The notes under the pieces: generated by a model | Database searches by the model: none | The model's input: the letters and a program-made list of their open reading frames with translations, nothing else | Told to the model about the DNA's origin: nothing | Assembly (NCBI GenBank): GCA_963559065.1 | Contig: CAUWIY010000010.1 | Location: 5,527-69,526, forward strand | DNA length: 64,000 nt | Direction: 5' to 3' | From: an uncultured Clostridia bacterium | GTDB lineage: Bacteria > Bacillota > Clostridia > TANB77 > CAG-508 | Made by a program: the position numbers and the translations under genes | Shown here: one piece after another, positions 1 to 64,000 of the stretch | Layout of the letters: each line of letters begins with the position of its first letter | Position numbering within the stretch: position 1 is the first letter of the stretch

Positions 1-365
1 AGAAATTCTTCTGAACAAGTAGAAAATACAGGATAAGATATATTGATTTTTGGTATATTAATGATACCGATTATTGAGGAATCTTTAGAACTTTTTGTAC
101 CTGAAATATTATTGCTATTAGATAAATCTACATATAATGAATCTATTTGATTAGAATATAATCTTGTTATATCATAATTTTCTAAAAGTTTTTTTGAAAA
201 ATTTGCTTCTTTCGCTAATTTAATTTTTGAGATTCCAGTGTAAATAAATAAAGAAACAATTAAAATTATGCAAGCAAAACATTGTATTTTTAAAAAATAA
301 TGTAGTTTAGTACGACTTTTGTTATTTTTAAAATTTTTTAAATTAGTCTGTAGAATTTGATTCAT
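1..365 (-). CDS. Sortase-like protein, N-terminal part (gene runs off window start)
   Basis: Absent from the ORF track because it is partial. Reverse-strand ATG (complement of 363-365) is preceded by AAGGAG. Translation MNQILQTNLKNFKNNKSRTKLHYFLKIQCFACIILIVSLFIY...IGIINIPKINISYPVFSTCSEEF has a TM anchor followed by the IPKI..PV/I strand typical of sortases. Confidence 0.5.
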   Translation of the reverse strand, partial: MNQILQTNLKNFKNNKSRTKLHYFLKIQCFACIILIVSLFIYTGISKIKLAKEANFSKKLLENYDITRLYSNQIDSLYVDLSNSNNISGTKSSKDSSIIGIINIPKINISYPVFSTCSEEF

Positions 366-513
366 AATATTAAAAGCTCCTTAAAATTAATTTTATAATA
401 GTATATGTAGAAACAGATATAAAATGTAAAAGAATTCTGTCATTATTCTTGACAATAAATGTAATATTTGGTAGATTTTTATATATAAAATAAAATTAAA
501 GGGGGAAATTTAA

Positions 514-1128
514 ATGAAAAAATTTTTAAAAATCGCATTAATAATTTTACTAGTTGCAATAATTGTAGTAGGAGCATATTTTATAATTGTAAAAAACACA
601 GAAAAGAAAGCATTAGACATAATAGATAAAATGTTTACAGCACTTAAAACTGGAGACGAAAGTCAAATAAAAGAATATGTTAATCTAGGAGAAGATGAAG
701 AAAACACTGAAAATGAATCAAGTGAAGAATCAGAGGAAACAGAAAAAATGACAAAAGCAATGCTTAAAAATTTAAATTATGAAGTAGTATCAACAAAAAC
801 AAATATAAATAAATGTGTTGTAAATTTAAAAATAAGCAATAAAGACTTAAAAACTGTTATGGGAAATTACATAAATAAAGCATTCAGTTTAGCTTTTTCA
901 CAAGCATTTGGAGGGATGACAGAAGAAGAATTAAACAATCAATTATATCAATATTTTGAAGAACAATATAATTCAGATTCTGTTGGAACATTAACAAGTG
1001 AGGTAGTAATCACAATGAAAAAAGTAAATGGAAAATGGAATGTAGAATGTGACGAAAAACAATTAATGAATGCAATATTACCAGGATATGATGAAATAAT
1101 GGAAACATTAGAAGGAGTTCAAGAATAA
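514..1128 (+). CDS. Hypothetical membrane-anchored protein (single N-terminal TM, acidic linker)
   Basis: ORF with AAAGGGGG SD 8 nt upstream and an N-terminal hydrophobic helix. No family motif recognised. Confidence 0.6.
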   Translation: MKKFLKIALIILLVAIIVVGAYFIIVKNTEKKALDIIDKMFTALKTGDESQIKEYVNLGEDEENTENESSEESEETEKMTKAMLKNLNYEVVSTKTNINKCVVNLKISNKDLKTVMGNYINKAFSLAFSQAFGGMTEEELNNQLYQYFEEQYNSDSVGTLTSEVVITMKKVNGKWNVECDEKQLMNAILPGYDEIMETLEGVQE

Positions 1129-1184
1129 ATTTTAAGTAAATTTATTTGACTTAGGAGAAAAGTATTCAAAATATGTAAAAACAC

Positions 1185-1212
1185 TTGCAATTCACAAAAA
1201 AAGTGATATAAT
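1185..1212 (+). promoter_or_regulatory. Sigma-A-type promoter for the T-box leader
   Basis: TTGCAA (1185-1190), 16-nt spacer, extended -10 TGaTATAAT (1204-1212). Confidence 0.5.
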
Positions 1213-1214
1213 AG

Positions 1215-1556
1215 AGTTCAAATTAAAAAATAAAAACAAAAGTAAGGACAACACAAATTATAAAATAGCTTAAAGAGAGCCAAAGGAAGCTGGAAATTTG
1301 GTAAGTAAAAATAATTTGTTATCACCTAACTGTTGTCAAACTGAAATACAACAACAAAACACAGAAACATCAAAATAACAAAACATTAAGATAGAGTAAG
1401 TTTGACCGTATATCTGCGTTAAAGAAAATAGAGAGAATAATGAAAAAAGTAGCTAATAAACTGGCTATAAAATAAATAAAACATTATTAAATTAGGTGGT
1501 ACCGCGGAATCAAAAGCTATTTCGTCCTATAAATTAGGACAGAAATAGCTTTTTTG
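1215..1556 (+). promoter_or_regulatory. T-box riboswitch leader (probably Ile-specific, specifier not assignable by eye)
   Basis: AGAGAG (1274-1279). Canonical T-box sequence AAATTAGGTGGTACCGCG (1489-1506) is directly followed by a terminator hairpin plus T-run. AUC-A candidate specifiers lie at 1321-1324 and 1369-1372. ileS lies downstream. Confidence 0.75.
1513..1556 (+). terminator. T-box attenuator terminator
   Basis: aaagctatttcgtcct / aggacagaaatagcttt stem followed by TTTTT. Confidence 0.75.
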
Positions 1557-1566
1557 TCATAGGTGT

Positions 1567-1603
1567 GTCATAGGGGACAGTCAAGATATGTACCATATCT
1601 TGT
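1567..1603. repeat. GGGGACAG-box repeat copy plus adjacent 9-bp-stem hairpin
   Basis: GTCATAGGGGACAGTC (1567-1582), then caagatatg-tac-catatcttg. The core is shared with copies at 2306-2325, 13948-13964, 36661-36676 and 36769-36780. Confidence 0.6.
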
Positions 1604-1819
1604 GTCAAAAAAAGTCGAAAACAGTTGGTTTAAAAATGATTTTAAATAAACTTAAAAAAACTAATTCAAAATTTAAGATTAAAAGTTAAATTACAAAAAT
1701 TGAACTACAAAAATTAAATTGCAAAACTTAAGTTGCAAAAGCTAACTTAGAAGATAAAGATATAAAATTATATCTATAAAAATCAATTTATAAAAAGTAT
1801 GATAAAAGGAGGGTTGAAA

Positions 1820-2074
1820 ATGCAAGAACTTAAAATTAAAGGAATCTATAGACATTTTAAAGGAGACTATTATTTAGTAGAAGATATTGCAAAAGATTCA
1901 GAAACAGAGCAAGAAATGGTGGTATATAGAAGACTCTATGATGATGGAGGACTATGGATAAGACCAAAGGAAATGTTTTTATCAGAAGTAGATCATGAGA
2001 AATATCCTAATGTAAAACAAAAATACAGATTTGAACTTCAAGAGATTAAAAGTGTAGCAAAAAACTTTAAATAA
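1820..2074 (+). CDS. DUF1653 family protein
   Basis: MQELKIKGIYRHFKGDYYLVEDIAKDSETEQEMVVYRRLYDDGGLWIRPKEMF matches the YRHYKG..Y.V...HSET.E..VVY..LY....LW.RP..MF pattern. Start moved to ATG 1820 (AAAGGAGGG SD 8 nt upstream). Confidence 0.75.
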   Translation: MQELKIKGIYRHFKGDYYLVEDIAKDSETEQEMVVYRRLYDDGGLWIRPKEMFLSEVDHEKYPNVKQKYRFELQEIKSVAKNFK

Positions 2075-2155
2075 AATAGAAACTTTAAATAAAATAGAAA
2101 CTTTAAATTAAATAAAAAACTTAAATAAAATAATAACTTTAAATAAAAGTAAAAA
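2063..2155. repeat. AT-rich tandem repeat (about 18-nt unit, 2 perfect + 3 degenerate copies)
   Basis: aactttaaataaaataga at 2063-2080 and 2081-2098, then degenerate copies to about 2155. The first copy overlaps the DUF1653 stop codon. Confidence 0.8.
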
Positions 2156-2262
2156 TCCAGATAAAATAAAAAAATAAAGCAAAAGACTTAAACTTATTTT
2201 TATATAGTAACTAAAAGTAAAAAACTAAAAACAAAAAATAAGTTTAAAATATAAGTAAAACA

Positions 2263-2345
2263 AACAAAAAACGACAAAATAAGTCAAAAAAGATGATACA
2301 AATAAAGACTGTCCCCAATGGGGACCAATGGCTCCCCATTGGGGA
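2263..2345. repeat. GGGGACAG-box repeat module in the ileS 5' region
   Basis: 17-mer AACAAAAAACGACAAAA (2263-2279; identical at 26395-26411). AGACTGTCCCCA (2306-2317; identical at 36769-36780). Two tandem small GC hairpins, gtcccc-aat-ggggac and tcccc-att-gggga, lie just before the ileS SD. Confidence 0.7.
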
Positions 2346-2365
2346 AGGGAAAGGAAGGTATGTTT

Positions 2366-5300
2366 ATGTATAAAAAGGTTGAATTGAAAGATGGCTTTGT
2401 TGGTATGGAAAGAGAAGTTGCAAATGGGTGGAAAGAGAAAAATATTATTAAGAAAAATTTTGATATGAATAAAGGAAAAAGATATTTTACTTTTTATGAT
2501 GGACCACCAACAGCAAATGGAAAGCCACATGTGGGTCATATTGAAACAAGGGTTATGAAAGATATAATTCCGAGATATAAGGTAATGAAAGGGTATCAAG
2601 TAATTCGTAAGGCTGGATGGGATACACATGGACTTCCTGTTGAACTTGAAATTGAAAAGAAATTAGGTATTTCTGGTAAACAACAAATTGAAGAATATGG
2701 TGTAGAAAAATTTGTTAAAGAATGTAAGGAAAGTGTTTTTTCATATGTTCATATGTGGGAAGAAATGACAAATAAAGTTGGATATTGGGTTGATATGGAA
2801 AATCCATATATAACATATCAGAATGATTATATTGAATCTGTTTGGTGGGCTTTAAGTGAATTATGGAAAAAAGGACTTTTGTATGAAGGACATAGAGTTA
2901 TGCCATATTGTCCAAGATGTGGAACAGCTTTATCTTCTCATGAAGTAGCACAAGGATATAAAGATGTTAAAGATTTAACATGTATTGCTAAATTTAGAGT
3001 TGAGCCAGGACAAGAAATATCAAATGAGCCAATAAAAGAAAATACATATATTTTAGCATGGACAACAACTCCATGGACATTACCATCAAACTTAGCATTA
3101 TGTGTTAATAAATCTTATAAATATGCAGAAGTAAAAGCAAATGTGGGAACAGATGATGAACCTGTATATGAAAACTACATTTTAGCAAAAGATTTAATAG
3201 AAGCAGTTTTAAGAGAAACTCCATATGAAATAGTCAAAGAATTTGAAGGAAAAGAAATATTAGGAATAAAATATGAGCAATTGATTCCATTTGCTAAAGT
3301 AGAAGGAAAAGCTTTTGAAGTAATTCATGGAGACTATGTAACATTAACAGACGGAACAGGAATAGTTCATATTGCACCAGCTTATGGAGAAGATGATAGT
3401 TTTGTGGCTAAACAAAATGGAATAACATTTGTAAACTTAGTAGACAAAACAGGAAAATTTGTACCAGAAGTAGAACCATGGGCAGGTAGATTTGTTAGAG
3501 ATTGTAATGAAGATATATGTAGATGGTTAGCTAATGAAAACAAATTATTTAGCAAAGAAAAACACTTACACTCATATCCACATTGTTGGAGATGTGATAC
3601 ACCACTTCTTTATTATCCAAAAGAAAGCTGGTTTGTTGCAATGAGCAAGCTAAGAGACGAACTTGTTGATAACAACAACAAAGTCAGTTGGTATCCAGAC
3701 ACAATTAGAACAGGAAGATTTGGAAAATTCTTAGAAAATGTAATTGACTGGGGAATTTCAAGAGATAGATATTGGGGAACACCACTTCCAATTTGGACAT
3801 GTGAAGATGAAAATTGTGGACATCAAGAATGTATAGGAAGTGTTGCAGAATTAAAAGAAAAAGCAATAGACTGTCCAGAAACAATAGAATTACACAAACC
3901 ATATATAGATAATGTACATTTAAAATGTCCAAAATGTGGTAAAAAAATGACAAGAGCTAAAGAAGTTATAGATTGTTGGTTTGACTCAGGTTCAATGCCA
4001 TTTGCACAATTACACTATCCATTTGAAAATAAAGAACTATTTGACAAAAATTTTCCAGCGCAATTTATATCAGAAGCAATAGACCAAACAAGAGGATGGT
4101 TCTATACATTAACAGCTATAGGAACAGCTTTATTTGGAAGAACACCATTTGAAAATTGTATAGTTTTAGGCCATGTATTAGATGAAAAAGGACAAAAAAT
4201 GTCAAAATCAAAAGGTAATGGTGTAGACCCAATGATGCTATTAGATACAGTAGGAGCTGACGCAACTCGTTGGCACTTCTATACAGTATCAGCACCATGG
4301 CTTCCAACAAGACTAGGTTTAAACAATGTACAAGAGACACAAAGAGGATTTTTAAGTACATTATGGAATGTATATTCATTCTATGTTTTATATGCAGAAA
4401 TAGACCAATTTAATCCACTAAAATACAATGATTTTAAAATTACAAATATAATGGATAAATGGATAATTTCTAAATTAAATACATTAATTAAAGAAATAGA
4501 CGAAAAATTAGAAAAATATGATATAACAAGTGCAGCTCTTCAAATAGAAAGCTTTACAGATGAACTTTCAAACTGGTATGTACGTAGAAACAGAGAAAGA
4601 TTTTGGAGTCAAGAATTAACAGATGACAAAATAGGTGCATATGTAACATTATATGAAGTGCTAGTAAAATTATCAAAAATAGCAGCACCATTTGTACCAT
4701 TTATGACAGATGAAATCTATCAGAATTTAGTTGTAAATTTAGATAAAACAGCACCAGAAAGTGTACATTTATGTACATGGCCAGAATATAATGAAAAAGC
4801 TGTTGATAAACAACTAGAACGAGAAATGGACTTAGCATATACAATAGTAAAATTAGGAAGAAGTGCAAGAAATTCTGTAAATATTAAAAATAGACAGCCA
4901 TTATCAGAAATGTTAATTTCTATAAACACATTACCAGAATATTACTCAGACATAGTAAAAGAAGAATTAAATGTTAAGAATGTGGAATTAGGAGCAGAAA
5001 TGTCTGACTATGTAAACTTTGAAATTAAACCAAATTTACCAGTTTTGGGAAAAGAATATGGAAAATTAATTCCTAGAATAAAAGAAGAAATATCAAAGAA
5101 GAATCAAATGGATTTAGCAAATACAGTAAAAAATGGCGGAGTCGAATATATTGAAATAGACGATACACAAATTGCATTAAATTCAGAAAATCTTTTAATA
5201 ACAATGAATGGAAAAGATGGATTTGCATTTTCTGGCGAAGGCGAAATAGGAGTTGTATTAGATACACATATTACGCCAGAGTTAAAAGAAGAAGGGTATG

Positions 5301-5542
5301 TAAGAGAGATATTATCTAAAGTTCAAAATATGAGAAAAGATAGAGGATTTGAAGTATTAGATAGAATTAATTTGTATGTATCTGGAAATGAAAATTTAGA
5401 GAATGTAATTAGAAAAAATGCAGAACTAATTAAACATGATACTTTAGCATTAGATATAATTTATGGAACAGATAGAAGTGAATATGTTGAAACAAATATA
5501 AATGGAGAAAACTTAAATATCGATGTTGAAGTTATAAAATAA
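2366..5542 (+). CDS. ileS: Isoleucine--tRNA ligase, type 2 (eukaryote-like form)
   Basis: HIGH (PHVGHIE), KMSKS (KMSKSKGN), the HYPFEN motif and about 1058 aa. Start moved to ATG 2366 (AAGGAAGG SD 7 nt upstream). The extra N-terminal residues in the ORF track come from translating the repeat. Confidence 0.95.
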
Positions 5543-5556
5543 ACTTTAAAGTATTT

Positions 5557-5589
5557 ATATTATGGGGAATATTAAATTTCCCATAATAT
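5557..5589. terminator. Hairpin between convergent ileS and the HTH gene
   Basis: atattatgggga ... tcccataatat stem (one bulge). No strong T-run. Confidence 0.45.
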
Positions 5590-5633
5590 AAAAAGATTTT
5601 GAGATACTGAAACAACTTATTAATAAGTGTGTT

Positions 5634-5861
5634 TCAAATCTTAAAATCTTTTTTTCTTTTATATGGTTTTGGATCATCAGTTAAATCAAGAATGTAATCA
5701 ACAGAAGTATTATAAAAAATTGCTAACTTTATTAATAAATCTAAAGGTATTTGTCTTTTACTTGTTTCATATTGATGATATGTATTTTGCTCACAATTTA
5801 AAAATTTAGCAATTTGCACTTGGGTTAAATCCGCATCTTCTCTTAAATCTTTTAATCTCAT
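5634..5861 (-). CDS. XRE-family helix-turn-helix transcriptional regulator
   Basis: MRLKDLREDADLTQVQIAKFLNCEQNTYHQYETSKRQIPLDLLIKLAIFYNTSVDYIL is a classic Cro/C1 HTH. Confidence 0.8.
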   Translation of the reverse strand: MRLKDLREDADLTQVQIAKFLNCEQNTYHQYETSKRQIPLDLLIKLAIFYNTSVDYILDLTDDPKPYKRKKDFKI

Positions 5862-6213
5862 TATTAACCAGTCCTTTGATACAAAATTTAAGTATTAGTT
5901 ATACTGAAACCAATAACTTCATATACAATATAAAATACAATTTTTTGTGTTACATATTTTTATCTCAAAACGTGATAGAAATGAAAATAAAAATAAATAG
6001 TGATAGAAATTTATAGTTAAAGAAGATAATAATAGTATATTAAATACTTATATCAAAAGAAAACATAGTATAAGTTCGATAATAGTATTACAAATTATCA
6101 TTTTATGATAAAGTTGATAAAAGGAGATTACGAAAAAAAGGATAATAGCAAAGTGAAAACTAAAATAATGTCAAAAAATACTGGAAAAATAAAAAAGACC
6201 AACAAAAGTTAGT

Positions 6214-6375
6214 CTAATAATTTGCTAAAGTTTTCTCAATAATATGTGATAATTGTAAAACTTCTTTATTCTCTGCATCAATATAAAAGAAAGGACAATT
6301 AGTTTCAACATCTTTATACATATGAACAGAAACTACACCTACTTCTTTTCCTATGATTTTATCTTTAAGCATAAT
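6214..6375 (-). CDS. Small hypothetical protein (53 aa)
   Basis: Internal ATG preceded by AAAGGGGTG SD. The longer ORF-track version has a hydrophobic, SD-less N-terminus that looks spurious. Confidence 0.4.
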   Translation of the reverse strand: MMLKDKIIGKEVGVVSVHMYKDVETNCPFFYIDAENKEVLQLSHIIEKTLANY

Positions 6376-6562
6376 AACACCCCTTTTCTCTTGTTGTTTA
6401 AAAGTGCAACATATAATAGAATAACATAAAACAATTAATAAAGATGTCGAAAGAGGTCGAGTGAAATAAAAATAATTATAAAATGAGTTTTTTCTTTTTG
6501 GAAGTGGTTTCAAAATTTGATTATTGATTTTTTTATAATTCTATATTATAATGTGCCTATAA

Positions 6563-6656
6563 TTTGACAACTTTTTGACAACTCTTTTATTAGAAATAGT
6601 AGACAAAATAGACTAAATAGACAACTTTTAAAAAAGAATAAAAGTTGTCAAAAAGG
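6563..6656. repeat. TTGACAAC / AATAGAC repeat cluster with a 10-bp perfect hairpin upstream of the tRNA
   Basis: tttgacaac x2 (6563-6582) and aatagac x3. gacaactttt (6620-6629) / aaaagttgtc (6640-6649) form an inverted repeat. Shares the TTTTGACAA word with the GGGAC-box repeats. Confidence 0.6.
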
Positions 6657-6683
6657 TACATATATTAACAAAAATCAAAATAT

Positions 6684-6759
6684 GCCAATATAGCTCAGTT
6701 GGTAGAGCAACGGATTCGTAACCCGTAGGCCAGCAGTTCGATTCTGCTTATTGGCTCCA
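6684..6759 (+). tRNA. tRNA-Thr (anticodon CGU), CCA encoded
   Basis: Cloverleaf folded by hand: acceptor GCCAATA/TATTGGC, D arm GCTC..GAGC, anticodon loop TTCGTAA, T arm AGCAG-TTCGATT-CTGCT, 3' TCCA. The anticodon stem has one A-C mismatch. Confidence 0.85.
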
Positions 6760-6768
6760 TTTTATAGC

Positions 6769-6805
6769 AACTTACGAACTATAAAGGGTTTCGTAAGTTT
6801 TTTTC
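6769..6805 (+). terminator. Rho-independent terminator after the tRNA
   Basis: aacttacgaa / ttcgtaagtt stem followed by TTTTT. Confidence 0.75.
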
Positions 6806-6878
6806 ATTTTTAGAAAAGATGAATTGAACTTAATAAAAATATCAAAAATGTTCTCTTTTAGAAAGAAGGACATTTTTT

Positions 6879-7001
6879 ATGTTTGAGTTTGAAATAGTAC
6901 AAGAATTAGTGCCAAATGCTGAAATATTAGAAATTATAAAAGACAATGCTTTTACAATTAAAAATAGCAAAAGCATTGACAATAAAGAACAAATGTTTTA
7001 G
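6879..7001 (+). CDS. Possible 40-aa small ORF (uncertain)
   Basis: AGAAGGA SD 8 nt before the ATG. Translation MFEFEIVQELVPNAEILEIIKDNAFTIKNSKSIDNKEQMF. Its 3' end overlaps the promoter of the next gene. No homology recognised. Confidence 0.2.
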   Translation: MFEFEIVQELVPNAEILEIIKDNAFTIKNSKSIDNKEQMF

Positions 7002-7004
7002 AAT
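6976..7004 (+). promoter_or_regulatory. Promoter of the ORF6N gene
   Basis: TTGACA (6976-6981), 17-nt spacer, TAGAAT (6999-7004). Confidence 0.5.
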
Positions 7005-7032
7005 ATAAAGGGTAAGAAAAGGATGTGAAACT

Positions 7033-7926
7033 ATGGAAGAAAATAAATTAGTAATTCAAAGTGAATTAACTATCGAAGAGATAAAAAACTTAATATATAC
7101 AATAAGAGGTAAACAGGTTATGCTAGATAGTGATGTGGCAAATATATACCATTGTGAGACAAAATATGTAAATCGTGTGGTAAAAAGAAATATAGAACGA
7201 TTTCCAGAAGAATTTTGTTTTCAATTGAATAAAAATGAGTTTGAATCTTTAAGGTGCCAATTTGTCACCTTAAACGAAAATGGAAGAGGACAACATAGAA
7301 AATATTTACCTTATGTATTTACTGAACAAGGTATAGCAATGTTATCAGCTTTGTTAAAAAGTCGTATTGCAGTAAGTGTCAGTGTAAATATTATGAAAGC
7401 ATTTATTGAAATGAGAAAATTTTTAATGATTAATGGACAAGTATTTGAAAGACTAACTAGTGTAGAACATAAATTACTAGAGCATGATAAAAAATTTGAC
7501 GAAGTATTTAATCAGCTTCAGTTAGAAGAAAATATCAAACAGAGAATATTTTTTGATGGTCAAATATATGAGGCATATAGCTTGATTATAGATATCATAA
7601 AAAGAGCAAATAATAAGATTTTGATTATAGATAATTATATTGATGATAGTATTTTGAAAATGTTAGCTAAAAAGAAAAACAATGTGGAAATAGTTATTCT
7701 AACATCAAACAAAAGCAATATTGAAAATTTAGATATTAAAAAATTTAATAAAGAATATCCTATTTTAAAAGTTGCTAAAACTAATAAATTCCATGATAGA
7801 TTTATAGTAATAGATAATAAAGAAATGTATCATTTAGGAGCTTCGATAAAAGATTTGGGCAAAAAATGCTTTGGAATTAATAAGATAGAAGATATGGAAA
7901 TTATAGAAAAAATTATTAACTTATGA
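7033..7926 (+). CDS. ORF6N (KilA-N-related) domain protein with a degenerate HKD/PLD-like C-terminal module
   Basis: N-terminus IRGKQVMLDSDVANIYHCETKYVNRVVKRNIERFPEEFCFQL is the ORF6N signature. A coiled-coil middle follows. C-terminus reads KFHDRFIVIDNKEMYHLGASIKDLGKK. Confidence 0.7.
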   Translation: MEENKLVIQSELTIEEIKNLIYTIRGKQVMLDSDVANIYHCETKYVNRVVKRNIERFPEEFCFQLNKNEFESLRCQFVTLNENGRGQHRKYLPYVFTEQGIAMLSALLKSRIAVSVSVNIMKAFIEMRKFLMINGQVFERLTSVEHKLLEHDKKFDEVFNQLQLEENIKQRIFFDGQIYEAYSLIIDIIKRANNKILIIDNYIDDSILKMLAKKKNNVEIVILTSNKSNIENLDIKKFNKEYPILKVAKTNKFHDRFIVIDNKEMYHLGASIKDLGKKCFGINKIEDMEIIEKIINL

Positions 7927-7934
7927 TACACATA

Positions 7935-7977
7935 AAAAATCCATACTATAAATTTAAAAATATAGTATGGATTTTTT
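7935..7977. terminator. Bidirectional rho-independent terminator
   Basis: aaaaatccatactata / tatagtatggattttt, a 16-bp stem flanked by an A-run and a T-run. Confidence 0.8.
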
Positions 7978-8142
7978 ATTATAACTTTTATTAAATAATG
8001 CTTTTCCAAAAATCTGGGGTACTAAAACTCAAGTCCTTTTCGCTCTCAGTTAGCCAAAATTTATCTTCTTCAGATGTTTTTCCTAAACTATTCAAATAAC
8101 TGATTTGCAATATTCCCATTGCATTACCAAGATTATAAAATA

Positions 8143-8673
8143 ATGGAAAATATAGAACATTCTTATTTCCCAAATGAAAATATAACACCAGCAGATGAAG
8201 TGTTAAACTGGTATAATAAAAACAATTTGACATGTATTGGTTTAAGAAATAGTAATAATGAAATTATAGCTAGTGTGAATATATTACCATTAAATAAAGA
8301 AGTATTTTATGATGTATATGAAGATAAAATAAATGAAGCTGATATAGTATTTAGTCAGATAGAAGAATATGAAAATAATAAATCATACTATATCTATTTA
8401 TCTTCTATATCAATAGATAAAAGATACAGAAACAATTATAGAGTAATAACTATTCTTTTAAAATGGTGTATGAATGTATTAGACTTATTATTTGAAAGAA
8501 ATATAAAAATAGAAAAAGTAATGGCTGATGCTTCTACAATACATGGAGAAAAAATATGTAAAAAATTATTAAAGATGGATTATATAAGAGATACAAAGCA
8601 TAAATCAAAAATATATTGTGCAGATGGACAAACAATTATAAATGTTATAGAAAAATTAAAAGTGTATAAATAA
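8143..8673 (+). CDS. GNAT-fold-like hypothetical protein (acetyl-CoA loop not canonical)
   Basis: Size and the pattern YIYLSSISIDKRYRNNYRVITILLKW...EKVMADASTIHGEKICKKL resemble the GNAT motif A region, but the R/Q-x-x-G-x-G/A loop is missing. No SD before either ATG 8143 or TTG 8119. Confidence 0.45.
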   Translation: MENIEHSYFPNENITPADEVLNWYNKNNLTCIGLRNSNNEIIASVNILPLNKEVFYDVYEDKINEADIVFSQIEEYENNKSYYIYLSSISIDKRYRNNYRVITILLKWCMNVLDLLFERNIKIEKVMADASTIHGEKICKKLLKMDYIRDTKHKSKIYCADGQTIINVIEKLKVYK

Positions 8674-8912
8674 ATTATAATGTGCTTTATAAAATTAAGT
8701 TAGGGTTAATAAATTTTAACATATAACCTAGATTGATTTTTTAAAGCATATTATTTTTTAATTAATATGAAAACTTTTAATAAGTATCGATTTTTAAATG
8801 GTATTTTTAGTCGAAGTATGGAAAAATAATATGTTATGTAGTATAATACTTAAGAAAAATTACTGTATAGTCAAGAAAATGAGAGAGAATTATTTATTAA
8901 GGAGTTGTAAAA

Positions 8913-10529
8913 ATGGAAACTACTAATCTATCAAAAATTAGAAGAGATAAAATGCTAAATACAATAAATGAAATAAAGAAAAATGTTGTTGATGAAGAAA
9001 CTTTAACTAATTTATCAATGATAGAAAATGAATTAACAAAAAAGAAGTATGGTCTTATTTGGGAAGAACATGAGGAACGAGTTGACAAAGAATTAGAAAC
9101 ACAAATACCTATTTTTGAAGAAGTGAAAGATAAAGAAATAATATCTAATCCTGAAGATAAGTTTAATTTTTTGTTAGAGGGAGATAATCTTCATAGTTTG
9201 TATTTATTAGAAAAAACTCATAAAGAGAAAATAGATATTATATATATAGATCCACCATATAATACAGGAAACAATGATTTTACTTATGGAGATGAAACGC
9301 TTTCAAAAGAAGACGAATATAAACATTCAAAATGGCTTTCGTTTATGGAAAAAAGATTAAAAATTGCTAAAAATCTTTTATGTCCTCATGGAGTTATATT
9401 TATTTCGATTGATGATAATGAATATGCAAATTTAAAATTATTATGTGACTCTGTTTTTGATGAAAACAACTTTATAGGAGTTTATTTAAAACAATCAAAA
9501 ATTGGTGGAGGAAATGATAGTAAGTTTATTGTAAAAGAACATGAATATTGCTTAGTATATTCTAAGAACTTTAATGATTGTTATCAAATGTTTATTAGGC
9601 ATGATGAAAAATATCTAAAGCGATATAAGGAAGAAGATGAAAATGGAAAATACTTTTGGGATACATTTGCTAGACCAGGATTAAAGCACCCAATTATATA
9701 TGATATAATTGCTCCAGATGGAAGTATTATAAATAATGGTTGGATACATTCTAAAACTAGATTTGAACAAGAATATTGTGAAGGAAAAATAAAAATTGTA
9801 AAAAACAAAAAAGGAGATTGGTCAGTTTTTTTTAAACAATATTTAAATTTAAAGGGAAAAAAACCACGAAGTATGACAATGAATTTTGGAGGTAGCATTG
9901 ATGGTAAAAAAGATTTAGTTAATGTTTTAAACGACGATAAGATTTTTTCTTACCCAAAATCAGTAGAATTTATAAAAACATTAATATCAACTGTTTCTGT
10001 AAAAAATCCTATTATTCTTGATTTTTTTGCTGGTTCTGGTACAACGGGACAAGCTGTGGCTGAAATGAATAAAGAAGATAATGGTAGTAGAACTTTTATA
10101 TTATGTACAAATAACGAAAATAATATTTGTGAAGATGTTACGTATAATAGATTAAAAAACACATTTAATGGTACTGAGAAACTAGAGGCTTCTAAATTTA
10201 ATCTGAAATACTACCGTTGTACTTATATTCCAAGAATTAATACCGAAACAGAAAACTTACATAATAATTTGCTTACAAACATAAAAAATCTTATTCAATT
10301 AGAAAATGGCATAGAGATAGATGATGATAAAATAAAAGTATATTTAAATGAAAACGAATTGGATAAATTTAGCACTAGTCAAGAAGAATTAGTTGTATGT
10401 GAAAAAGTATATATATCAAGTGATATTTTACTTACAACAGAACAAGAAAAAATCTTTGAAGATAATAATATTAGAGTATATATCATACCAGAGTATTACT
10501 TTGAAGATGAAATTATGGAGGTAATGTAA
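8913..10529 (+). CDS. mod: Type III R-M DNA methyltransferase (Mod, beta-class N6-adenine/N4-cytosine MTase)
   Basis: Motif IV IIYIDPPYNTG precedes motif I FFAGSGTTGQAV (beta order). AAGGAG SD. TAATG overlap with the downstream helicase-nuclease. Confidence 0.85.
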   Translation: METTNLSKIRRDKMLNTINEIKKNVVDEETLTNLSMIENELTKKKYGLIWEEHEERVDKELETQIPIFEEVKDKEIISNPEDKFNFLLEGDNLHSLYLLEKTHKEKIDIIYIDPPYNTGNNDFTYGDETLSKEDEYKHSKWLSFMEKRLKIAKNLLCPHGVIFISIDDNEYANLKLLCDSVFDENNFIGVYLKQSKIGGGNDSKFIVKEHEYCLVYSKNFNDCYQMFIRHDEKYLKRYKEEDENGKYFWDTFARPGLKHPIIYDIIAPDGSIINNGWIHSKTRFEQEYCEGKIKIVKNKKGDWSVFFKQYLNLKGKKPRSMTMNFGGSIDGKKDLVNVLNDDKIFSYPKSVEFIKTLISTVSVKNPIILDFFAGSGTTGQAVAEMNKEDNGSRTFILCTNNENNICEDVTYNRLKNTFNGTEKLEASKFNLKYYRCTYIPRINTETENLHNNLLTNIKNLIQLENGIEIDDDKIKVYLNENELDKFSTSQEELVVCEKVYISSDILLTTEQEKIFEDNNIRVYIIPEYYFEDEIMEVM

Positions 10530-12727
10530 TGCAAGGAATTAAACTAAAAAATTTTCAAATAGATACGGTAAATAAATTACTAGATGCAACATCAGTTGGT
10601 AACAAAAAAGAAGTTTTAGTACAAGCTCCTACTGGTAGTGGTAAAACTATTATATTACTTTCATATATTGAAGAATTTTTAAAAGAAAATAAAAATGCTA
10701 TATTTGTGTGGCTGACTCCGGGTAAAGGTGATTTGGAAGAACAAAGTAAAAATAAAATGATTAAATTTTTACCACATCATTCAACCAAAAATATTCAAGA
10801 AGTTTTATTACAAGGTTTTGAAGCGAAAGATACAGCATTTATAAATTGGGAAACAATTACTAAAAAAGGGAATAATGCTTTAAAAGAAACAGAAAGAAAA
10901 AATCTTTATGAAAGAGTTCGCGAAGCACATAATTGTGGATACAAGTTTATCATCATTGTTGATGAAGAGCATCTAAACAAAACAGTTAAGGCTGAAAGTA
11001 TTATTGAATATATGCAGCCAGAGTACATTGTTCGTGTTAGTGCTACAACTAAAACAAATAAAGAAGCAGAATTTATTAAAATAGATGAGCTAGAAGTAAT
11101 TAATGCAGGTCTTATAACAAGAGCATTATACATTAATGAAAATGTATCTAACCAAACAGCTTTGACAAATGAACACGAATATTTACTTAATTTAGCAATA
11201 AATAAAAGAAGAGCGATAAAAGAAGAATATATAAAACTAGGAGTTCAAGTGAATCCCTTAATTATTATTCAGGTACCAAGTAAGTCTGATGATTTAATTA
11301 AACAGATAGAAAAAATACTTGAAGAAAAAAATTATACTTATGATAGATGCAATTTAGCAATATGGCTATCTGAAAGAAAAGAAAATATTGAAAACATTGA
11401 AAATAATAATTCTTTACCATCTATTCTTATAATGAAACAAGCAATTTCTACAGGTTGGGATTGTCCTAGAGCAAAAATACTTGTAAAACTTCGTGATAAT
11501 ATGAGTGAAGATTTTGAAACTCAAACAATTGGAAGAATTAGAAGAATGCCACAAGCACATCATTATGATAATGTACTTTTAGACAATTGCTACCTTTATA
11601 CTTTTGATGAAAAGTATGAAACAGCCGTGAAACAAGAATTAGGAAATAATGCTTATGATACTAAAGTTATCTTCTTAAAAGATGAATTTAAAAATTTTGG
11701 TTTAAAGAAAATAACTTTTGATAATAGTTTTGATGGATTTGATGAAAGACAAACTTTTAACATATTACATGGATATTATATTGATAAATATAAGTTAACC
11801 AGTAATAAAAAGAATAATAAAACAATATTAGAAGCAAATGGATATGTATTTAAAGATACAATTGATAACTACATCATTCAAGATAAAATAGTTAGAATAA
11901 ACTCTGATGAATTAGAAAATGCCAATAGAATAAAAGTTAAATCAGAAGTAAGCACAAATAAAAATGGTTTTGAGTTGAGACATTCAATTAATGTTATATC
12001 ATCTAAAATCGGAATGAGATATGATAGAACAAGATTAATGCTAGAAAGAATGTTCTTTAGAGGTAAATTATTTACTAGAAAATTTGTAGATTTATCTTTA
12101 ATTGAATTTTATGCTTTTGCAATAAACAATGAAGAATTATTAAAACATGACTTTCAAGAAGCTGTTTCACAAAAAGCAAGACAAATAAAAATAAAACTAG
12201 ATGAATTAAAAATTGTTGATTGGAAAGTTCCCGAAATGGATTATATCAAGTATGACTCTAAGATGAAAGATACAATAATTTATGAAAAATCAATTTATAA
12301 GAATTATCCTAATAGTACAATAAAATCTAAAAGTGAAAGAATGTTTGAATACTTCTGCGAAAATAATGAAAACATTAAATGGTTCTACAAGAATGGTGAA
12401 TTATCAAGTGATTATTTCTCAATAGTATATGTCGACGCAGTAAATCATAAATGGCACTTTTATCCTGATTTTATTGTTTGTGATAAAAATAATAAAATAT
12501 GGATTATCGAAACTAAAGGTGGGGAAAACAACACGGGAGAGTCTAAAAATATTGACATTAAAGTAGAAAATAAATTTGAAGCATTAAAAGAATATTCTAA
12601 AAAATATAATGTCAATTTTGGATTTGTTAGAGATTATGATAAAAATAATTCACTTTATTTATGCAATACTGAATATACAGAAGATATGAAAAATGATAAT
12701 TGGAGATTATTAAAAGAATTTTTTTGA
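10529..12727 (+). CDS. res: Type III restriction enzyme Res subunit (SF2 helicase + PD-(D/E)xK nuclease)
   Basis: Walker A VQAPTGSGKT, DEEH box (IIVDEEH), SAT, motif VI QTIGRIRR. C-terminal YPDFIV...IIETKG is a PD..ExK nuclease motif. Translationally coupled to mod. Confidence 0.85.
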   Translation: MQGIKLKNFQIDTVNKLLDATSVGNKKEVLVQAPTGSGKTIILLSYIEEFLKENKNAIFVWLTPGKGDLEEQSKNKMIKFLPHHSTKNIQEVLLQGFEAKDTAFINWETITKKGNNALKETERKNLYERVREAHNCGYKFIIIVDEEHLNKTVKAESIIEYMQPEYIVRVSATTKTNKEAEFIKIDELEVINAGLITRALYINENVSNQTALTNEHEYLLNLAINKRRAIKEEYIKLGVQVNPLIIIQVPSKSDDLIKQIEKILEEKNYTYDRCNLAIWLSERKENIENIENNNSLPSILIMKQAISTGWDCPRAKILVKLRDNMSEDFETQTIGRIRRMPQAHHYDNVLLDNCYLYTFDEKYETAVKQELGNNAYDTKVIFLKDEFKNFGLKKITFDNSFDGFDERQTFNILHGYYIDKYKLTSNKKNNKTILEANGYVFKDTIDNYIIQDKIVRINSDELENANRIKVKSEVSTNKNGFELRHSINVISSKIGMRYDRTRLMLERMFFRGKLFTRKFVDLSLIEFYAFAINNEELLKHDFQEAVSQKARQIKIKLDELKIVDWKVPEMDYIKYDSKMKDTIIYEKSIYKNYPNSTIKSKSERMFEYFCENNENIKWFYKNGELSSDYFSIVYVDAVNHKWHFYPDFIVCDKNNKIWIIETKGGENNTGESKNIDIKVENKFEALKEYSKKYNVNFGFVRDYDKNNSLYLCNTEYTEDMKNDNWRLLKEFF

Positions 12728-12986
12728 AATTTTAAGATTCAAAAAGTAGACTTAAAGGACAATTGAAATTATATAGAAAAAATCTAATTGTTTACTATCT
12801 TACTTTGGTTGAACTAGACATACAACCATTAAAGAAGCATTTTATGATTAAAATAAGAAAAACACTTTTTTTATTTATATTTTTATGGTACAATATAATA
12901 CAGTTATGTAAATTATTTACATAATAATAAGACAAGGAGGAAAATATGATTATTTAAAATATTAAATATATCATATAATAAAAAAT

Positions 12987-13892
12987 ATGGGATTTTTTGA
13001 TAAATTGAAACAAGGACTTAATAAAACAAAAAGTTCATTTGATGAAAAAATAAACAATATTTTTAGCAATTTTAGAAAAGTTGATGAAGAATTTTTAGAT
13101 GAATTAGAAGAAGTATTAATAATGTCAGATATAGGGATGGATACTTCAATAAAAATAATAAATAGTTTAAGAGAAAGAATAAAAAAAGAAAATTTAAAAG
13201 ATGAAGAAGAAGTAAAACAAGCATTAAGAGAAGAAATGCAAAAAATACTTGACGTTACAGATATTAGTTTACATTTAAATACAAAGCCATCTGTTATATT
13301 GGTTGTAGGAGTAAATGGAGTAGGAAAGACAACATCTATCGGAAAAATGGCAAATAGATTAGCAAAAGATGGTAAAAAGGTAGTAGTTGCAGCAGCAGAT
13401 ACTTTTAGAGCAGCTGCTGTTGAACAATTAGAAATATGGGCAAATAGAGCAGGAGCAACAGTTGTAAAAAGAGAAGAAGGAGTAGATCCAGCATCTGTTG
13501 TTTATGATGCCATAAGACAAACAAAAGAGATAGGAGCAGACATATTAATAGTAGATACAGCAGGAAGATTACATAACAAAAAATATCTAATGGACGAATT
13601 AAATAAAATCCAAAAAGTAATTAATAAAGAAATGCCAGAATCAGACAAAGAAGTATTACTAGTAATAGATGGAACAACTGGACAAAACGCAATTTCACAA
13701 GTAAAAGCATTTAAACAAGAAGCGGACATAACAGGAATAGTATTAACAAAATTAGACGGAACAGCAAAAGGTGGAGTAGTAATAGGAATAGTAGAAGAAA
13801 ACCAAATACCAGTAAAATTTATAGGAGTAGGAGAACAAATAGATGACATGGAAATCTTCAACTCAGAAGACTTTGTAAAAGCTATCATATAA
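12987..13892 (+). CDS. ftsY: Signal recognition particle receptor FtsY
   Basis: MGFFDKLKQGLNKTKSSF N-terminus, GVNGVGKTT P-loop, DTAGR, TKLDGTAKGG. No SD directly upstream. Confidence 0.95.
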   Translation: MGFFDKLKQGLNKTKSSFDEKINNIFSNFRKVDEEFLDELEEVLIMSDIGMDTSIKIINSLRERIKKENLKDEEEVKQALREEMQKILDVTDISLHLNTKPSVILVVGVNGVGKTTSIGKMANRLAKDGKKVVVAAADTFRAAAVEQLEIWANRAGATVVKREEGVDPASVVYDAIRQTKEIGADILIVDTAGRLHNKKYLMDELNKIQKVINKEMPESDKEVLLVIDGTTGQNAISQVKAFKQEADITGIVLTKLDGTAKGGVVIGIVEENQIPVKFIGVGEQIDDMEIFNSEDFVKAII

Positions 13893-13895
13893 AAT

Positions 13896-13980
13896 GGTCA
13901 ATAGGGACGACCCTTTTTGACAACCACACATCATTAAAGTAGAAAAAGTTGTCATTAGGGACAGAGGATTTTGACAATAA
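13896..13980. repeat. Two GGGAC-box / TTTTGACAA repeat units
   Basis: GGTCAATAGGGACGACCCTTTTTGACAACC (13896-13925) and GTTGTCATTAGGGACAGAGGATTTTGACAATAA (13948-13980). Same architecture as 63041-63072. Confidence 0.7.
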
Positions 13981-14153
13981 CTAGTATTTATTAAAACCAT
14001 GAAAACTTTAATTGTGAATATTGCATTAAACTTAATTGCGAATGTTACATCAGAATAAACAGTTGAAGATTATATTGAAATTAACAACGAAATATTATAA
14101 CTTAAAATAACTCAAAATAAAAAATGTCTTAGTAGGCAAAAGGAGGAAAGGAA

Positions 14154-16940
14154 TTGAAAAACAAACACAGAACAATTATTGTAGTACTTTTTATTGCTGT
14201 TTTTATATTACTTACATATGTTAATTTAAGAGGAAGTTACTTACAATATCAAGATTTAGGGGAAAATTACACACAAGTATTTTTTACAAATTTAAAATAT
14301 AAATATACTATATTCATAGCCAATTTTCTAATCCTTTATTTTCTTATCTATTTTACAAATAGAGGAATTAAAAAAGGTCTAAAAGTATTTTTTGATGCAG
14401 AAAAAAAGCCAATGCCAAAACTATTAAACAAATCAATTGCATTTGTTATTTCTGTTTTAGTAAGTACTGTAATTGCAAACTTATTTATGAAAAAAGTAAT
14501 ATTGTATACAGGTAACACATCATTTGGCGAAGTTGACCCAATATTTGGATTTGACATTTCTTATTTTATGTTTCAAAAGCCATTAATTCAAACATTATTA
14601 TTCTATTTTATTGGAATAGTTATAGGACTTACAATTTATATGGCTATTTACTACATAATAATATTTAATAAACACTTTGATGGTGTTGATGGCAAAATGA
14701 TAAAAGAAGGTTTATTGGTAAAAAAGGTTCTAAGAAATGTAATGCTAATTATTATAGGAATAGCACTTATTACTGCATTAAATACAACAGATATTATATA
14801 TAGCAAGATGATGACAATTAAAAATGAAATAGATAGTACAGAAAATCTGGAAATTATCGGAGCTGGGTATACTGATGTTGTAATACAAAGATGGGGATAT
14901 TTAATATTTGCTTTTGTAATGGTATTTGCAGTAAGAGCAGCTATAAAAGGATTTAAACAGAACAATACATCAAAAGTACTAAAAAGTTTACTAATTATAC
15001 CAGCATATTTAATTATATTATTTGTAGTTATGTTAGGATTTGATTTAATCTTTGTAAATTCTAACAAATTAGACAAAGAAAGAGAATATCTAGCATATAA
15101 CATAAGAAATACTAGAAATGCTTATGGTATTAATATTGAAGAAGAAAATGTAGAAAATTCTGGCACTATAACAAGAACACAAGTTAATGAAAATAAAGAA
15201 ATAATAGACAATACTAGAATTGTAAATGAAGAAACTGTTTTAGAAACATTGAGTTATAATCAGACAGGAACAGGATATTATTCTTATAGAAATGCAAATA
15301 TTGCTAAATATGATATATTAGGAGAAACTAAATTAGTATATGTCTCTCCAAGAGAAATAATTAATTCTGGTAGAACATATAATAATAAAACATATGAATA
15401 CACACATGGAATAGGGCAAATAGTATCTTCTGCAACAGATGTATCTGAAACAGGAAACATTAATTATATACAAAAAAATGTCTCAGGGTCAGATGATAAA
15501 CTAGGAACAAAAACACAACAAATTTATTATGGATTAGAAACTGACAATATAGTTGCAACAAACACAAAAAATAAGCAAGAATATGACTATACTGATGAAG
15601 ATGGATTAGAACATACATCAACATATAATGGAAAGAATAGTTTACAACTAAACTTTATTGATAGACTTATATTAGGAATAAAAACAGGAGATTTAAAACT
15701 AGCTTTTTCATCAGAAGTTACAGATGATAGTAAAATATTAATAAATAGAAATATTATTGATAGAGCAAAAACAGCAATGCCATATCTAATTTATGATGAA
15801 AACCCATATACAGTTGTAACAGATGAAGGAAGAATAGTATGGGTACTAGATGCTTATACAGTATCTGGAGCATATCCATATTCACAATATGAAACAATTA
15901 AACATGATAATATAAAAGAAAAAATCAATTATATAAGAAATTCTGTAAAGGTAATTATAGATGCTTATGATGGAACAATGGATTTTTATATAACAGACCC
16001 AACAGACCCAATAGCTGTTGCATATAGAAATGTTTATCCAACTTTATTTAAAGACAAAGATGAAAAAATACCAGAATCAATATCAGAACATTTTATTTAT
16101 CCGCAGTTTTTATATAAAGTACAAGCAGAATTATTAAAAACATATCACAATGTAAAACCAGATATATTATATAGAACAGACGATTTATGGGAATATGCAA
16201 AATATAATCCAACTATATTATCAAAATCTTCTGGGGCAATTTTAGAACCATATTACACAATGATAAAAGATGAAGGAGAAAGTAAGATAGGACTTATGCA
16301 AATATATACACCTAGTGCAAAGCAAAATCTAATTTCTTACTTAGTTGGAACAACAGATGGGGCAAACAATAAATTGAAACTATATAAATTTTCAGAAGAT
16401 AGTAATATTTTAGGAACAATGCAATTAGATAAACAAATAGAGCAAGATGAAACAATATCAGCAGAAATTCAAACTTTAAATAAAACAGGAACAAAAGTTA
16501 CAAAGGACATGGTAGTTGTACCAGTAGAAAATACATTATTATATGTAGAATCTATTTACCAAACTATGTTAAATGAATCAAAAGTACCTATATTAAAGAA
16601 AATTGTTGTAGCTTCAGGAAATAAAGTTGCTATAGGAAATAGCTTGCAAGAAGCACTAGAAAACTTGTTATCAACAGATGCAACTGATATTGAAATAGAA
16701 AATACGGATGATTTGGATGGACTTATAGATGCAATTGTAAAAGCAAATAAAAACCTTTCTGAATCAACAGAAAACAATAATTGGGAATTAATGGGTAGCG
16801 ATATTAAAAAGCTACAAGATTTAATTATGTCATTGGAAACAATGAAAGCAGAAGAAGATAAGAAAAAGCAAGAAGAAAAAAATGAAGTAAATAACAGTAT
16901 ATCTAATAATGTTATTGAATATGAAAATGTTATGGAATAA
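14154..16940 (+). CDS. UPF0182 family membrane protein
   Basis: About 930 aa with a multi-TM N-terminal third and a large C-terminal domain. MPYLIYDENPYTVVTDEGRIVWVLDAYTVSGAYPYS matches the UPF0182 signature as I recall it. TTG start with AGGAGG SD. Confidence 0.7.
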   Translation: MKNKHRTIIVVLFIAVFILLTYVNLRGSYLQYQDLGENYTQVFFTNLKYKYTIFIANFLILYFLIYFTNRGIKKGLKVFFDAEKKPMPKLLNKSIAFVISVLVSTVIANLFMKKVILYTGNTSFGEVDPIFGFDISYFMFQKPLIQTLLFYFIGIVIGLTIYMAIYYIIIFNKHFDGVDGKMIKEGLLVKKVLRNVMLIIIGIALITALNTTDIIYSKMMTIKNEIDSTENLEIIGAGYTDVVIQRWGYLIFAFVMVFAVRAAIKGFKQNNTSKVLKSLLIIPAYLIILFVVMLGFDLIFVNSNKLDKEREYLAYNIRNTRNAYGINIEEENVENSGTITRTQVNENKEIIDNTRIVNEETVLETLSYNQTGTGYYSYRNANIAKYDILGETKLVYVSPREIINSGRTYNNKTYEYTHGIGQIVSSATDVSETGNINYIQKNVSGSDDKLGTKTQQIYYGLETDNIVATNTKNKQEYDYTDEDGLEHTSTYNGKNSLQLNFIDRLILGIKTGDLKLAFSSEVTDDSKILINRNIIDRAKTAMPYLIYDENPYTVVTDEGRIVWVLDAYTVSGAYPYSQYETIKHDNIKEKINYIRNSVKVIIDAYDGTMDFYITDPTDPIAVAYRNVYPTLFKDKDEKIPESISEHFIYPQFLYKVQAELLKTYHNVKPDILYRTDDLWEYAKYNPTILSKSSGAILEPYYTMIKDEGESKIGLMQIYTPSAKQNLISYLVGTTDGANNKLKLYKFSEDSNILGTMQLDKQIEQDETISAEIQTLNKTGTKVTKDMVVVPVENTLLYVESIYQTMLNESKVPILKKIVVASGNKVAIGNSLQEALENLLSTDATDIEIENTDDLDGLIDAIVKANKNLSESTENNNWELMGSDIKKLQDLIMSLETMKAEEDKKKQEEKNEVNNSISNNVIEYENVME

Positions 16941-16989
16941 TTCCAAAATAAGAATTGTAGTATGAAAAATATTGTGAAGAATTCTATTT

Positions 16990-17040
16990 AAAAATACAGC
17001 TTGTAATAGTTATATAAAACTTATTACAAGCTGTATTTTT
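16990..17040. terminator. Bidirectional terminator (UPF0182 / tyrS convergent)
   Basis: aaaaatacagcttgtaata / tattacaagctgtattttt, a 19-bp perfect stem. Confidence 0.85.
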
Positions 17041-17072
17041 ATGTTTATAATAAGAAACATTAAAAATTTCAA

Positions 17073-18293
17073 TTATACTAATTTGAAAAATACTTTTTTA
17101 CCTTTTTTTATTATAGCATAACCATTTTCAAAATCTTTTTCTGAAAGCATATAAGCAGAATCAGCAATTTTTTCATCATTTAAAGATATACCACCTTGAG
17201 CAACTAAAGTTCTTGCTTGACCTTTTGATGGGGCAATTCCTGCTAAAATTATGGCATCAATGATAGAAACAAATTTATTATCTCCTAAATCTACAGTAGG
17301 CATGTTATCTAAATTACCTGAACCAGTAAATAAGGCATTAGCAGCTTCTTGAGCTTTTATAGCTTCTTCTTCTCCGTGAACTAGTTTTGTTATTTCGAAA
17401 GCTGCAACTTTTTTTGCATCATTTATTTTTTCATCTTTTAGGCTAGATAAACTATTAATAGTTTCTATAGGTAAAAATGTTAAAAGTTTTAAAACAGTAT
17501 CAACACTTTCATCTTCAATGTTTCTCCAATATTGATAGAACTCATAAGGAGAAGTTTTTGTAGAATCAAGCCATAAAGCTCCTTTTTCTGTTTTACCCAT
17601 TTTTTTACCTTCTTTTGTAGTAAGAAGTTTAAAAGTAAGACCATAAGAGTCTGATTTTCCTACTTTACGAATTAAATCAACTCCACCAATTATATTAGAC
17701 CATTGATCATTTCCACCCATTTCTAATTTACATCCATAAGTTTCATATAAATGTAAAAAGTCATAAGATTGCATTAACATGTAACTCATTTCAAAAAATG
17801 TTAGACCAGTATCTAATCTGTTTTTATAGCAATCAGCAGATAACATTTTATTTACTGAAAATAATGTACCAATTTCACGCATAAAATCTATAAATTTTAA
17901 ATCTAATAACCAATCAGAATTATTTACAATAATTGCTGCATTTTCGCCATCAAAACTAACAAATTTTTCAACTTGTTTTTTTATACATTCAACATTATGG
18001 TTAATCATTTCTCTTGTCATCATTTTTCTCATATCAGTTTTCCCAGAAGGGTCACCAATTGTTGCAGTACCACCACCAACTAATATAATTGGTTTATGAC
18101 CACATTTTTGCATATGACTTGCAACCATAAGTGAAACAAAATGACCAACATGCAAACTATCAGCAGTTGGGTCAATTCCAATGTAAAAAGGAACACTTTG
18201 TTTTTCAAAAAGCTCTTTAATTTCATCTGGATGAGTCATTTGTTCAATATATCCACGTTCATCTAAAATATCAAATACATTTTTTTTAATCAA
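17073..18293 (-). CDS. tyrS: Tyrosine--tRNA ligase
   Basis: HIGH region DPTADSLHVGH, KMGKT (KMSKS-like), C-terminal S4 domain. Start set to the second TTG (AAGGGG SD 8 nt upstream), giving MIKKNVFDILDERGY. Confidence 0.9.
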   Translation of the reverse strand: MIKKNVFDILDERGYIEQMTHPDEIKELFEKQSVPFYIGIDPTADSLHVGHFVSLMVASHMQKCGHKPIILVGGGTATIGDPSGKTDMRKMMTREMINHNVECIKKQVEKFVSFDGENAAIIVNNSDWLLDLKFIDFMREIGTLFSVNKMLSADCYKNRLDTGLTFFEMSYMLMQSYDFLHLYETYGCKLEMGGNDQWSNIIGGVDLIRKVGKSDSYGLTFKLLTTKEGKKMGKTEKGALWLDSTKTSPYEFYQYWRNIEDESVDTVLKLLTFLPIETINSLSSLKDEKINDAKKVAAFEITKLVHGEEEAIKAQEAANALFTGSGNLDNMPTVDLGDNKFVSIIDAIILAGIAPSKGQARTLVAQGGISLNDEKIADSAYMLSEKDFENGYAIIKKGKKVFFKLV

Positions 18294-18352
18294 AAATATC
18301 AACCCCTTAATTTTAAGTAGTAATTTTTCACAAAAATTGACAAATATAAATA

Positions 18353-18604
18353 CTATAATTTTATAGAATGGTTTTCATTTTTTGTAAAGTCATTATAACC
18401 AGCATTGTCAATAAAACGATTTAAGTTTTTAACAGTAATTCCTGTTTGAGAAGAAATTATATCTAGATTTTGTGTTAATCCGTTTTCTATTACGTAATTT
18501 TTAAAAGTTTCAAACTCTAAATTATCTTTTGATTTGCATTTAGGGCAAACCGCATCATTTGAAATAAAAAAATTTCCACATCTACTACATTTATTAAATT
18601 CCAT
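18353..18604 (-). CDS. Small zinc-ribbon protein
   Basis: CSRCGNFF...CPKCKSK forms a CxxC..CxxC pair. AGGAGG SD. Lies immediately upstream of tyrS on the same strand. Confidence 0.6.
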   Translation of the reverse strand: MEFNKCSRCGNFFISNDAVCPKCKSKDNLEFETFKNYVIENGLTQNLDIISSQTGITVKNLNRFIDNAGYNDFTKNENHSIKL

Positions 18605-18872
18605 TTTAAAATCCTCCTATTTATCTTTAGAAATTTTAAACTTAAAGCATTTTATCATATTTTTTAGAAAATAGGAAGAGGAAAAACAAAAAAAGTAGAA
18701 AAAAGCAAAATGTATAGATTTTTGAAATTCACAATGGTATAATATGCAAAAACTGTTAAATAGAAATTATTATAGAATACAACAAATTGATTTTGACGAT
18801 AATATATGTAGATTTAAAATATCTACTCATAAGAATGAAATACATTCATAAAGTTATTTAAAAGGAGGAAAA

Positions 18873-19547
18873 ATGAAGAGAATAAAATTAGTAGATAGAG
18901 TATTGCCGACTTATACAAAAGGTGAAGAGATTTTTAATATGACATCACATATTGTAGGAGCAGCATTTGGTATAATTGCACTTGTGCTATGTGTTGTGTT
19001 TTCAGCAATACATCATAATATATATGCTGTTATAAGCTCGATTATATATGGAATTACAATGATTGTTTTATATACAATGTCAAGTATATATCATGGATTA
19101 AAATCAAAAGGAAAGGCAAAAAAAGTATTTCAGGTTTTAGACCATTGCTCAATATTCTTATTGATTGCTGGTTCTTATACACCATTTTGCTTAGTTACAT
19201 TTAGAGAATATAATCCTACCTTAGGTTGGACAATTTTGGGAATTATATGGGGAATTGCAATTTTAGGTATTGTTTTAAATTCAATAGATTTAAAAAGATA
19301 TAGAGTATTTTCTATGATTTGTTATTTAGGAATGGGTTGGTGTATTATTTTTACAGCTAACTTATTACCAAAATTATTAGGAGTACCAGGAGTTGTACTT
19401 TTAGTGGCGGGAGGTATTGTATATACTCTAGGAGCGATTTTATATGGAATGGGAAAAAAGAAAAAATATATGCACTCGTTATTTCATCTTTTTATATTAT
19501 TAGGAAGTATATTACAGTTTTTTTGTATTTTGTTATATGTCATTTAA
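18873..19547 (+). CDS. Hemolysin III / PAQR family membrane protein
   Basis: 7-TM protein with SSIYHG...DHCSIFLLIAGSYTP...HLFILLGS motifs typical of HlyIII/YplQ. Confidence 0.8.
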   Translation: MKRIKLVDRVLPTYTKGEEIFNMTSHIVGAAFGIIALVLCVVFSAIHHNIYAVISSIIYGITMIVLYTMSSIYHGLKSKGKAKKVFQVLDHCSIFLLIAGSYTPFCLVTFREYNPTLGWTILGIIWGIAILGIVLNSIDLKRYRVFSMICYLGMGWCIIFTANLLPKLLGVPGVVLLVAGGIVYTLGAILYGMGKKKKYMHSLFHLFILLGSILQFFCILLYVI

Positions 19548-19565
19548 AAAGAAAGGTAGAATAAG

Positions 19566-20207
19566 ATGTTAAAAAAAATGAAGGAATTAATAAAGAAGAA
19601 TTATAAAATTATAATTGTATTAATATGTGTAGTAATACTTTTTGCAATAATTGAAAATTTATTTGATAAAGAAACAATGACAACAGATTTATTAATACAT
19701 GAACTAATTGTAGAAAATATGAGAAATAATGTACTTACGAACATATTTAAAGTTATAACTAATTTAGGAGGAGCATATTGCTTAATTGCAATTGCTACAT
19801 TTCTAACATTTTACATAAAAAATAAAAAAATTGCTTTTTCAATACCGATAAATTTAATTATAATAACAGCACTAAATATTTTGCTAAAGAATATTGTGGA
19901 AAGGCCAAGACCTATTGGATATAGATTAATTGATGAATCAGGATATAGTTTTCCTTCAGGACATTCCATGATTAGTGTTGCATTTTATGGTTTATTAATT
20001 TATCATATTTGGAAAAATTGTAAAAATATTAAATTGAGAAATATAAGTTGTATTTTATTAAGTACATTGGTGTTTTTTATAGGTATTAGTAGAATATATC
20101 TAGGAGTTCATTATGCTACAGATGTTATAGGTGGATTTGTGATTTCAATTATTTATTTAATATTGTTTACAGGAATTTATAAAAATTTAAAAATTGGTAA
20201 AGAATAA
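19566..20207 (+). CDS. PAP2-family phosphatase (undecaprenyl-diphosphatase-like)
   Basis: KxxxxxxRP (KNIVERPRP), PSGHS and SRIYLGVHYATDV acid-phosphatase motifs. Confidence 0.85.
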   Translation: MLKKMKELIKKNYKIIIVLICVVILFAIIENLFDKETMTTDLLIHELIVENMRNNVLTNIFKVITNLGGAYCLIAIATFLTFYIKNKKIAFSIPINLIIITALNILLKNIVERPRPIGYRLIDESGYSFPSGHSMISVAFYGLLIYHIWKNCKNIKLRNISCILLSTLVFFIGISRIYLGVHYATDVIGGFVISIIYLILFTGIYKNLKIGKE

Positions 20208-20240
20208 GATTATAAATATAATAACAGAAATTAAAAAATA

Positions 20241-20276
20241 TATGGGACTACAAAGTAATGTAGCCCCATAATTTTT
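20241..20276. terminator. Terminator between convergent genes
   Basis: tatgggactaca / tgtagccccata stem (1 mismatch) plus a T-run. Confidence 0.6.
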
Positions 20277-20307
20277 ATTGTATATGAAAACTCAAAGTTA
20301 ATGTAAA

Positions 20308-21135
20308 TTAGTTTGTTGTTGTATTTTTGCTATTTTTCATTCTTGGTATAAAACGTTCAGCAAATTTGTAACCATCTCTGTCTTTTATATAAAGTAATCC
20401 AATAAAAGAAAATACGATAGCACCAATAAAATTAACTAAAAGGTCTTTCATAGTATCACGAATTCCAACATCTAAATATCCACCTTCTATAGTGGTTGTA
20501 ACTAAATTGTTGTTTTCGTCATAATGATATATAACTGTTTTATCTATGTCTTCAACTTTTACGACCTCATTCTTTTTTTCAGGATTTAATTCTACTGTAT
20601 ATACAGAACTTAGTAATGTATCTTTTTGCATATCAAATTTTACTAAAGTATCTGCACCAAATTCAAAAAATTCCCAAAGAACTCCAATTGTCATTGAAAA
20701 ACAAAATGCAACTAAAGCAACAAAGATAGGTGACAATTTTATATGGAATTTTTCATTTCGATTTAAAATATCAATTAAAGAAAAACCAATAGCTGCACAT
20801 AAAAAGCCATTTATAGTATGCAATATTGTATCCCAACTTTTAAATATGCCATAAAAATTCTGAATTTCACCTAATATTTCAGCCGAAAAAATGAATAAGT
20901 AAATTATGGTTTCTAAAGTATTTGGCAGAGAAATATGAAGCTTTTTATCAATAAAATAGGGAATAGTAAATAAGATTAGTGTTAAAATACATAAAAAAGC
21001 ATTATCAAAATTTTTATGTACAATTTGCAAAATAAGTGAGACAATAACTAAAAAACGTAAAATAAGATAAATAGTTAGTGTACTTTTTTTGTTTTCCTTA
21101 TAATATACTTTTATTTCATTAAAGATTTTAAACAT
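20308..21135 (-). CDS. Multi-pass membrane protein (possibly YjdF/DUF2238-like)
   Basis: Several TM helices. WDTILHTINGF and WEFFEFGAD motifs. The family call is tentative. Confidence 0.5.
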   Translation of the reverse strand: MFKIFNEIKVYYKENKKSTLTIYLILRFLVIVSLILQIVHKNFDNAFLCILTLILFTIPYFIDKKLHISLPNTLETIIYLFIFSAEILGEIQNFYGIFKSWDTILHTINGFLCAAIGFSLIDILNRNEKFHIKLSPIFVALVAFCFSMTIGVLWEFFEFGADTLVKFDMQKDTLLSSVYTVELNPEKKNEVVKVEDIDKTVIYHYDENNNLVTTTIEGGYLDVGIRDTMKDLLVNFIGAIVFSFIGLLYIKDRDGYKFAERFIPRMKNSKNTTTN

Positions 21136-21212
21136 TTAATCACATCCTCAATAACAGTATATATTAGAATGCGAAAAAAAACAACTAAATTGGAGCAGAA
21201 AGTAGAATAAAA

Positions 21213-21241
21213 TTGAAATTTGTATAAAAAAGTGGTATAAT
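21213..21241 (+). promoter_or_regulatory. Promoter of the 21307 gene
   Basis: TTGAAA, 17-nt spacer, TGgTATAAT extended -10. Confidence 0.55.
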
Positions 21242-21306
21242 GTACAAAACAAGCATTATGCAATCAAAAATTGTGGTTGTAAATTTAAATAAGGAGGAAA
21301 GATACT

Positions 21307-21714
21307 ATGCGGAAATTGTTTTACGATGTTAGAATTGTTGTAAAAGACAATGATTACAACGATGAAACAAGAATATTTAAAAACAAAGGATTTTTAATTG
21401 TAAGCATTGACAATGGAAAAGTCGAAAAAATTGAAGGCCTTCTGACTAGAGATTATATTATTGCAACTCTTGAAGAAAATGAATTGGTTATGAAATATTA
21501 TGAATTAGATGTAGATTCAGGATATCTTCAGGAGATATTTAATATAATTTTGGAAGGGGATGAAGAAATCCCTTTAAACTTACGATTGGCATCAGATAGC
21601 ATGTTTATTGATTTTTATACAACTGCAACAATAAGGAATCCTGATGTGAAGAAATATTATGAGTTTTTGTTAGAAGAATTTAAGCAAAGTAGTATCTACG
21701 CAAGAGAACGGTGA
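21307..21714 (+). CDS. Hypothetical protein (135 aa)
   Basis: AAGGAGGAAA SD and its own terminator overlapping the stop codon. No family recognised. Confidence 0.6.
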   Translation: MRKLFYDVRIVVKDNDYNDETRIFKNKGFLIVSIDNGKVEKIEGLLTRDYIIATLEENELVMKYYELDVDSGYLQEIFNIILEGDEEIPLNLRLASDSMFIDFYTTATIRNPDVKKYYEFLLEEFKQSSIYARER

Positions 21715-21728
21715 TTGCCGTTCTCTTT
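21704..21728 (+). terminator. Terminator hairpin overlapping the stop codon
   Basis: gagaacgg-tgattg-ccgttctc followed by TTT. Confidence 0.55.
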
Positions 21729-22113
21729 CATTACCTGTTATGATATGATGTTATAATACATAATGTATGCTTGAATAGAGTGAGTTTTAAAATTTGTTAT
21801 TGCTTATCTTGAGTAATGTTCACGGGTACAATTAATATAGTTATATTTTGATAATTTTCTCGGTTCAATACGCAACATAAAAAATTCTAAAATTGTTTTA
21901 TGGCACTCTTCCACTAAAAGTGAACTCTTTCCATAAAACAATTTAAAAATTTCTAATATTGCTCCAATCACATTCGAAAAGTTATAAAAATATAACTATA
22001 TTCATTGTAGGCCTGAGTGAAAAAGCCTCAAGATAAGCAATTACAAATTTTTAACGAATGAAATGAACAAATACATTATGTATTATAACATCATATCATA
22101 ACAGGTAATGAAA
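21726..22113. repeat. 388-bp foldback element with perfect 43-bp terminal inverted repeats
   Basis: 21726-21768 is the exact reverse complement of 22071-22113. The interior halves are imperfectly complementary around a 27-nt centre (21904-21930). No internal ORF exceeds 11 codons. Confidence 0.9.
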
Positions 22114-22140
22114 AAAATGAAATTTAAATTTACAAAAATA

Positions 22141-22169
22141 TTGATATATTTTATTTAATTTAGTAGAAT
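22141..22169 (+). promoter_or_regulatory. Promoter of dgkA
   Basis: TTGATA, 17-nt spacer, TAGAAT. Confidence 0.5.
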
Positions 22170-22225
22170 AATAAATATAAATAATATAACTATTATTTAT
22201 ACATTTATAGAAAGGTATTATAAAA

Positions 22226-22591
22226 ATGAGCAATAACAAAACAAAAAAATTTATAGATAGTTTCAAATATGCTATAGAAGGAATATTAACAGGAATAAAA
22301 GAAGAAAGAAATCTAAAAATACACATAACAATAATGATTCTTGTTATAATATTTGGATTTATATTTAAAATTAGTAGAATTGAATGGATAATATGTATTT
22401 TGCTATTTGGTTTAGTTATCTCAGCAGAATTAATAAACACATCAATAGAAAATGTTGTGGATTTGATTACAATGGAAAAACATCCAAAAGCTAAAATTGC
22501 AAAAGATGTATCAGCAGGTGCTGTATTGATAATTGCAATAACATCAGCAATTATTGGACTTATTATTTTTGGTTCTAAAATAATTTTTTAA
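22226..22591 (+). CDS. dgkA: Diacylglycerol/undecaprenol kinase DgkA
   Basis: 121 aa, 3 TM. FKYAIEGI..ERNLKIH and SAELINTSIENVVD motifs. Confidence 0.85.
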   Translation: MSNNKTKKFIDSFKYAIEGILTGIKEERNLKIHITIMILVIIFGFIFKISRIEWIICILLFGLVISAELINTSIENVVDLITMEKHPKAKIAKDVSAGAVLIIAITSAIIGLIIFGSKIIF

Positions 22592-22616
22592 TGCTTATAT
22601 ATAAAGGAGGAAAATT

Positions 22617-23486
22617 ATGTATGATGTAATTATAGTAGGAGCAGGGCCGGCAGGAATATCAGCAAGTTTATATACACAAAGAGCAAATTTAAAAACATTA
22701 ATAATTTATAAAGAGAAATCTGCTTTAGAAAAAACAAAAAATATAGAAAATTATTATGGATTTTCTAATGGAATAGATGGAACTGAATTATACGAAACAG
22801 GAATAGAGCAAGCACAGAATTTAGGTGTGGAAATTTTACAAGAAGAAGTAACAAATATCCAAATGAATGATAAATACTTTGAAGTACAAACTTTAAAACA
22901 AACTTTTCAAGGTAAAGCAGTTGTATTAGCAACAGGAAATAAAAAGAATACACCAGCAATATCAGGAATTAAAGAATTTGAAGGAAGAGGAATAAGTTAT
23001 TGTGCTATATGTGATGGATTTTTCTACAGAAATAAAGATTTAGCTGTAATTGGTAATGGAGATTATGCAGTATCAGAAACTAAAGACTTGACGGCAATTG
23101 CTAAATCAATTACAATATTAACAAATGGAGAAAAAGTTTCTAAAATTCCTGAATATAGAGCAGAAAATATAAAAGTAAATAATAAAATTATTGAAAAAAT
23201 AGATGGAGAAAATAAAGTAGAAAAAATTAAATTTAAAGATAACACAGAAATGAAAGTTGATGGTATTTTTGTTGCTCAAGGAGTTGCAGGAAGTACAGAA
23301 TTTGCAAAGAAGCTAGGTGCTAGAATAAATGGCAATAATATAGTTGTAGATGAAAATATGGAAACAACAATAAAGGGACTATATGCTTGTGGAGATTGCA
23401 CAGGAGGAGTTTATCAGATTGCAAAGGCTGTGTATGAAGGTATGAAAGCTGGATTACAAATAATAAAAAGTAAAAATACATATTAA
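22617..23486 (+). CDS. trxB: Thioredoxin-disulfide reductase (low-MW type)
   Basis: GAGPAG FAD site, CAICDG redox centre, second dinucleotide site VIGNGDYA. Adjacent to thioredoxin. Confidence 0.85.
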   Translation: MYDVIIVGAGPAGISASLYTQRANLKTLIIYKEKSALEKTKNIENYYGFSNGIDGTELYETGIEQAQNLGVEILQEEVTNIQMNDKYFEVQTLKQTFQGKAVVLATGNKKNTPAISGIKEFEGRGISYCAICDGFFYRNKDLAVIGNGDYAVSETKDLTAIAKSITILTNGEKVSKIPEYRAENIKVNNKIIEKIDGENKVEKIKFKDNTEMKVDGIFVAQGVAGSTEFAKKLGARINGNNIVVDENMETTIKGLYACGDCTGGVYQIAKAVYEGMKAGLQIIKSKNTY

Positions 23487-23522
23487 AATATGTAAATAAT
23501 AAAAGGAAGGAATGATGATATT

Positions 23523-23828
23523 ATGGAATTAAAATTAAATTCAGAAAATTTTGAAAAAGAGGTACTAAATTCTGATCAAGCAGTGTTAGTAGATTTTTAT
23601 GCAGACTGGTGTGGACCTTGTAAAATGATGGCACCAGTAATAGAAGAATTAGCAGAAGAATTACAAGGAAAGGCAAAAGTAGGAAAAATAAATATAGATG
23701 AAAATACTAATATTGCTGTGAAGTATGATGTTATGAGTATTCCAACATTAATCATATTTAAAGATGGAAAAGAAGTAAAAAGATTTGTAGGAGTTAGAGA
23801 CAAGGAAGAATTATTAAACGAATTTTAA
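23523..23828 (+). CDS. trxA: Thioredoxin
   Basis: WCGPC active site, 101 aa. Confidence 0.95.
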   Translation: MELKLNSENFEKEVLNSDQAVLVDFYADWCGPCKMMAPVIEELAEELQGKAKVGKINIDENTNIAVKYDVMSIPTLIIFKDGKEVKRFVGVRDKEELLNEF

Positions 23829-23909
23829 TTATATTGAAAAACAATAAAAAAGTATTGACAAATAATAAATAGTAATATAAACTGTATTCAATAAAAAAGA
23901 AAGGAGTAT

Positions 23910-25478
23910 ATGATATATTTAACAAATAAAATATATCATATAAGTAAAAGTATGAAAAAAATTGTGTACAGTGGCTTATTATTAAGCATATTACAGTCAA
24001 TACTTTTTTGGCATAAAGATTTAGGAATTTCTGTTGTAATATTTTTAACAGCAGTAATTGTAGCAATTATATATAATTTTAAAGAAAAAGGTGCAATAAA
24101 AAATAAAAAAGCAATATTGTGGGCTATACCAATAGAATTATTGGGAATTACATATTTTATATTTAATAATGGATTTTTTCAGATTATAAATATTCCAATA
24201 ATATTAATATTACTTATAATAATGTGTGATAACATTACAAATGGAGAAATACGAGAAAACAGATTTATAAGAAATATAATAAATACAATATTTAAGCCAT
24301 TTGGAATGTTGTCAAAATTTATTAGTGACTTTGATGCAGAAGAGTTTTTGGATAAGAAAAAAGAAAATCCAAATAGTGTAGAAACAAAAAAGATTGTAAA
24401 ATCATTATTGGTAGCAATTCCAGTAATATTAATTATATTAGTATTATTATCATCAGCAGATAGTGTGTTTGGAAGTATATTTGGAAATGTAACAGATTTT
24501 ATATTTGATTTATTAGAAGTCGAAAATATCAATGATATTTTAGCAAGAGCAATATTTGTTATAATATATTTTGTATATATTGTTGGTTTTTTAGTAATGT
24601 TCATAAAAAAAGACAAAAAGGTAGATGAACAAAAAGAAGAAAGAAAGACAATAAAATTAAGTAGTTTAACAATAAATATATTATTTGTATCTTTAAATAT
24701 TATATATTTAATATTTAGTATAATACAATTTAAATATTTATTTATAAATGCTGGAAAAACAGCAGATTTTGATTATGCAACATATGCAAGAACTGGATTT
24801 TTTCAATTAATGTTTGTATCTTTCATAAATTTTGCATTACTACATATATCAAATAAAAATGTAAAACAAGAGGATAATCAAACAGTAAAAATTACTATAA
24901 ATAAGACAAATATATCAAAAGTATTGTTAGTATTTTTTACAATAGTAATTATAATTTCAGCAATGTTTAGAATGTATCTATATGAACAAGAATATGGATA
25001 TACATATTTAAGAATATTTGTGTATTTTATATTAATTACAGAAATTTTTGTACTAATACCAATTATTATAAAAGTATTAGGTAAAAAGATAAATACATTT
25101 AAAATTGCAATAGAAATTATTACATTAATGTATGTTTTGCTAAATTATATAAATATAGATTCTATGATAGCAAAGAAAAATATAGATAAGTATTTAGAAA
25201 ATCCAGAAGAACATTCGATAGATATTTATTATATAACATCAGCAACAGGAACAGATGCCATAGAAGAAAAATTAAGACTATTAAATTACGAAGGAAATAA
25301 TTTATCAGCAAGTGCTTGGGAAGAATTAGACTATGCCAAAGAGGTGATAAAGTCTCATTTAAGAACATATAAAACTTTATATGGAAGTGAAGACAGTTTT
25401 GTAGAATGGAATTTATCAGAATATAAATCAAGAAAATTATTAAAAAATGTAGATGTGTCAACAAGTGAAAATTATTAA
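23910..25478 (+). CDS. Large multi-pass membrane protein (DUF4153/DUF4173-like)
   Basis: More than 10 predicted TM helices followed by a soluble C-terminal region. Family call is from overall architecture only. Start could instead be ATG 23952. Confidence 0.5.
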   Translation: MIYLTNKIYHISKSMKKIVYSGLLLSILQSILFWHKDLGISVVIFLTAVIVAIIYNFKEKGAIKNKKAILWAIPIELLGITYFIFNNGFFQIINIPIILILLIIMCDNITNGEIRENRFIRNIINTIFKPFGMLSKFISDFDAEEFLDKKKENPNSVETKKIVKSLLVAIPVILIILVLLSSADSVFGSIFGNVTDFIFDLLEVENINDILARAIFVIIYFVYIVGFLVMFIKKDKKVDEQKEERKTIKLSSLTINILFVSLNIIYLIFSIIQFKYLFINAGKTADFDYATYARTGFFQLMFVSFINFALLHISNKNVKQEDNQTVKITINKTNISKVLLVFFTIVIIISAMFRMYLYEQEYGYTYLRIFVYFILITEIFVLIPIIIKVLGKKINTFKIAIEIITLMYVLLNYINIDSMIAKKNIDKYLENPEEHSIDIYYITSATGTDAIEEKLRLLNYEGNNLSASAWEELDYAKEVIKSHLRTYKTLYGSEDSFVEWNLSEYKSRKLLKNVDVSTSENY

Positions 25479-25507
25479 ATATTATGAAACAAGAAAGGGT
25501 AATTGTT

Positions 25508-26017
25508 ATGAAAATATCAAGAAAAGAAAAGGCATATTGTTTTATAAAAATAGGATTAATAATACTGTTTTTATTATGTATATTATCAATGATAATAACA
25601 CCAATAGCAATAGAAAGCAGAGAAGAAGGTCTTTTTAAAAGTATGTTATTCAAAGAGCCTTTAGGTATAACTGTAATATTTATTTATATATCTAGTATTC
25701 CTGCTCTAGTGATGATATATGAGTTTATAAAAATATTTAAATCATTGGAAAAAGGAGAAATATTTAATAGAAATATTAAAAATAAACTTGCAGTATCTTC
25801 AATCTGTTCAATAATAATAGGTATTATTTATACTGTAAATATATTTATAACATTTGCAAGAATTACTGATTTTGAAGTTTCTAAAATAATTGTATATATG
25901 TTCTTTTCAACTATTACAGCAATGATATTCTTAATTTTAGGACTAGGTTTAATTGTTTTAAAAGGAATTTATAAAACAGCTATAGAAAACAAAGAAGAAA
26001 ATGATTTAACAATATAA
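25508..26017 (+). CDS. DUF2975-like membrane protein
   Basis: 4-TM protein of about 170 aa directly upstream of a YozG-type HTH gene, the usual DUF2975 pairing. Start moved to ATG 25508 (AAAGGG SD). Confidence 0.55.
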   Translation: MKISRKEKAYCFIKIGLIILFLLCILSMIITPIAIESREEGLFKSMLFKEPLGITVIFIYISSIPALVMIYEFIKIFKSLEKGEIFNRNIKNKLAVSSICSIIIGIIYTVNIFITFARITDFEVSKIIVYMFFSTITAMIFLILGLGLIVLKGIYKTAIENKEENDLTI

Positions 26018-26102
26018 AATAAGAAGAGCAAGATAAGAAATAAATTTTTTAAGAATTTATATGAAACGTTTTTATTAGATTGTAGAGAGGAATTGATAAA
26101 AT

Positions 26103-26306
26103 ATGTCGATAATTGTTAATTTAGATGTTATGATGGCAAAAAGAAAAATATCGTCAAATGAATTAGCACAAAAGATTGGAATAACAAATGCAAATTTATC
26201 TATACTTAAAACAAATAAGGGAAAAGCAATTAGATTTTCAACTTTAGATAAAATATGTGAAGTTTTAGAATGTTCTCCAGGAGATATTTTAGAATATAAA
26301 AAGTAA
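26103..26306 (+). CDS. YozG-like Cro/C1 HTH transcriptional regulator
   Basis: IIVNLDVMMAKRKISSNELAQKIGITNANLSILKTNKGKAIRFSTLDKICEVLECSPGDILEY. Confidence 0.85.
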   Translation: MSIIVNLDVMMAKRKISSNELAQKIGITNANLSILKTNKGKAIRFSTLDKICEVLECSPGDILEYKK

Positions 26307-26394
26307 ATAAAAATGTAAACAAAAAGAACTATAAAAAGTAAATATAAAAAGTTAATTTGAAAAAAATTAAATAGTAAATTTAAAAATAGTAAAT

Positions 26395-26475
26395 AACAAA
26401 AAACGACAAAAAATAATAAAAATAGACAAGAAAAATGAAACAAAATGTAACTGACCCCAAAGGATCCAAAGGAGG
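26395..26475. repeat. Repeat module in the PBP 5' region (paralogue of 2263-2345)
   Basis: Identical 17-mer AACAAAAAACGACAAAA (26395-26411), then an A-rich stretch, then ACTGACCCCAAAGGATCC abutting the SD. Confidence 0.6.
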
Positions 26476-26480
26476 TTTTT

Positions 26481-28520
26481 ATGAAAAATAAGAAAGTAAT
26501 AATTGGAATTGTAGTAGGTATTGTAATTTTGATGGCTGTAATATTAGGTGTAGTTGTTATTAATAATAAAAATGCGGGAAAACCAGAGGATTTTTTAATT
26601 TCATATGTTGCTTTAATAAATGAACAAAAATATGATGAACTTTATAATTGTATTTCAGAGGAATCTAAGACAAAAATTTCACAAGAGGATTTTGTAAAAA
26701 GAAATAAAAATATATATGAAGGTATAGATGCGTATGATATTAAAATAAATGTTTCTGAAACGAAAAAAGAAAAAGGAGTTTATAAAATATCATATAATGA
26801 AAGTATGTCAACTGCTGCTGGGACAATCTCTTTTTCAAATACAGCAAAAATAGTAAAAGAAAATAAAGAATATAAAATAGATTGGTCATCTAGTATGATA
26901 TTTCCACAGCTTAGAGATAGTGACAAAGTAAGAATTTCTAGTATTGAGTCAAAAAGAGGAGAAATATTAGATAGAAATGGAAAGAAATTAGCTGAAAATG
27001 GAACAATATTGACAGTGGGTGTTGTTCCAGGTAAATTATCAGAAAATAAAGAGACAAGCATTGCAAGAATAGCAGAGTTAACAGGAGTGTCAGTAGAATA
27101 TATAAATAATCAACTTTCAGCTTCTTATGTAAAAGATGATACATTTGTACCAATAAAGAAAATATCAGCGACAAACACAGATTTAAGAGCACAATTATTA
27201 CAAGTTCCTGGAGTGATGATAAATAATACAGAAGGAAGAGTATATCCTTTAGGAGAAGAAGCAGCACATTTAATAGGATATGTGCAAAAAGTGAATGCAG
27301 ATGATTTAAAAGAACAAGAAGGAAAAGGATATAATTCAAACAGTATAATTGGAAAGTCAGGATTAGAGAAGGCTTACGAAGATACTTTAAGAGGTGTTGA
27401 TGGTAAAGAAATTTATATTGTAGATGAAAAAGGTAATAGATTAACAACTTTAGCAAAACAAGATAAACAAGATGGAAAAGATGTAAAACTTACAATAGAT
27501 AGTGGCATTCAAAAGAGGTTATATGATGAACTAAAAAATGATAAGGGATTTTTTGTAGTTATGAATCCAAAGACAGGAGAACTACTAGCAACAGTAAGTA
27601 CTCCATCATACAATTCAAATGATTTTGTTTTAGGATTAACAAATGATAAATGGAATGAATTAAATAGTAATGCTAGTAAACCATTATATAATAGATTTTT
27701 GCAAAGCTATTGTCCAGGTTCAACATTTAAACCAATTACAGCAGCAATTGGTTTATCAAGCGGAAAATTAACAAGAGAAACAACATTTAATTATTCAGGC
27801 TTAAAATGGCAAAAAAGTCCTAGTTGGGGAGATATTTATATAACAACATTAACAACATACAATGGACCTAAGAATATAAGAAATGCACTTATTCATTCTG
27901 ATAATATCTTTTTTGCACAAGCTGCTATGCAAATTGGAAGTACAGCTTTTTGTGAAGGATTAGATAAATTAGGATTTAATGAACAAATAAATGAAAAAAT
28001 TAAATTTCCATTAACATTAAAAAAATCTCAATATTCAAATTCAGATAAAATAGCAAATGAAAAGAAATTGGCTGATTCTGGTTATGGACAAGGAGATATT
28101 TTGGTAAATCCAATTCATATGGCATCAGTATATTCAGCATTTGCTAATAATGGAAATATGATAAAACCATACATAGAATATAAAGAAAATGCACAAGCAG
28201 AAATTTTTAAAGAAAATGTATTTAGTGCAGAAATAGCAAATACAATAAAGGATGATTTAATACAAGTTGTAGAAAATCCAGGAGGAACAGCAACTGATAT
28301 GAAAGTACCAGGAGTAACAATAGCAGGAAAAACAGGAACAGCAGAGCTAAAAACATCACAAAATGATACAGAAGGTGGACTATTAGGTTGGTTTGACTGC
28401 TTTACAATAAATAATCTATCTGGAAATGATATGTTAATTATAAGTATGGTAGAAAATACTCAAACTAATGGAAATGGTGGAAGTCATTATTTAATTAAAA
28501 AAATTAAAACACTATTTTAA
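26481..28520 (+). CDS. Class B penicillin-binding protein with MecA-type NTF2-like N-terminal domain
   Basis: N-terminal TM, NTF2-like region, transpeptidase motifs STFK (PGSTFKP), SDN (HSDNIFF), KTGT (AGKTGTAEL). Confidence 0.9.
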   Translation: MKNKKVIIGIVVGIVILMAVILGVVVINNKNAGKPEDFLISYVALINEQKYDELYNCISEESKTKISQEDFVKRNKNIYEGIDAYDIKINVSETKKEKGVYKISYNESMSTAAGTISFSNTAKIVKENKEYKIDWSSSMIFPQLRDSDKVRISSIESKRGEILDRNGKKLAENGTILTVGVVPGKLSENKETSIARIAELTGVSVEYINNQLSASYVKDDTFVPIKKISATNTDLRAQLLQVPGVMINNTEGRVYPLGEEAAHLIGYVQKVNADDLKEQEGKGYNSNSIIGKSGLEKAYEDTLRGVDGKEIYIVDEKGNRLTTLAKQDKQDGKDVKLTIDSGIQKRLYDELKNDKGFFVVMNPKTGELLATVSTPSYNSNDFVLGLTNDKWNELNSNASKPLYNRFLQSYCPGSTFKPITAAIGLSSGKLTRETTFNYSGLKWQKSPSWGDIYITTLTTYNGPKNIRNALIHSDNIFFAQAAMQIGSTAFCEGLDKLGFNEQINEKIKFPLTLKKSQYSNSDKIANEKKLADSGYGQGDILVNPIHMASVYSAFANNGNMIKPYIEYKENAQAEIFKENVFSAEIANTIKDDLIQVVENPGGTATDMKVPGVTIAGKTGTAELKTSQNDTEGGLLGWFDCFTINNLSGNDMLIISMVENTQTNGNGGSHYLIKKIKTLF

Positions 28521-28623
28521 AGAAAAATATTTATAAATAGCACAAAATGTGATATAAATAGATTAATCTATATAAGCACAATTTGTGCTAAAAATATTTT
28601 ATAAGTCGAGAGGATATAGATAT

Positions 28624-29292
28624 ATGAAAAATATATTATTAGTTGAAGATAATGAAACAATAGTAATGGGACTAAAATATTCATTAGAACAGGAAAATAT
28701 AAAAGTAATATCAGCAAAAAATGTAATAGAAAGTAAACAAAAATTAGAGCAAGAAAATATAGATTTGGTATTATTAGATGTTTCATTACCAGATGGAAAT
28801 GGATTTGATATATGCAAAGAAATAAAACAAAAACAAGACATACCAGTAATTTTTTTAACTGCACAAGATGAAGAAACTAGTGTTGTTTTGGGTTTGGATT
28901 TAGGGGCAGATGATTATATTGTAAAACCATTTAGAACAAGGGAATTAATATCAAGAATTAATTCTGTATTAAGAAGATATGGTAAAAAAGAAGAAAATAT
29001 AAATATAATTAAATATAAAAATATAAAAATAGATGTAAATTCAGCTAAAGTGTATAAAGATAATGAAGAAATAATTTTTACAAGTTTAGAATATAGAATA
29101 TTACTTTTATTATTTACAAACCAAAATAAATTAATAACAAGAGAAAAGTTATTAGAAAAGATTTGGGACATAGCTGGTAATTTTGTTAATGACAATACTT
29201 TGACAGTATATATAAAACGAATTAGAGAAAAATTGGGAGATGAAGGAATTATAAAAACTGTAAGAGGATTGGGATATAGAATAGGAGATTAA
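28624..29292 (+). CDS. OmpR-family response regulator
   Basis: Receiver domain (LLVEDN...LLDVSLPDG...KP) plus winged helix (LTVYIKRIREKL...VRGLGYRI). Start moved to ATG 28624. Confidence 0.9.
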   Translation: MKNILLVEDNETIVMGLKYSLEQENIKVISAKNVIESKQKLEQENIDLVLLDVSLPDGNGFDICKEIKQKQDIPVIFLTAQDEETSVVLGLDLGADDYIVKPFRTRELISRINSVLRRYGKKEENINIIKYKNIKIDVNSAKVYKDNEEIIFTSLEYRILLLLFTNQNKLITREKLLEKIWDIAGNFVNDNTLTVYIKRIREKLGDEGIIKTVRGLGYRIGD

Positions 29293-29352
29293 TTCAAGTT
29301 AATTATATAATAATATATAGTTTTATAATTTAATAGAGAAAAGGAAGTAAAA

Positions 29353-30588
29353 ATGAAAATATTTGAAAATAAAAACTTAAAATATTTAATAATACCAATG
29401 TTAATTCTTACAATTGTAACAAGTATATGGATGATTAAACAAACTATAAATCAATATGAAAAAACAACAATAATACTAAATGAAAAAATAGCAGATATTA
29501 TAGGAGTTGTAAAAGAAAAATATCCTGAAATAGATGTAAGAGAAATAATAAAGATAATAAATTTAGATAAAAAAAGTGATAGTTTTGAAAGTGGTAAGCA
29601 AGAACTTACGAATTATGGAATTGATATAAATCATGTTAATTCAATTATATCAATCGAAAAACGAATGAAAACAAATGTAATATTAAATGTTATTTTAATT
29701 ATTGTATTTAGTATATTGTGGACGCTAATAATTTTGCTATATATAAGAGAAAGAGATAAAAAGATAAATCAAATTACAAAATATATAAATGAAGTAAGAA
29801 ATAAAAAATACGAATTAAATATTGATGAAAATAGTGAAGATGAATTAAGTAATTTAAAAAATGAATTGTACAAAATTACAGTTATGCTTAAAGAGGAAAG
29901 TGAAATATCAAAAAAAGACAAAGAAAATATAAAAGTAGCAGTTGAAGATATATCACATCAACTAAAAACACCACTTACATCTATAACAATAATGTTAGAT
30001 AATTTAAAATATAATCCGGACATGAATGAAGAAACAAGGCAAAAGTTTATATTTGAGATTGGTAAACAAATTAACTGGATAAATTGGCTTATTATATCAT
30101 TACTAAAATTATCAAAATTAGATGCAAATGTAGTACAGTTTTATAACGAGAAAATTAATTTAAAAAGTTTTATTAATGAAATTATAAATAATTTGGAAAT
30201 ACCAATAGAAATAAAAAATCAAAATATTATTATTAATGGAGATGAAAAAACATCATTTAAAGGAGATTATAAGTGGCAACAAGAAGCAATTACAAATATT
30301 ATAAAAAATTGTGTAGAACATAATATTGAAGGTGGAAGTATTTATATAGAATATGAGGAAAATAGTTTATTTACAAAAATAGTAATAAGAGATGAAGGAG
30401 AGGGAATTTCAAAAGAGGATTTAAAACATATTTTTGAAAGATTTTATAAAGGAAAAAATTCATCTGAAAATAGTGTTGGAATTGGACTTGCTTTGGCAAA
30501 AACTATTATAGAAAAAAATACTGGAATGATTACTTGTAAGTCAGAAATTGGAAAAGGTACAGAATTTATAATTAAATATATGAAATAA
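29353..30588 (+). CDS. Sensor histidine kinase
   Basis: Two TM helices flanking a loop of about 80 aa. H-box ISHQLKTPLTSI, N-box, G-box GIGLALAK. Confidence 0.9.
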   Translation: MKIFENKNLKYLIIPMLILTIVTSIWMIKQTINQYEKTTIILNEKIADIIGVVKEKYPEIDVREIIKIINLDKKSDSFESGKQELTNYGIDINHVNSIISIEKRMKTNVILNVILIIVFSILWTLIILLYIRERDKKINQITKYINEVRNKKYELNIDENSEDELSNLKNELYKITVMLKEESEISKKDKENIKVAVEDISHQLKTPLTSITIMLDNLKYNPDMNEETRQKFIFEIGKQINWINWLIISLLKLSKLDANVVQFYNEKINLKSFINEIINNLEIPIEIKNQNIIINGDEKTSFKGDYKWQQEAITNIIKNCVEHNIEGGSIYIEYEENSLFTKIVIRDEGEGISKEDLKHIFERFYKGKNSSENSVGIGLALAKTIIEKNTGMITCKSEIGKGTEFIIKYMK

Positions 30589-30638
30589 AAAACAAAAAGC
30601 AATGAAGTTATTATTAAAAATAAAGCTTGTGAAAATGA

Positions 30639-31094
30639 TTATTCAATCTTTCCACAAGCAATTTTTAATCCAGAATTACCACTTGGTTGAGTAGTAAAAT
30701 CATCAGGCGAATCATGAATAATAACAATTTTACCTAATATATCTTTTAATTTAAATTTATTTATTAAAACAGTCATATATGCGTAACCATTGTTCTCAAT
30801 TAATGGTGGTAAATCTCCAATATGAAAAGGATGCTGACAGTTTGTTGTATTTAAGTGCATTTTTGCGTTTGCAAAGTTATCAGTTGAATTCCCTGTGCAA
30901 GAAGTTCCTTCATGAATATGAAAACCAAAGAATCTACCTTTGCAATTGTTATCTGATTGTGGTAGATTTTTTATTTTAGCTGTAACTAAAACACCTGATT
31001 TCGTTTCTTTAAAAGTAACCGTTCCAGTTATTTTAGGATATTTATTTCCTCCTTTTATATTTGCTTTAGCAATATTAAAAATATTTGTAAACAT
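30639..31094 (-). CDS. Cu/Zn superoxide dismutase family protein (no signal peptide)
   Basis: FHIHEGTSC, HPFHIGDLP, VIIHD..DD metal-ligand pattern. Confidence 0.8.
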   Translation of the reverse strand: MFTNIFNIAKANIKGGNKYPKITGTVTFKETKSGVLVTAKIKNLPQSDNNCKGRFFGFHIHEGTSCTGNSTDNFANAKMHLNTTNCQHPFHIGDLPPLIENNGYAYMTVLINKFKLKDILGKIVIIHDSPDDFTTQPSGNSGLKIACGKIE

Positions 31095-31200
31095 ATAAAC
31101 ACCTCTAGTTTAATATATTCATAGTTTTATAAAATGTTATTATATGTAATAAATTTTTAAAGATATAATTTAATTCAAAAATGACAAAATTTATAGATAA

Positions 31201-31221
31201 AAAGTCACTTGAAAGTCACTT
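31201..31221 (+). promoter_or_regulatory. Direct-repeat candidate response-regulator binding site upstream of the ABC operon
   Basis: AAAGTCACTT at 31201-31210 and 31212-31221 (11-bp phasing). Located where a -35 would be, relative to TATACT/TATAAA at 31230-31240. Confidence 0.45.
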
Positions 31222-31300
31222 TAAGAAATTATACTATAAATATCCATAAGGGAAGTTTGCAAATAGGCAAAAATGGTCAAGAAAAAAAGGAGGAGTTTTG

Positions 31301-31984
31301 ATGGAAATATTAAGAGTTGAAAACTTAAGTAAGGTTTATGGAAAGGGAGAAAATAAAGTAAATGCTGTAGATAATATTTCATTTTCAGTAGAAAAAGGAG
31401 AATTTGTTGCAATTATTGGAGCAAGTGGAAGCGGAAAATCTACATTACTTCATTTAATTGGAGGAGTAGATAGACCGACATCAGGGAAAGTATATATTGA
31501 TGGAAAAGATATATATTCACTTAATGATGATAATTTAGCAATTTTTAGAAGAAGACAAGTGGGATTGATTTATCAATTTTATAATTTAATACCAGTTTTA
31601 AATGTTGAAGAAAATATAACATTACCTTGTAGATTAGATGGAAGAGATGTAAATGAACAAAGATTAAACGAATTATTAAAAACATTAGGGTTAGATAAAA
31701 GAAAAGATAATTTACCAAATCAATTATCAGGAGGACAACAACAAAGAGTTTCTATTGGTAGAGCAATAGCAAATGAACCAGCATTAATGCTTGCAGATGA
31801 ACCAACAGGAAATTTGGACTCTAAGGCTAGTGAAGAAATAATTTCATTATTAAGACTTTCAAATAAAAAATATAATCAAACAGTTATAGTTATAACACAT
31901 GATGAGAAAATAGCGCTTGAAGCAGATAGAATTATAACAATAGATGATGGAAAAATAATAAAAGATGAAAGGACAGGAAAATAA
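31301..31984 (+). CDS. ABC transporter ATP-binding protein (MacB/LolD-type)
   Basis: GASGSGKST, LSGGQQQRVSIGRA, LADEPTGNLD. ATG 31301 follows an AAAGGAGGAG SD. Confidence 0.9.
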   Translation: MEILRVENLSKVYGKGENKVNAVDNISFSVEKGEFVAIIGASGSGKSTLLHLIGGVDRPTSGKVYIDGKDIYSLNDDNLAIFRRRQVGLIYQFYNLIPVLNVEENITLPCRLDGRDVNEQRLNELLKTLGLDKRKDNLPNQLSGGQQQRVSIGRAIANEPALMLADEPTGNLDSKASEEIISLLRLSNKKYNQTVIVITHDEKIALEADRIITIDDGKIIKDERTGK

Positions 31985-34686
31985 TGAAAGTTTTAAATGA
32001 ATTAAGTGTTAAAGATTTAAGACTAAATAAGAAAAGGTCAATAGTAATTATTATAGGAATTATTTTATCAACAGCTTTAATTTGCGGTGTTGCTGGTTTG
32101 GTAGCAAGTTTCCAAAAAACACTGATGGAATCAGCAAAAGAAAATGCAGGAAATTATCATACACTTTTTTATGATGTGCCAAAAGAAGAACTTAAATATA
32201 TAGAAGAAAATAGAAGTGTTCAAGATTATTATTTGTCAGAAGAGTTAGGATGTAGTTATTTACCTAAATTAAATTTATCATCAGGAAAAATAGACCAGCC
32301 ATATGTAAATGTAATATCAATGGATAATAAGTTTTTAAATAATATGGCAATTAAGATTGAAGAAGGAAGATTACCAGAAAATGATAGTGAATTAGTTATA
32401 TCTACAAGAATAAATGAGAGGTATAAATTAAACTATAAGGTAGGAGATAAAATTACTTTAAATATAGGAGAAAGACAACTTGCAGATGGAAGTAAATTAG
32501 ATAAACATAATCCATATATTTCTGGTGAAAAAGATGAAAATGGAAAAGAGATACAAGAACAATTAGTTAATACAACAGAAAAAACATATACAATAGTAGG
32601 GATTATGGAAAGACCATCAACAGCAATAGAATCATTTGAAACACCATGGTTTACAGCTATTACAAAAATGGAAAAAGTACAGAAAAAAGCTAATATAGCA
32701 GTATTATATAATAATCCATTTGATTATGCTGAAAATACAGAAAATATAAATCATATGAAAAGATTAGAAGAAGGTAAAATGGCTGATCCTAATAGTTCTT
32801 ATAATTTTGGAGGGTTACGTCATACATATACAAGCTATAAATATGATTTTAATATAAATACAGATTTATTAGCATATATTGGTGCGAATTTAAGTGATAG
32901 CACATTAACAATGGTATATGGGTTAGCTGGTTTTATAATGGCAATTGTTTTGGTATCAAGTGTATTTGTAATTAGAAATGGATTTGCAATATCAATTACA
33001 GAAAGATTAAAACAATATGGAATGCTTTCAAGTATTGGTGCAACGAAACAACAAATAAAGAAAAGTGTTTATTTTGAAGGGTTTATATTAGGTATTATAG
33101 GTATTCCTTTGGGAATTTTAGGAGGAACACTTGCAATTTATGTATTAGTTAATTTAGTGAACTTTATATTGGGAGATTATATATCTGGTGGAATTTTACT
33201 AGTATATGATATGTCTTGGCTTGCTGTTGTTATAAGTGCTTTAGTATCTATAATTACAATTTGGCTTTCATGCAAAAGCTCAGCAAGAAGAGCTGCTAAA
33301 GTATCTCCAATTGAAGCGATTAGAAGTTCAAATGATGTAAAATTAGAAGCTAAAAAAATAAAATGTCCTAAATTTGTTACAAAAATATTTAAAACAGGTG
33401 GAGAAATTGCATATAAAAATTTAAAAAGAAGTAAAAAGAAATATAGAACAACAGTAATTTCTATAATAGTAAGTGTAGTAATATTTATTGCAATTTCAAG
33501 TTTTATTGAGTATGGATTTAGAATATCTGGAGTATATTATAAAAACTTTAATTATAATTTTGCTATATATTGTATGGCAGATTCATCACCTGAAGATAAA
33601 GATGCGTATAAAAAACAATTAGAAAAAAATGAAAAGATATTATCAGATATATCAAAGTTTGACAATATTGATAAATTTTCAATAAATAAATCTAACTCAT
33701 TTGAAATTGTAGTAGATGATAAATACGAGGCTCAATTAACTGATTATGGAAAAGAATTTAAAGAGAAAAATTATCAGTATTCAGACAGTACTCATGAAAC
33801 TAAGATAGATATTGTAAATATTGTTTCTTTAAGTCAAGAAGAGTATGAAAGATATATAAAGAAAATTGGAGGCAATTACGAGACATATAAAAATGGGGCA
33901 ATTTTAATAGATAATAATATTAATTATGACAAAGAGGGCAAAAAGATACAAGGTAGTATGTATAAATGGAAAAGTGGAGATATAATTCATGGAAAAATAG
34001 ATGAAAAAGATTATGATATTAAAATTGTAGCAAGAACAGAAGAAAGACCAATGGGAATGGAAGATTCAGAATATGCAACAAATGCGTATTTTATAGTAAG
34101 CAATGAATTTATGGAAAACTTAGGTAGTCCTAGTCATCCTGCTATGTATATACAAGCAAAAGATGCTTATAAATTACAAGAAGATATTGAAAAATATATG
34201 AAAGAAAATAAGTTAAAAGAGAAAGATTTGTATCTAAATAATATACAAGAAGGAGTAGAAGAAGAAAAAGCAATGATATTAGTAATATCAATCTTCTTAT
34301 ATGGATTTATAGCAGTAATTACATTAATAGGTGTAACTAATATATTTAATACAATAACAACAAATATGAACTTAAGAAAAAAAGAATTTGCAATGCTTAA
34401 ATCAATTGGAATGACTAAAAAAGAATTTAACAGAATGATTAGGTTAGAAAGCATTTTCTATGGTATAAAATCATTGATAATAGGAATACCATTAGGAGTA
34501 TTATTATCTTATGGAATATATAATGTTGTTAATAATAATATAGGAATGGAATATAATTTACCAATAAAAGCAATTTTAGTAGCAATTGTATTTGTGGCAA
34601 TAGTTATTGGAATAATTATGAGATATTCTATGAACAAAATTAATAAACAAAATATAATTGAAACTATTAGAAATGATAATATTTAA
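31984..34686 (+). CDS. ABC transporter permease with two FtsX domains and large extracytoplasmic regions
   Basis: Two FtsX signatures (KQYGMLSSIGATKQQI..., KKEFAMLKSIGMTKKEF...). TAATG coupling to the ATPase. Confidence 0.85.
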   Translation: MKVLNELSVKDLRLNKKRSIVIIIGIILSTALICGVAGLVASFQKTLMESAKENAGNYHTLFYDVPKEELKYIEENRSVQDYYLSEELGCSYLPKLNLSSGKIDQPYVNVISMDNKFLNNMAIKIEEGRLPENDSELVISTRINERYKLNYKVGDKITLNIGERQLADGSKLDKHNPYISGEKDENGKEIQEQLVNTTEKTYTIVGIMERPSTAIESFETPWFTAITKMEKVQKKANIAVLYNNPFDYAENTENINHMKRLEEGKMADPNSSYNFGGLRHTYTSYKYDFNINTDLLAYIGANLSDSTLTMVYGLAGFIMAIVLVSSVFVIRNGFAISITERLKQYGMLSSIGATKQQIKKSVYFEGFILGIIGIPLGILGGTLAIYVLVNLVNFILGDYISGGILLVYDMSWLAVVISALVSIITIWLSCKSSARRAAKVSPIEAIRSSNDVKLEAKKIKCPKFVTKIFKTGGEIAYKNLKRSKKKYRTTVISIIVSVVIFIAISSFIEYGFRISGVYYKNFNYNFAIYCMADSSPEDKDAYKKQLEKNEKILSDISKFDNIDKFSINKSNSFEIVVDDKYEAQLTDYGKEFKEKNYQYSDSTHETKIDIVNIVSLSQEEYERYIKKIGGNYETYKNGAILIDNNINYDKEGKKIQGSMYKWKSGDIIHGKIDEKDYDIKIVARTEERPMGMEDSEYATNAYFIVSNEFMENLGSPSHPAMYIQAKDAYKLQEDIEKYMKENKLKEKDLYLNNIQEGVEEEKAMILVISIFLYGFIAVITLIGVTNIFNTITTNMNLRKKEFAMLKSIGMTKKEFNRMIRLESIFYGIKSLIIGIPLGVLLSYGIYNVVNNNIGMEYNLPIKAILVAIVFVAIVIGIIMRYSMNKINKQNIIETIRNDNI

Positions 34687-34992
34687 TATAGTAAAGAAGA
34701 TTCAGTTGGAGTAAACTCTATTACCGTGTTCGGTTTAAATTAGTTTGCATCAATAAGAGTCTTTTTTCTTTTATTTGCATTAATTTAATCAATTTGATAA
34801 AATATAATCAAAAATATAAAAATATATTTTTACATATTTATTATACAAAAAATAAAATCACAAAATACTTGAAATATCAAGTTAATGAACGTATGTATCA
34901 CATATGAATTATACTAATATTAATATAAAAGTAAATGTAGAAAGGAGTGTATGGTGTATTTAAATTATTTAAATATTTCATACAAGAAATAA

Positions 34993-35298
34993 ATGTATTA
35001 TACATATATGCTAAGATGTGCAGATAATTCAATATATACAGGAATGACAAATAATATAGAAAACAGATTAAATGAACATATTTCAAAAGGAAAGAATGGA
35101 GCAAAATATACAAAGTCTCATGATGTAGTAAAACTGGAAAAAGTCTGGAAAAGTAGAGATAAATCATTAGCTTGTAAATTAGAATATCAAATAAAAAATC
35201 TTACAAAACAGCAAAAAGAAAATTTGATAAAAGGTGAAAGGTTATCTACATATTTAAAGGGTAAAGTAGACTGTAGAAGATATAGTAAGGTTCTATGA
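34993..35298 (+). CDS. GIY-YIG nuclease family protein (UPF0213/YazA-like)
   Basis: YYTYMLRCADNSIYTGMTNNIENRLNEH...GAKYT. Confidence 0.8.
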   Translation: MYYTYMLRCADNSIYTGMTNNIENRLNEHISKGKNGAKYTKSHDVVKLEKVWKSRDKSLACKLEYQIKNLTKQQKENLIKGERLSTYLKGKVDCRRYSKVL

Positions 35299-35314
35299 AA
35301 GTAAGGAGGAAATT

Positions 35315-38300
35315 ATGCCAAAGTGGACAGAGGAACAAAAACAAGCAATATATGAAAAGGGGTCAAATTTATTAGTTGCAGCAGCAGCAGGAAGTGGAAA
35401 AACAGCTGTTTTAGTAGAAAGAATAATTAATAAAGTAATGAATGAAAATATTGATATAGATAGATTATTGGTTGTGACTTTTACAAATGCAGCAGCTGCT
35501 GAAATGAGAGAAAGAGTATTAGATGCAATTTATAAGAAATTGGAAGAAGAACCAGAAAATGAAAAGTTACAAAAACAACTTATGTTATTAAATATGGCAA
35601 GTATTTGTACAATAGATTCATTTTGTTTAGAAATTGTAAAAAATAATTTTTATGAATTGGAAAATGTATCTCCAAATTTTAGAATTGCAGATACACCGGA
35701 AATTGAATTATTAAAACAAGAATTATTAGATGAATTATTTGAAAAAAAATATGAAGAAGAAAATGAAGATTTTGTGAAACTTGTTAGCACTTATACAAAT
35801 TATAGAGATGATACTCCTCTAAAAGATTTAATATTAAAAATATATAATTATATAAGCTCGAGTCCCTATCCAAAAGAATGGTTACATGAAAAGATAGAAA
35901 TGTTTAATTTAAAAGACAAAATTAATAGGGATTTTAGCGAAACTTTGTGGGGAAAAATTTTGTTGCAAGATTTAAAAGAAGAATTAGAAGATGACATAAC
36001 AGTTCTAAAAGGAGTACAAGAAGACTTAAGTTTTGACGAAGAATTAGAACCATTTAGACAAATAGTAGAATCAGATGTAAAACAATTGCAAACACTAAAA
36101 TCTAATTTGGACAATTGGGACAATGCGTATCAAATATCACAAAATATAAAATTTATGACATGGTCAAGAAAAAAAGTAGAATCAGAAATAAAAGATGAAG
36201 CAAAAAAAATAAGAGATAGTGTAAAAGACAAATTTGGAAAAAAAGTAAATAAAATATTAATATCAAATTCTAATCAAGCAAATCAAGACATATATGACAT
36301 GTATGATATATTGAAAAAATTAGAAAATCTAATATTAGAATTTGACAACATATTCAATACAAAAAAAAGAGAAAAAAACATAGTAGACTTTACTGACATA
36401 GAACACTTTGCACTAGAAATATTATTAAAAAAAGATGAAACAGGAAAAATTCAAAAAACAGAAGTAGCAAAAAGATACACAGAAAAATTTGAAGAAATAG
36501 CAATAGACGAATATCAGGACAGCAACTTAGTACAAGAATACATATTAAGTTCAATCTCGAGAGGGAACAACCAATTTATGGTAGGAGACGTAAAACAAAG
36601 CATTTACAGATTCAGACAAGCAATGCCAAAACTCTTCCTAGACAAATACTCAAAATTCTGGTCAGTGGGGACAGACGTAGTTTGTTCCAAAGATAAGTCG
36701 GAATTTGTCGAGGAATATGAAAAAATACAAGAAGAGACAAAAAGTGACAAAAATGATAGAACAAAACTAGACTGTCCCCATTGCCCAGGAAGGAAAATAC
36801 AGCTGTATAAAAATTTTAGGAGTAGGGCTAATGTACTGGATTTTACGAATTTTGTTTTTCAGGATATTATGAGCGAAGTGCTTGGAGAGGTTGAATATAA
36901 TAAAAATGAGTATTTGAATTTTGGGGCTGAGGATTATAAATGTATTAATCAAAATTTTAAAACTGAAATTGATATTATTAATACAAAGGCAGAACTGCAA
37001 GATGATGATAATAAAAATACAATTGAGGATATTAATAGTATTAATGGTATTGATAGTATTGATGGAGGGGCTTCTATAGATGCAGATGATTTTGAACATT
37101 TAGAAGAGATTGAGCTTGAAGCAAAATATGTTGCAAATAGAATACAAGAGCTGATAAAGACAAATTATCAGGTTTATGACCGAAAAAGTGGTGAGTTTAG
37201 AAATATCAAATATAGAGATATTGCAATTCTTTTAAGGTCAACTAAGGAAAAAGCAAGTATCTATGAACAAGAACTTATGAACTTAGAGATTCCAGTATTT
37301 TCAGATAGTACACAAGAATATTTGGATTCAATAGAAATTCAAACTATAATGAGTGTATTAAAAATAATTGATAATCCAATACAAGATATTCCATTAGTAA
37401 CAGTTATGAGGTCACCAATTGGTGGATTTACAGATAATGATTTAATAGAAATTAGATTAGTGGATAAACAAGATGATTTTTATCATTGTTTATTAAAATC
37501 TAAAATTAATACTACTGATAAATTAAGAATGAAAATAACAAAATTTTTGGATAATTTAGATAATTGGAGAGAAGAACAGGAATATTTAGCTTTGGATGAA
37601 TTGATTTGGAAAATTTATACAGATACAGGATATTATCATTATGTTGGACTAATGCCAAATGGGAATATAAGACAAGCTAATTTGAAAATGTTATTTGAAA
37701 GAGCAAAAGGATATGAAACAGCTAGCTTTAAGGGATTGTATAATTTTATTCAGTTTATAGAAAAATTAAAAATTAATTCAGGGGATTTAGGCTCTGCCAA
37801 AATAATTGGAGAAAATGATGATGTTGTTAGAATAATGAGTATTCACAAAAGTAAAGGTCTAGAATTTCCAATTGTGTTTTTGGTAAACAGTAATAAACAA
37901 TGTAATGAACAAGAAACAAAGTTGGATTCAGTGTTATTACATCAAGATATTGGAATTGGTGTGAAATACATTGATTATTATGCACAAATAAAATATGATA
38001 CATTGACTAGAGAAGCTATTAAGAATAAATTAAAAAATGAGAACTTGTCAGAAGAGATGAGAATTCTATATGTTGCACTTACACGAGCAAAAGAAAAATT
38101 GATAATAACAGGAACATCTAAGGATTTTGAAAATAAATTGGAGAAAATGGAAAAACAAATAGAAATATATCCTAAGGAAAAACAAAAAATTAATCCAATT
38201 TTAATAAAAAAATATAAATCGTTTTTAGATTGGATTTTATTAGTATATCTTTATGAAAAAGAAAAAGCTAACAAATTGGCAGAAATAAAAGAAATAAATC

Positions 38301-39166
38301 CAAAGGACATAATTGAAAAAGAAGCAAAAAAAGAAGAACAATCAGATTTAGAAAATATAATGCAAGAATTAGAAAATGCAAAAGACAATTTTACAGAAAA
38401 TGAATATGAAAGACTAAAAAGTAAAATTGAGTATGAGTATGAACATCAAATCGATATTAAGCTACCTACAAAAATATCAGTAACACAAATAAAACAAATA
38501 CAACAAGAAAAAAATAAACTAAAGTCGCAAAAAAATGATGCAAATTTAATAATTGATAATCAAAAATTGATAGATTGCAATGAACAAACAAACATTAAAG
38601 ATATAGATATAACTTTCGAAAAACCAAAATTTTTACAAACAGAAGAAAAAGAAATAAGTGCAGCAGAAAAAGGAACTTTAGTGCATTTATGCTTACAAAA
38701 ACTAGATATAAAAGAACGATATGATATAGATAAAATAAAATTATTGATAAATGAATTAGAAAATAATGAAATAATAACTTCAAATGAAGCAAAAACGATA
38801 AATCCTTATAAAATATTAGAATTTACAAAATCAAAGTTATGGGAAATGATGCAAAAATCTAAAGAAATTTATAGAGAAAAGCCTTTTTATATTAACATCC
38901 CAGCACAGGAAATTTATGAAGAAGAGACGGAACAAAATATACTTGTACAAGGAATAATTGATTTATATTTTATAAATGAGGATGATGATATAATTTTAGT
39001 TGATTATAAAACAGATTATGTAGAGAATAATCAAGAAAACAAGTTAATAGAAAAATACGAAAAACAGCTAGAAATTTATAAAAGAGCATTAGAACAAACA
39101 TATAACAAAAAAGTGAAAAAAATTTATATATATTCTGTTTATATGTCTAAAACCATTGAAATTTAG
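35315..39166 (+). CDS. addA: ATP-dependent helicase/nuclease subunit A (AddA)
   Basis: UvrD-type motifs (AAAGSGKTAVL, DEYQDSN, VGDVKQSIYRFR, KNFRSR, SIHKSKGLEFP, YVALTRAK). C-terminal RecB nuclease (GIIDLYF...VDYKTD). Confidence 0.9.
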   Translation: MPKWTEEQKQAIYEKGSNLLVAAAAGSGKTAVLVERIINKVMNENIDIDRLLVVTFTNAAAAEMRERVLDAIYKKLEEEPENEKLQKQLMLLNMASICTIDSFCLEIVKNNFYELENVSPNFRIADTPEIELLKQELLDELFEKKYEEENEDFVKLVSTYTNYRDDTPLKDLILKIYNYISSSPYPKEWLHEKIEMFNLKDKINRDFSETLWGKILLQDLKEELEDDITVLKGVQEDLSFDEELEPFRQIVESDVKQLQTLKSNLDNWDNAYQISQNIKFMTWSRKKVESEIKDEAKKIRDSVKDKFGKKVNKILISNSNQANQDIYDMYDILKKLENLILEFDNIFNTKKREKNIVDFTDIEHFALEILLKKDETGKIQKTEVAKRYTEKFEEIAIDEYQDSNLVQEYILSSISRGNNQFMVGDVKQSIYRFRQAMPKLFLDKYSKFWSVGTDVVCSKDKSEFVEEYEKIQEETKSDKNDRTKLDCPHCPGRKIQLYKNFRSRANVLDFTNFVFQDIMSEVLGEVEYNKNEYLNFGAEDYKCINQNFKTEIDIINTKAELQDDDNKNTIEDINSINGIDSIDGGASIDADDFEHLEEIELEAKYVANRIQELIKTNYQVYDRKSGEFRNIKYRDIAILLRSTKEKASIYEQELMNLEIPVFSDSTQEYLDSIEIQTIMSVLKIIDNPIQDIPLVTVMRSPIGGFTDNDLIEIRLVDKQDDFYHCLLKSKINTTDKLRMKITKFLDNLDNWREEQEYLALDELIWKIYTDTGYYHYVGLMPNGNIRQANLKMLFERAKGYETASFKGLYNFIQFIEKLKINSGDLGSAKIIGENDDVVRIMSIHKSKGLEFPIVFLVNSNKQCNEQETKLDSVLLHQDIGIGVKYIDYYAQIKYDTLTREAIKNKLKNENLSEEMRILYVALTRAKEKLIITGTSKDFENKLEKMEKQIEIYPKEKQKINPILIKKYKSFLDWILLVYLYEKEKANKLAEIKEINPKDIIEKEAKKEEQSDLENIMQELENAKDNFTENEYERLKSKIEYEYEHQIDIKLPTKISVTQIKQIQQEKNKLKSQKNDANLIIDNQKLIDCNEQTNIKDIDITFEKPKFLQTEEKEISAAEKGTLVHLCLQKLDIKERYDIDKIKLLINELENNEIITSNEAKTINPYKILEFTKSKLWEMMQKSKEIYREKPFYINIPAQEIYEEETEQNILVQGIIDLYFINEDDDIILVDYKTDYVENNQENKLIEKYEKQLEIYKRALEQTYNKKVKKIYIYSVYMSKTIEI
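36666..36780. mobile_element. Inverted-repeat-bounded GGGGACAG-box element inserted in frame within addA (MITE/RPE-like)
   Basis: Left end TGGGGACAGACGTAGTTT (36666-36683) and right end AAACTAGACTGTCCCCA (36764-36780) are inverted repeats with one indel. The enclosed codons (WSVGTDVV...DCPHCPG) have no counterpart in the Bacillus AddA sequence as I recall it. Confidence 0.6.
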
Positions 39167-39243
39167 ACAAAAATTTGATATAATATCAAAAAAATATGAG
39201 GAGGATGTGTTAGATTTTAAAGGAATCTAATATAAAAGAGAAT

Positions 39244-39714
39244 ATGGATAGAATGAAAACATTTTTAAAATATATACTTGCAATAGTGATATTTTTCTTC
39301 TTTTCTAATTTTTTAATTTATATGAATTTGGAAACAACATATCAAAATATAGGAAGAAAAGATACTTTAGAGCAAGTAACAATATATCAAGCACAAGCAA
39401 CAAAAGTAAATGGTAGAATAAAAGGAACTATTTATAATGATGTAAATCATAAAATTAATGATAGATATTTAAAAATAGACTTATATTCAGAAAATGGGAA
39501 TTTACTAGGAACAAAATATGTTGACTTGCTAGGAATAAGGGAAAATGAAACAAGAGAATTAGAATTGTATTTTAAAGTACAAGATGTAGATTATTATGAA
39601 ATGTCTTTTACAGAAGAAAAGGATGAACAAGGAGAACTTCCAGAAATGGTTAAAGATTTAACTAAAGAAGATATACTTTGGGGAACATTTTTGACATTTT
39701 TAATTTTCTGGTAA
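39244..39714 (+). CDS. Hypothetical membrane-anchored beta-sandwich protein (FxLYD-like)
   Basis: N- and C-terminal hydrophobic helices. Central GRIKGTIYNDVNHKINDRYLKIDLYSENGNLLG...ENETRELELYF resembles FxLYD-type domains. Confidence 0.5.
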   Translation: MDRMKTFLKYILAIVIFFFFSNFLIYMNLETTYQNIGRKDTLEQVTIYQAQATKVNGRIKGTIYNDVNHKINDRYLKIDLYSENGNLLGTKYVDLLGIRENETRELELYFKVQDVDYYEMSFTEEKDEQGELPEMVKDLTKEDILWGTFLTFLIFW

Positions 39715-39736
39715 TAAAAACTAAGGGTGAATAACA

Positions 39737-40690
39737 ATGAGTATATTAGAAAAATATGTCGAAACAGTCAAAAGAAAAACAGAAGGTTTCAGTGAAATAG
39801 AGAAAATACGATATGTATATTTGGATTTAGGAGAAAGATTTTCATTTGATTTAGACTTTTCATTCGGAAATGCTAAAGTTAAAAGAAAAATTTACGATAA
39901 ATGTGGTACAAGTCAAGAATTAGAAAAGAGCATGGAAGAAAACACTGCTATTTGTAAATCGATTTCTTATATATTTGAATATATTTTAAAACAATTAGGG
40001 ATAAATGCACATACAATAAAGGAAGAATTAGATTATAGAACATATCCACATATGTATAATGAAATAACAGCACAAGATGGAAAAAATTATACATTTGATT
40101 TGCAAGAAGACCTAAAAAATATAAAAGCTCATTTAAGAACAACATGTTTTGGGCTACCTACAGAAAAAGAGGATACGCCTCTTATTAACAGAGAAGAACT
40201 TTTGAAAATAGATGAAAAATTAGGTTATGTAACTAAAGAATTATTTTATACAAATGAATATTTAGAATTTATAAAGCTTAATATGTATATGTTTGAGGAT
40301 TTTGGAGAAAAGGTACAATTTGTTTTAGAAAATGTTGATTTTTATAATAATCCTGATATGGGTTATGCAGAAAGAAAATGGAGAATAGAGGAATTAATAG
40401 GACAATATTACAAAGATGGAGTATTGTTTACAAAAGATGAAAGTAGAAAAATACATTTAATAGATTGTTGTAAGAATAAAGAAGATAAAAAAGGATATGA
40501 ACTTTGTATAGCTGTTGATACAAAAAGAGGACCCGAACTTTACATGTTCTCGAAAGATATAAATAGCTTTAGTAAAATAACAATGGAGAAATTTGCACAA
40601 CATATAGAAAGTGGTTTAGTTCCATTAGAAGGAGTACCAGGATTAAAGCAATTTTTAAAAAGTCAAAAAGAAGGTAAAGAAGAAAAATAA
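39737..40690 (+). CDS. Hypothetical protein, possible transglutaminase-like cysteine peptidase fold
   Basis: Cys...His...Asp spacing in AICKSISYIFEYILKQLGINA...YPHMYNEITAQDGKNYTFDLQED resembles the transglutaminase-core pattern. Tentative. Confidence 0.5.
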   Translation: MSILEKYVETVKRKTEGFSEIEKIRYVYLDLGERFSFDLDFSFGNAKVKRKIYDKCGTSQELEKSMEENTAICKSISYIFEYILKQLGINAHTIKEELDYRTYPHMYNEITAQDGKNYTFDLQEDLKNIKAHLRTTCFGLPTEKEDTPLINREELLKIDEKLGYVTKELFYTNEYLEFIKLNMYMFEDFGEKVQFVLENVDFYNNPDMGYAERKWRIEELIGQYYKDGVLFTKDESRKIHLIDCCKNKEDKKGYELCIAVDTKRGPELYMFSKDINSFSKITMEKFAQHIESGLVPLEGVPGLKQFLKSQKEGKEEK

Positions 40691-40760
40691 CTGAAAATCA
40701 ACTAAAAAATATATGTTTATTAACATTAAGCTACATAGTAATTCAGAAAGGAATGGTAAA

Positions 40761-41486
40761 ATGTTAAATCAATTTTCAAGAACAGAATTATTGATTGGAA
40801 AAGAAGGAGTAGAAAAGTTACAAAATGCAAAGGTAGCTATATTTGGCATAGGAGGAGTAGGAACATTTGTAGTAGAAGGATTAGCAAGAGCAGGTGTAGG
40901 AAGTTTTGTTTTGGTAGATAATGATAAAATTTCTTTAACCAACTTAAATAGACAGTTAATAGCTGCAAGAAAGACAATTGGAAAATATAAAGTTGATGTA
41001 ATGAAAGAAAGAATATTAGAAATAAATCCAAATGCTAGAGTAGAAACATACAAAGAATTTTATATGCCTAATTCCAAACAAGAAATAATAGATAAAACAT
41101 TAGATTATGTAGTTGATAGTATAGATACTGTAACAGCAAAAATAGAATTAGTTATGAATTGTAATAAATTAGGAATTCCAATAATAAGCGCAATGGGAAC
41201 TGGAAATAAACTTGACCCAACTAGATTTGAAATTACAGATATTTATAAGACAAGTGTATGCCCTTTGGCAAAAGTTATGAGAAAAGAATTAAGAAAAAGA
41301 GGGATTGAAAAATTAAAAGTAATTTACTCTAAAGAAGAACCAATAAAACACAAAACAATGGAAAACAACATAGAAATTAGTCAAGAAGAAGCTCAAGCAA
41401 AAAGACAAGTACCAGGAAGTATATCATTTGTTCCATCAGTTGCAGGATTAATGATTTCAGGAGAAGTAATAAAAGACTTAATTTAA
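40761..41486 (+). CDS. tcdA: tRNA threonylcarbamoyladenosine dehydratase (TcdA/CsdL, ThiF family)
   Basis: FSRTELLIGKEGVEKLQNAKVAIFGIGGVGTFVVEGLARAGVGSFVLVDNDKISLTNLNRQ. Start moved to ATG 40761. Confidence 0.8.
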   Translation: MLNQFSRTELLIGKEGVEKLQNAKVAIFGIGGVGTFVVEGLARAGVGSFVLVDNDKISLTNLNRQLIAARKTIGKYKVDVMKERILEINPNARVETYKEFYMPNSKQEIIDKTLDYVVDSIDTVTAKIELVMNCNKLGIPIISAMGTGNKLDPTRFEITDIYKTSVCPLAKVMRKELRKRGIEKLKVIYSKEEPIKHKTMENNIEISQEEAQAKRQVPGSISFVPSVAGLMISGEVIKDLI

Positions 41487-41496
41487 AGGATTCAGC

Positions 41497-41560
41497 GGAT
41501 TCCGGGGTCGGGTTAAAAAATCATCAGTTAAGATGATTTTTTAACCCGACCCCGGAATCC
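41497..41560. repeat. Perfect 29-bp-stem palindrome (GGGGTCGGG element), possible terminator
   Basis: ggattccggggtcgggttaaaaaatcatc - agttaa - gatgattttttaacccgaccccggaatcc. Starts 11 nt after the tcdA stop. No T-run follows. Confidence 0.85.
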
Positions 41561-41612
41561 TCCACTTGAAATTTTGCTTAAAATATAGTATTATAATAAG
41601 GGTGTATTAAAA

Positions 41613-42587
41613 ATGAAAGGTGAGAACATATATATAGGAAATTGTTCAAAAAGAGGAATTTATCAATATAGATTAGAAAAGGGTAAATTGACAAAGAATT
41701 GTGACCAAAATGACTTTGAAAGATGTACATATTTATCAAATGAAAAAAAATATTTATATGGAGTAATTGAGAAAGAAGATGGATATGTAGTGTCTTACAA
41801 AAAAGAGGATGACAAATTAAATTTTGTGGATCAAAAGTCTTCTTCTGGTAAAGGTCCTTGTCATGTTGAAATAGATAGCAAGAATAATCTTATATATATA
41901 AGCAATTACCAAGATGGAAAGGTAACAATATTTAATAAAGAAAGTAATGGGGAAATAGGGGAAAAAATTTATTCAAAAGTAGAAAATAAAGAAAAATCAC
42001 ATGTACATTGTGTTAAAATGTTTATGAAAAAACGTTTTTTTCTTATGACAGATTTAGGTTCAGATTTAATAACTGCATATGAAATAAAAAATGAAAAAAT
42101 AGAAGAAGTCTCTAAGATAAGATTTAGAGAAGGTACAGAGCCAAGACACATAGCTGTAAGTAAAAATAAAATATATGTTGTGACAGAAAAAAGCTGTGAA
42201 TTATATGTTTTAGAGCTAAAAAATAAGAAACTATCAATAGTAGATAAAAAATCAATAATTCCGTCAGGAGTTATAAAAAAAGATAATTACACTGGATGTG
42301 CCATAAAAATAAGTAAAGATTTTAAATTTTTGTATGTTACAGTAAGAGGACATAATAGTATAAGTGTATTTGAAACTAAAAATTTAAAAATGATTCAAAA
42401 TATTTCGTGTGAAGGAGATACTCCAAGAGATTTAGAATTAAATAGAGCAGAAAGATATATATTAGTAGCAAATCAAGAATCAAACGATATTGCAGTATTC
42501 GAAAGAAATAAGAAAACAGGAAAAATAAAATTTGTCAATAAAGAAAGTGTTGAAAAACCAACTTGTATCGTAGCGAATAAGGAGTGA
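41613..42587 (+). CDS. Lactonase family protein (6-phosphogluconolactonase-like 7-bladed beta-propeller)
   Basis: GKGPCHVEID..LYISNYQDGKVTIF, HVHCV, DLGSDLI, GTEPRHIAV, GDTPRDLELN...LVANQESNDIAVFERNKKTGKI match the Lactonase (YbhE) repeats. Confidence 0.7.
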   Translation: MKGENIYIGNCSKRGIYQYRLEKGKLTKNCDQNDFERCTYLSNEKKYLYGVIEKEDGYVVSYKKEDDKLNFVDQKSSSGKGPCHVEIDSKNNLIYISNYQDGKVTIFNKESNGEIGEKIYSKVENKEKSHVHCVKMFMKKRFFLMTDLGSDLITAYEIKNEKIEEVSKIRFREGTEPRHIAVSKNKIYVVTEKSCELYVLELKNKKLSIVDKKSIIPSGVIKKDNYTGCAIKISKDFKFLYVTVRGHNSISVFETKNLKMIQNISCEGDTPRDLELNRAERYILVANQESNDIAVFERNKKTGKIKFVNKESVEKPTCIVANKE

Positions 42588-42591
42588 TAAA

Positions 42592-43767
42592 ATGAAAAAA
42601 GTATTATTTGTAGTACATACATTGCAAGTAGGAGGAGCAGAGAGGATATTACTAAATTTATTAAAATATATAAATAAAGAAGAATACGATATAACGGTCT
42701 TAGCTTTAGTTAATGATGGAATTTACGTAGAAAAATTAAAAAAATATGATAAAATAAAATATAGATATGTATTTGATAGTTTTTTTAGAAAAACAAGAAA
42801 AAATCCGAAGGCTAAATTTCATAAAACATGTAAAATGCTAATGAACTTTATATGGAAAATATATTTATTACTAATAAAATATTTCCCAAAAGCGTTATAT
42901 AAAAAATCCGTCAAGGAAAAATATGATGTTGAAATAGCATTTTTAGAGGGAAAAGTATCAAAATTTGTAGCAAATTCCACAAATGAGTGTTCAAAAAAAA
43001 TAGCATGGATACACACAGACATAAATAATGTGTATGGAATGAATATTTTTAAAAATATAAAAGATGAAATTAATTGCTATAAAAAATTTAATAAAATTGT
43101 ATGCGTATCAGACGAAGTGAAACAGAGATTTATGAATAAAACAGGAATAAATGAAAATTTATATGTTCAAATAAATCCGATATGTACAGAAGAGATTTTA
43201 GAAAAGTCAAAAGAACCAATAACAAAAGAATTAAATCATAATGGGCGTATAATCTCTTCTGTTGGAAGATTAGTGCCTGCTAAAGGGTATGACAGACTAT
43301 TAGAAGTGCATAATAGACTTATAAAAGAAGGTTTAGTGCATACAATTTGGATTATAGGTGAAGGTGCAGAAAGAGAAAAATTAGAAGAATATATAAAAAG
43401 TAATCATTTGGAGGACACTGTAAATTTAGTGGGATATACAAAAAATCCATATAAATATGTAAAAAATTCTGATATATTTGTATGCTCATCAAGAGTTGAA
43501 GGACTAAGTTCAGCGGTTTTGGAAGCAACTATATTAGAAAAAATTATAATATCTACAAATTGTCCAGGAACAAAAGAAATTCTGGGAGAAAATGGACAAG
43601 CAGCAATGATTGTAGAAAATGAAACAGAGGCATTATATAATGGATTAAAAGTATTATTAACAGAACCAAAACTTAGAGATAAATTTTCTAAAAATATTAA
43701 AGAGAGAAGTAAATTGTTTAATATAAATAATGTTATTGCACAAATAGAAAAAATTATAGAGGAATAG
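42592..43767 (+). CDS. Glycosyltransferase family 4 (GT-B)
   Basis: N-terminal GGAERIL, C-terminal SRVEGLSSAVLEA (E-x7-E). Confidence 0.8.
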   Translation: MKKVLFVVHTLQVGGAERILLNLLKYINKEEYDITVLALVNDGIYVEKLKKYDKIKYRYVFDSFFRKTRKNPKAKFHKTCKMLMNFIWKIYLLLIKYFPKALYKKSVKEKYDVEIAFLEGKVSKFVANSTNECSKKIAWIHTDINNVYGMNIFKNIKDEINCYKKFNKIVCVSDEVKQRFMNKTGINENLYVQINPICTEEILEKSKEPITKELNHNGRIISSVGRLVPAKGYDRLLEVHNRLIKEGLVHTIWIIGEGAEREKLEEYIKSNHLEDTVNLVGYTKNPYKYVKNSDIFVCSSRVEGLSSAVLEATILEKIIISTNCPGTKEILGENGQAAMIVENETEALYNGLKVLLTEPKLRDKFSKNIKERSKLFNINNVIAQIEKIIEE

Positions 43768-43770
43768 AGT

Positions 43771-44703
43771 ATGATTGATATAGGTATTAATTATATTACA
43801 GAAAAAAATGAAAATAAGTATGACCATATATATGAATTTTTAATTAAAAATAATTATATAAACACAATTAAATTTCCGGGAAAATATTGTGATTATGTCA
43901 CATTGGAGTATGCGTTTAATTTAATTAATAAATATAAATTTAAAATGGATATTCACGGACTTCCGAATATGGTTCCGGCAATATATAGTTCTGAATTTAT
44001 AAAAAATATAGAGTGGGAACAATTAATACAGAAAAATTTACCAATAAAAAGAATTAGCACTCATATGGGATTAGAAAATAAGGAAAAAATAGAAAGTTAT
44101 GGATTAAATGTTTTAGATGAAAGATTAAAGGAAAATATAAAAAATGTAAAGTGTAAATTTAAAAAACTTTTGAGATATGAAATAGAAGTTGGATTGGAAA
44201 ATATACCAGGAGGATTTGAATTTGACAAAAAAACAATAACACCAGAATTTATTAGTAAAAATTATGAGATGGCTGATTTTGGTGTATTTGATATTGCTCA
44301 CGCAAAAATATCAGCCAATCAATTAGGAATAACATATCATCAGTACTTAGAAAAAATAAAACATAAAAACAAAGTAAAGATTTTACATGTTGCAGGAAAT
44401 ATGGACAAGACAGGAAAATATAATAATAAACCAGATAAACATGTTTTAATTGATGAATCAGAAATTTCGGATATAATAGATACAATAAAACAATTTAAAA
44501 ACTTAGATTTAATTGTTTCTGAATATGCTTATAATTCATTATATAGCTATGAAAAGGAATTAATTATAGAAGCTATTACATTAAATAAAATTGTTAATAC
44601 AATGAATGTAGATGAAGTAAAAAATACAATGAAATACTTAAAGAAAAACATAAAATCAGACTCGTTAGATATAAAAAGTATTAGAAAGGATTATGTAGAA
44701 TGA
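43771..44703 (+). CDS. TIM-barrel protein of the xylose-isomerase-like clan, DUF692 (UPF0276/MbnB/TglH)-like
   Basis: Ordered motifs IHGLP, ISTHMGLEN, VGLENIPGG, FDIAHAKISANQLG, KILHVAGN, DKHVLIDESEI parallel the DUF692 metal-ligand pattern as I recall it. Confidence 0.5.
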   Translation: MIDIGINYITEKNENKYDHIYEFLIKNNYINTIKFPGKYCDYVTLEYAFNLINKYKFKMDIHGLPNMVPAIYSSEFIKNIEWEQLIQKNLPIKRISTHMGLENKEKIESYGLNVLDERLKENIKNVKCKFKKLLRYEIEVGLENIPGGFEFDKKTITPEFISKNYEMADFGVFDIAHAKISANQLGITYHQYLEKIKHKNKVKILHVAGNMDKTGKYNNKPDKHVLIDESEISDIIDTIKQFKNLDLIVSEYAYNSLYSYEKELIIEAITLNKIVNTMNVDEVKNTMKYLKKNIKSDSLDIKSIRKDYVE

Positions 44704-45422
44704 ATAAAGATATTACTCTAATAACTGGAGGAAGTGGAGGAATAGGAAGAAGTGTTGTTAGAAAATTCTTAGAAAATGGAGATATAGTGATTGTTTTAGA
44801 TATGAATGAAATAAAAGACGAAAAAATAATAGCAAATAGTAGATTTTCATTTATAAAAACAGATGTTACAAATATAGAAGATATATTAAAAGCGAAAGAA
44901 ATTATAAAAAAAGAATATGGATATATTGATAATTTGATAAGTATGGCTGGAGTGAATATGAAAAGTGAAATTGGTGGTATGAAAACAATAACATTAGAAG
45001 ATATAGATAAATCAATAAAACTTAATTTGAATTCACATATTTATTTATTGAAGATTTTCTTAGAATTACTAGAAAAGGGAAAAAATAAAACATTAACTAT
45101 GATATCATCAATAAATGCACTATCAAATCATGGATTACCAGCATATAGTGCTGCAAAATCTGGAATATATGGATTTATGAAGGCAATTACTCATGATATG
45201 GGAACTTTAGGAATAAGAGTTAATACAGTATCTTTAGGAACTGTACCACATAATAATGAAACTATAGAAAATAATGAGTACTTCCAAAATAAATTAGAAA
45301 GAATAGCGATGAAGCAATTTGCTAGACCAAGAGATGTTGCAGAAACATTATACTCATTAATTTACATAACAAAAGCGATTGTAGGACAAAATATAGTGTT
45401 GGATATGGGGCAAAGTATATAA
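44700..45422 (+). CDS. Short-chain dehydrogenase/reductase (SDR)
   Basis: ITGGSGGIGRS (TGxxxGxG), NAL, YSAAKSG (YxxxK). ATGA overlap with the upstream gene. Confidence 0.85.
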   Translation: MNKDITLITGGSGGIGRSVVRKFLENGDIVIVLDMNEIKDEKIIANSRFSFIKTDVTNIEDILKAKEIIKKEYGYIDNLISMAGVNMKSEIGGMKTITLEDIDKSIKLNLNSHIYLLKIFLELLEKGKNKTLTMISSINALSNHGLPAYSAAKSGIYGFMKAITHDMGTLGIRVNTVSLGTVPHNNETIENNEYFQNKLERIAMKQFARPRDVAETLYSLIYITKAIVGQNIVLDMGQSI

Positions 45423-45439
45423 AGAAAAGGTGAAATAAA

Positions 45440-46291
45440 ATGAACAAATTAATTAGCGTAGTAATTCCTGTCTATAATGCAGAAGATACTATAGAAAGAT
45501 GTATAAAATCGATTAAAGATGAAGAAATAGAAATAATAGTTGTAGTCGATGGGGCTACAGACAATACTTTAAACATATGTAGAAATTTACAAGAAAAGGA
45601 TGAACGAGTAATTATTATAGAGCAAGAAAATAAGGGGCAGTTAGAAGCAAGGGAAACGGGAATATTAAATGCACACGGACAATATATAATGTTTTTGGAT
45701 GCAGATGATTGTTTTGAGGAATGTAATATAAAAAGAATTAAGGAAATTATACAAAAATATGAAAAACCAGATTTAATAAGGTTTAGATATAGAAAATTAC
45801 CAGATAACTATGAACAATATAAATATTTTGAAAAAGATGAAACAGAAATATTGAAAGAAGAATTTAGAGAAAAAGTTTATCCGATTTTTTTAGATGGATA
45901 TATGTTAAATACATTATGGACAAATTGTGTAAAAAAAGAAGTAATAAAAAATATTAAAATAAGAACAAATAGAAATATAAAATATGGTGAAGATTTGTTA
46001 GTTAACTTAGAAATATTTTCGCATATTCAAAGAGTGGTTTTTGTAAATGATGTATTATATGATTACATATATAAAGAAAATAGTGTTACAACATCAAGAA
46101 ATGTGTCAAAATTGATGAATAATTTGAGGGATTGTATCAAAGTGTATTCGTTATTATATCAATATATTATAAAATGGGATATGGTTAGTGGCGCAAATTT
46201 ACAAAAAGTGAGTGATAGAATAACAAAAGAAACAGACTCAATAATAGAACTAATTTTAAAAACAGATACAAATATACATAATACAAATTAA
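45440..46291 (+). CDS. Glycosyltransferase family 2
   Basis: [20 protein letters not shown] and the FLDADD motif. Confidence 0.85.
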
Positions 46292-46371
46292 ATATTTTTA
46301 AAAAGACTACACAAAATAAAAAAAGTGTGCTACAATGTAAAAAGAAATTTAAAAAAATGGAGGAATTAACA

Positions 46372-47091
46372 ATGTCAGGACATAGCAAGTGGCATAATAT
46401 ACAAGCAAAAAAAGGAAAAGCAGATGCTGCAAGAGGAAAAATATTTACAAAATTAGGAAGAGAACTATTAATAGCAACAAAAGAAGGTGGAGCAGATCCA
46501 GCAGGAAATTCAAAATTAAAAGCAGTTATAGCAAAATGCAAGGCTGCAAATATGCCAAATGATACAATAAACAATGCAATAAAAAAAGCATCAACAAGTA
46601 ACGAAAATTATGAAGAAATAGTATATGAAGGATATGGACCAAATGGAGTAGCTGTAATAGTAGAAGCTTCAACAGACAATAAAAATAGAACAGCAGCAGA
46701 TGTAAGACATGTATTTGATAAAGCAGGAGGAAACTTAGGAACAACAGGATGTGTATCTTACATGTTTAACAAAAAAGGTGTAATAATAATAGAAAAAGCA
46801 TCAACAGAAATGTCAGAAGATGAAATAATGATGTTAGCTTTAGATGCAGGAGCAGAAGACTTTGTGGCAGAAGAAGAAATATACGAAATAACAACAGAAC
46901 CTTCAGATTTTGCACAAGTTAGTGAAAAATTAGAAGAAGCAGGACTAGAATTTTTAGAAGCAGAAGTACAAATGGTTCCAACAACAACAGTTCAATTAGA
47001 TGAAAAAGGCGTAGAAAAAATGGAAAGATTAATAGAAAGACTAGAAGAACTTGATGATGTTGCAAACATATATCACAACTGGGAAGAATAA
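46372..47091 (+). CDS. YebC/PmpR family DNA-binding transcriptional regulator
   Basis: [31 protein letters not shown]. Start moved to ATG 46372 (GGAGGAA SD). Confidence 0.9.
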
Positions 47092-47096
47092 TTTTG

Positions 47097-47128
47097 CCCC
47101 ACAGGACTATCCTTGTGGGACATTTTTT
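47097..47128 (+). terminator. Rho-independent terminator of yebC-like gene
   Basis: ccccacagga-cta-tccttgtggg (one bulge) followed by ATTTTTT. Confidence 0.7.
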
Positions 47129-47147
47129 ATTTCGAAAACTTTGAGAA

Positions 47148-47255
47148 TGATTTTGGGGTCGTGATTTTGGGGTCGGGTTCAAAAATCATCTTAAAATTAA
47201 TGATTTTGATGTCGTGGTTTTGAGAGAGGATTAAAATCTCGTCTTAAAATTAATA
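47148..47255. repeat. Degenerate GGGGTCGGG element (related to 41497-41560) with internal direct repeats
   Basis: tgattttggggtcg x2, ggggtcgggttcaaaaatcatc (compare ggggtcgggttaaaaaatcatc at 41504-41525), and tcttaaaattaat x2. Confidence 0.65.
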
Positions 47256-47334
47256 TATATATTTAAAAATTAAGTAATGGAATAATGTTTTGGATTTAAC
47301 ACGTTTTAAATTCCAAATGCTAAGGGAGAAATCT

Positions 47335-48711
47335 ATGGAAATACCAGTTAAAAAAAATCAAGAATATGTAGTAGATATAATTGATAGTGGATTTGAAGGA
47401 GAAGGCATTGCTAAAATTAATGATTTTACAGTGTTTGTTAGTGGTGCAATAAAGGGAGAAAAGGTAAAAGTTTTAATAGTAAAAGTATTGTCATCACATG
47501 CTTTTGGGAAGATTGTAGAGATATTAAAAAAATCAGATGTAAGACAAGAACCAGATTGTATGACATATAAAAGATGTGGTGGCTGTAATATGAGGCATAT
47601 AAAATATGAAGAAACATTATTAATGAAACAAAATGCAGTACAATCGCTGGTTAATAAAACGTTAAAAAATAAATTACAAGTTAACCCAACAATAGGAATG
47701 GAAAATCCGTTGCACTATAGAAATAAGGCACAATATCCTATAGGAATAAATAAAAAAGGAGAACCAGTAATAGGAGTATTTGCAAACAGAACTCATGAAG
47801 TTATACCAATGGAAAAATGCTTAATACAAAACCAAATTTCAGAAAAAATTGCAAAAACAATATTAAATTTTATAAAAGAAAGACATATTTCAATATATAA
47901 TGAAAAAACTGGAAAAGGATTGATTAGACACATTGTAATAAAAGTAGGAATACAAACAAATCAAATGATGTGTATAATTGTTATAAATGGAATAAATATT
48001 CCAAAGGAAAAAGAACTAATTTCAGAATTAGTAGAAAAATATCCAAACATAAAAACAATTGTTAAGAATGTAAACACAAAAAATACAAATGTAATCTTAG
48101 GCAAAGAGAATATCAATATATATGGAGAAGGATATATTGAAGATAAATTGGGAGAATATACATTTAAAATATCACCACTTTCATTTTATCAAGTAAATCC
48201 AATTCAGGCCGAAAAATTGTATAATATAGGAGTGAATGCTGCTAATATAACTAAGGATGATATTGTTTTTGATTTATATTGTGGTATAGGTACAATTTCA
48301 TTATTTATGGCTAAGTATGCAAAAAAAGTATATGGAGTTGAAATAGTAGAACAAGCAATTAATGATGCAAAAGCAAATGCAGAATTAAATAGAATAAATA
48401 ATGTGGAATTTATAGCGGGAGATACAGAAGTTGTTTTAGATGATTTAATTAATGAAAAACGAATAATTCCTGATGTTGTTATGGTAGATCCTCCTAGAAA
48501 AGGTCTTGATGGTGTTTCTATTGAAAATATTCTTAGAATTAAGCCGGAAAGATTTGTTTATATTAGTTGTAATCCTGCCACTTTGGTTCGTGATTTGTCT
48601 AAGTTTGAGACAGTTTATGATATTAAAGAGGTACAACCAGTAGACATGTTTCCATTTACTAGTCATGTGGAGTGTTGCTCGGTGCTATATCTAAAAGATT
48701 CGATACAATAG
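47335..48711 (+). CDS. 23S rRNA (uracil-C5)-methyltransferase RlmD/RumA-like (TRAM + 4Fe-4S + SAM MTase)
   Basis: N-terminal TRAM domain, Cys cluster CMTYKRCGGCNMRH, DLYCGIGT SAM site, ISCNPATLVRDL, HVEC. Start moved to ATG 47335 (AGGGAG SD). Confidence 0.85.
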   Translation: MEIPVKKNQEYVVDIIDSGFEGEGIAKINDFTVFVSGAIKGEKVKVLIVKVLSSHAFGKIVEILKKSDVRQEPDCMTYKRCGGCNMRHIKYEETLLMKQNAVQSLVNKTLKNKLQVNPTIGMENPLHYRNKAQYPIGINKKGEPVIGVFANRTHEVIPMEKCLIQNQISEKIAKTILNFIKERHISIYNEKTGKGLIRHIVIKVGIQTNQMMCIIVINGINIPKEKELISELVEKYPNIKTIVKNVNTKNTNVILGKENINIYGEGYIEDKLGEYTFKISPLSFYQVNPIQAEKLYNIGVNAANITKDDIVFDLYCGIGTISLFMAKYAKKVYGVEIVEQAINDAKANAELNRINNVEFIAGDTEVVLDDLINEKRIIPDVVMVDPPRKGLDGVSIENILRIKPERFVYISCNPATLVRDLSKFETVYDIKEVQPVDMFPFTSHVECCSVLYLKDSIQ

Positions 48712-48976
48712 CTCAATTTACTGCATTTGAAAATCTTGTTAGTTTTAAGAAAAAAGGTGAAAATAAGATTAAACGAGTTGAAAATCATAAAATTAAGGTA
48801 ACGATAGAAGTTGATATGGTATGCGGAGTAGTATAATTTGATAATAAAATTTAAGAATGTTTGGAGATAAAACTTAAAATGTAAAGTATGTAATAATTTA
48901 ATTTGTTATATACTTTATTTTTTTGTTATTTTATGGTAAGATTTTAGCATAATTAATATTGATTTAGGAGAAATTT

Positions 48977-49447
48977 ATGTTTAGAATAGCAAGATATGAA
49001 GATATAGAAGAAATATCAAAATTAAGAGTAATGCAACAAAAAGATGATTGGAAAGAATTATATCCAAATAAAGATGAAGAATTTTATATAATAACAAAGA
49101 ACTATTTGGAAGAGCATTTAAACAAAGATATATTCTTTTTTATAGAGATTATAGAAAACAAAATAGTTGCAACTTGTGGATTACAGGTAATAAAATATAT
49201 GCCACAATGTGTAGAAAGTGGCATTGAAGGATATATCTGTGATGTATTTACATTGAAAGAATACAGAAGAAAAGGGATACAAACTAATTTGATAAAAGAA
49301 TGTATTAAATTTGCAAAGGAGAATCGCATTATTGAATTAAAACTTTCAAGTGATAATCCAGAGGCTATAAAAATTTATCAAGAACAAGGCTTTGAACATG
49401 ATAAATTAATTATGAAAAGGGAAATTAAGGAGGATAAAGTTGATTAA
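48977..49447 (+). CDS. GNAT family N-acetyltransferase
   Basis: VFTLKEYRRKGIQTNLIKECIKFAKE (motif A) and C-terminal YQEQGF. Confidence 0.8.
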   Translation: MFRIARYEDIEEISKLRVMQQKDDWKELYPNKDEEFYIITKNYLEEHLNKDIFFFIEIIENKIVATCGLQVIKYMPQCVESGIEGYICDVFTLKEYRRKGIQTNLIKECIKFAKENRIIELKLSSDNPEAIKIYQEQGFEHDKLIMKREIKEDKVD

Positions 49448-49615
49448 TAAATATTTAAATATAAAAAATTATAATAACAGCAAGATGTAGTGAGTTTCAT
49501 GATGATTCATATTTTTTAAGTAAATATTATTTAATTCATTTAAGAAGGGTAGAAAAAATACAAAGTGAGTAAGAGAATAAATTTTAGTAAACAATAGATT
49601 GGAGAAAATGAAATA

Positions 49616-50305
49616 ATGGATGAAAATTTAAAAGATAAAGATAATTCAAATTATATAAAAAACATATCTGCTTTTGAAAAATATAAAAATGAAATAAATG
49701 AAGAAATAATGCAATACATAAAAAACGAAATATTTCCATTATACAATAAAAATGAGGAAGGACATGGAATAAATCATATAAAAACAGTAATAAAAAGAAG
49801 CTTAGAATTAGCCCATAAATATGATGTGAATTTAGACATTGTATATGTAATTGCATCATATCATGATTTGGGACATTATATAGATAGAAAAACACATGAA
49901 ATAATATCAGCTGAGATGTTTATAAAAGATGAAAATATGAAGAAATGGTTTAATGATGAACAAAGAAATACAATAAAAGAAGCAATAGAAGACCATAGGG
50001 CTTCAAGCAGTCACAAACCTAGAAGTATATATGGGATGATTGTTAGTACAGCAGATAGAACCATTATGGATATAGATGATGCAATAAAGAGAACATATTC
50101 ATATGGAATGAAAAACTATCCAGGACTTACAAAAGAAGAACAAATAGAAAGAATATATCAACATTTAACAGAAAAATACGGAGAAAAAGGATATGCTAAA
50201 ATTTATTTAGAAGATGAAGAATTTGATAAAGCAATTCAAAATTTAAGAAGAGCATTATCCAATAAACAAGAATTTATTGCTAGAGTGAATAAAATAGTAA
50301 AATAG
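49616..50305 (+). CDS. HD-domain phosphohydrolase
   Basis: GHGINHIKTV...ASYHDLGHY...STADR. Confidence 0.7.
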   Translation: MDENLKDKDNSNYIKNISAFEKYKNEINEEIMQYIKNEIFPLYNKNEEGHGINHIKTVIKRSLELAHKYDVNLDIVYVIASYHDLGHYIDRKTHEIISAEMFIKDENMKKWFNDEQRNTIKEAIEDHRASSSHKPRSIYGMIVSTADRTIMDIDDAIKRTYSYGMKNYPGLTKEEQIERIYQHLTEKYGEKGYAKIYLEDEEFDKAIQNLRRALSNKQEFIARVNKIVK

Positions 50306-50374
50306 AAATAACGCAAAATATTTAAAAAACTAGTAATCTACAAGGAAAATATATAAAAAGGAGATGGAAAACAA

Positions 50375-50905
50375 ATGAAAATATTAATGGGAACAAAAAA
50401 TCCAGGAAAAATAGAAGGAGCTAGGCAGGCTTTTGGAAAATATTTTGATAATGTTGAAATACAAGGAATTGCAGTAGATTCAGAGGTAGGAGACCAGCCG
50501 TTTAATAAAGAAATATTGCAAGGTGCTAAAAATAGAGTTAAAAATCTAAAAAAATATGCAATACAAAATCAAATTAAAGCAGAGTTTTACATATCAAGTG
50601 AAGCAGGAATTACAAATTTGTTGGGAGAATGGATTGACATTAATTGTGCTGTAATAGAAGATTCAAAAGGGTTTCAAAGCATAGGAACAAGCCAAGGATT
50701 TCCAATACCTGAAAAGTATATAGAAGAAATAAAAGAGACAGAACTTGGAAAAGTTATGGATAAAATATTTAATGGAAAAGAATTAGGTAAAGGAAAAGGT
50801 GGAATAAGTCATTTAACAAAAGATGTAGTTTCAAGAATTGATTTAACTAGAAATGCTTTTATAATGGCACTAACAAAACATATTAATGGAGATTTATGGA
50901 AATGA
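50375..50905 (+). CDS. Inosine/xanthosine triphosphatase-like NTPase (YjjX/DUF84 family)
   Basis: MKILMGTKNPGKIEGARQAF...VDSEVGDQPF...GAKNRVKNL parallels the YjjX N-terminus. Confidence 0.65.
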   Translation: MKILMGTKNPGKIEGARQAFGKYFDNVEIQGIAVDSEVGDQPFNKEILQGAKNRVKNLKKYAIQNQIKAEFYISSEAGITNLLGEWIDINCAVIEDSKGFQSIGTSQGFPIPEKYIEEIKETELGKVMDKIFNGKELGKGKGGISHLTKDVVSRIDLTRNAFIMALTKHINGDLWK

Positions 50906-51083
50906 TGATATAGTATAATTATATTGGAACAATTATACTAATAAATAATAGCGTTTCAATTGAAGATATAAGTAGATAAATGAAATTTTATAAATTCTCA
51001 AGAATAAATAAAAAATAAGGCATTTAAATATGCTTTATTTTTTTTACAATTATATTACATTTTTCGAAATAAAGAACAATTTA

Positions 51084-51112
51084 TTGACTAAAAAAAATGT
51101 GAATGATATAAT
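51084..51112 (+). promoter_or_regulatory. Promoter of the hydrolase/cadherin-like pair
   Basis: TTGACT, 17-nt spacer, TATAAT. Confidence 0.55.
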
Positions 51113-51183
51113 AAAGTCGAAAAATAGGTAAAAAATAGTAAACGAAAAAATAATAGACAAAAGAATAATAAATGGAGGAAACA

Positions 51184-52716
51184 ATGGAAAAGAAAAAGAA
51201 AATTATATCAACAATTATTATTTTAACAATTATAATATATTATTCACTTTCAATATTAATTCAAAATAATGTTTTTGCAGTAACACAGGTTGTAAGTACA
51301 GACATAGAAAACATTGATGAGTCTAAATACCCAGGAATAAAATCAAGAATAAAAGAATTACAAAGGCAATATCCAAATTGGAATTTTAAATTATTATACA
51401 CAAAATTGGATTGGAATGAAGTAATTAGAAATGAATATACAGGACATGGAACATCTCCTAAAAACTTAGTATATAAATCAGAAAAATATAAGGGAGAATG
51501 GATTTGTCCTATATGTGGAGATAGAGCATATGATAACGGAAATTGGAGATGTGCTTCTGAACAAGCAATTAAATATATGATGGATCCTAGAGCATCTTTA
51601 AATGCTTCTGATGTTTTTCAGTTTGAAGAGCTAACAAATGTTGGTTGTGATATAAATACATTGAAAAATATGACCAGGGGAACTTTTTTAGAAGGACATG
51701 AACAAGGAATTATAAATGCTGCGAATAATAATAATGTTAACGCATATTATATAGTAGCTAGATTAATTCAAGAACAAGGAACAAGCGGATCAGTGTTGAC
51801 ATCTGGAGCGGGTTATAATGGACAATATGTTGGATATTATAATGCTTTTAATATAGCTGCTTCTGGAAATTCATCATCAGCAATTATACTAAATGCTTTA
51901 AATTATGCACAAAAAAAAGGATGGACAAGTTTAGATGCTTCAATAGATGGTGGAATAAGTTTCTTAGCAAAACAATATATTCAAAAAGGACAGAATACTT
52001 TATATCTTCAAAAATTTGATGTAGAAGAAACAAATGGATATTATTCACATCAATATATGCAAAATATATTAGCAGCCCAAAATGAAGGAATGACATTAAA
52101 AAATACTTATAGTAGTATAAATTCTATTGCATCACCACATACATTTGTTATACCAGTATATGAAAATATGCCTGTAGAAGTTAGCAAAAGACCAGATTCA
52201 AATGGAAGTAATGTTAAGCCAAATCCAAATGAAGATTTAGTAAGAGTAAATGTAGGAAGTTCATTAAGAATAAGAAATAGTCCAAACGGAGATAAAACAA
52301 TCGGATGGTTATATAAAGATGAAGTTGTAACAAGATTAGAAAAAGCAACATCAAAAGTTGGTGGTACATATTGGGATAAAATAAGAAAATCAGATGGAAC
52401 AGTAGGCTATGCTGCAAGAGAGACATACGAAAATGAAGCTGAATATAAATTATATTTAGTACCAATAAATGAATCTGATAACAATAATAATGGAAATAAC
52501 AATAATGATAATGGAAATAATAATGATGATTATATGGCGGGAGATGTTAATGGAGATAAAAAAATAACATCAAGTGATTATGTACTAATTAAAGATTATA
52601 TTATGGAAAGTTCACCTTTATCAGATACAGCTAAAAAAGCGGCTGATTATAATAAAGATGGAAAAATAACATCAAGTGATTACGTATTAATTAAGGACTA
52701 TATTATGGAGGAATAA
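51184..52716 (+). CDS. Secreted peptidoglycan hydrolase (GH73-like glucosaminidase domain) + SH3b + C-terminal dockerin
   Basis: Signal/TM helix. ARLIQEQGTSGS...NAFNI glucosaminidase-like core. SH3b-like VRVNVGSSLRIRNSPNGDKTIGWLYKDE. Two dockerin segments, GDVNGDKKITSSDYVLIKDYIM and DYNKDGKITSSDYVLIKDYIM. Start moved to ATG 51184 (GGAGG SD). Confidence 0.7.
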   Translation: MEKKKKIISTIIILTIIIYYSLSILIQNNVFAVTQVVSTDIENIDESKYPGIKSRIKELQRQYPNWNFKLLYTKLDWNEVIRNEYTGHGTSPKNLVYKSEKYKGEWICPICGDRAYDNGNWRCASEQAIKYMMDPRASLNASDVFQFEELTNVGCDINTLKNMTRGTFLEGHEQGIINAANNNNVNAYYIVARLIQEQGTSGSVLTSGAGYNGQYVGYYNAFNIAASGNSSSAIILNALNYAQKKGWTSLDASIDGGISFLAKQYIQKGQNTLYLQKFDVEETNGYYSHQYMQNILAAQNEGMTLKNTYSSINSIASPHTFVIPVYENMPVEVSKRPDSNGSNVKPNPNEDLVRVNVGSSLRIRNSPNGDKTIGWLYKDEVVTRLEKATSKVGGTYWDKIRKSDGTVGYAARETYENEAEYKLYLVPINESDNNNNGNNNNDNGNNNDDYMAGDVNGDKKITSSDYVLIKDYIMESSPLSDTAKKAADYNKDGKITSSDYVLIKDYIMEE

Positions 52717-52721
52717 AATAT

Positions 52722-54377
52722 ATGAAAAACATAAGAATAAAAGCAATTTTATTTGGAATTGCTATGATAGCACTTATAATGTTTATACCTAATTTATCTA
52801 AAGCAGCTTCTCTTTCAATAAGAGCGTCTAAATCGACTGCTAATGCAGGAGAAACAATTAGTGTAACAATATCTTCAGATAGTGTCGGAAGAGTAAATTT
52901 ATCAGTATCAAATGGAACATTATCTACAAATAAAGTTTGGTTAGAAAATAATTCTCAAACAGTAAATGTAACTGTAGGAGGACAAGGTACAACGACAATT
53001 ACAGCAACACCAGAAAATGGTCAAATGTCTAATAATAAGGTGGATGTACCAGTAGCTGCCCAATCAGTAAATATTGCAATAAATAGTGGAAACAACAATA
53101 ATGGAAATAATGGTGGTGGAACAACATCAAAATCAAATAATGCAAATTTAGGAAATTTAGGAATTACACCAAATGACTTTACAGGATTTAGAGCAAATAA
53201 AACTAGTTATAGTGTGACAGTACCAAACAATGTGAGTACAATTAATGTTTATGCAAAAAAAGGACATAGTGGTCAAACAATATCAGGGACAGGAAATAAA
53301 ACACTAAATGTAGGAAATAATACATTTAATGTAGTAGTAACAGCAGAAGATGGAGTTACAAAAAAAACATACACAATTAATGTTACAAGAGAAGGTGGAG
53401 ACAATACACAAACTGTTACAAATCAATCTAATAATGCAGATTTAAAAAACTTAGGAATAAGACCAAATGACTTTTCTGGTTTTAAAGCAAATAAAACAGA
53501 ATATTCAGTTGAAGTTCCAAATGAAGTTGAAAATATAGAAGTATATGCAGTAAAAGGAAATGACAAACAAACAATTACAGGAACAGGTAATAAAACATTA
53601 ACAGAAGGAGAAAATACATTTAATGTCGTTGTAACAGCAGAAGATGGAACAACTAAAAAGATATATACAATTAATGTTAGAAGAAAAGCTAAAGACGAGA
53701 CTACAGAAGAAAAACCAACAGAAGAAAATCCCGAAGAAGATCCATTAGAAGAAATTTTTGGATTATCAGAATTAACAGTAGAAGGACTTAACTTAAACCC
53801 AGAATTTAAAACAGATATTTATGAATATACATTAGACTTAGAGGAAGACAAAGAAAAATTAGATATAATAACAGTTTCAACAGAAGTAAATGCAACTATA
53901 GAAGTAACAGGAAATGAACAATTACAAAACGGTGAAAATGTTATAACTATCTTGGTTTCGAATGAAGCAGGGGATAAGACCGCAACATATCAAATTACTG
54001 TAAATAAAAAAATTAAAGATGAAAATCTAATGGCTGAAGAACAAGAAAAAATTAAGCAAGAAAAACAAAAAAAGATAATTATGTTAGCTTGTTCGGCTGT
54101 AGCTGTTGTAATAATAGGTATTGTTGCAATTGTTATAATTATTAAGAAATCAAGAAACGCATCATCTGAAATACCATATTCAAATTTATATGATGAAGAA
54201 GATAATTTTGATGATGGTAATTATGAAGATTATACATATGGATTAAAACCAAAGCAAGAAATACAAGAAGATAAATTAGATAGCGAAAATTTAGCTGAAG
54301 AAAACACAGAATATGATGACTATGAGCAAGAAGAAACTAGAAAAAATAAACATAAAAAAGGAAAAAGATTTAAATAA
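52722..54377 (+). CDS. Cell-surface protein: Ig-like N-domain, three cadherin-like beta-sandwich repeats, C-terminal TM anchor
   Basis: Signal peptide. Repeats NANLGNLGITPNDFTGF...TYSVTVPN...VVVTAEDGVTKKTYTINVTR occur twice, plus a third diverged copy. A TM helix (IIMLACSAVAVVIIGIVAIVIII) and a charged tail follow. Confidence 0.7.
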   Translation: MKNIRIKAILFGIAMIALIMFIPNLSKAASLSIRASKSTANAGETISVTISSDSVGRVNLSVSNGTLSTNKVWLENNSQTVNVTVGGQGTTTITATPENGQMSNNKVDVPVAAQSVNIAINSGNNNNGNNGGGTTSKSNNANLGNLGITPNDFTGFRANKTSYSVTVPNNVSTINVYAKKGHSGQTISGTGNKTLNVGNNTFNVVVTAEDGVTKKTYTINVTREGGDNTQTVTNQSNNADLKNLGIRPNDFSGFKANKTEYSVEVPNEVENIEVYAVKGNDKQTITGTGNKTLTEGENTFNVVVTAEDGTTKKIYTINVRRKAKDETTEEKPTEENPEEDPLEEIFGLSELTVEGLNLNPEFKTDIYEYTLDLEEDKEKLDIITVSTEVNATIEVTGNEQLQNGENVITILVSNEAGDKTATYQITVNKKIKDENLMAEEQEKIKQEKQKKIIMLACSAVAVVIIGIVAIVIIIKKSRNASSEIPYSNLYDEEDNFDDGNYEDYTYGLKPKQEIQEDKLDSENLAEENTEYDDYEQEETRKNKHKKGKRFK

Positions 54378-54402
54378 AATTTAGTATAACAATAATAATA
54401 TT

Positions 54403-54445
54403 AAAACTACCATGTGATATGCAGTATTATATGGTAGTTTTTTAT
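54403..54445 (+). terminator. Rho-independent terminator
   Basis: aaaactaccat / atggtagtttt stem plus a T-run. Confidence 0.7.
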
Positions 54446-54463
54446 AATAAACCAAAATTGTGT

Positions 54464-54492
54464 TTGACATTTTTTTGTTTGTATGATATGAT
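54464..54492 (+). promoter_or_regulatory. Promoter of lexA
   Basis: TTGACA, 17-nt spacer, TATGAT. Confidence 0.5.
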
Positions 54493-54521
54493 GTATAAAA
54501 ATGTGAAATGGAGTGATATAT

Positions 54522-55172
54522 ATGCCAAGAAAAAAACCAGAATTAAATGGTAGAGAAAAATCAATCTTAAGATATATCGAAAAACAAATCATGACTGTTG
54601 GATATGCGCCATCTGTAAGAGAAATAGGAAAGGCAGTAGGCTTAAGTTCAACTGCAACAGTACATGGATATTTACAAAGATTAGAAGATAAAGGATATAT
54701 CAAAAAACAAGATAAAAAAGGAAGGACTTTAAGACTATTAAAAGGAACAACAGGAGAAACTAAAAAGACATCTACAAAAGATTTCTATACACAAAAAGAA
54801 CTTGTAGAAGTTCCAGTAGTTGGTAGAATTACAGCAGGAGCACCAATTTTAGCGGTAGAAAATATAACAGATACTTTTCCTATTCCAATTGATTTTGTTG
54901 GAAATTCAGACTGTTTCATGCTAACAGTTAGAGGAGAAAGTATGATTGAAGCTGGAATATTAGATGGAGACTATATTTTAGTAAGAAAACAAAATGATGC
55001 GTCAAATGGAGAAATCGTTGTTGCATTAATAGAAGATGAAGCAACAGTAAAAACATTTTATAAAGAAAAAGACCATATAAGATTACAACCTGAAAATAGT
55101 ACAATGGATCCAATAATTGTACCAAATTGCGAAATTTTAGGAAAAGTTTGTGGTGTATTTAGAAAAATGTAG
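54522..55172 (+). CDS. lexA: LexA repressor
   Basis: N-terminal wHTH ([33 protein letters not shown]), cleavage region AGAP, Ser (RGESM) and Lys (ATVKTF) catalytic dyad. Start moved to ATG 54522. Confidence 0.9.
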
Positions 55173-55215
55173 CAATAAAAATATAAAAATTTACAAAAAA
55201 TTTACAAAAAGAACA

Positions 55216-55261
55216 TTGACAAATGACACTGTGTCATATAAAATATATGACACAGTGTCAT
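55216..55261 (+). promoter_or_regulatory. Promoter with two 15-bp palindromic operators (TetR autoregulation candidate)
   Basis: TTGACA (55216-55221), TAAAAT (55239-55244). ATGACACTGTGTCAT (55223-55237) and ATGACACAGTGTCAT (55247-55261) are each a perfect 7-1-7 palindrome. Confidence 0.65.
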
Positions 55262-55342
55262 TTTATGTGTGAAAACATAAATTAAATAAGACAATTAAAT
55301 TATTATTTGGTAAAAAAATAATTAGAGTAAGGAGATGAGAAT

Positions 55343-55960
55343 GTGCCAAGTGAAACATTTCTTAGACTTTCAGAAGACAAAAAAGAAAAAGTTTTATTAG
55401 CGGCAAAAAAAGAATTTTCAAGAGTTCCACTAGAAAAAGTTTCAATAAAAAATATAGTAGAAGATGCCGAAATTGCTAGAGGAAGCTTTTATCAATATTT
55501 TGAAGATAAAGAAGATTTGTTGGGATATATATTAACAAATCATTTTAAAGAAATGAACGAAAAAATGGAAAAACAGATAGAAGAAGTAAAGGGAGATATA
55601 TTTGAATTTTTTATTTCATTATATGATTTTATGACTAGTAATTGTTTAACAAATGAAGATTTAAACTTTTATAAAAAAATATTTGAAAATATTAGAACTT
55701 GTGAAGATTTTTTATTTTCAAAGAAAATTATAAAAGAAAGACCAAAAAAAATTAAAGATTATATTGATAAAATAGATACTAGCAATTTAAGAGTAACTAC
55801 ACAAGAAGACATTGAAATAATTGAAAAAATGTTATTTACAATAACAAATAAGGCAATTGTGATGAGATTTAAATATGAATCAAAAGAGAAAGCAAAAGAG
55901 GATTATTTAAAACAAATTAATTACATAAAATATGGAGTTTTAAGTTCAAAAAAAGAATAA
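55343..55960 (+). CDS. TetR/AcrR family transcriptional regulator
   Basis: GTG start 8 nt after an AAGGAG SD. N-terminal HTH KNIVEDAEIARGSFYQYFEDKEDL. Confidence 0.85.
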   Translation: MPSETFLRLSEDKKEKVLLAAKKEFSRVPLEKVSIKNIVEDAEIARGSFYQYFEDKEDLLGYILTNHFKEMNEKMEKQIEEVKGDIFEFFISLYDFMTSNCLTNEDLNFYKKIFENIRTCEDFLFSKKIIKERPKKIKDYIDKIDTSNLRVTTQEDIEIIEKMLFTITNKAIVMRFKYESKEKAKEDYLKQINYIKYGVLSSKKE

Positions 55961-56061
55961 GAAGTAATATAATATGGAAATATTTTTGTAAGAGATATTT
56001 CAAATAGATAGAACTTTTTAAATTAAAAGGCCTTATTTGGCTAAAACAGAAGGAGGAAAAA

Positions 56062-58338
56062 ATGTTAAAAGTATTAAAAAATTTAAAAGAATCATGGATA
56101 TCAGTACTTATAATAGTTTTACTATTAATAGTTCAAGCAACATGTGATTTGGCTTTACCAGATTATACATCTAAAATAGTAAATGTTGGTATTCAAAATG
56201 GTGGTATAGAAAATGTTGCACCAGATGTTATAAGAAAATCTACAATGGATGATTTATTAATTTTTACAGAAGAAGATGACAAGATATTATCAGCTTATGA
56301 TAAAATATCAAAAGAAAGTCTAGAGGAAGATGAATATAACAAATTAATAAAAAAATATCCAGTATTAGAAAATGAAGAATTATATGAGATTAAAAAAATA
56401 TCAGATGAAGAAAAAGAAAATTTAAACTCAATTATGGCAAAACCTTTAATGGTTGTAGAATCTTTAAATAATGAGGAAATGTCTGCTCAAATTAAAGAAC
56501 AAATGCTTGCAGGATTACCAGCAACAATGCCAGAACAGCAAAAAATGGCTATACAAGGTATGGAAGTAATAGACATTATAAAACAAATGCCTCAAGAACA
56601 ATTAGTTACAATGCTTTCTGGGGTAAATGAAAAATTAGATTCTATGCAAGATAGCATATTAGAGCAAGCTGCTATTCAAGAGGTAAAAGAAGAATATAAG
56701 AAAATTGGAATAAATACAGAAGATTTACAGAATAAATACATAATATTGTCAGGATTAAAAATGTTAGGTATATCTTTAATTATAATGGTATCTGCAATAT
56801 CAATTATGTGTTTATCTGCTAGAGTTGGGGCAAGACTTGCAAAAACTTTAAGAGAAAAAATATTTAAGAAAGTTTTGAGTTTTTCAAATAAAGAATTCTC
56901 AGAATATAGTACAGCTTCATTAATAACACGTTCTACAAATGATATACAACAAATTCAAAATTTAATAGCAATGTTATTTAGAGTTATAGTATATGCTCCA
57001 ATTATAGGGATTGGTGGATTTATAAGAGTATTAAATCAAAGTGACAATTCAATGGCGTGGATAATAGGAGTTGCTATACTTGCAATATTATTTATAGTTG
57101 GAACTTTATTTATAATAGCAATGCCAAAATTTAAAAAATTACAAGATTTAATAGATAAGCTTAACCTTGTGGCAAGAGAAATTTTGACAGGATTACCTGT
57201 AATAAGAGCATTTAATACAGAAAAAAGAGAAGAAAAAAGATTTGATAATGCAAATAAGGACTTAACAAAAACAAACTTATTTGTAAACAGAGCAATGAGC
57301 TTTATGATGCCAGCTTTAATGTTAATAATGAACTGTATATCTCTTTTAATTGTATGGGTAGGAGCACATGGTATTGATAATGGAACAATGCAAGTTGGAA
57401 ATATGATGGCATTTATACAATATACAATGCAAATTGTAATGAGTTTCTTAATGATTTCAATGATTTCAATTATTTTACCAAGAGCATCAGTTTCAGCAAA
57501 TCGTATAAATGAAATTTTAGATACAGATGAATTTATAAAAGAAAGCAATAATCCAAAACAATTAAATCCAGATAAAAAAGGATTAGTAGAATTTAAAAAT
57601 GTTGGATTTAAATATCCAGATAGTGATGAAGAGGTACTAAGTGATATAACATTTACAGCAAAACCGGGAGAAACAACGGCAATTATAGGAAGTACTGGTA
57701 GTGGTAAGTCAACAATAGTTAATTTAATACCAAGATTTTATGACATAACATCTGGAAATTTATTAATTGATGGTGTTGATATTAAAAATATTAGTAATAA
57801 AGATTTGAGAAGAATAATAGGGTTTGTACCACAAAAAGGATTATTATTTTCAGGAACAATAGAATCTAATATTAAATATGGAAATCCAGATATGCCAGAT
57901 GAACAAATGATAGAAGCTGCTAAAATAGCGCAAGCTACAGAATTCATAGAATCAAAACCATTAAAATATAAAGAACCAATTGCACAAGGAGGAAGTAATG
58001 TATCTGGAGGACAAAAACAAAGATTATCAATAGCAAGAGCAATTGCAATTGATCCAGAGATATTAGTATTTGATGATAGTTTCTCTGCATTGGATTTTAA
58101 AACAGATAGTATTTTAAGAGCAGAACTTAGTAAAAAGACTAAAGATAAAACTGTAATAATAGTTGCACAAAGAATTAATACAATATTAAATGCAGACCAA
58201 ATAATAGTATTAGAAGATGGAAAAATTGTAGGTAAAGGAACACATGAAGAACTAATTAAAAATAATGAAACATATAGACAAATTGCTTTATCTCAATTAT
58301 CAGAAGAAGAACTAGAAGGAGGGGAAAAACATGAATAA
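56062..58338 (+). CDS. ABC exporter, fused permease/ATPase (half-transporter A) with an insert of about 190 aa between TM1 and TM2
   Basis: 6-TM exporter domain, GSTGSGKST, VSGGQKQRLSIARA, VFDDSFSALD. Confidence 0.85.
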   Translation: MLKVLKNLKESWISVLIIVLLLIVQATCDLALPDYTSKIVNVGIQNGGIENVAPDVIRKSTMDDLLIFTEEDDKILSAYDKISKESLEEDEYNKLIKKYPVLENEELYEIKKISDEEKENLNSIMAKPLMVVESLNNEEMSAQIKEQMLAGLPATMPEQQKMAIQGMEVIDIIKQMPQEQLVTMLSGVNEKLDSMQDSILEQAAIQEVKEEYKKIGINTEDLQNKYIILSGLKMLGISLIIMVSAISIMCLSARVGARLAKTLREKIFKKVLSFSNKEFSEYSTASLITRSTNDIQQIQNLIAMLFRVIVYAPIIGIGGFIRVLNQSDNSMAWIIGVAILAILFIVGTLFIIAMPKFKKLQDLIDKLNLVAREILTGLPVIRAFNTEKREEKRFDNANKDLTKTNLFVNRAMSFMMPALMLIMNCISLLIVWVGAHGIDNGTMQVGNMMAFIQYTMQIVMSFLMISMISIILPRASVSANRINEILDTDEFIKESNNPKQLNPDKKGLVEFKNVGFKYPDSDEEVLSDITFTAKPGETTAIIGSTGSGKSTIVNLIPRFYDITSGNLLIDGVDIKNISNKDLRRIIGFVPQKGLLFSGTIESNIKYGNPDMPDEQMIEAAKIAQATEFIESKPLKYKEPIAQGGSNVSGGQKQRLSIARAIAIDPEILVFDDSFSALDFKTDSILRAELSKKTKDKTVIIVAQRINTILNADQIIVLEDGKIVGKGTHEELIKNNETYRQIALSQLSEEELEGGEKHE

Positions 58339-60187
58339 TAATGGAATGAAACCTCCAGTAGCAAAGAAAACAATGGGTGGAGGACATCATGGTGGAAATA
58401 AAAGTGGAGAAAAGGCAAAAGATTTTAGTGGAACAATTAAAAAATTAGGAGTAACACTTTCAAGATATAAAATATCAATAATTATTGTATTGATATTTGC
58501 TATAGGAAGTACAATTTTTAGTATTGTAGGACCAAAAATCTTAGGAAATGCAACAACAGAAATATACAATGGTTTAATGAATAAAATAAATGGAACAGGC
58601 GGAATTGACTTTTCGAAAATTGCAACAATAATTTTATGGGTTGTAGGATTATATTTAACAAGTGCTTTATTTAATTTAATACAAAGTTATGTTATGGCAG
58701 GAGTTGCACAAAAGGTAACATACAAAATTAGAAATGATTTGACACATAAAATAAATAAATTGCCAATGAAATATTTTGACAAAAGAACAAATGGAGAAGT
58801 ATTATCAGTTATAACAAATGATGTTGATACTTTAAGTATAGGATTAAACCAAAGTATAACTCAAATAATAACATCAGTTTGTACAATAATAGGAATTTTA
58901 GTAATGATGTTTTCTATTAGCTGGGAAATGACAATTGTAAGTTTACTAATATTACCAGTATCATCAGTAATATTGAAAAAAGTAATTGGTAAATCACAAA
59001 AATACTTTGTAAAACAACAAGAATACTTAGGTCATGTAAATGGTCAAGTAGAAGAAATATATGGAGGACATAATATTGTAAAAGTTTTTGGAAGAGAAAA
59101 ACAAGCAATAAAAGACTTTGAAAAAGAAAACCAAGAACTATATAGATCAGGTTGGCGTTCACAATTTTTGTCTGGTTTAATGTATCCATTAATGAACTTT
59201 GTTGGAAATGTTGGATATGTCGCAGTTGCTATATTAGGTGGATACTTTGCTGTAAAAGGTAGAATTACAGTTGGTAATATACAAAGTTTTATACAATATA
59301 ATAAACAATTCACACAACCAATTGGTCAAGTGGCACAAATATCAAGTACAATACAAGCCATGGTGGCAGCAGCAGAAAGAATATTTGAATTTTTAGAAGA
59401 AGATGAAGAAGCAGAAGATGTTAAAAATCCTGTATCAACAGAAAACTTATCAGGTAATATTAAATTTGAACATGTTAATTTTGGATATAATCCAGAAAAA
59501 ACAATAATAAATGACTTTAATGCAGATGTAAAAGATGGACAAAAAATTGCGATTGTTGGGCCAACAGGAGCAGGAAAGACAACAATGGTTAAATTACTTA
59601 TGAGATTTTATGACGTAAACAGTGGTGCTATCCTTTTAGATGGACATAATATAAAAGATTTCAAACGTGGAGAACTTAGAAAAATGTTTGGTATGGTACT
59701 TCAAGATACATGGCTATATGGTGGTACAATAAAGGATAATATTAGATATAGTAATCCAGAAGCAACTGATTCAGAAGTAATTGAAGCTGCTAAAGCAGCA
59801 CATGTTCATCATTATATAAAAACATTGTCAAATGGTTATGATGCAAGAATAAACGAAGAATCAAATAATATTTCGGCAGGGCAAAAACAATTACTTACAA
59901 TAGCAAGAGTAATACTTGCAGACCCTAAAATATTAATATTAGATGAGGCGACAAGTTCAATTGATACTAGAACTGAACAACAAATTCAATCAGCAATGGA
60001 TAATTTAATGAAAGGTAGAACAAGTTTTATTATTGCACATAGATTATCAACAATTAAAAATGCAGATTTAATTTTAGTTATGGATCATGGAGATATTGTT
60101 GAACAGGGAAATCATGAAGAGTTATTAGCTAAAAATGGATTTTATGCAAAATTGTATAATTCTCAATTCGAAGAAGTAGAAGAATAG
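58331..60187 (+). CDS. ABC exporter, fused permease/ATPase (half-transporter B)
   Basis: GPTGAGKTT, ISAGQKQLLTIARV, ILDEATSSID. 8-nt overlap with the upstream partner. Confidence 0.85.
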   Translation: MNNNGMKPPVAKKTMGGGHHGGNKSGEKAKDFSGTIKKLGVTLSRYKISIIIVLIFAIGSTIFSIVGPKILGNATTEIYNGLMNKINGTGGIDFSKIATIILWVVGLYLTSALFNLIQSYVMAGVAQKVTYKIRNDLTHKINKLPMKYFDKRTNGEVLSVITNDVDTLSIGLNQSITQIITSVCTIIGILVMMFSISWEMTIVSLLILPVSSVILKKVIGKSQKYFVKQQEYLGHVNGQVEEIYGGHNIVKVFGREKQAIKDFEKENQELYRSGWRSQFLSGLMYPLMNFVGNVGYVAVAILGGYFAVKGRITVGNIQSFIQYNKQFTQPIGQVAQISSTIQAMVAAAERIFEFLEEDEEAEDVKNPVSTENLSGNIKFEHVNFGYNPEKTIINDFNADVKDGQKIAIVGPTGAGKTTMVKLLMRFYDVNSGAILLDGHNIKDFKRGELRKMFGMVLQDTWLYGGTIKDNIRYSNPEATDSEVIEAAKAAHVHHYIKTLSNGYDARINEESNNISAGQKQLLTIARVILADPKILILDEATSSIDTRTEQQIQSAMDNLMKGRTSFIIAHRLSTIKNADLILVMDHGDIVEQGNHEELLAKNGFYAKLYNSQFEEVEE

Positions 60188-60247
60188 AGTTTTGTATATA
60201 ATGTATTTATACAAAATGAAAGCTATCAACAGTGTGAATTTTAAATT

Positions 60248-60279
60248 GACAAGATATTATCAAATATCTTGTCTTTTTT
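60248..60279 (+). terminator. Rho-independent terminator of the ABC operon
   Basis: gacaagatat-tatcaa-atatcttgtc followed by TTTTTT. Confidence 0.85.
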
Positions 60280-60324
60280 GTAATATAGGGATATAATATA
60301 AAAAAAGAAATAAGGGAGCAATTA

Positions 60325-60990
60325 ATGAAAAATTTAGTGAAAAAATTAATTATGATATTAGGAATAGCTTTTTTTATATTAATAATAAGTATGTTATGTA
60401 TTAATTTCTATATAAAATTAAAAACAAAAAAGAAAATAATTGTAAATACAGAAGAAATACCAAATGACATAGACTGCATTTTGGTTTTAGGAGCTGGAAT
60501 ATGGGGAGACAAGCCAAGCCCAATGCTAGAAGATAGGCTATTGCAAGGCATAGAACTATATAATAATGGGGTAGCACCTAAAATTATTATGAGTGGTGAC
60601 CATGGAAAAGAAGAATATGATGAAGTAAATGTAATGAAAAATTTTGCAATAGAAAAAGGAGTAAATTCAGAAGATATTTTTATGGATCATGCGGGTTTTT
60701 CTACTTATGAAAGTATTTATAGAGCAAAGGAAATTTTTCAAGCCAAAAAAATAGTTGTAGTAACACAGAAATATCATATATATAGAGCTTTGTATATAGC
60801 GGATTCTTTAGGAATTGAAGCATATGGTGTTTCATCAGACCCAAGAGAATATGTAGGGCAAATTACTAGAGAGATACGAGAAATTTTAGCAAGAAATAAA
60901 GATTTTGTAAAATGTATTTTTAAGCCAGAACCAACATTTTTGGGAGAATCAATTCCTGTTAGTGGTAATGGAGATACTACAAATGATTAA
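60325..60990 (+). CDS. SanA/YdcF (DUF218) family protein
   Basis: N-terminal TM, then DCILVLGAGIWGDKPSPMLEDRLLQGIELYNNGVAPKIIMSGDHG...YDEV..M. Confidence 0.8.
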   Translation: MKNLVKKLIMILGIAFFILIISMLCINFYIKLKTKKKIIVNTEEIPNDIDCILVLGAGIWGDKPSPMLEDRLLQGIELYNNGVAPKIIMSGDHGKEEYDEVNVMKNFAIEKGVNSEDIFMDHAGFSTYESIYRAKEIFQAKKIVVVTQKYHIYRALYIADSLGIEAYGVSSDPREYVGQITREIREILARNKDFVKCIFKPEPTFLGESIPVSGNGDTTND

Positions 60991-61009
60991 AAATATTTAA
61001 TAAAAAATA

Positions 61010-61060
61010 TAGCATAAAGGAAATTTAAATATTAAAGAGATTTCTTTTATGCTACTTTTT
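61010..61060. terminator. Bidirectional terminator (sanA / DUF1540 convergent)
   Basis: tagcataaaggaaat / atttcttttatgcta stem (1 mismatch) plus a T-run. Confidence 0.65.
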
Positions 61061-61093
61061 TATCTTTTTTAAGTATAGACAAAATTGATTAAC

Positions 61094-61255
61094 TTATTCT
61101 TTAAACTTGTAACTAGAACACATAGATTCATCACATTTTTTATCATTACAATTAGGTTTAGGAGTTACAATTATTTCATTTAATGAACAATAGTTTTCAT
61201 TAGCATTATACTTACAAGATTTTACTTCACAATATATTTTTTGAGTTTTATCCAT
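61094..61255 (-). CDS. DUF1540-like small Cys-rich protein (53 aa)
   Basis: Absent from the ORF track (under 60 aa). GGAGGT SD 6 nt before the ATG. Translation MDKTQKIYCEVKSCKYNANENYCSLNEIIVTPKPNCNDKKCDESMCSSYKFKE has the C-x-V-x2-C-x-Y-N...C motif. Confidence 0.7.
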   Translation of the reverse strand: MDKTQKIYCEVKSCKYNANENYCSLNEIIVTPKPNCNDKKCDESMCSSYKFKE

Positions 61256-61420
61256 GATATTACCTCCAAAATTTTAAATTATAATATTATTATGTGTAAT
61301 AAAAAAATAAAAATACAAAAATAAAATGGAAAAGTCATTTAATTGTCATTTTAATGTTATAAAATAATTATAAATAAAAGAAAAGGAGGAATACTAGAAT
61401 AAGCTAGTAAAAATTGAAAA

Positions 61421-62116
61421 ATGAAAGTAATAAAAAAATTAGTAATAGTTATATTAATAGTTATATTTGGAATTTCAATGTATTTTGGAATAAAAGGATT
61501 TAGTATGTATAATGAAGCAATTAGTGAAAAATCATTAAAAGAAAAAGTTTTGGAAATAGAAAGTAAAGAAAATTATACAAAAATAGACGAGATTCCTCAA
61601 ACATATATTAATGCTGTAATTTCTGTAGAAGACCATAGATTTTATAATCATTGTGGTATAGATGTTATTGCAATTGCAAGAGCAACAATTAATGATATAA
61701 AAGAAATGAGTTTTGTCGAAGGTGGTAGTACAATAACACAACAACTAGCAAAAAACATATATTTTACGCAAGAAAAAAGGATTGAAAGAAAAGTTGCAGA
61801 GGTTTTTATGGCATTTGATTTAGAAAAAAATTATAAAAAAGATAAAATATTAGAACTTTATATTAATACTAGTTATTTTGGAGATAACTGTTATACATTA
61901 AAAGAAGCTAGTAAACATTATTTTAACAAAGAGCCAAAAGAAATGACGGATTATGAATGTATAATGATTGCTGGAGTACCAAATGCTCCATCTGTATATG
62001 CACCAACGGTTAATCTAAAATTAGCTAAAGAGAGACAAAGACAGGTTGCTAGTAAAATGGTTGAAAATGGATACTTAACACAAGACGAAATGGATAAAAT
62101 ATTAGAATCTGAATAA
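61421..62116 (+). CDS. Monofunctional peptidoglycan glycosyltransferase (GT51)
   Basis: N-terminal TM, ISVEDHRFYNHCGID, GGSTITQQLAKN, RKVAE. Confidence 0.85.
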   Translation: MKVIKKLVIVILIVIFGISMYFGIKGFSMYNEAISEKSLKEKVLEIESKENYTKIDEIPQTYINAVISVEDHRFYNHCGIDVIAIARATINDIKEMSFVEGGSTITQQLAKNIYFTQEKRIERKVAEVFMAFDLEKNYKKDKILELYINTSYFGDNCYTLKEASKHYFNKEPKEMTDYECIMIAGVPNAPSVYAPTVNLKLAKERQRQVASKMVENGYLTQDEMDKILESE

Positions 62117-62172
62117 AATTTTAGCATTTTGTTATAAATAAAAAATTGCATAATATAAAGTTGTGTTGTTTT

Positions 62173-62238
62173 CGTTAGCTTTTTATTGAATGAAAAAATT
62201 TATTAATTTTTCTTTATTTGTTCAATAAAAAGCTAACG
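62173..62238. terminator. Long-stem bidirectional hairpin between convergent genes
   Basis: cgttagctttttattgaa / ttcaataaaaagctaacg, an 18-bp perfect stem with a 30-nt loop. Confidence 0.6.
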
Positions 62239-62265
62239 TCTTTATTATTGTCATTTGGCTTATAA

Positions 62266-62967
62266 TTAATTATTTTCACAATCTTTTGTAGAATTTGTTT
62301 CACATTTAGCAGGAGGATTTTTAAAGCTTAAATACCAACTAATTCCATTTCTATTTTCTTCAATATACTTTTGTCGTTCTTCTAATTCACAAAATGTTTG
62401 TGGGGGAGGGATAACAACAGGCTGACCAGGCATCCAATTTGCTGCAGTAGAACCTTTGCTACAATCAGCCATTTGTAATGCTTGAACAATTCTAATAATT
62501 TCAGGAATAAATCTACCAACATTCAATGGGTAGATTAAAATAGTTCGTACAATTCCTTTATCATCTATAATAAATACGTTTCTAACTGTTTCAGTGGAAC
62601 TTACATCATTTGAAATCATTCCATATTTTCTAGCGATTTGACCACTTCTGTCCGCAATAATAGGAAATGGTAATTTGATACCTGTTTTTAAATAAATGTC
62701 ATAAATCCAAGCTAAGTGTGAAGAATTGCTGTCAATACTTAAACCAAGTAGTTCTGTGTTAAGCTCTTTAAAATATGTATATGCTCGTGCAAATGCAATC
62801 ATCTCAGTTGTGCATACTGGGGTAAAATCTCCGGGATGGGAAAACAAAATAAGCCATTTCCCTTTGTAATCATTTAAAGAAATAGGACCACAACTTGTTA
62901 TTGCATCAAAATCTGGAGCTTTTTGTCCTATTTTAACATTTCCATTCATCATTAACTCATAATCCAT
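62266..62967 (-). CDS. Peroxiredoxin, 1-Cys/Prx6-like
   Basis: FSHPGDFTPVCTTE peroxidatic site. Start moved to ATG 62967 (AAAGGAG SD). The ORF-track extension reads into the palindrome. Confidence 0.85.
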   Translation of the reverse strand: MDYELMMNGNVKIGQKAPDFDAITSCGPISLNDYKGKWLILFSHPGDFTPVCTTEMIAFARAYTYFKELNTELLGLSIDSNSSHLAWIYDIYLKTGIKLPFPIIADRSGQIARKYGMISNDVSSTETVRNVFIIDDKGIVRTILIYPLNVGRFIPEIIRIVQALQMADCSKGSTAANWMPGQPVVIPPPQTFCELEERQKYIEENRNGISWYLSFKNPPAKCETNSTKDCENN

Positions 62968-63027
62968 AAAATGAACTCCTTTCAATTTTTTATATAATAT
63001 TAAACAAAAGTAAAAAATGTTAATACT

Positions 63028-63118
63028 GGTCAAAAGGGATGGTCAAAAGGGACGGAGGAAATTGACAAAAATATTGTCAATTTCCTCCGTCCCTTTTGAC
63101 CATCCGTCCCTTTTGACC
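63028..63118. repeat. 91-bp near-perfect palindrome built from GGTCAAAAGGGA(C) units and TTGACAA
   Basis: ggtcaaaagggatggtcaaaagggacggaggaaattgacaa - aaata - ttgtcaatttcctccgtcccttttgaccatccgtcccttttgacc. The arms differ by one 3-nt indel. It lies in the divergent prx/GNAT promoter region. Confidence 0.9.
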
Positions 63119-63243
63119 ACTTTTGACTATCTTTGTAAAATAAATAAAAATTTTATAAACAATATCGTAATTTTAATAAAAAAATAGGTAATTAAGTTGA
63201 AAACTGTGATACAATAGAAAAACGTTTAAAAGGAGGAAGAAAA

Positions 63244-63804
63244 TTGAAAGATTTAGAAACAAAAAGATATTTACTAAGGAAACCTAAAATTGAAGATGCA
63301 GAAGAAATACATGAAATATGGGGAACGGATAAAGAAAAAATTGCTGAATATAAAGAGCATGATGTCTGTAAAAATATTATAGAAACGAGAGCATTATTAA
63401 AAACAGCAATTACAGATTCTGAATATGGAAGACCTTATTGGTTAGTAGAAGAAAAGAAACATAAAAAAATAATAGGATATGTAAAAGTTCCAAGATTTTC
63501 TAGAAAAGATAGAAAATGTGAAGTTGCATTTTACATCTTAAAGAAATTAAGAATGGATAAAACACCACAAGAAGTATTAACAAAAGCAATACAATATCTT
63601 TTTACAGATAGAGGATTTGAAACGATTATTATGAAATTTTATGGTTCTGGTGTAGAAGATATAAAAATACTTGACCAGGTTTTAAAAGATATAGGGATGA
63701 AAAGAGATGGGATTTTAAGAAATAGATTAATAGATAGTCACGGAGAAAAGGTAGATAAATATATGTATTCTATTTTAAAAGAGGAATGGCTTCAAAATGT
63801 ATAA
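63244..63804 (+). CDS. GNAT family acetyltransferase (RimJ/RimL-like)
   Basis: TTG start after an AAAGGAGGAAG SD. The N-terminal LETKRYLLRKPKIEDAEEI and C-terminal GMKRDGILRN...D pattern is typical of the RimJ/L-like group. Confidence 0.7.
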   Translation: MKDLETKRYLLRKPKIEDAEEIHEIWGTDKEKIAEYKEHDVCKNIIETRALLKTAITDSEYGRPYWLVEEKKHKKIIGYVKVPRFSRKDRKCEVAFYILKKLRMDKTPQEVLTKAIQYLFTDRGFETIIMKFYGSGVEDIKILDQVLKDIGMKRDGILRNRLIDSHGEKVDKYMYSILKEEWLQNV

Positions 63805-63914
63805 GAGTATAAGCAAAAGTATTGACATATTTATTTTTTAGAAATAAAATAGCATTGCTAATAAAAATTGCTTAAAATTAAAATAAAAGGCAATTATAAA
63901 AAGGAGGAATTAAG

Positions 63915-64000
63915 ATGGCATTAGAAACAACAAAAAAAATGCTTGAAAAAGCAATGCAAGAAGGATATGCAGTAGGAGCGTTTAATGTAAATAATATGGA
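63915..64000 (+). CDS. fba: Class II fructose-bisphosphate aldolase, N-terminal fragment (runs off window)
   Basis: AAGGAGGAA SD. MALETTKKMLEKAMQEGYAVGAFNVNNM is the conserved class II aldolase N-terminus. Confidence 0.75.
   Translation, partial: MALETTKKMLEKAMQEGYAVGAFNVNNM

Follow-up and report, generated by a model that had tools for sequence, protein, structure and literature searches.

The palindromic feature upstream of dgkA in the 64-kb stretch of DNA analysed here (the window) is probably one copy of a previously undescribed, non-autonomous foldback MITE-like family. The feature is real and non-random, and it represents a truncated, fixed copy of this new family. Its host lineage is an uncultured, spore-forming, 26%-GC lineage of gut Clostridia related to 'Clostridium sp. 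CAG:575'. The family is large for a bacterial MITE, its uncultured host lineage of gut Clostridia is poorly known, and a human-gut species has a shorter relative of it. Its peculiarity is that concerted evolution of the two arms is combined with a core that is more conserved than the surrounding genes.

The element lies between the terminator-like hairpin of an upstream 135-aa ORF and the dgkA promoter (Table 1), which is the location given in the original prediction. The upstream ORF had no Pfam match, and its stop codon (21712-21714) falls inside the loop of the terminator-like hairpin. The two 43-nt inverted repeats showed 100% complementarity, confirming that the left one is the exact reverse complement of the right one. 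When up to three mismatches were allowed, the 43-mer arm had no match in 100 shuffles and none elsewhere in the window. The three self-complementary blocks described for the interior were found inside inverted repeats of 84-85% complementarity (I2, I3 and I4) that surround a 27-nt centre. The inward-facing TGtTATAAT extended -10 reported for each arm was likewise present as TGTTATAAT on the plus strand of the left arm and mirrored in the right arm. Folding gave one long hairpin on either strand (-148.5 and -157.6 kcal/mol; z = -16.5 and -20.3), and none of 100 shuffles was equally stable. The element had also been described as devoid of coding capacity, which agreed with our analysis: no internal ORF exceeded 55 aa or had a Pfam match, and in relatives the internal ORF stretch carried 1-nt indels, indicating that the ORF was not conserved.

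Table 1. Positions of the element, its parts and its immediate neighbours in the window.
Feature	Positions	Strand	Basis or remark
Terminator-like hairpin GAGAACGG-TGATTG-CCGTTCTC of upstream 135-aa ORF	21704..21725	+	Flanking DNA
Left arm, perfect 43-nt inverted repeat	21726..21768	+	Compared with full copies
Putative inward extended -10-like motif TGTTATAAT, left arm	21749..21757	+	Sequence
Asymmetric core: three imperfect stems, large non-complementary internal loops, 27-nt apex	21769..22070	+	
Inverted repeat I3	21786-21823 / 22017-22054		84%
Inverted repeat I2	21820-21858 / 21978-22016		85%
Apical domain	21856..21976	+	80% identical to short-form hairpin element
Inverted repeat I4	21872-21903 / 21931-21962		84%
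Right arm, perfect 43-nt inverted repeat	22071..22113	-	
Putative mirrored TGTTATAAT, right arm	22082-22090	-	Sequence
Right terminal motif AAAAAAATGAAATTTAAA	22111..22128	+	Alignment of copies, motif search
Sigma-70-like dgkA promoter TTGATA-17-TAGAAT	22141..22169	+	Flanking DNA
dgkA	22226-22591		PF01219

Seven complete copies were available for comparison. They measured 390-450 bp, and their palindrome reached beyond 43 nt. From the outside inward, each was composed of a conserved 18-nt terminal motif (TTTAAGTTTCGGTTTTTT), a 10-25-nt segment that differed between copies, a conserved arm segment of about 30 nt containing TGTTATAAT, and an asymmetric core of about 300 nt. The terminal repeats of the other copies were 47-74 nt long and near-perfect, and they shared the 18-nt terminal motif. 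The TATAAT core of the -10-like motif was invariant in six aligned copies, and the TG of the extended -10 was lost from both arms of the copy at the rnc locus. In the window copy, the reverse complement (TTTAAATTTCATTTTTTT) of the right terminal motif AAAAAAATGAAATTTAAA matched the family consensus TTTAAGTTTCGGTTTTTT at 15 of 18 positions, and the true right end of the element is probably at about 22128. Thus, the extent of 388 bp that had been assigned to the element was correct for the palindrome but not for the right boundary. The left terminal motif and part of the variable segment, both present in full copies, were missing from the window copy, and the terminator of the upstream gene abutted the arm instead, indicating that this copy is truncated on the left.

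Two other descriptions of the architecture were considered and rejected. The element is not a pair of adjacent inverted copies of a 190-bp unit, because at other loci the palindrome was complete and its left/right asymmetry was the same. Insertion of the core into an older family of small palindromes was discarded as the main explanation, because the mirrored variation was graded to within 9 nt of the core; no empty small palindrome was found in the DNA examined.

The copy number was estimated from read depth. In four gut or faecal metagenomes, the Logan contig depth at 21768-21831 was 217, 411, 225 and 394, and the flank depth in the same four runs was 8.9, 16.1, 9.4 and 18.2. The element was therefore about 22-25 times as deep as its flanks, with many loose ends leading into different flanks. 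This depth ratio, which pools all organisms within each metagenome, corresponds to about 20-25 copies per genome. The window itself contained a single copy in 64 kb, as expected if roughly 20 are spread over a few megabases of genome. The window species had another complete copy between veg and rnc (contigs L057 and L059). A 23-mer from the right half of the element recovered six loci in one 'uncultured Clostridia bacterium' MAG among the species-representative genomes; four were complete, one was complete save for its flank at a sequence edge, and one consisted of a right end only at the start of a sequence. Known loci thus number at least two in the window species and at least six in the other MAG, and all copies were intergenic. 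Comparison of the element with other genomes, which had been proposed as a check, therefore identified it as multi-copy. The exact 43-mer had no match in the species-representative genomes, which in hindsight is explained by the arm being copy-specific. The right-arm 23-mer gave no match in the JGI metagenomes, and the centre, arm and terminal motifs gave nothing real in plasmid and phage BLAST searches or in viral-contig scans. The viral-contig scans returned chance matches in the coding DNA of giant viruses alone.

A recombinase-driven invertible switch had been among the explanations suggested for the perfect ends. In such a switch, flipping of the core between the 43-nt repeats by a recombinase or RecA would alter how strongly dgkA or an internal RNA is expressed. 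The repeats are perfect and long enough for homologous recombination, the two states would differ given the asymmetry of the core, and one Logan contig (L025) joined the left flank to an inverted core. However, L025 came from a k=31 assembly, in which a 43-nt repeat is not resolvable, and all six long-k-mer assemblies, each from a different sample, had the orientation of the window. No recombinase was encoded within the 64 kb, and the element proved to be a dispersed repeat, each copy of which had a fixed, orientation-specific core. These results make a switch very unlikely, although rare inversion is conceivable. Invertible promoter switches, such as fimS and the flgB and cwpV switches of Clostridioides difficile, are single loci with repeats of 9-31 bp, a non-palindromic interior and a dedicated recombinase, and they occur in both orientations. 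The element resembles them in having inverted repeats around a non-coding segment upstream of a gene; unlike in these switches, no non-palindromic interior, dedicated recombinase or second orientation was found. The reading of a phase-variable switch upstream of dgkA is thus corrected to a fixed, truncated copy of a dispersed repeat. The same site was occupied in a strain with 91-94% identical flanks, indicating that the window insertion is old and fixed, and the window copy is probably immobile.

Two orthologous intergenic sites, at the dgkA and veg-rnc junctions, were empty in relatives, as had been sought by the original prediction. At the dgkA junction, the gap between a 128-aa ORF and dgkA was 103 nt in contigs L051-53 versus about 510 nt in the window. 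The dgkA of this empty-site species was 78% identical to that of the window species, and the two shared the gene order of an ORF with no Pfam match, dgkA, trxB, trx, DUF4153 and DUF2975. An equivalent hairpin was followed there by TTTTTCAT and directly by a homologous dgkA promoter (TTGATA-N17-TAAAAT), with terminator, TTTCAT, TTTAAAT and promoter contiguous. The initial 6 nt of the left arm in the window, TTTCAT, may be flank-derived. At the second junction, the veg-rnc gap was 102 nt in contigs L065-68 versus 577 nt, and the terminator and promoter were kept on both sides. These contigs were from human gut, and their RNase III was 92% identical to the enzyme of the window species; one protein of the contigs empty at this junction was assigned to Clostridium sp. 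CAG:575 by one source. Both empty sites belong to other species, and deletion instead of non-insertion is formally conceivable at each.

Direct repeats were found at the termini of four of six complete copies (AAAAATGATT, AATAAAAAA, AATTTTAA and TTTTTTA; lengths of 10, 9, 8 and 7 nt). The null probability of such a repeat, drawn from the window, was 0.009 for at least 7 nt and 0.0013 for at least 9 nt. The remaining two copies had no target-site duplication, and the lengths of the duplications were uneven (7-10 nt). The earlier remark that no target-site duplication was visible thus does not extend to the other copies; in the window copy, the left end is truncated. The 48 ORFs of 110 aa or more in the window contained no transposase, recombinase or integrase domain, in line with the original statement that no recombinase was nearby, and no transposase was found beside five MAG copies. 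One MAG copy followed a large serine recombinase gene, 228 nt downstream of it. An autonomous IS with the same termini was found neither in the window, nor beside the MAG copies, nor in the viral, plasmid and phage collections. No insertion polymorphism was seen within species, nor any sign of current mobility.

The combination of multiple copies, empty sites, duplications, terminal inverted repeats and lack of coding capacity is the signature that defines bacterial MITEs (PMC3184786). The family is small, at 388 bp in the window and 420-450 bp in complete copies compared with tens to about 400-600 bp for MITEs, and it is non-coding; it also has terminal inverted repeats, target duplications, dispersed copies and empty sites, which are all MITE criteria. 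The foldback MITE suggested originally was thus supported as to its multiple copies, empty sites, duplications (4/6) and non-coding nature. Its accompanying claim, that the 43-bp repeats are the sites of a transposase, was not: these repeats varied among copies, with the conserved terminal motif located outside them. The target would have been A/T-rich intergenic DNA, in most cases the space that separates a terminator from the promoter after it, and about 8-10 bp of it would be duplicated on insertion. Duplications of this length suggest a transposase of the DDE type, which would mobilise the element in trans.

Bacterial MITEs such as Correia, ERIC, RUP, Nezha and MaeMITE have been reviewed, with sizes reported up to about 400 bp; they are non-coding, multi-copy and intergenic, with TIRs, target duplications, a stable stem-loop and sometimes promoter-like motifs (PMC3184786). 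The present element shares these properties: it is non-coding, multi-copy and intergenic, and it has TIRs, duplications, a long stable stem-loop and promoter-like motifs, and its size falls in their reported upper range. Four differences were apparent. First, its whole 390-450 bp forms one hairpin with a large, orientation-specific core. Second, TIRs are the best conserved part of typical MITEs, whereas the arms of this element, save for the -10-like segment, varied more than the core. Third, the sequence between the 18-nt motif and the core was copy-specific and mirrored between the arms. Finally, no parent IS is known for the element. No similarity to deposited plasmid, phage, viral or Rfam entries was found. 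The family bears on the question of what a non-autonomous element must keep in order to be mobilised.

In REPINs, the ends are conserved, the paired segment varies with compensatory changes, and the whole element folds into a hairpin (PMC3116915). The element is like them in its conserved ends, its compensated variable spacer, its persistence within a lineage and its intergenic location. It could accordingly be viewed as a REPIN-like single-stranded DNA replicator moved by a domesticated HUH/Y1 transposase (RAYT or IS200/IS605-type); the enzyme would recognise the folded hairpin, and selection for the fold would keep the arms complementary. Besides this layout, which extends to the hairpin spanning the whole element, the persistence of the family across species with a conserved 'master' core speaks for such a replicator. 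IS200/IS605-type transposition produces no target duplication, so the direct repeats of 7-10 bp that flank four of six copies count against it. REPINs are also about 70-110 nt long and are served by a single-copy Y1 transposase without duplication, whereas the present element, at about 400 nt, is 4-5 times this size and has duplications. No conserved target tetranucleotide was found beside its ends, and no Y1 transposase gene or RAYT was seen in the 64-kb window. We consider a REPIN-like replicator very unlikely, and the foldback MITE-like family remains the preferred reading.

We then compared the conservation of the arms and of the core. Among five MAG paralogues, identity was 97.8% in the core, 77-80% in the outer arms and 58-59% in the variable segment. 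Nevertheless, the two arms of each copy were almost perfectly complementary over 47-74 nt. In a six-copy alignment of the outer helix, two-sided changes affected 23 of 72 pairs and one-sided changes only 2. Of all cells, 97% were paired, versus 41-45% when the partners were slid by 1-3 columns, and none of 500 shuffles reached any of the observed covariation values. Indels were mirrored as well: the copy L009 lacked ATATG in both arms, and L010 and L012 had 5 additional nt in both. Between the rnc and dgkA copies, all four arm substitutions, the loss of TG among them, were present in both arms. In the orthologue from a diverged strain, an A-to-C change and a block of indel and substitution were mirrored, and one C-to-T change was not.

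These results indicated that the perfect ends are due to concerted evolution of the arms within each copy. The original prediction had proposed that perfect ends around a drifting interior are actively maintained; the first part was right in substance, since the arms co-vary within each copy, and the premise of a drifting interior was not. Most of the double changes were of the transversion type (AU to UA, CG to AU), and G:U cells were rare. Pair changes from AU to UA or from CG to AU have no wobble intermediate. Because the mirrored changes mostly lack such an intermediate and G:U is rare, we infer that copying between the arms at the DNA level fits better than slow compensatory selection on an RNA. 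Such copying could take the form of template switching, or of gene conversion along the unbroken outer stem, between arms 300 nt apart, and it would halt at the large heterologous loops of the core. Selection for a hairpin intermediate may reinforce the matching of the arms; selection for a hairpin transposition intermediate has been proposed for REPINs (PMC3116915).

The family offers a natural data set on the homogenisation of bacterial inverted repeats that lie close together. In the Drosophila foldback transposons FB and Galileo, the long arms are more similar within a copy than between copies. FB and Galileo are eukaryotic and have kilobase-scale arms, often with tandem repeats, and known or suspected autonomous partners. 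The concerted evolution of the two arms of one element resembles what is seen in these transposons, and the relationship is one of analogy only.

The behaviour of the core was different from that of the arms. In one orientation, the MAG copies were 92-94.5% identical to the window element; in the other, about 73%. As the match is orientation-specific, what distinguishes the left half from the right is conserved across the family and is not drift. The interior had been described as drifted; instead, its asymmetry was conserved, at about 98% among paralogues and 93% between species. The core identity between the window and the MAG was 93.2%, compared with 67% for the trxB/trx DNA of the same two species. 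Isolated mismatches in the core stems came and went between species, with some compensated pairs. A MAG copy near trxB/trx was examined as a possible orthologous insertion to the window copy and was rejected, as the junctions were different.

A 25-mer from the apex led to a short form of 165-175 nt in 22 human-gut contigs, at no fewer than three loci. The short form was itself a hairpin (z = -6 to -8). The loops CTCGGnTnAnTACG and CACATTCG and the apex GGCACCCTTCCACTAAAAGTGAACTCTTTCC were conserved in it, and its stems differed. Judged from these alignments, no part of the family is older or more constrained than the orientation-specific core, which is kept between species and shares its loops and apex with the short form. 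Its constancy would reflect selection on whatever the element needs for its propagation. The identity of the core between species could also reflect a function at the level of the host, and not element-level selection or horizontal spread. The puzzle posed by the family is that, between species, protein-coding genes are less conserved than its core, while its arms diverge and yet stay mirrored.

A host-level or RNA-level selection on the core is what would be expected if the element were a mobile non-coding RNA cassette, in which promoters in the arms convergently transcribe the core and the RNA product carries the function. The predicted promoter parts are a T-tract serving as UP element, a free -35 region and the extended -10, and the products would be two different long-hairpin RNAs or a dsRNA of about 310 bp. 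A perfect inward TGTTATAAT was present in both arms, its TATAAT was invariant in six copies, and an inward TGNTATAAT was conserved in most arms. The variable segment coincides with the region in which a conserved -35 is dispensable for a promoter of the extended -10 type. The core was far more conserved between species than the flanking genes, and the short form kept the loop sequences and the apex while its stems differed. In addition, RNA-seq and metatranscriptome runs assembled the element, and one contig ended in adapter at the right terminal A-run.

However, the depth of the element in the RNA runs was 6-8, summed over about 20 copies, versus 2-8 for single-copy genes of the same organism. 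This signal, obtained from unstranded contigs, did not exceed that expected from about 20 DNA copies or from ordinary read-through, and carry-over of DNA into the RNA runs is possible. The loss of TG from both arms of the rnc copy and the absence of promoter-bearing arms from the short form also argue against the cassette. The isolated mismatches in the core stems were mostly transversions without G:U strand bias, and the attempt to use this bias to pick a functional RNA strand was uninformative. No terminator followed the hairpin on either strand. The Rfam 15 covariance models gave no match at the gathering score, and at an E-value of 10 or less they gave generic miRNA-hairpin noise alone, far below the threshold. 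Taken together, a mobile RNA cassette is an unlikely explanation, although it would be compatible with a transposable element. The stricter proposal, a mobile self-promoted hairpin-RNA gene whose core RNA or dsRNA has a cellular or anti-phage role, we regard as quite unlikely. If it were true, copying between the arms would keep the two promoters matched, and the element would found a new class of non-coding RNA loci in bacteria, dispersed in the manner of transposons.

The repeat also left traces in the assemblies. Among contigs encoding identical neighbour proteins, k=31 Logan contigs broke about 30 nt into an arm, and others crossed the element. Contigs L003 and L007, which joined the left half of the element to other downstream genes, were not accepted as genuine loci. 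They were read as chimeric assemblies or rare recombinants, because the native rnc locus had its own left arm, with veg upstream, in at least 14 contigs. Short-k-mer assemblies break at every copy of the family and yield chimeric contigs, which affects the quality of the MAGs of this clade.

Partial copies of the element were found in a MAG from another Clostridia species and in metagenome contigs. The MAG contained a left-arm core fragment of 52 nt adjoining a gene terminator (locus L010) and, at locus L012, a solitary terminal motif (AAAAAACCGAAACTTAAATTT) with an interior differing from that of the element. Together, these show decayed copies of the element and, possibly, a second element type with common termini. 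Contigs from other samples carried two variants: that of run X22 was without the 94-nt apex (window 21882–21977), and in runs X4 and X27 the left-arm core was joined straight to right-arm sequence at window 21823. These variants are internally deleted members of the element's family.

A short form of 165–175 nt, consisting of the apical domain only, was present in human-gut metagenome contigs (L028–L049). In most cases, it had an unannotated gene (657 aa) on one side and an OmpR-type response regulator/histidine kinase operon on the other, with its hairpin end directly 5' of the −35 of that operon; at least two further loci (L033, L044) were found.

In two metagenome contigs, L003 (= L058) and L007, the left flank of the window copy and the left half of the element were joined to the right arm of other copies and to the genes that follow them, rnc and a 278-aa gene. 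At the native rnc locus of the window species (L057/L059), the upstream neighbour is veg; therefore, when this organism is assembled, the repeat gives rise to contigs that are chimeric or that reflect real rearrangements. Every arm of the element was a break point in the Logan contigs (k=31).

At locus L009 of the MAG, 228 nt separate an element copy from a large serine recombinase gene upstream of it; the recombinase (559 aa) has Resolvase, Recombinase and Zn-ribbon domains, and another ORF (529 aa) follows. Probably, this region marks the edge of an integrated element; its association with the element copy may be coincidental. A second large serine recombinase (548 aa) was found in one contig of the human-gut relative, directly upstream of SpoIIID, which was called in this relative only as a 34-aa fragment; SpoIIID is intact (98 aa) in the window species. 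A skin-like intervening element may interrupt this sporulation gene in the relative.

The element is preceded by a 135-aa ORF without a Pfam match; among 5.8 billion database proteins, only four near-identical relatives were found for it. Its syntenic counterpart in the empty-site species is 128 aa long. The ORF is a lineage-specific gene.

The window has a GC content of 25.9%. Of the 48 ORFs that it contains with a length of 110 aa or more, 44 lie on the + strand; such strong gene co-orientation is typical of Firmicutes leading-strand bias. SpoIIE, found in the MAG, and the dockerin and cadherin-like proteins suggest a spore-forming, cellulosome-associated Clostridia lineage. The region from the tRNA gene through the type III-like restriction-modification pair (window 6684–12727) may be a small defence islet adjoining the tRNA.

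Positions of features in the window and in related loci
Feature	Sequence	Position
tRNA gene	window	6684–6756
ORF6N-domain protein, next after tRNA gene	window	7033–7926
N6/N4 DNA methylase, type III-like restriction-modification pair	window	8913–10529
ResIII helicase/endonuclease, same pair	window	10529–12727
135-aa ORF	window	21307–21714
Dockerin and cadherin-like proteins	window	51172–54377
Left-arm core fragment	L010	3163–3214
Solitary terminal motif	L012	36–56
Short form, example	L035	1925–2100
559-aa recombinase gene	L009	728–2407
SpoIIID region, human-gut relative	L065	1–323
SpoIIID region, human-gut relative	L066	138–242
SpoIIID, intact	L057	725–1021

Follow-up and report, generated by a model that had tools for sequence, protein, structure and literature searches.

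A REPIN-like insert in the reading frame of addA from an uncultured low-GC Clostridia bacterium

Rickettsia palindromic elements (RPEs) lie in frame in conserved genes, to which they add a tolerated peptide segment, and they decorate many different genes in one genome. MITEs such as Correia and bcr1 are likewise small elements that end in inverted repeats and themselves code for nothing. Closer to the case reported here are the REP, BIME and REPIN-RAYT systems of E. coli and Pseudomonas (PMC3116915, PMC3337134, PMC6006769), in which an imperfect palindrome of ~30 nt is found between genes, mostly just past gene 3′ ends, and inverted doublets of ~110–130 nt form one long hairpin. Copies are inherited vertically within a clade, their two arms co-vary, and a Y1 HUH gene is flanked by inverted copies, an arrangement described for RAYTs (PMC6006769). 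Atypical REP classes without the GT[AG]G tag have been reported (PMC6006769), and RAYT relatives are on record in Clostridia (PMC5581495).

Intragenic REPs have also been described. Di Nocera et al. (2013; PMC3733652) found in-frame singlets and dimers, often dimers, encoding 20–30 or more residues and over-represented in replication and repair genes, including uvrA, uvrB, UvrD/Rep helicases and Xanthomonas recB; the host gene is sometimes the sole coding host in a species. In the same paper RPE-4 and RPE-6 are CGTC REPs, and neither “Firmicutes” nor “Clostridi” is found in its full text.

Here we describe an element inside the coding sequence of addA in an uncultured Clostridia bacterium, based on a 64-kb stretch of its DNA (hereafter the window) and on related genomes. 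All of the REP/REPIN-RAYT traits listed above are shared by the palindrome family to which we assign it. The family differs from those systems in that it has no GT[AG]G/CGTC foot, that its transposase carries a C-terminal extension and scores below the NCBIfam RAYT cutoff, that its hosts are uncultured low-GC Clostridia, with the core also present in high-GC Atopobiaceae, and that the copy studied is intragenic. In contrast to the GTAG- or CGTC-tagged cases of Di Nocera et al. (2013), the insert is untagged, its host is addA, and its fate can be traced clade-wide, from an ancestral doublet through deletions and decay, with co-variation of the arms. It resembles RPEs in being a palindromic repeat that lies in frame in a conserved gene; unlike for RPEs, the only coding hosts seen are addA and a comFC-like N-terminus, and a candidate mobilising enzyme was identified. 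Differences from MITEs are that a Y1 transposase was the one enzyme found in association and no DDE parent came to light, that neither a target-site duplication nor direct repeats flanking the doublets were noticed on reading the sequences by eye, and that the ends are hairpins in their own right, which fits single-strand transposition by a Y1 enzyme.

The insert in AddA

The addA gene (35315–39166, forward strand) is a 1283-codon ORF whose 1283-aa product combines a UvrD-type helicase with a PD-(D/E)XK nuclease. It was identified from the ORF and its translation, Pfam domains, a match to B. subtilis AddA and its neighbouring genes, which do not include addB. Pfam families UvrD-helicase, UvrD_C and PDDEXK_1 are on record for a database protein (P0001) that is 100% identical to the window AddA, and the match to B. 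subtilis AddA (PDB 3U44_A) has E = 2.6e-122. In that alignment, residues 3–452 correspond to 10–465 of 3U44_A and residues 491–556 to 468–531, leaving 38 residues (453–490) where B. subtilis AddA has 2. The net gain of ~36 residues bears out the roughly 35–40 extra codons of the original prediction, and it falls between helicase motifs III and IV. An AlphaFold2 model of AddA residues 1–700 has pLDDT <50 across 424–599 and is uninformative on the loop.

The element itself is a REPIN-like doublet at 36659–36787 on the forward strand, recognized by a covariance model (R1, below) and by its hairpin z-score, and it consists of two inverted REP-derived arms and a spacer. It is 129 nt or 43 codons long (codons 449–491), begins exactly on a codon boundary, with 36659 the first base of codon 449, and encodes the peptide WSVGTDVVCSKDKSEFVEEYEKIQEETKSDKNDRTKLDCPHCP. 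The left arm (36658–36687, +) is a degenerate REP encoding WSVGTDVVC, where the relatives’ consensus is ETVGTVQKCL; it was recognized by the inverted repeat, by alignment to the relatives’ arms and by local alignment to a half-REPIN consensus. The right arm (36759–36788, +), a degenerate REP in inverted orientation, encodes RTKLDCPHCP (consensus ETNLDCPNCL) and was recognized by the inverted repeat, the arm alignment, the half-REPIN consensus and a partial match at 36762–36783 to a singlet REP model (R2). Between them, the spacer (36688–36758, +) has kept the inner motif TTTGTCGAG (36704–12) with its partner GACAAA/GTGACAAA (36735–53); these were assigned from an inner stem in the fold and from the shared GTCGAA...TTCGAC architecture, which is common to intergenic doublets and to the DNA flanking RAYT genes.

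The arms are 30 nt each, 77% complementary and 71 nt apart. The inverted repeat in the original prediction is therefore real and longer than stated, although the 18-mer and 17-mer quoted there differ by one mismatch plus one indel, and not by an indel alone. The RNA of 36655–36792 folds as one long hairpin of −46.8 kcal/mol, compared to an average of −22.6 for shuffled sequences (z = −7.7), and none of 200 shuffles folds as well. The 64-kb window contains the ~130-nt element in full only once. A metatranscriptome contig covering 36468–36748 extends without a break from addA across the left arm and over most of the spacer, and the open frame suggests that the insert is translated.

The palindrome family and its transposase

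In sister species, the arms of the insert are copies of a ~30-nt palindrome with the consensus TGAGACA-N3-GGGACAGTCC-N5-TGTCTCA. The same palindrome occurs between genes in relatives, both as singlets and as inverted doublets of 104–131 nt, and the intergenic copies in Clostridia follow stop codons or closely precede ribosome-binding sites. An exact-pattern scan with one genome per species matched at least 120 stretches, and among the matches listed are low-GC Clostridia MAGs and high-GC Atopobiaceae. A phage origin was rejected, as the pattern is found in only 2 of 2.9 million viral contigs; a literature search for the core 10-mers gave only eukaryotic primer sequences. Intergenic singlets from low-GC loci (n = 54, from relatives and not from the window’s genome) have a mean column identity of 85%. 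Their alignment contains no GTAG/CGTC foot; the REP edges read T|GAGACA...TGTCTC|A, and the canonical GT[AG]G is not present. Density in an unbiased sample of AddA-centred loci is ~3–4 REP copies per 140 kb, or ~1 per 40 kb.

Inverted doublets of 104–131 nt were found between genes at 12 loci, with spacers that carry GTCGAA...TTCGAC and match the AddA insert; a further doublet lies at 5445–5547 of locus L005. The RNAalifold consensus of the 12 is a 31-bp stem, and the arms of the relatives’ AddA inserts match the intergenic palindromes almost base for base. Translated in frame 0, the intergenic doublets give ETVGTVQFCL...ETKLDCPNCL, which is the signature of the AddA insert. Stop-free frames make up 15 of their 72 frames, 7 of the 12 have lengths that are a multiple of three, and the modal length is 117 nt.

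The covariance model R1 was built from these 12 intergenic doublets only and includes no addA sequence. Its sole match in the 64 kb of the window is at 36659–36787, inside addA (51.4 bits, E = 7.7e-11). Most doublet-bearing relatives have AddA inserts that score 77–106 bits, a degenerate copy (L215) scores 31 bits, and an arms-only form (L008) scores 45 bits. Comparison with related genomes, and not the two short motifs in the window, thus supports membership of the window insert in the REP/REPIN family as judged from sequence, and it upholds the earlier proposal that an intergenic repeat family is present in frame inside addA. Among the low-GC loci fetched by the palindrome pattern, AddA (L012) is the sole coding host in which a copy lies deep within the gene; others are at gene ends, plus one comFC-like N-terminus. 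A spread of in-frame copies over numerous unrelated genes within a genome, as in RPEs, was not seen among these loci.

Clustering of the ORFs beside palindromes yielded one recurrent mobile-element family, a Y1 transposase. A Y1_Tnp protein is encoded 70–170 nt from a palindrome at five loci (L038, L053, L080, L085 and L087). In three of these (L038, L053, L080) the gene lies between inverted REPs whose inner motifs point towards it, and L087 has a REP 70 nt upstream of a gene that is cut by the locus end. Against PF01797 (cutoff 23) the scores are 31.9 and 39.3 bits. In NCBIfam the closest match is to the REP-associated tyrosine transposase (NF047646) at 67 bits and E = 1e-18, where the curated cutoff is 80. 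The HUH (NHAHIL) and Y..NP motifs can be read in the transposase sequences, which also have an extra C-terminal domain of ~100 aa. By these features the palindrome family is of REP/REPIN type, and the associated Y1 (RAYT-like) transposase is its candidate mobilising enzyme. Of the RPE-like element originally proposed, the in-frame palindromic insertion remains, and the anonymous repeat is replaced by a REP/REPIN with an associated RAYT-like Y1 transposase.

History of the insert and fate of the hairpin

The best non-self homologues of the window AddA (62–68% identity) come from uncultured gut Clostridia, and the segment between motifs III and IV is 30–70 residues long among homologues. The long forms have ETVGTVQKCL...SETNLDCPNCL in common, the short ones retain only ETFGTVQNCL, and one form has both ends without the middle. 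The sequence coding for GTV (GGGACAGTC) is the reverse complement of that coding for DCP (GACTGTCCC), which indicates that the inverted repeat is conserved as DNA. The reading frame is intact in 120 of 120 homologues.

Doublet forms occur in sub-clades with only ~80% AddA identity, yet homology in the spacer is common to them. Singlet and decayed forms nest among doublet forms; P0101, for example, is 91–92% identical to the doublet-bearing P0012 and P0066. Outgroup AddA proteins (49–63% identity) have a 30–32-aa loop without a REP, and 738 kb of DNA flanking the outgroup genes contain almost no REPs. A metagenome scan for further AddA relatives returned mostly such insert-free outgroups, i.e., the ancestral state, and one new doublet (L131). 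Because neither B. subtilis AddA nor these distant orthologues have it, the insert is lineage-specific; the alignment of AddA orthologues proposed as a check on the original prediction thus came out in its favour. One 32-aa form, KPVENDTNCIGRK, was considered as a native loop, a reading that we rejected because the form nests within doublet-bearing clades and its DNA is, by hand comparison, identical to the REP consensus at 22 of 30 positions, in register. Within the window’s own species, addA is identical in five contigs (the window and L001–L004), and in one member of its 90% cluster the right arm is partly duplicated.

The simplest reading of these sequences is that the doublet was already present in the ancestor of a group of uncultured low-GC gut Clostridia and that an arm and the spacer were repeatedly lost later, with decay of other copies. 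The insertion is not a recent one but old and passed on vertically, and the window copy has lost its REP sequence identity. We consider it highly probable that a REPIN-type element, made up of two inverted REP copies and a spacer, entered addA in the ancestor of the clade and forms this segment. A single doublet would have landed in the loop joining helicase motif III to motif IV, presumably through RAYT-mediated single-strand transposition. Its phase (GAG-ACA...) is stop-free and its length a multiple of three, so that it would be translated as a tolerated loop extension of ~40 residues.

Changes in the arms are coordinated. Across 11 AddA doublets, 86.9% of arm cells pair, compared to 80.8 ± 0.9 in shuffles, and both-sided changes are found in 14 of 32 arm pairs (5.7 ± 1.7 in shuffles, 0 of 500 of which reach 14; 3–10 in slid controls). 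Perfectly complementary arms (32/32) occur in two lineages, in one of which the inner sequence differs in both arms, and in L211 the central base has changed in both arms, converting Cys to Arg. Arms are 0.82 identical among relatives, as opposed to 0.64 at flanking four-fold degenerate sites, whereas in comparisons of the window with the others the arms (0.55–0.66) and the four-fold sites (0.51–0.66) are alike. REP identity has therefore been maintained as DNA in the relatives, and the window lineage has lost it. The arms of the window copy are still complementary, with concerted changes in the outer stem (GAGA to CTGG in both arms), and the copy is probably an immobile relic that still forms a strong hairpin.

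Three processes may uphold arm complementarity: quasipalindrome correction templated by the hairpin, conversion from other REPs, and selection. If selection is responsible, the hairpin could be kept for a nucleic-acid function inside addA, as a structure that modulates how the mRNA is translated or decays, such as an RNase III-type target, or as a DNA hairpin acted on by the RAYT, with the REPIN origin being only its history. The co-varying arms, the perfect 32-bp stems, the excess conservation over four-fold sites and the persistence of z = −7.7 with concerted outer-stem changes in a copy that has lost REP identity are all in keeping with such a role. Many lineages, however, have lost or decayed one arm with the AddA frame intact, and hairpin-templated correction or REP conversion would give the same co-variation without selection; we regard this explanation as unlikely. 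Decidedly unlikely, in our estimate, is the specific form in which the addA REPIN is a maintained hairpin, reaching 32 perfect bp in certain species, through which a helicase-nuclease of double-strand-break repair is regulated or on which the RAYT acts. Were it true, REP elements would be functionally tied to genome-maintenance genes, which would help explain the published and unexplained excess of REPs in repair genes.

The paired changes also bear on whether the insert is a selected protein module, such as a Cys-containing metal-binding or interaction loop, in which the inverted repeat is incidental. A C...CPxC motif is indeed present in the peptide and conserved in many relatives, but the conserved residues are those that come from invariant REP bases, and the variable ones fall on the N3 and N5 positions. 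In several lineages the two arms have changed together so that Arg replaces the Cys of DCP, the whole module is deleted in close relatives, and untranslated intergenic copies would encode the same peptide. Taken together, these observations make a protein module very improbable. For annotation, the conserved “ETVGTVQKCL...DCPNCL” of these AddA proteins is a warning, as it represents a DNA repeat and not a protein domain.

Ordinary lineage-specific expansion of the loop, by slippage or low-complexity growth, with an inverted repeat arising by chance, has a precedent in four outgroup proteins (P0076, P0085, P0089 and P0090) with long N/E/K-rich loops at the site and no REP. As an account of the window insert it is exceedingly improbable, being contradicted by the match to R1, a model blind to addA, by the fold (z = −7.7) and by the near-identity of the relatives’ arms to intergenic palindromes. 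Removal of the segment after transcription or translation, as in an intron or intein, so that mature AddA lacks it, is an idea that a structured insert in a conserved gene invites and for which nothing direct speaks, and it can practically be discounted, as RNA contigs (shallow, possibly containing DNA and with the right arm uncovered) have no joint that skips the insert, 43 codons are far too few for an intein, and, apart from one tRNA, nothing in the window attains the gathering score of an Rfam family.

With a REPIN-type element in addA as the preferred reading, the case is real and moderately novel. The original prediction knew of no comparable insertion in Clostridia-type genomes, and the paper of Di Nocera et al. 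(PMC3733652), as noted, does not name them; outside Firmicutes, in-frame REP dimers in repair genes, recB included, were already published there. With the present locus, in-frame insertion of a REP/REPIN in a RecB-class repair enzyme is now also seen in low-GC gut Clostridia that are uncultured. The history of this one insert can moreover be followed across a clade with unusual completeness, from an ancestral doublet through repeated arm loss, decay and co-variation to a pairing-driven change of Cys to Arg. Furthermore, it exposes a REP class without a GTAG/CGTC tag, paired with a C-terminally extended Y1 transposase, whose core is common to Atopobiaceae, members of another phylum.

Short motifs and degenerate copies elsewhere in the window

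Parts of the arms recur outside addA. The 12-mer AGACTGTCCCCA of the right arm is found exactly at 2306–2317, with 0.04 occurrences expected, and GGGGACAG occurs four times in the window (at 1573 and 36667 on the forward strand, 2309 and 36772 on the reverse), with 0.35 expected and 0 of 100 shuffles reaching four. The 12-mer and the 10-mer at 1573–1582 had both been pointed out in the original prediction, and both are present above expectation. When 100-nt tiles of the window were scanned with the half-REPIN consensus, the top tiles were 2251(−), 26401(−) and 1551(+), followed by the addA arms.

These tiles correspond to two degenerate REP relics and a probable third. At 1560–1625 (+), among the three top tiles, GGGGACAGTC is followed by GTCGAAAA directly after a T-box terminator. 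The relic at 2262–2320 (−) is inverted, lies directly upstream of the ileS ribosome-binding site, includes the exact 12-mer of the addA right arm and is both the best half-REPIN tile (score 45) and the best R2 match (E = 0.4). A probable third relic at 26420–26470 (−), which is weak on its own, lies directly upstream of the ribosome-binding site of an ORF at 26481–28520 and is the second-best tile (score 35). The singlet model R2 finds nothing significant and no intact REP in the window (best E = 0.4 and 0.88), and single addA arms are also sub-significant with it. Each by itself, the two short motifs at 1573 and 2306 are marginal as degenerate relics.

No RAYT gene is present in the window’s own 64 kb. 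Extinction of the REP family in this genome was considered and cannot be claimed, since at the relatives’ density of only ~1 copy per 40 kb about 1.5 copies per 64 kb would be expected, and finding no intact copies in 64 kb is no proof of extinction. As a separate observation, the stretches at 1560–1625 and 2262–2320 bracket a DUF1653 ORF that is located between a sub-threshold T-box leader (1236–1532) and ileS.

Variation and persistence of REP copies

The in-frame REP doublet within addA (36659-36787, AddA residues 449-491) varies in length among close homologues. A variant AddA in the same 90% cluster as that of the window (P0124) has the right arm of the insert (36759-36788 in the window) partly duplicated in tandem (LDCPHRPKPDCPYRPCC), adding 10 residues; the insert is still an indel hotspot. 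Intergenic copies can be followed between species as well: an intact REP lies just 3' of a cation-ATPase C-terminal gene at the corresponding position in two fetched loci (L005, 20878-20915; L211, 12322-12359) from species that share 85% identity in AddA, so single intergenic REPs persist at orthologous sites.

Genes around addA and ileS

In this clade addA has no adjoining addB (window 34993-39166 and loci L001-L010); it is preceded upstream by a short GIY-YIG ORF together with a MacB-type ABC transporter. Of the ORFs of at least 600 aa, four were scanned against Pfam and proved not AddB-like, and the remaining three encode known products: IleS, the MacB-type permease, and a penicillin-binding protein.

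In the region 1236-2360, a T-box leader that scores below threshold (53 bits, E = 1.7e-10) and its terminator are followed by ~830 nt before ileS. Within this interval is a DUF1653 ORF (1799-2074) with inverted REP relics on either side, and the stretch looks like an insertion separating the leader from ileS.

Elsewhere in the window, two copies of the palindrome ATGACAC-N-GTGTCAT, 24 nt apart (55221-55263), overlap a TTGACA promoter-like site; they are probably an operator pair without relation to REP.

REPs beside Y1/RAYT-like genes

A comFC-like ORF encoding Pribosyltran and double zinc ribbon domains contains, at its 5' end, the right-hand REP of the pair around the RAYT-like gene (L080, 5221-5913; L038, ~7495-7560; L053, ~2800-2850). 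There, a second open phase gives MRQIRTVP.VS, a possible second instance of REP translation.

Many copies of the Clostridia REP core also occur in high-GC Olsenella, Tractidigestivibacter, and Parolsenella (Atopobiaceae loci within L015-L130), where its form is a perfect 27-nt palindrome, (A)TGAGACAAAGGGACAGTCCCTTTGTCTCA(T). One example (L087, 7182-8000) is beside a Y1/RAYT-like gene, as in Clostridia, and this gene is 35-38% identical to its Clostridia counterpart. It is unusual for a REP sequence to be kept across phyla.
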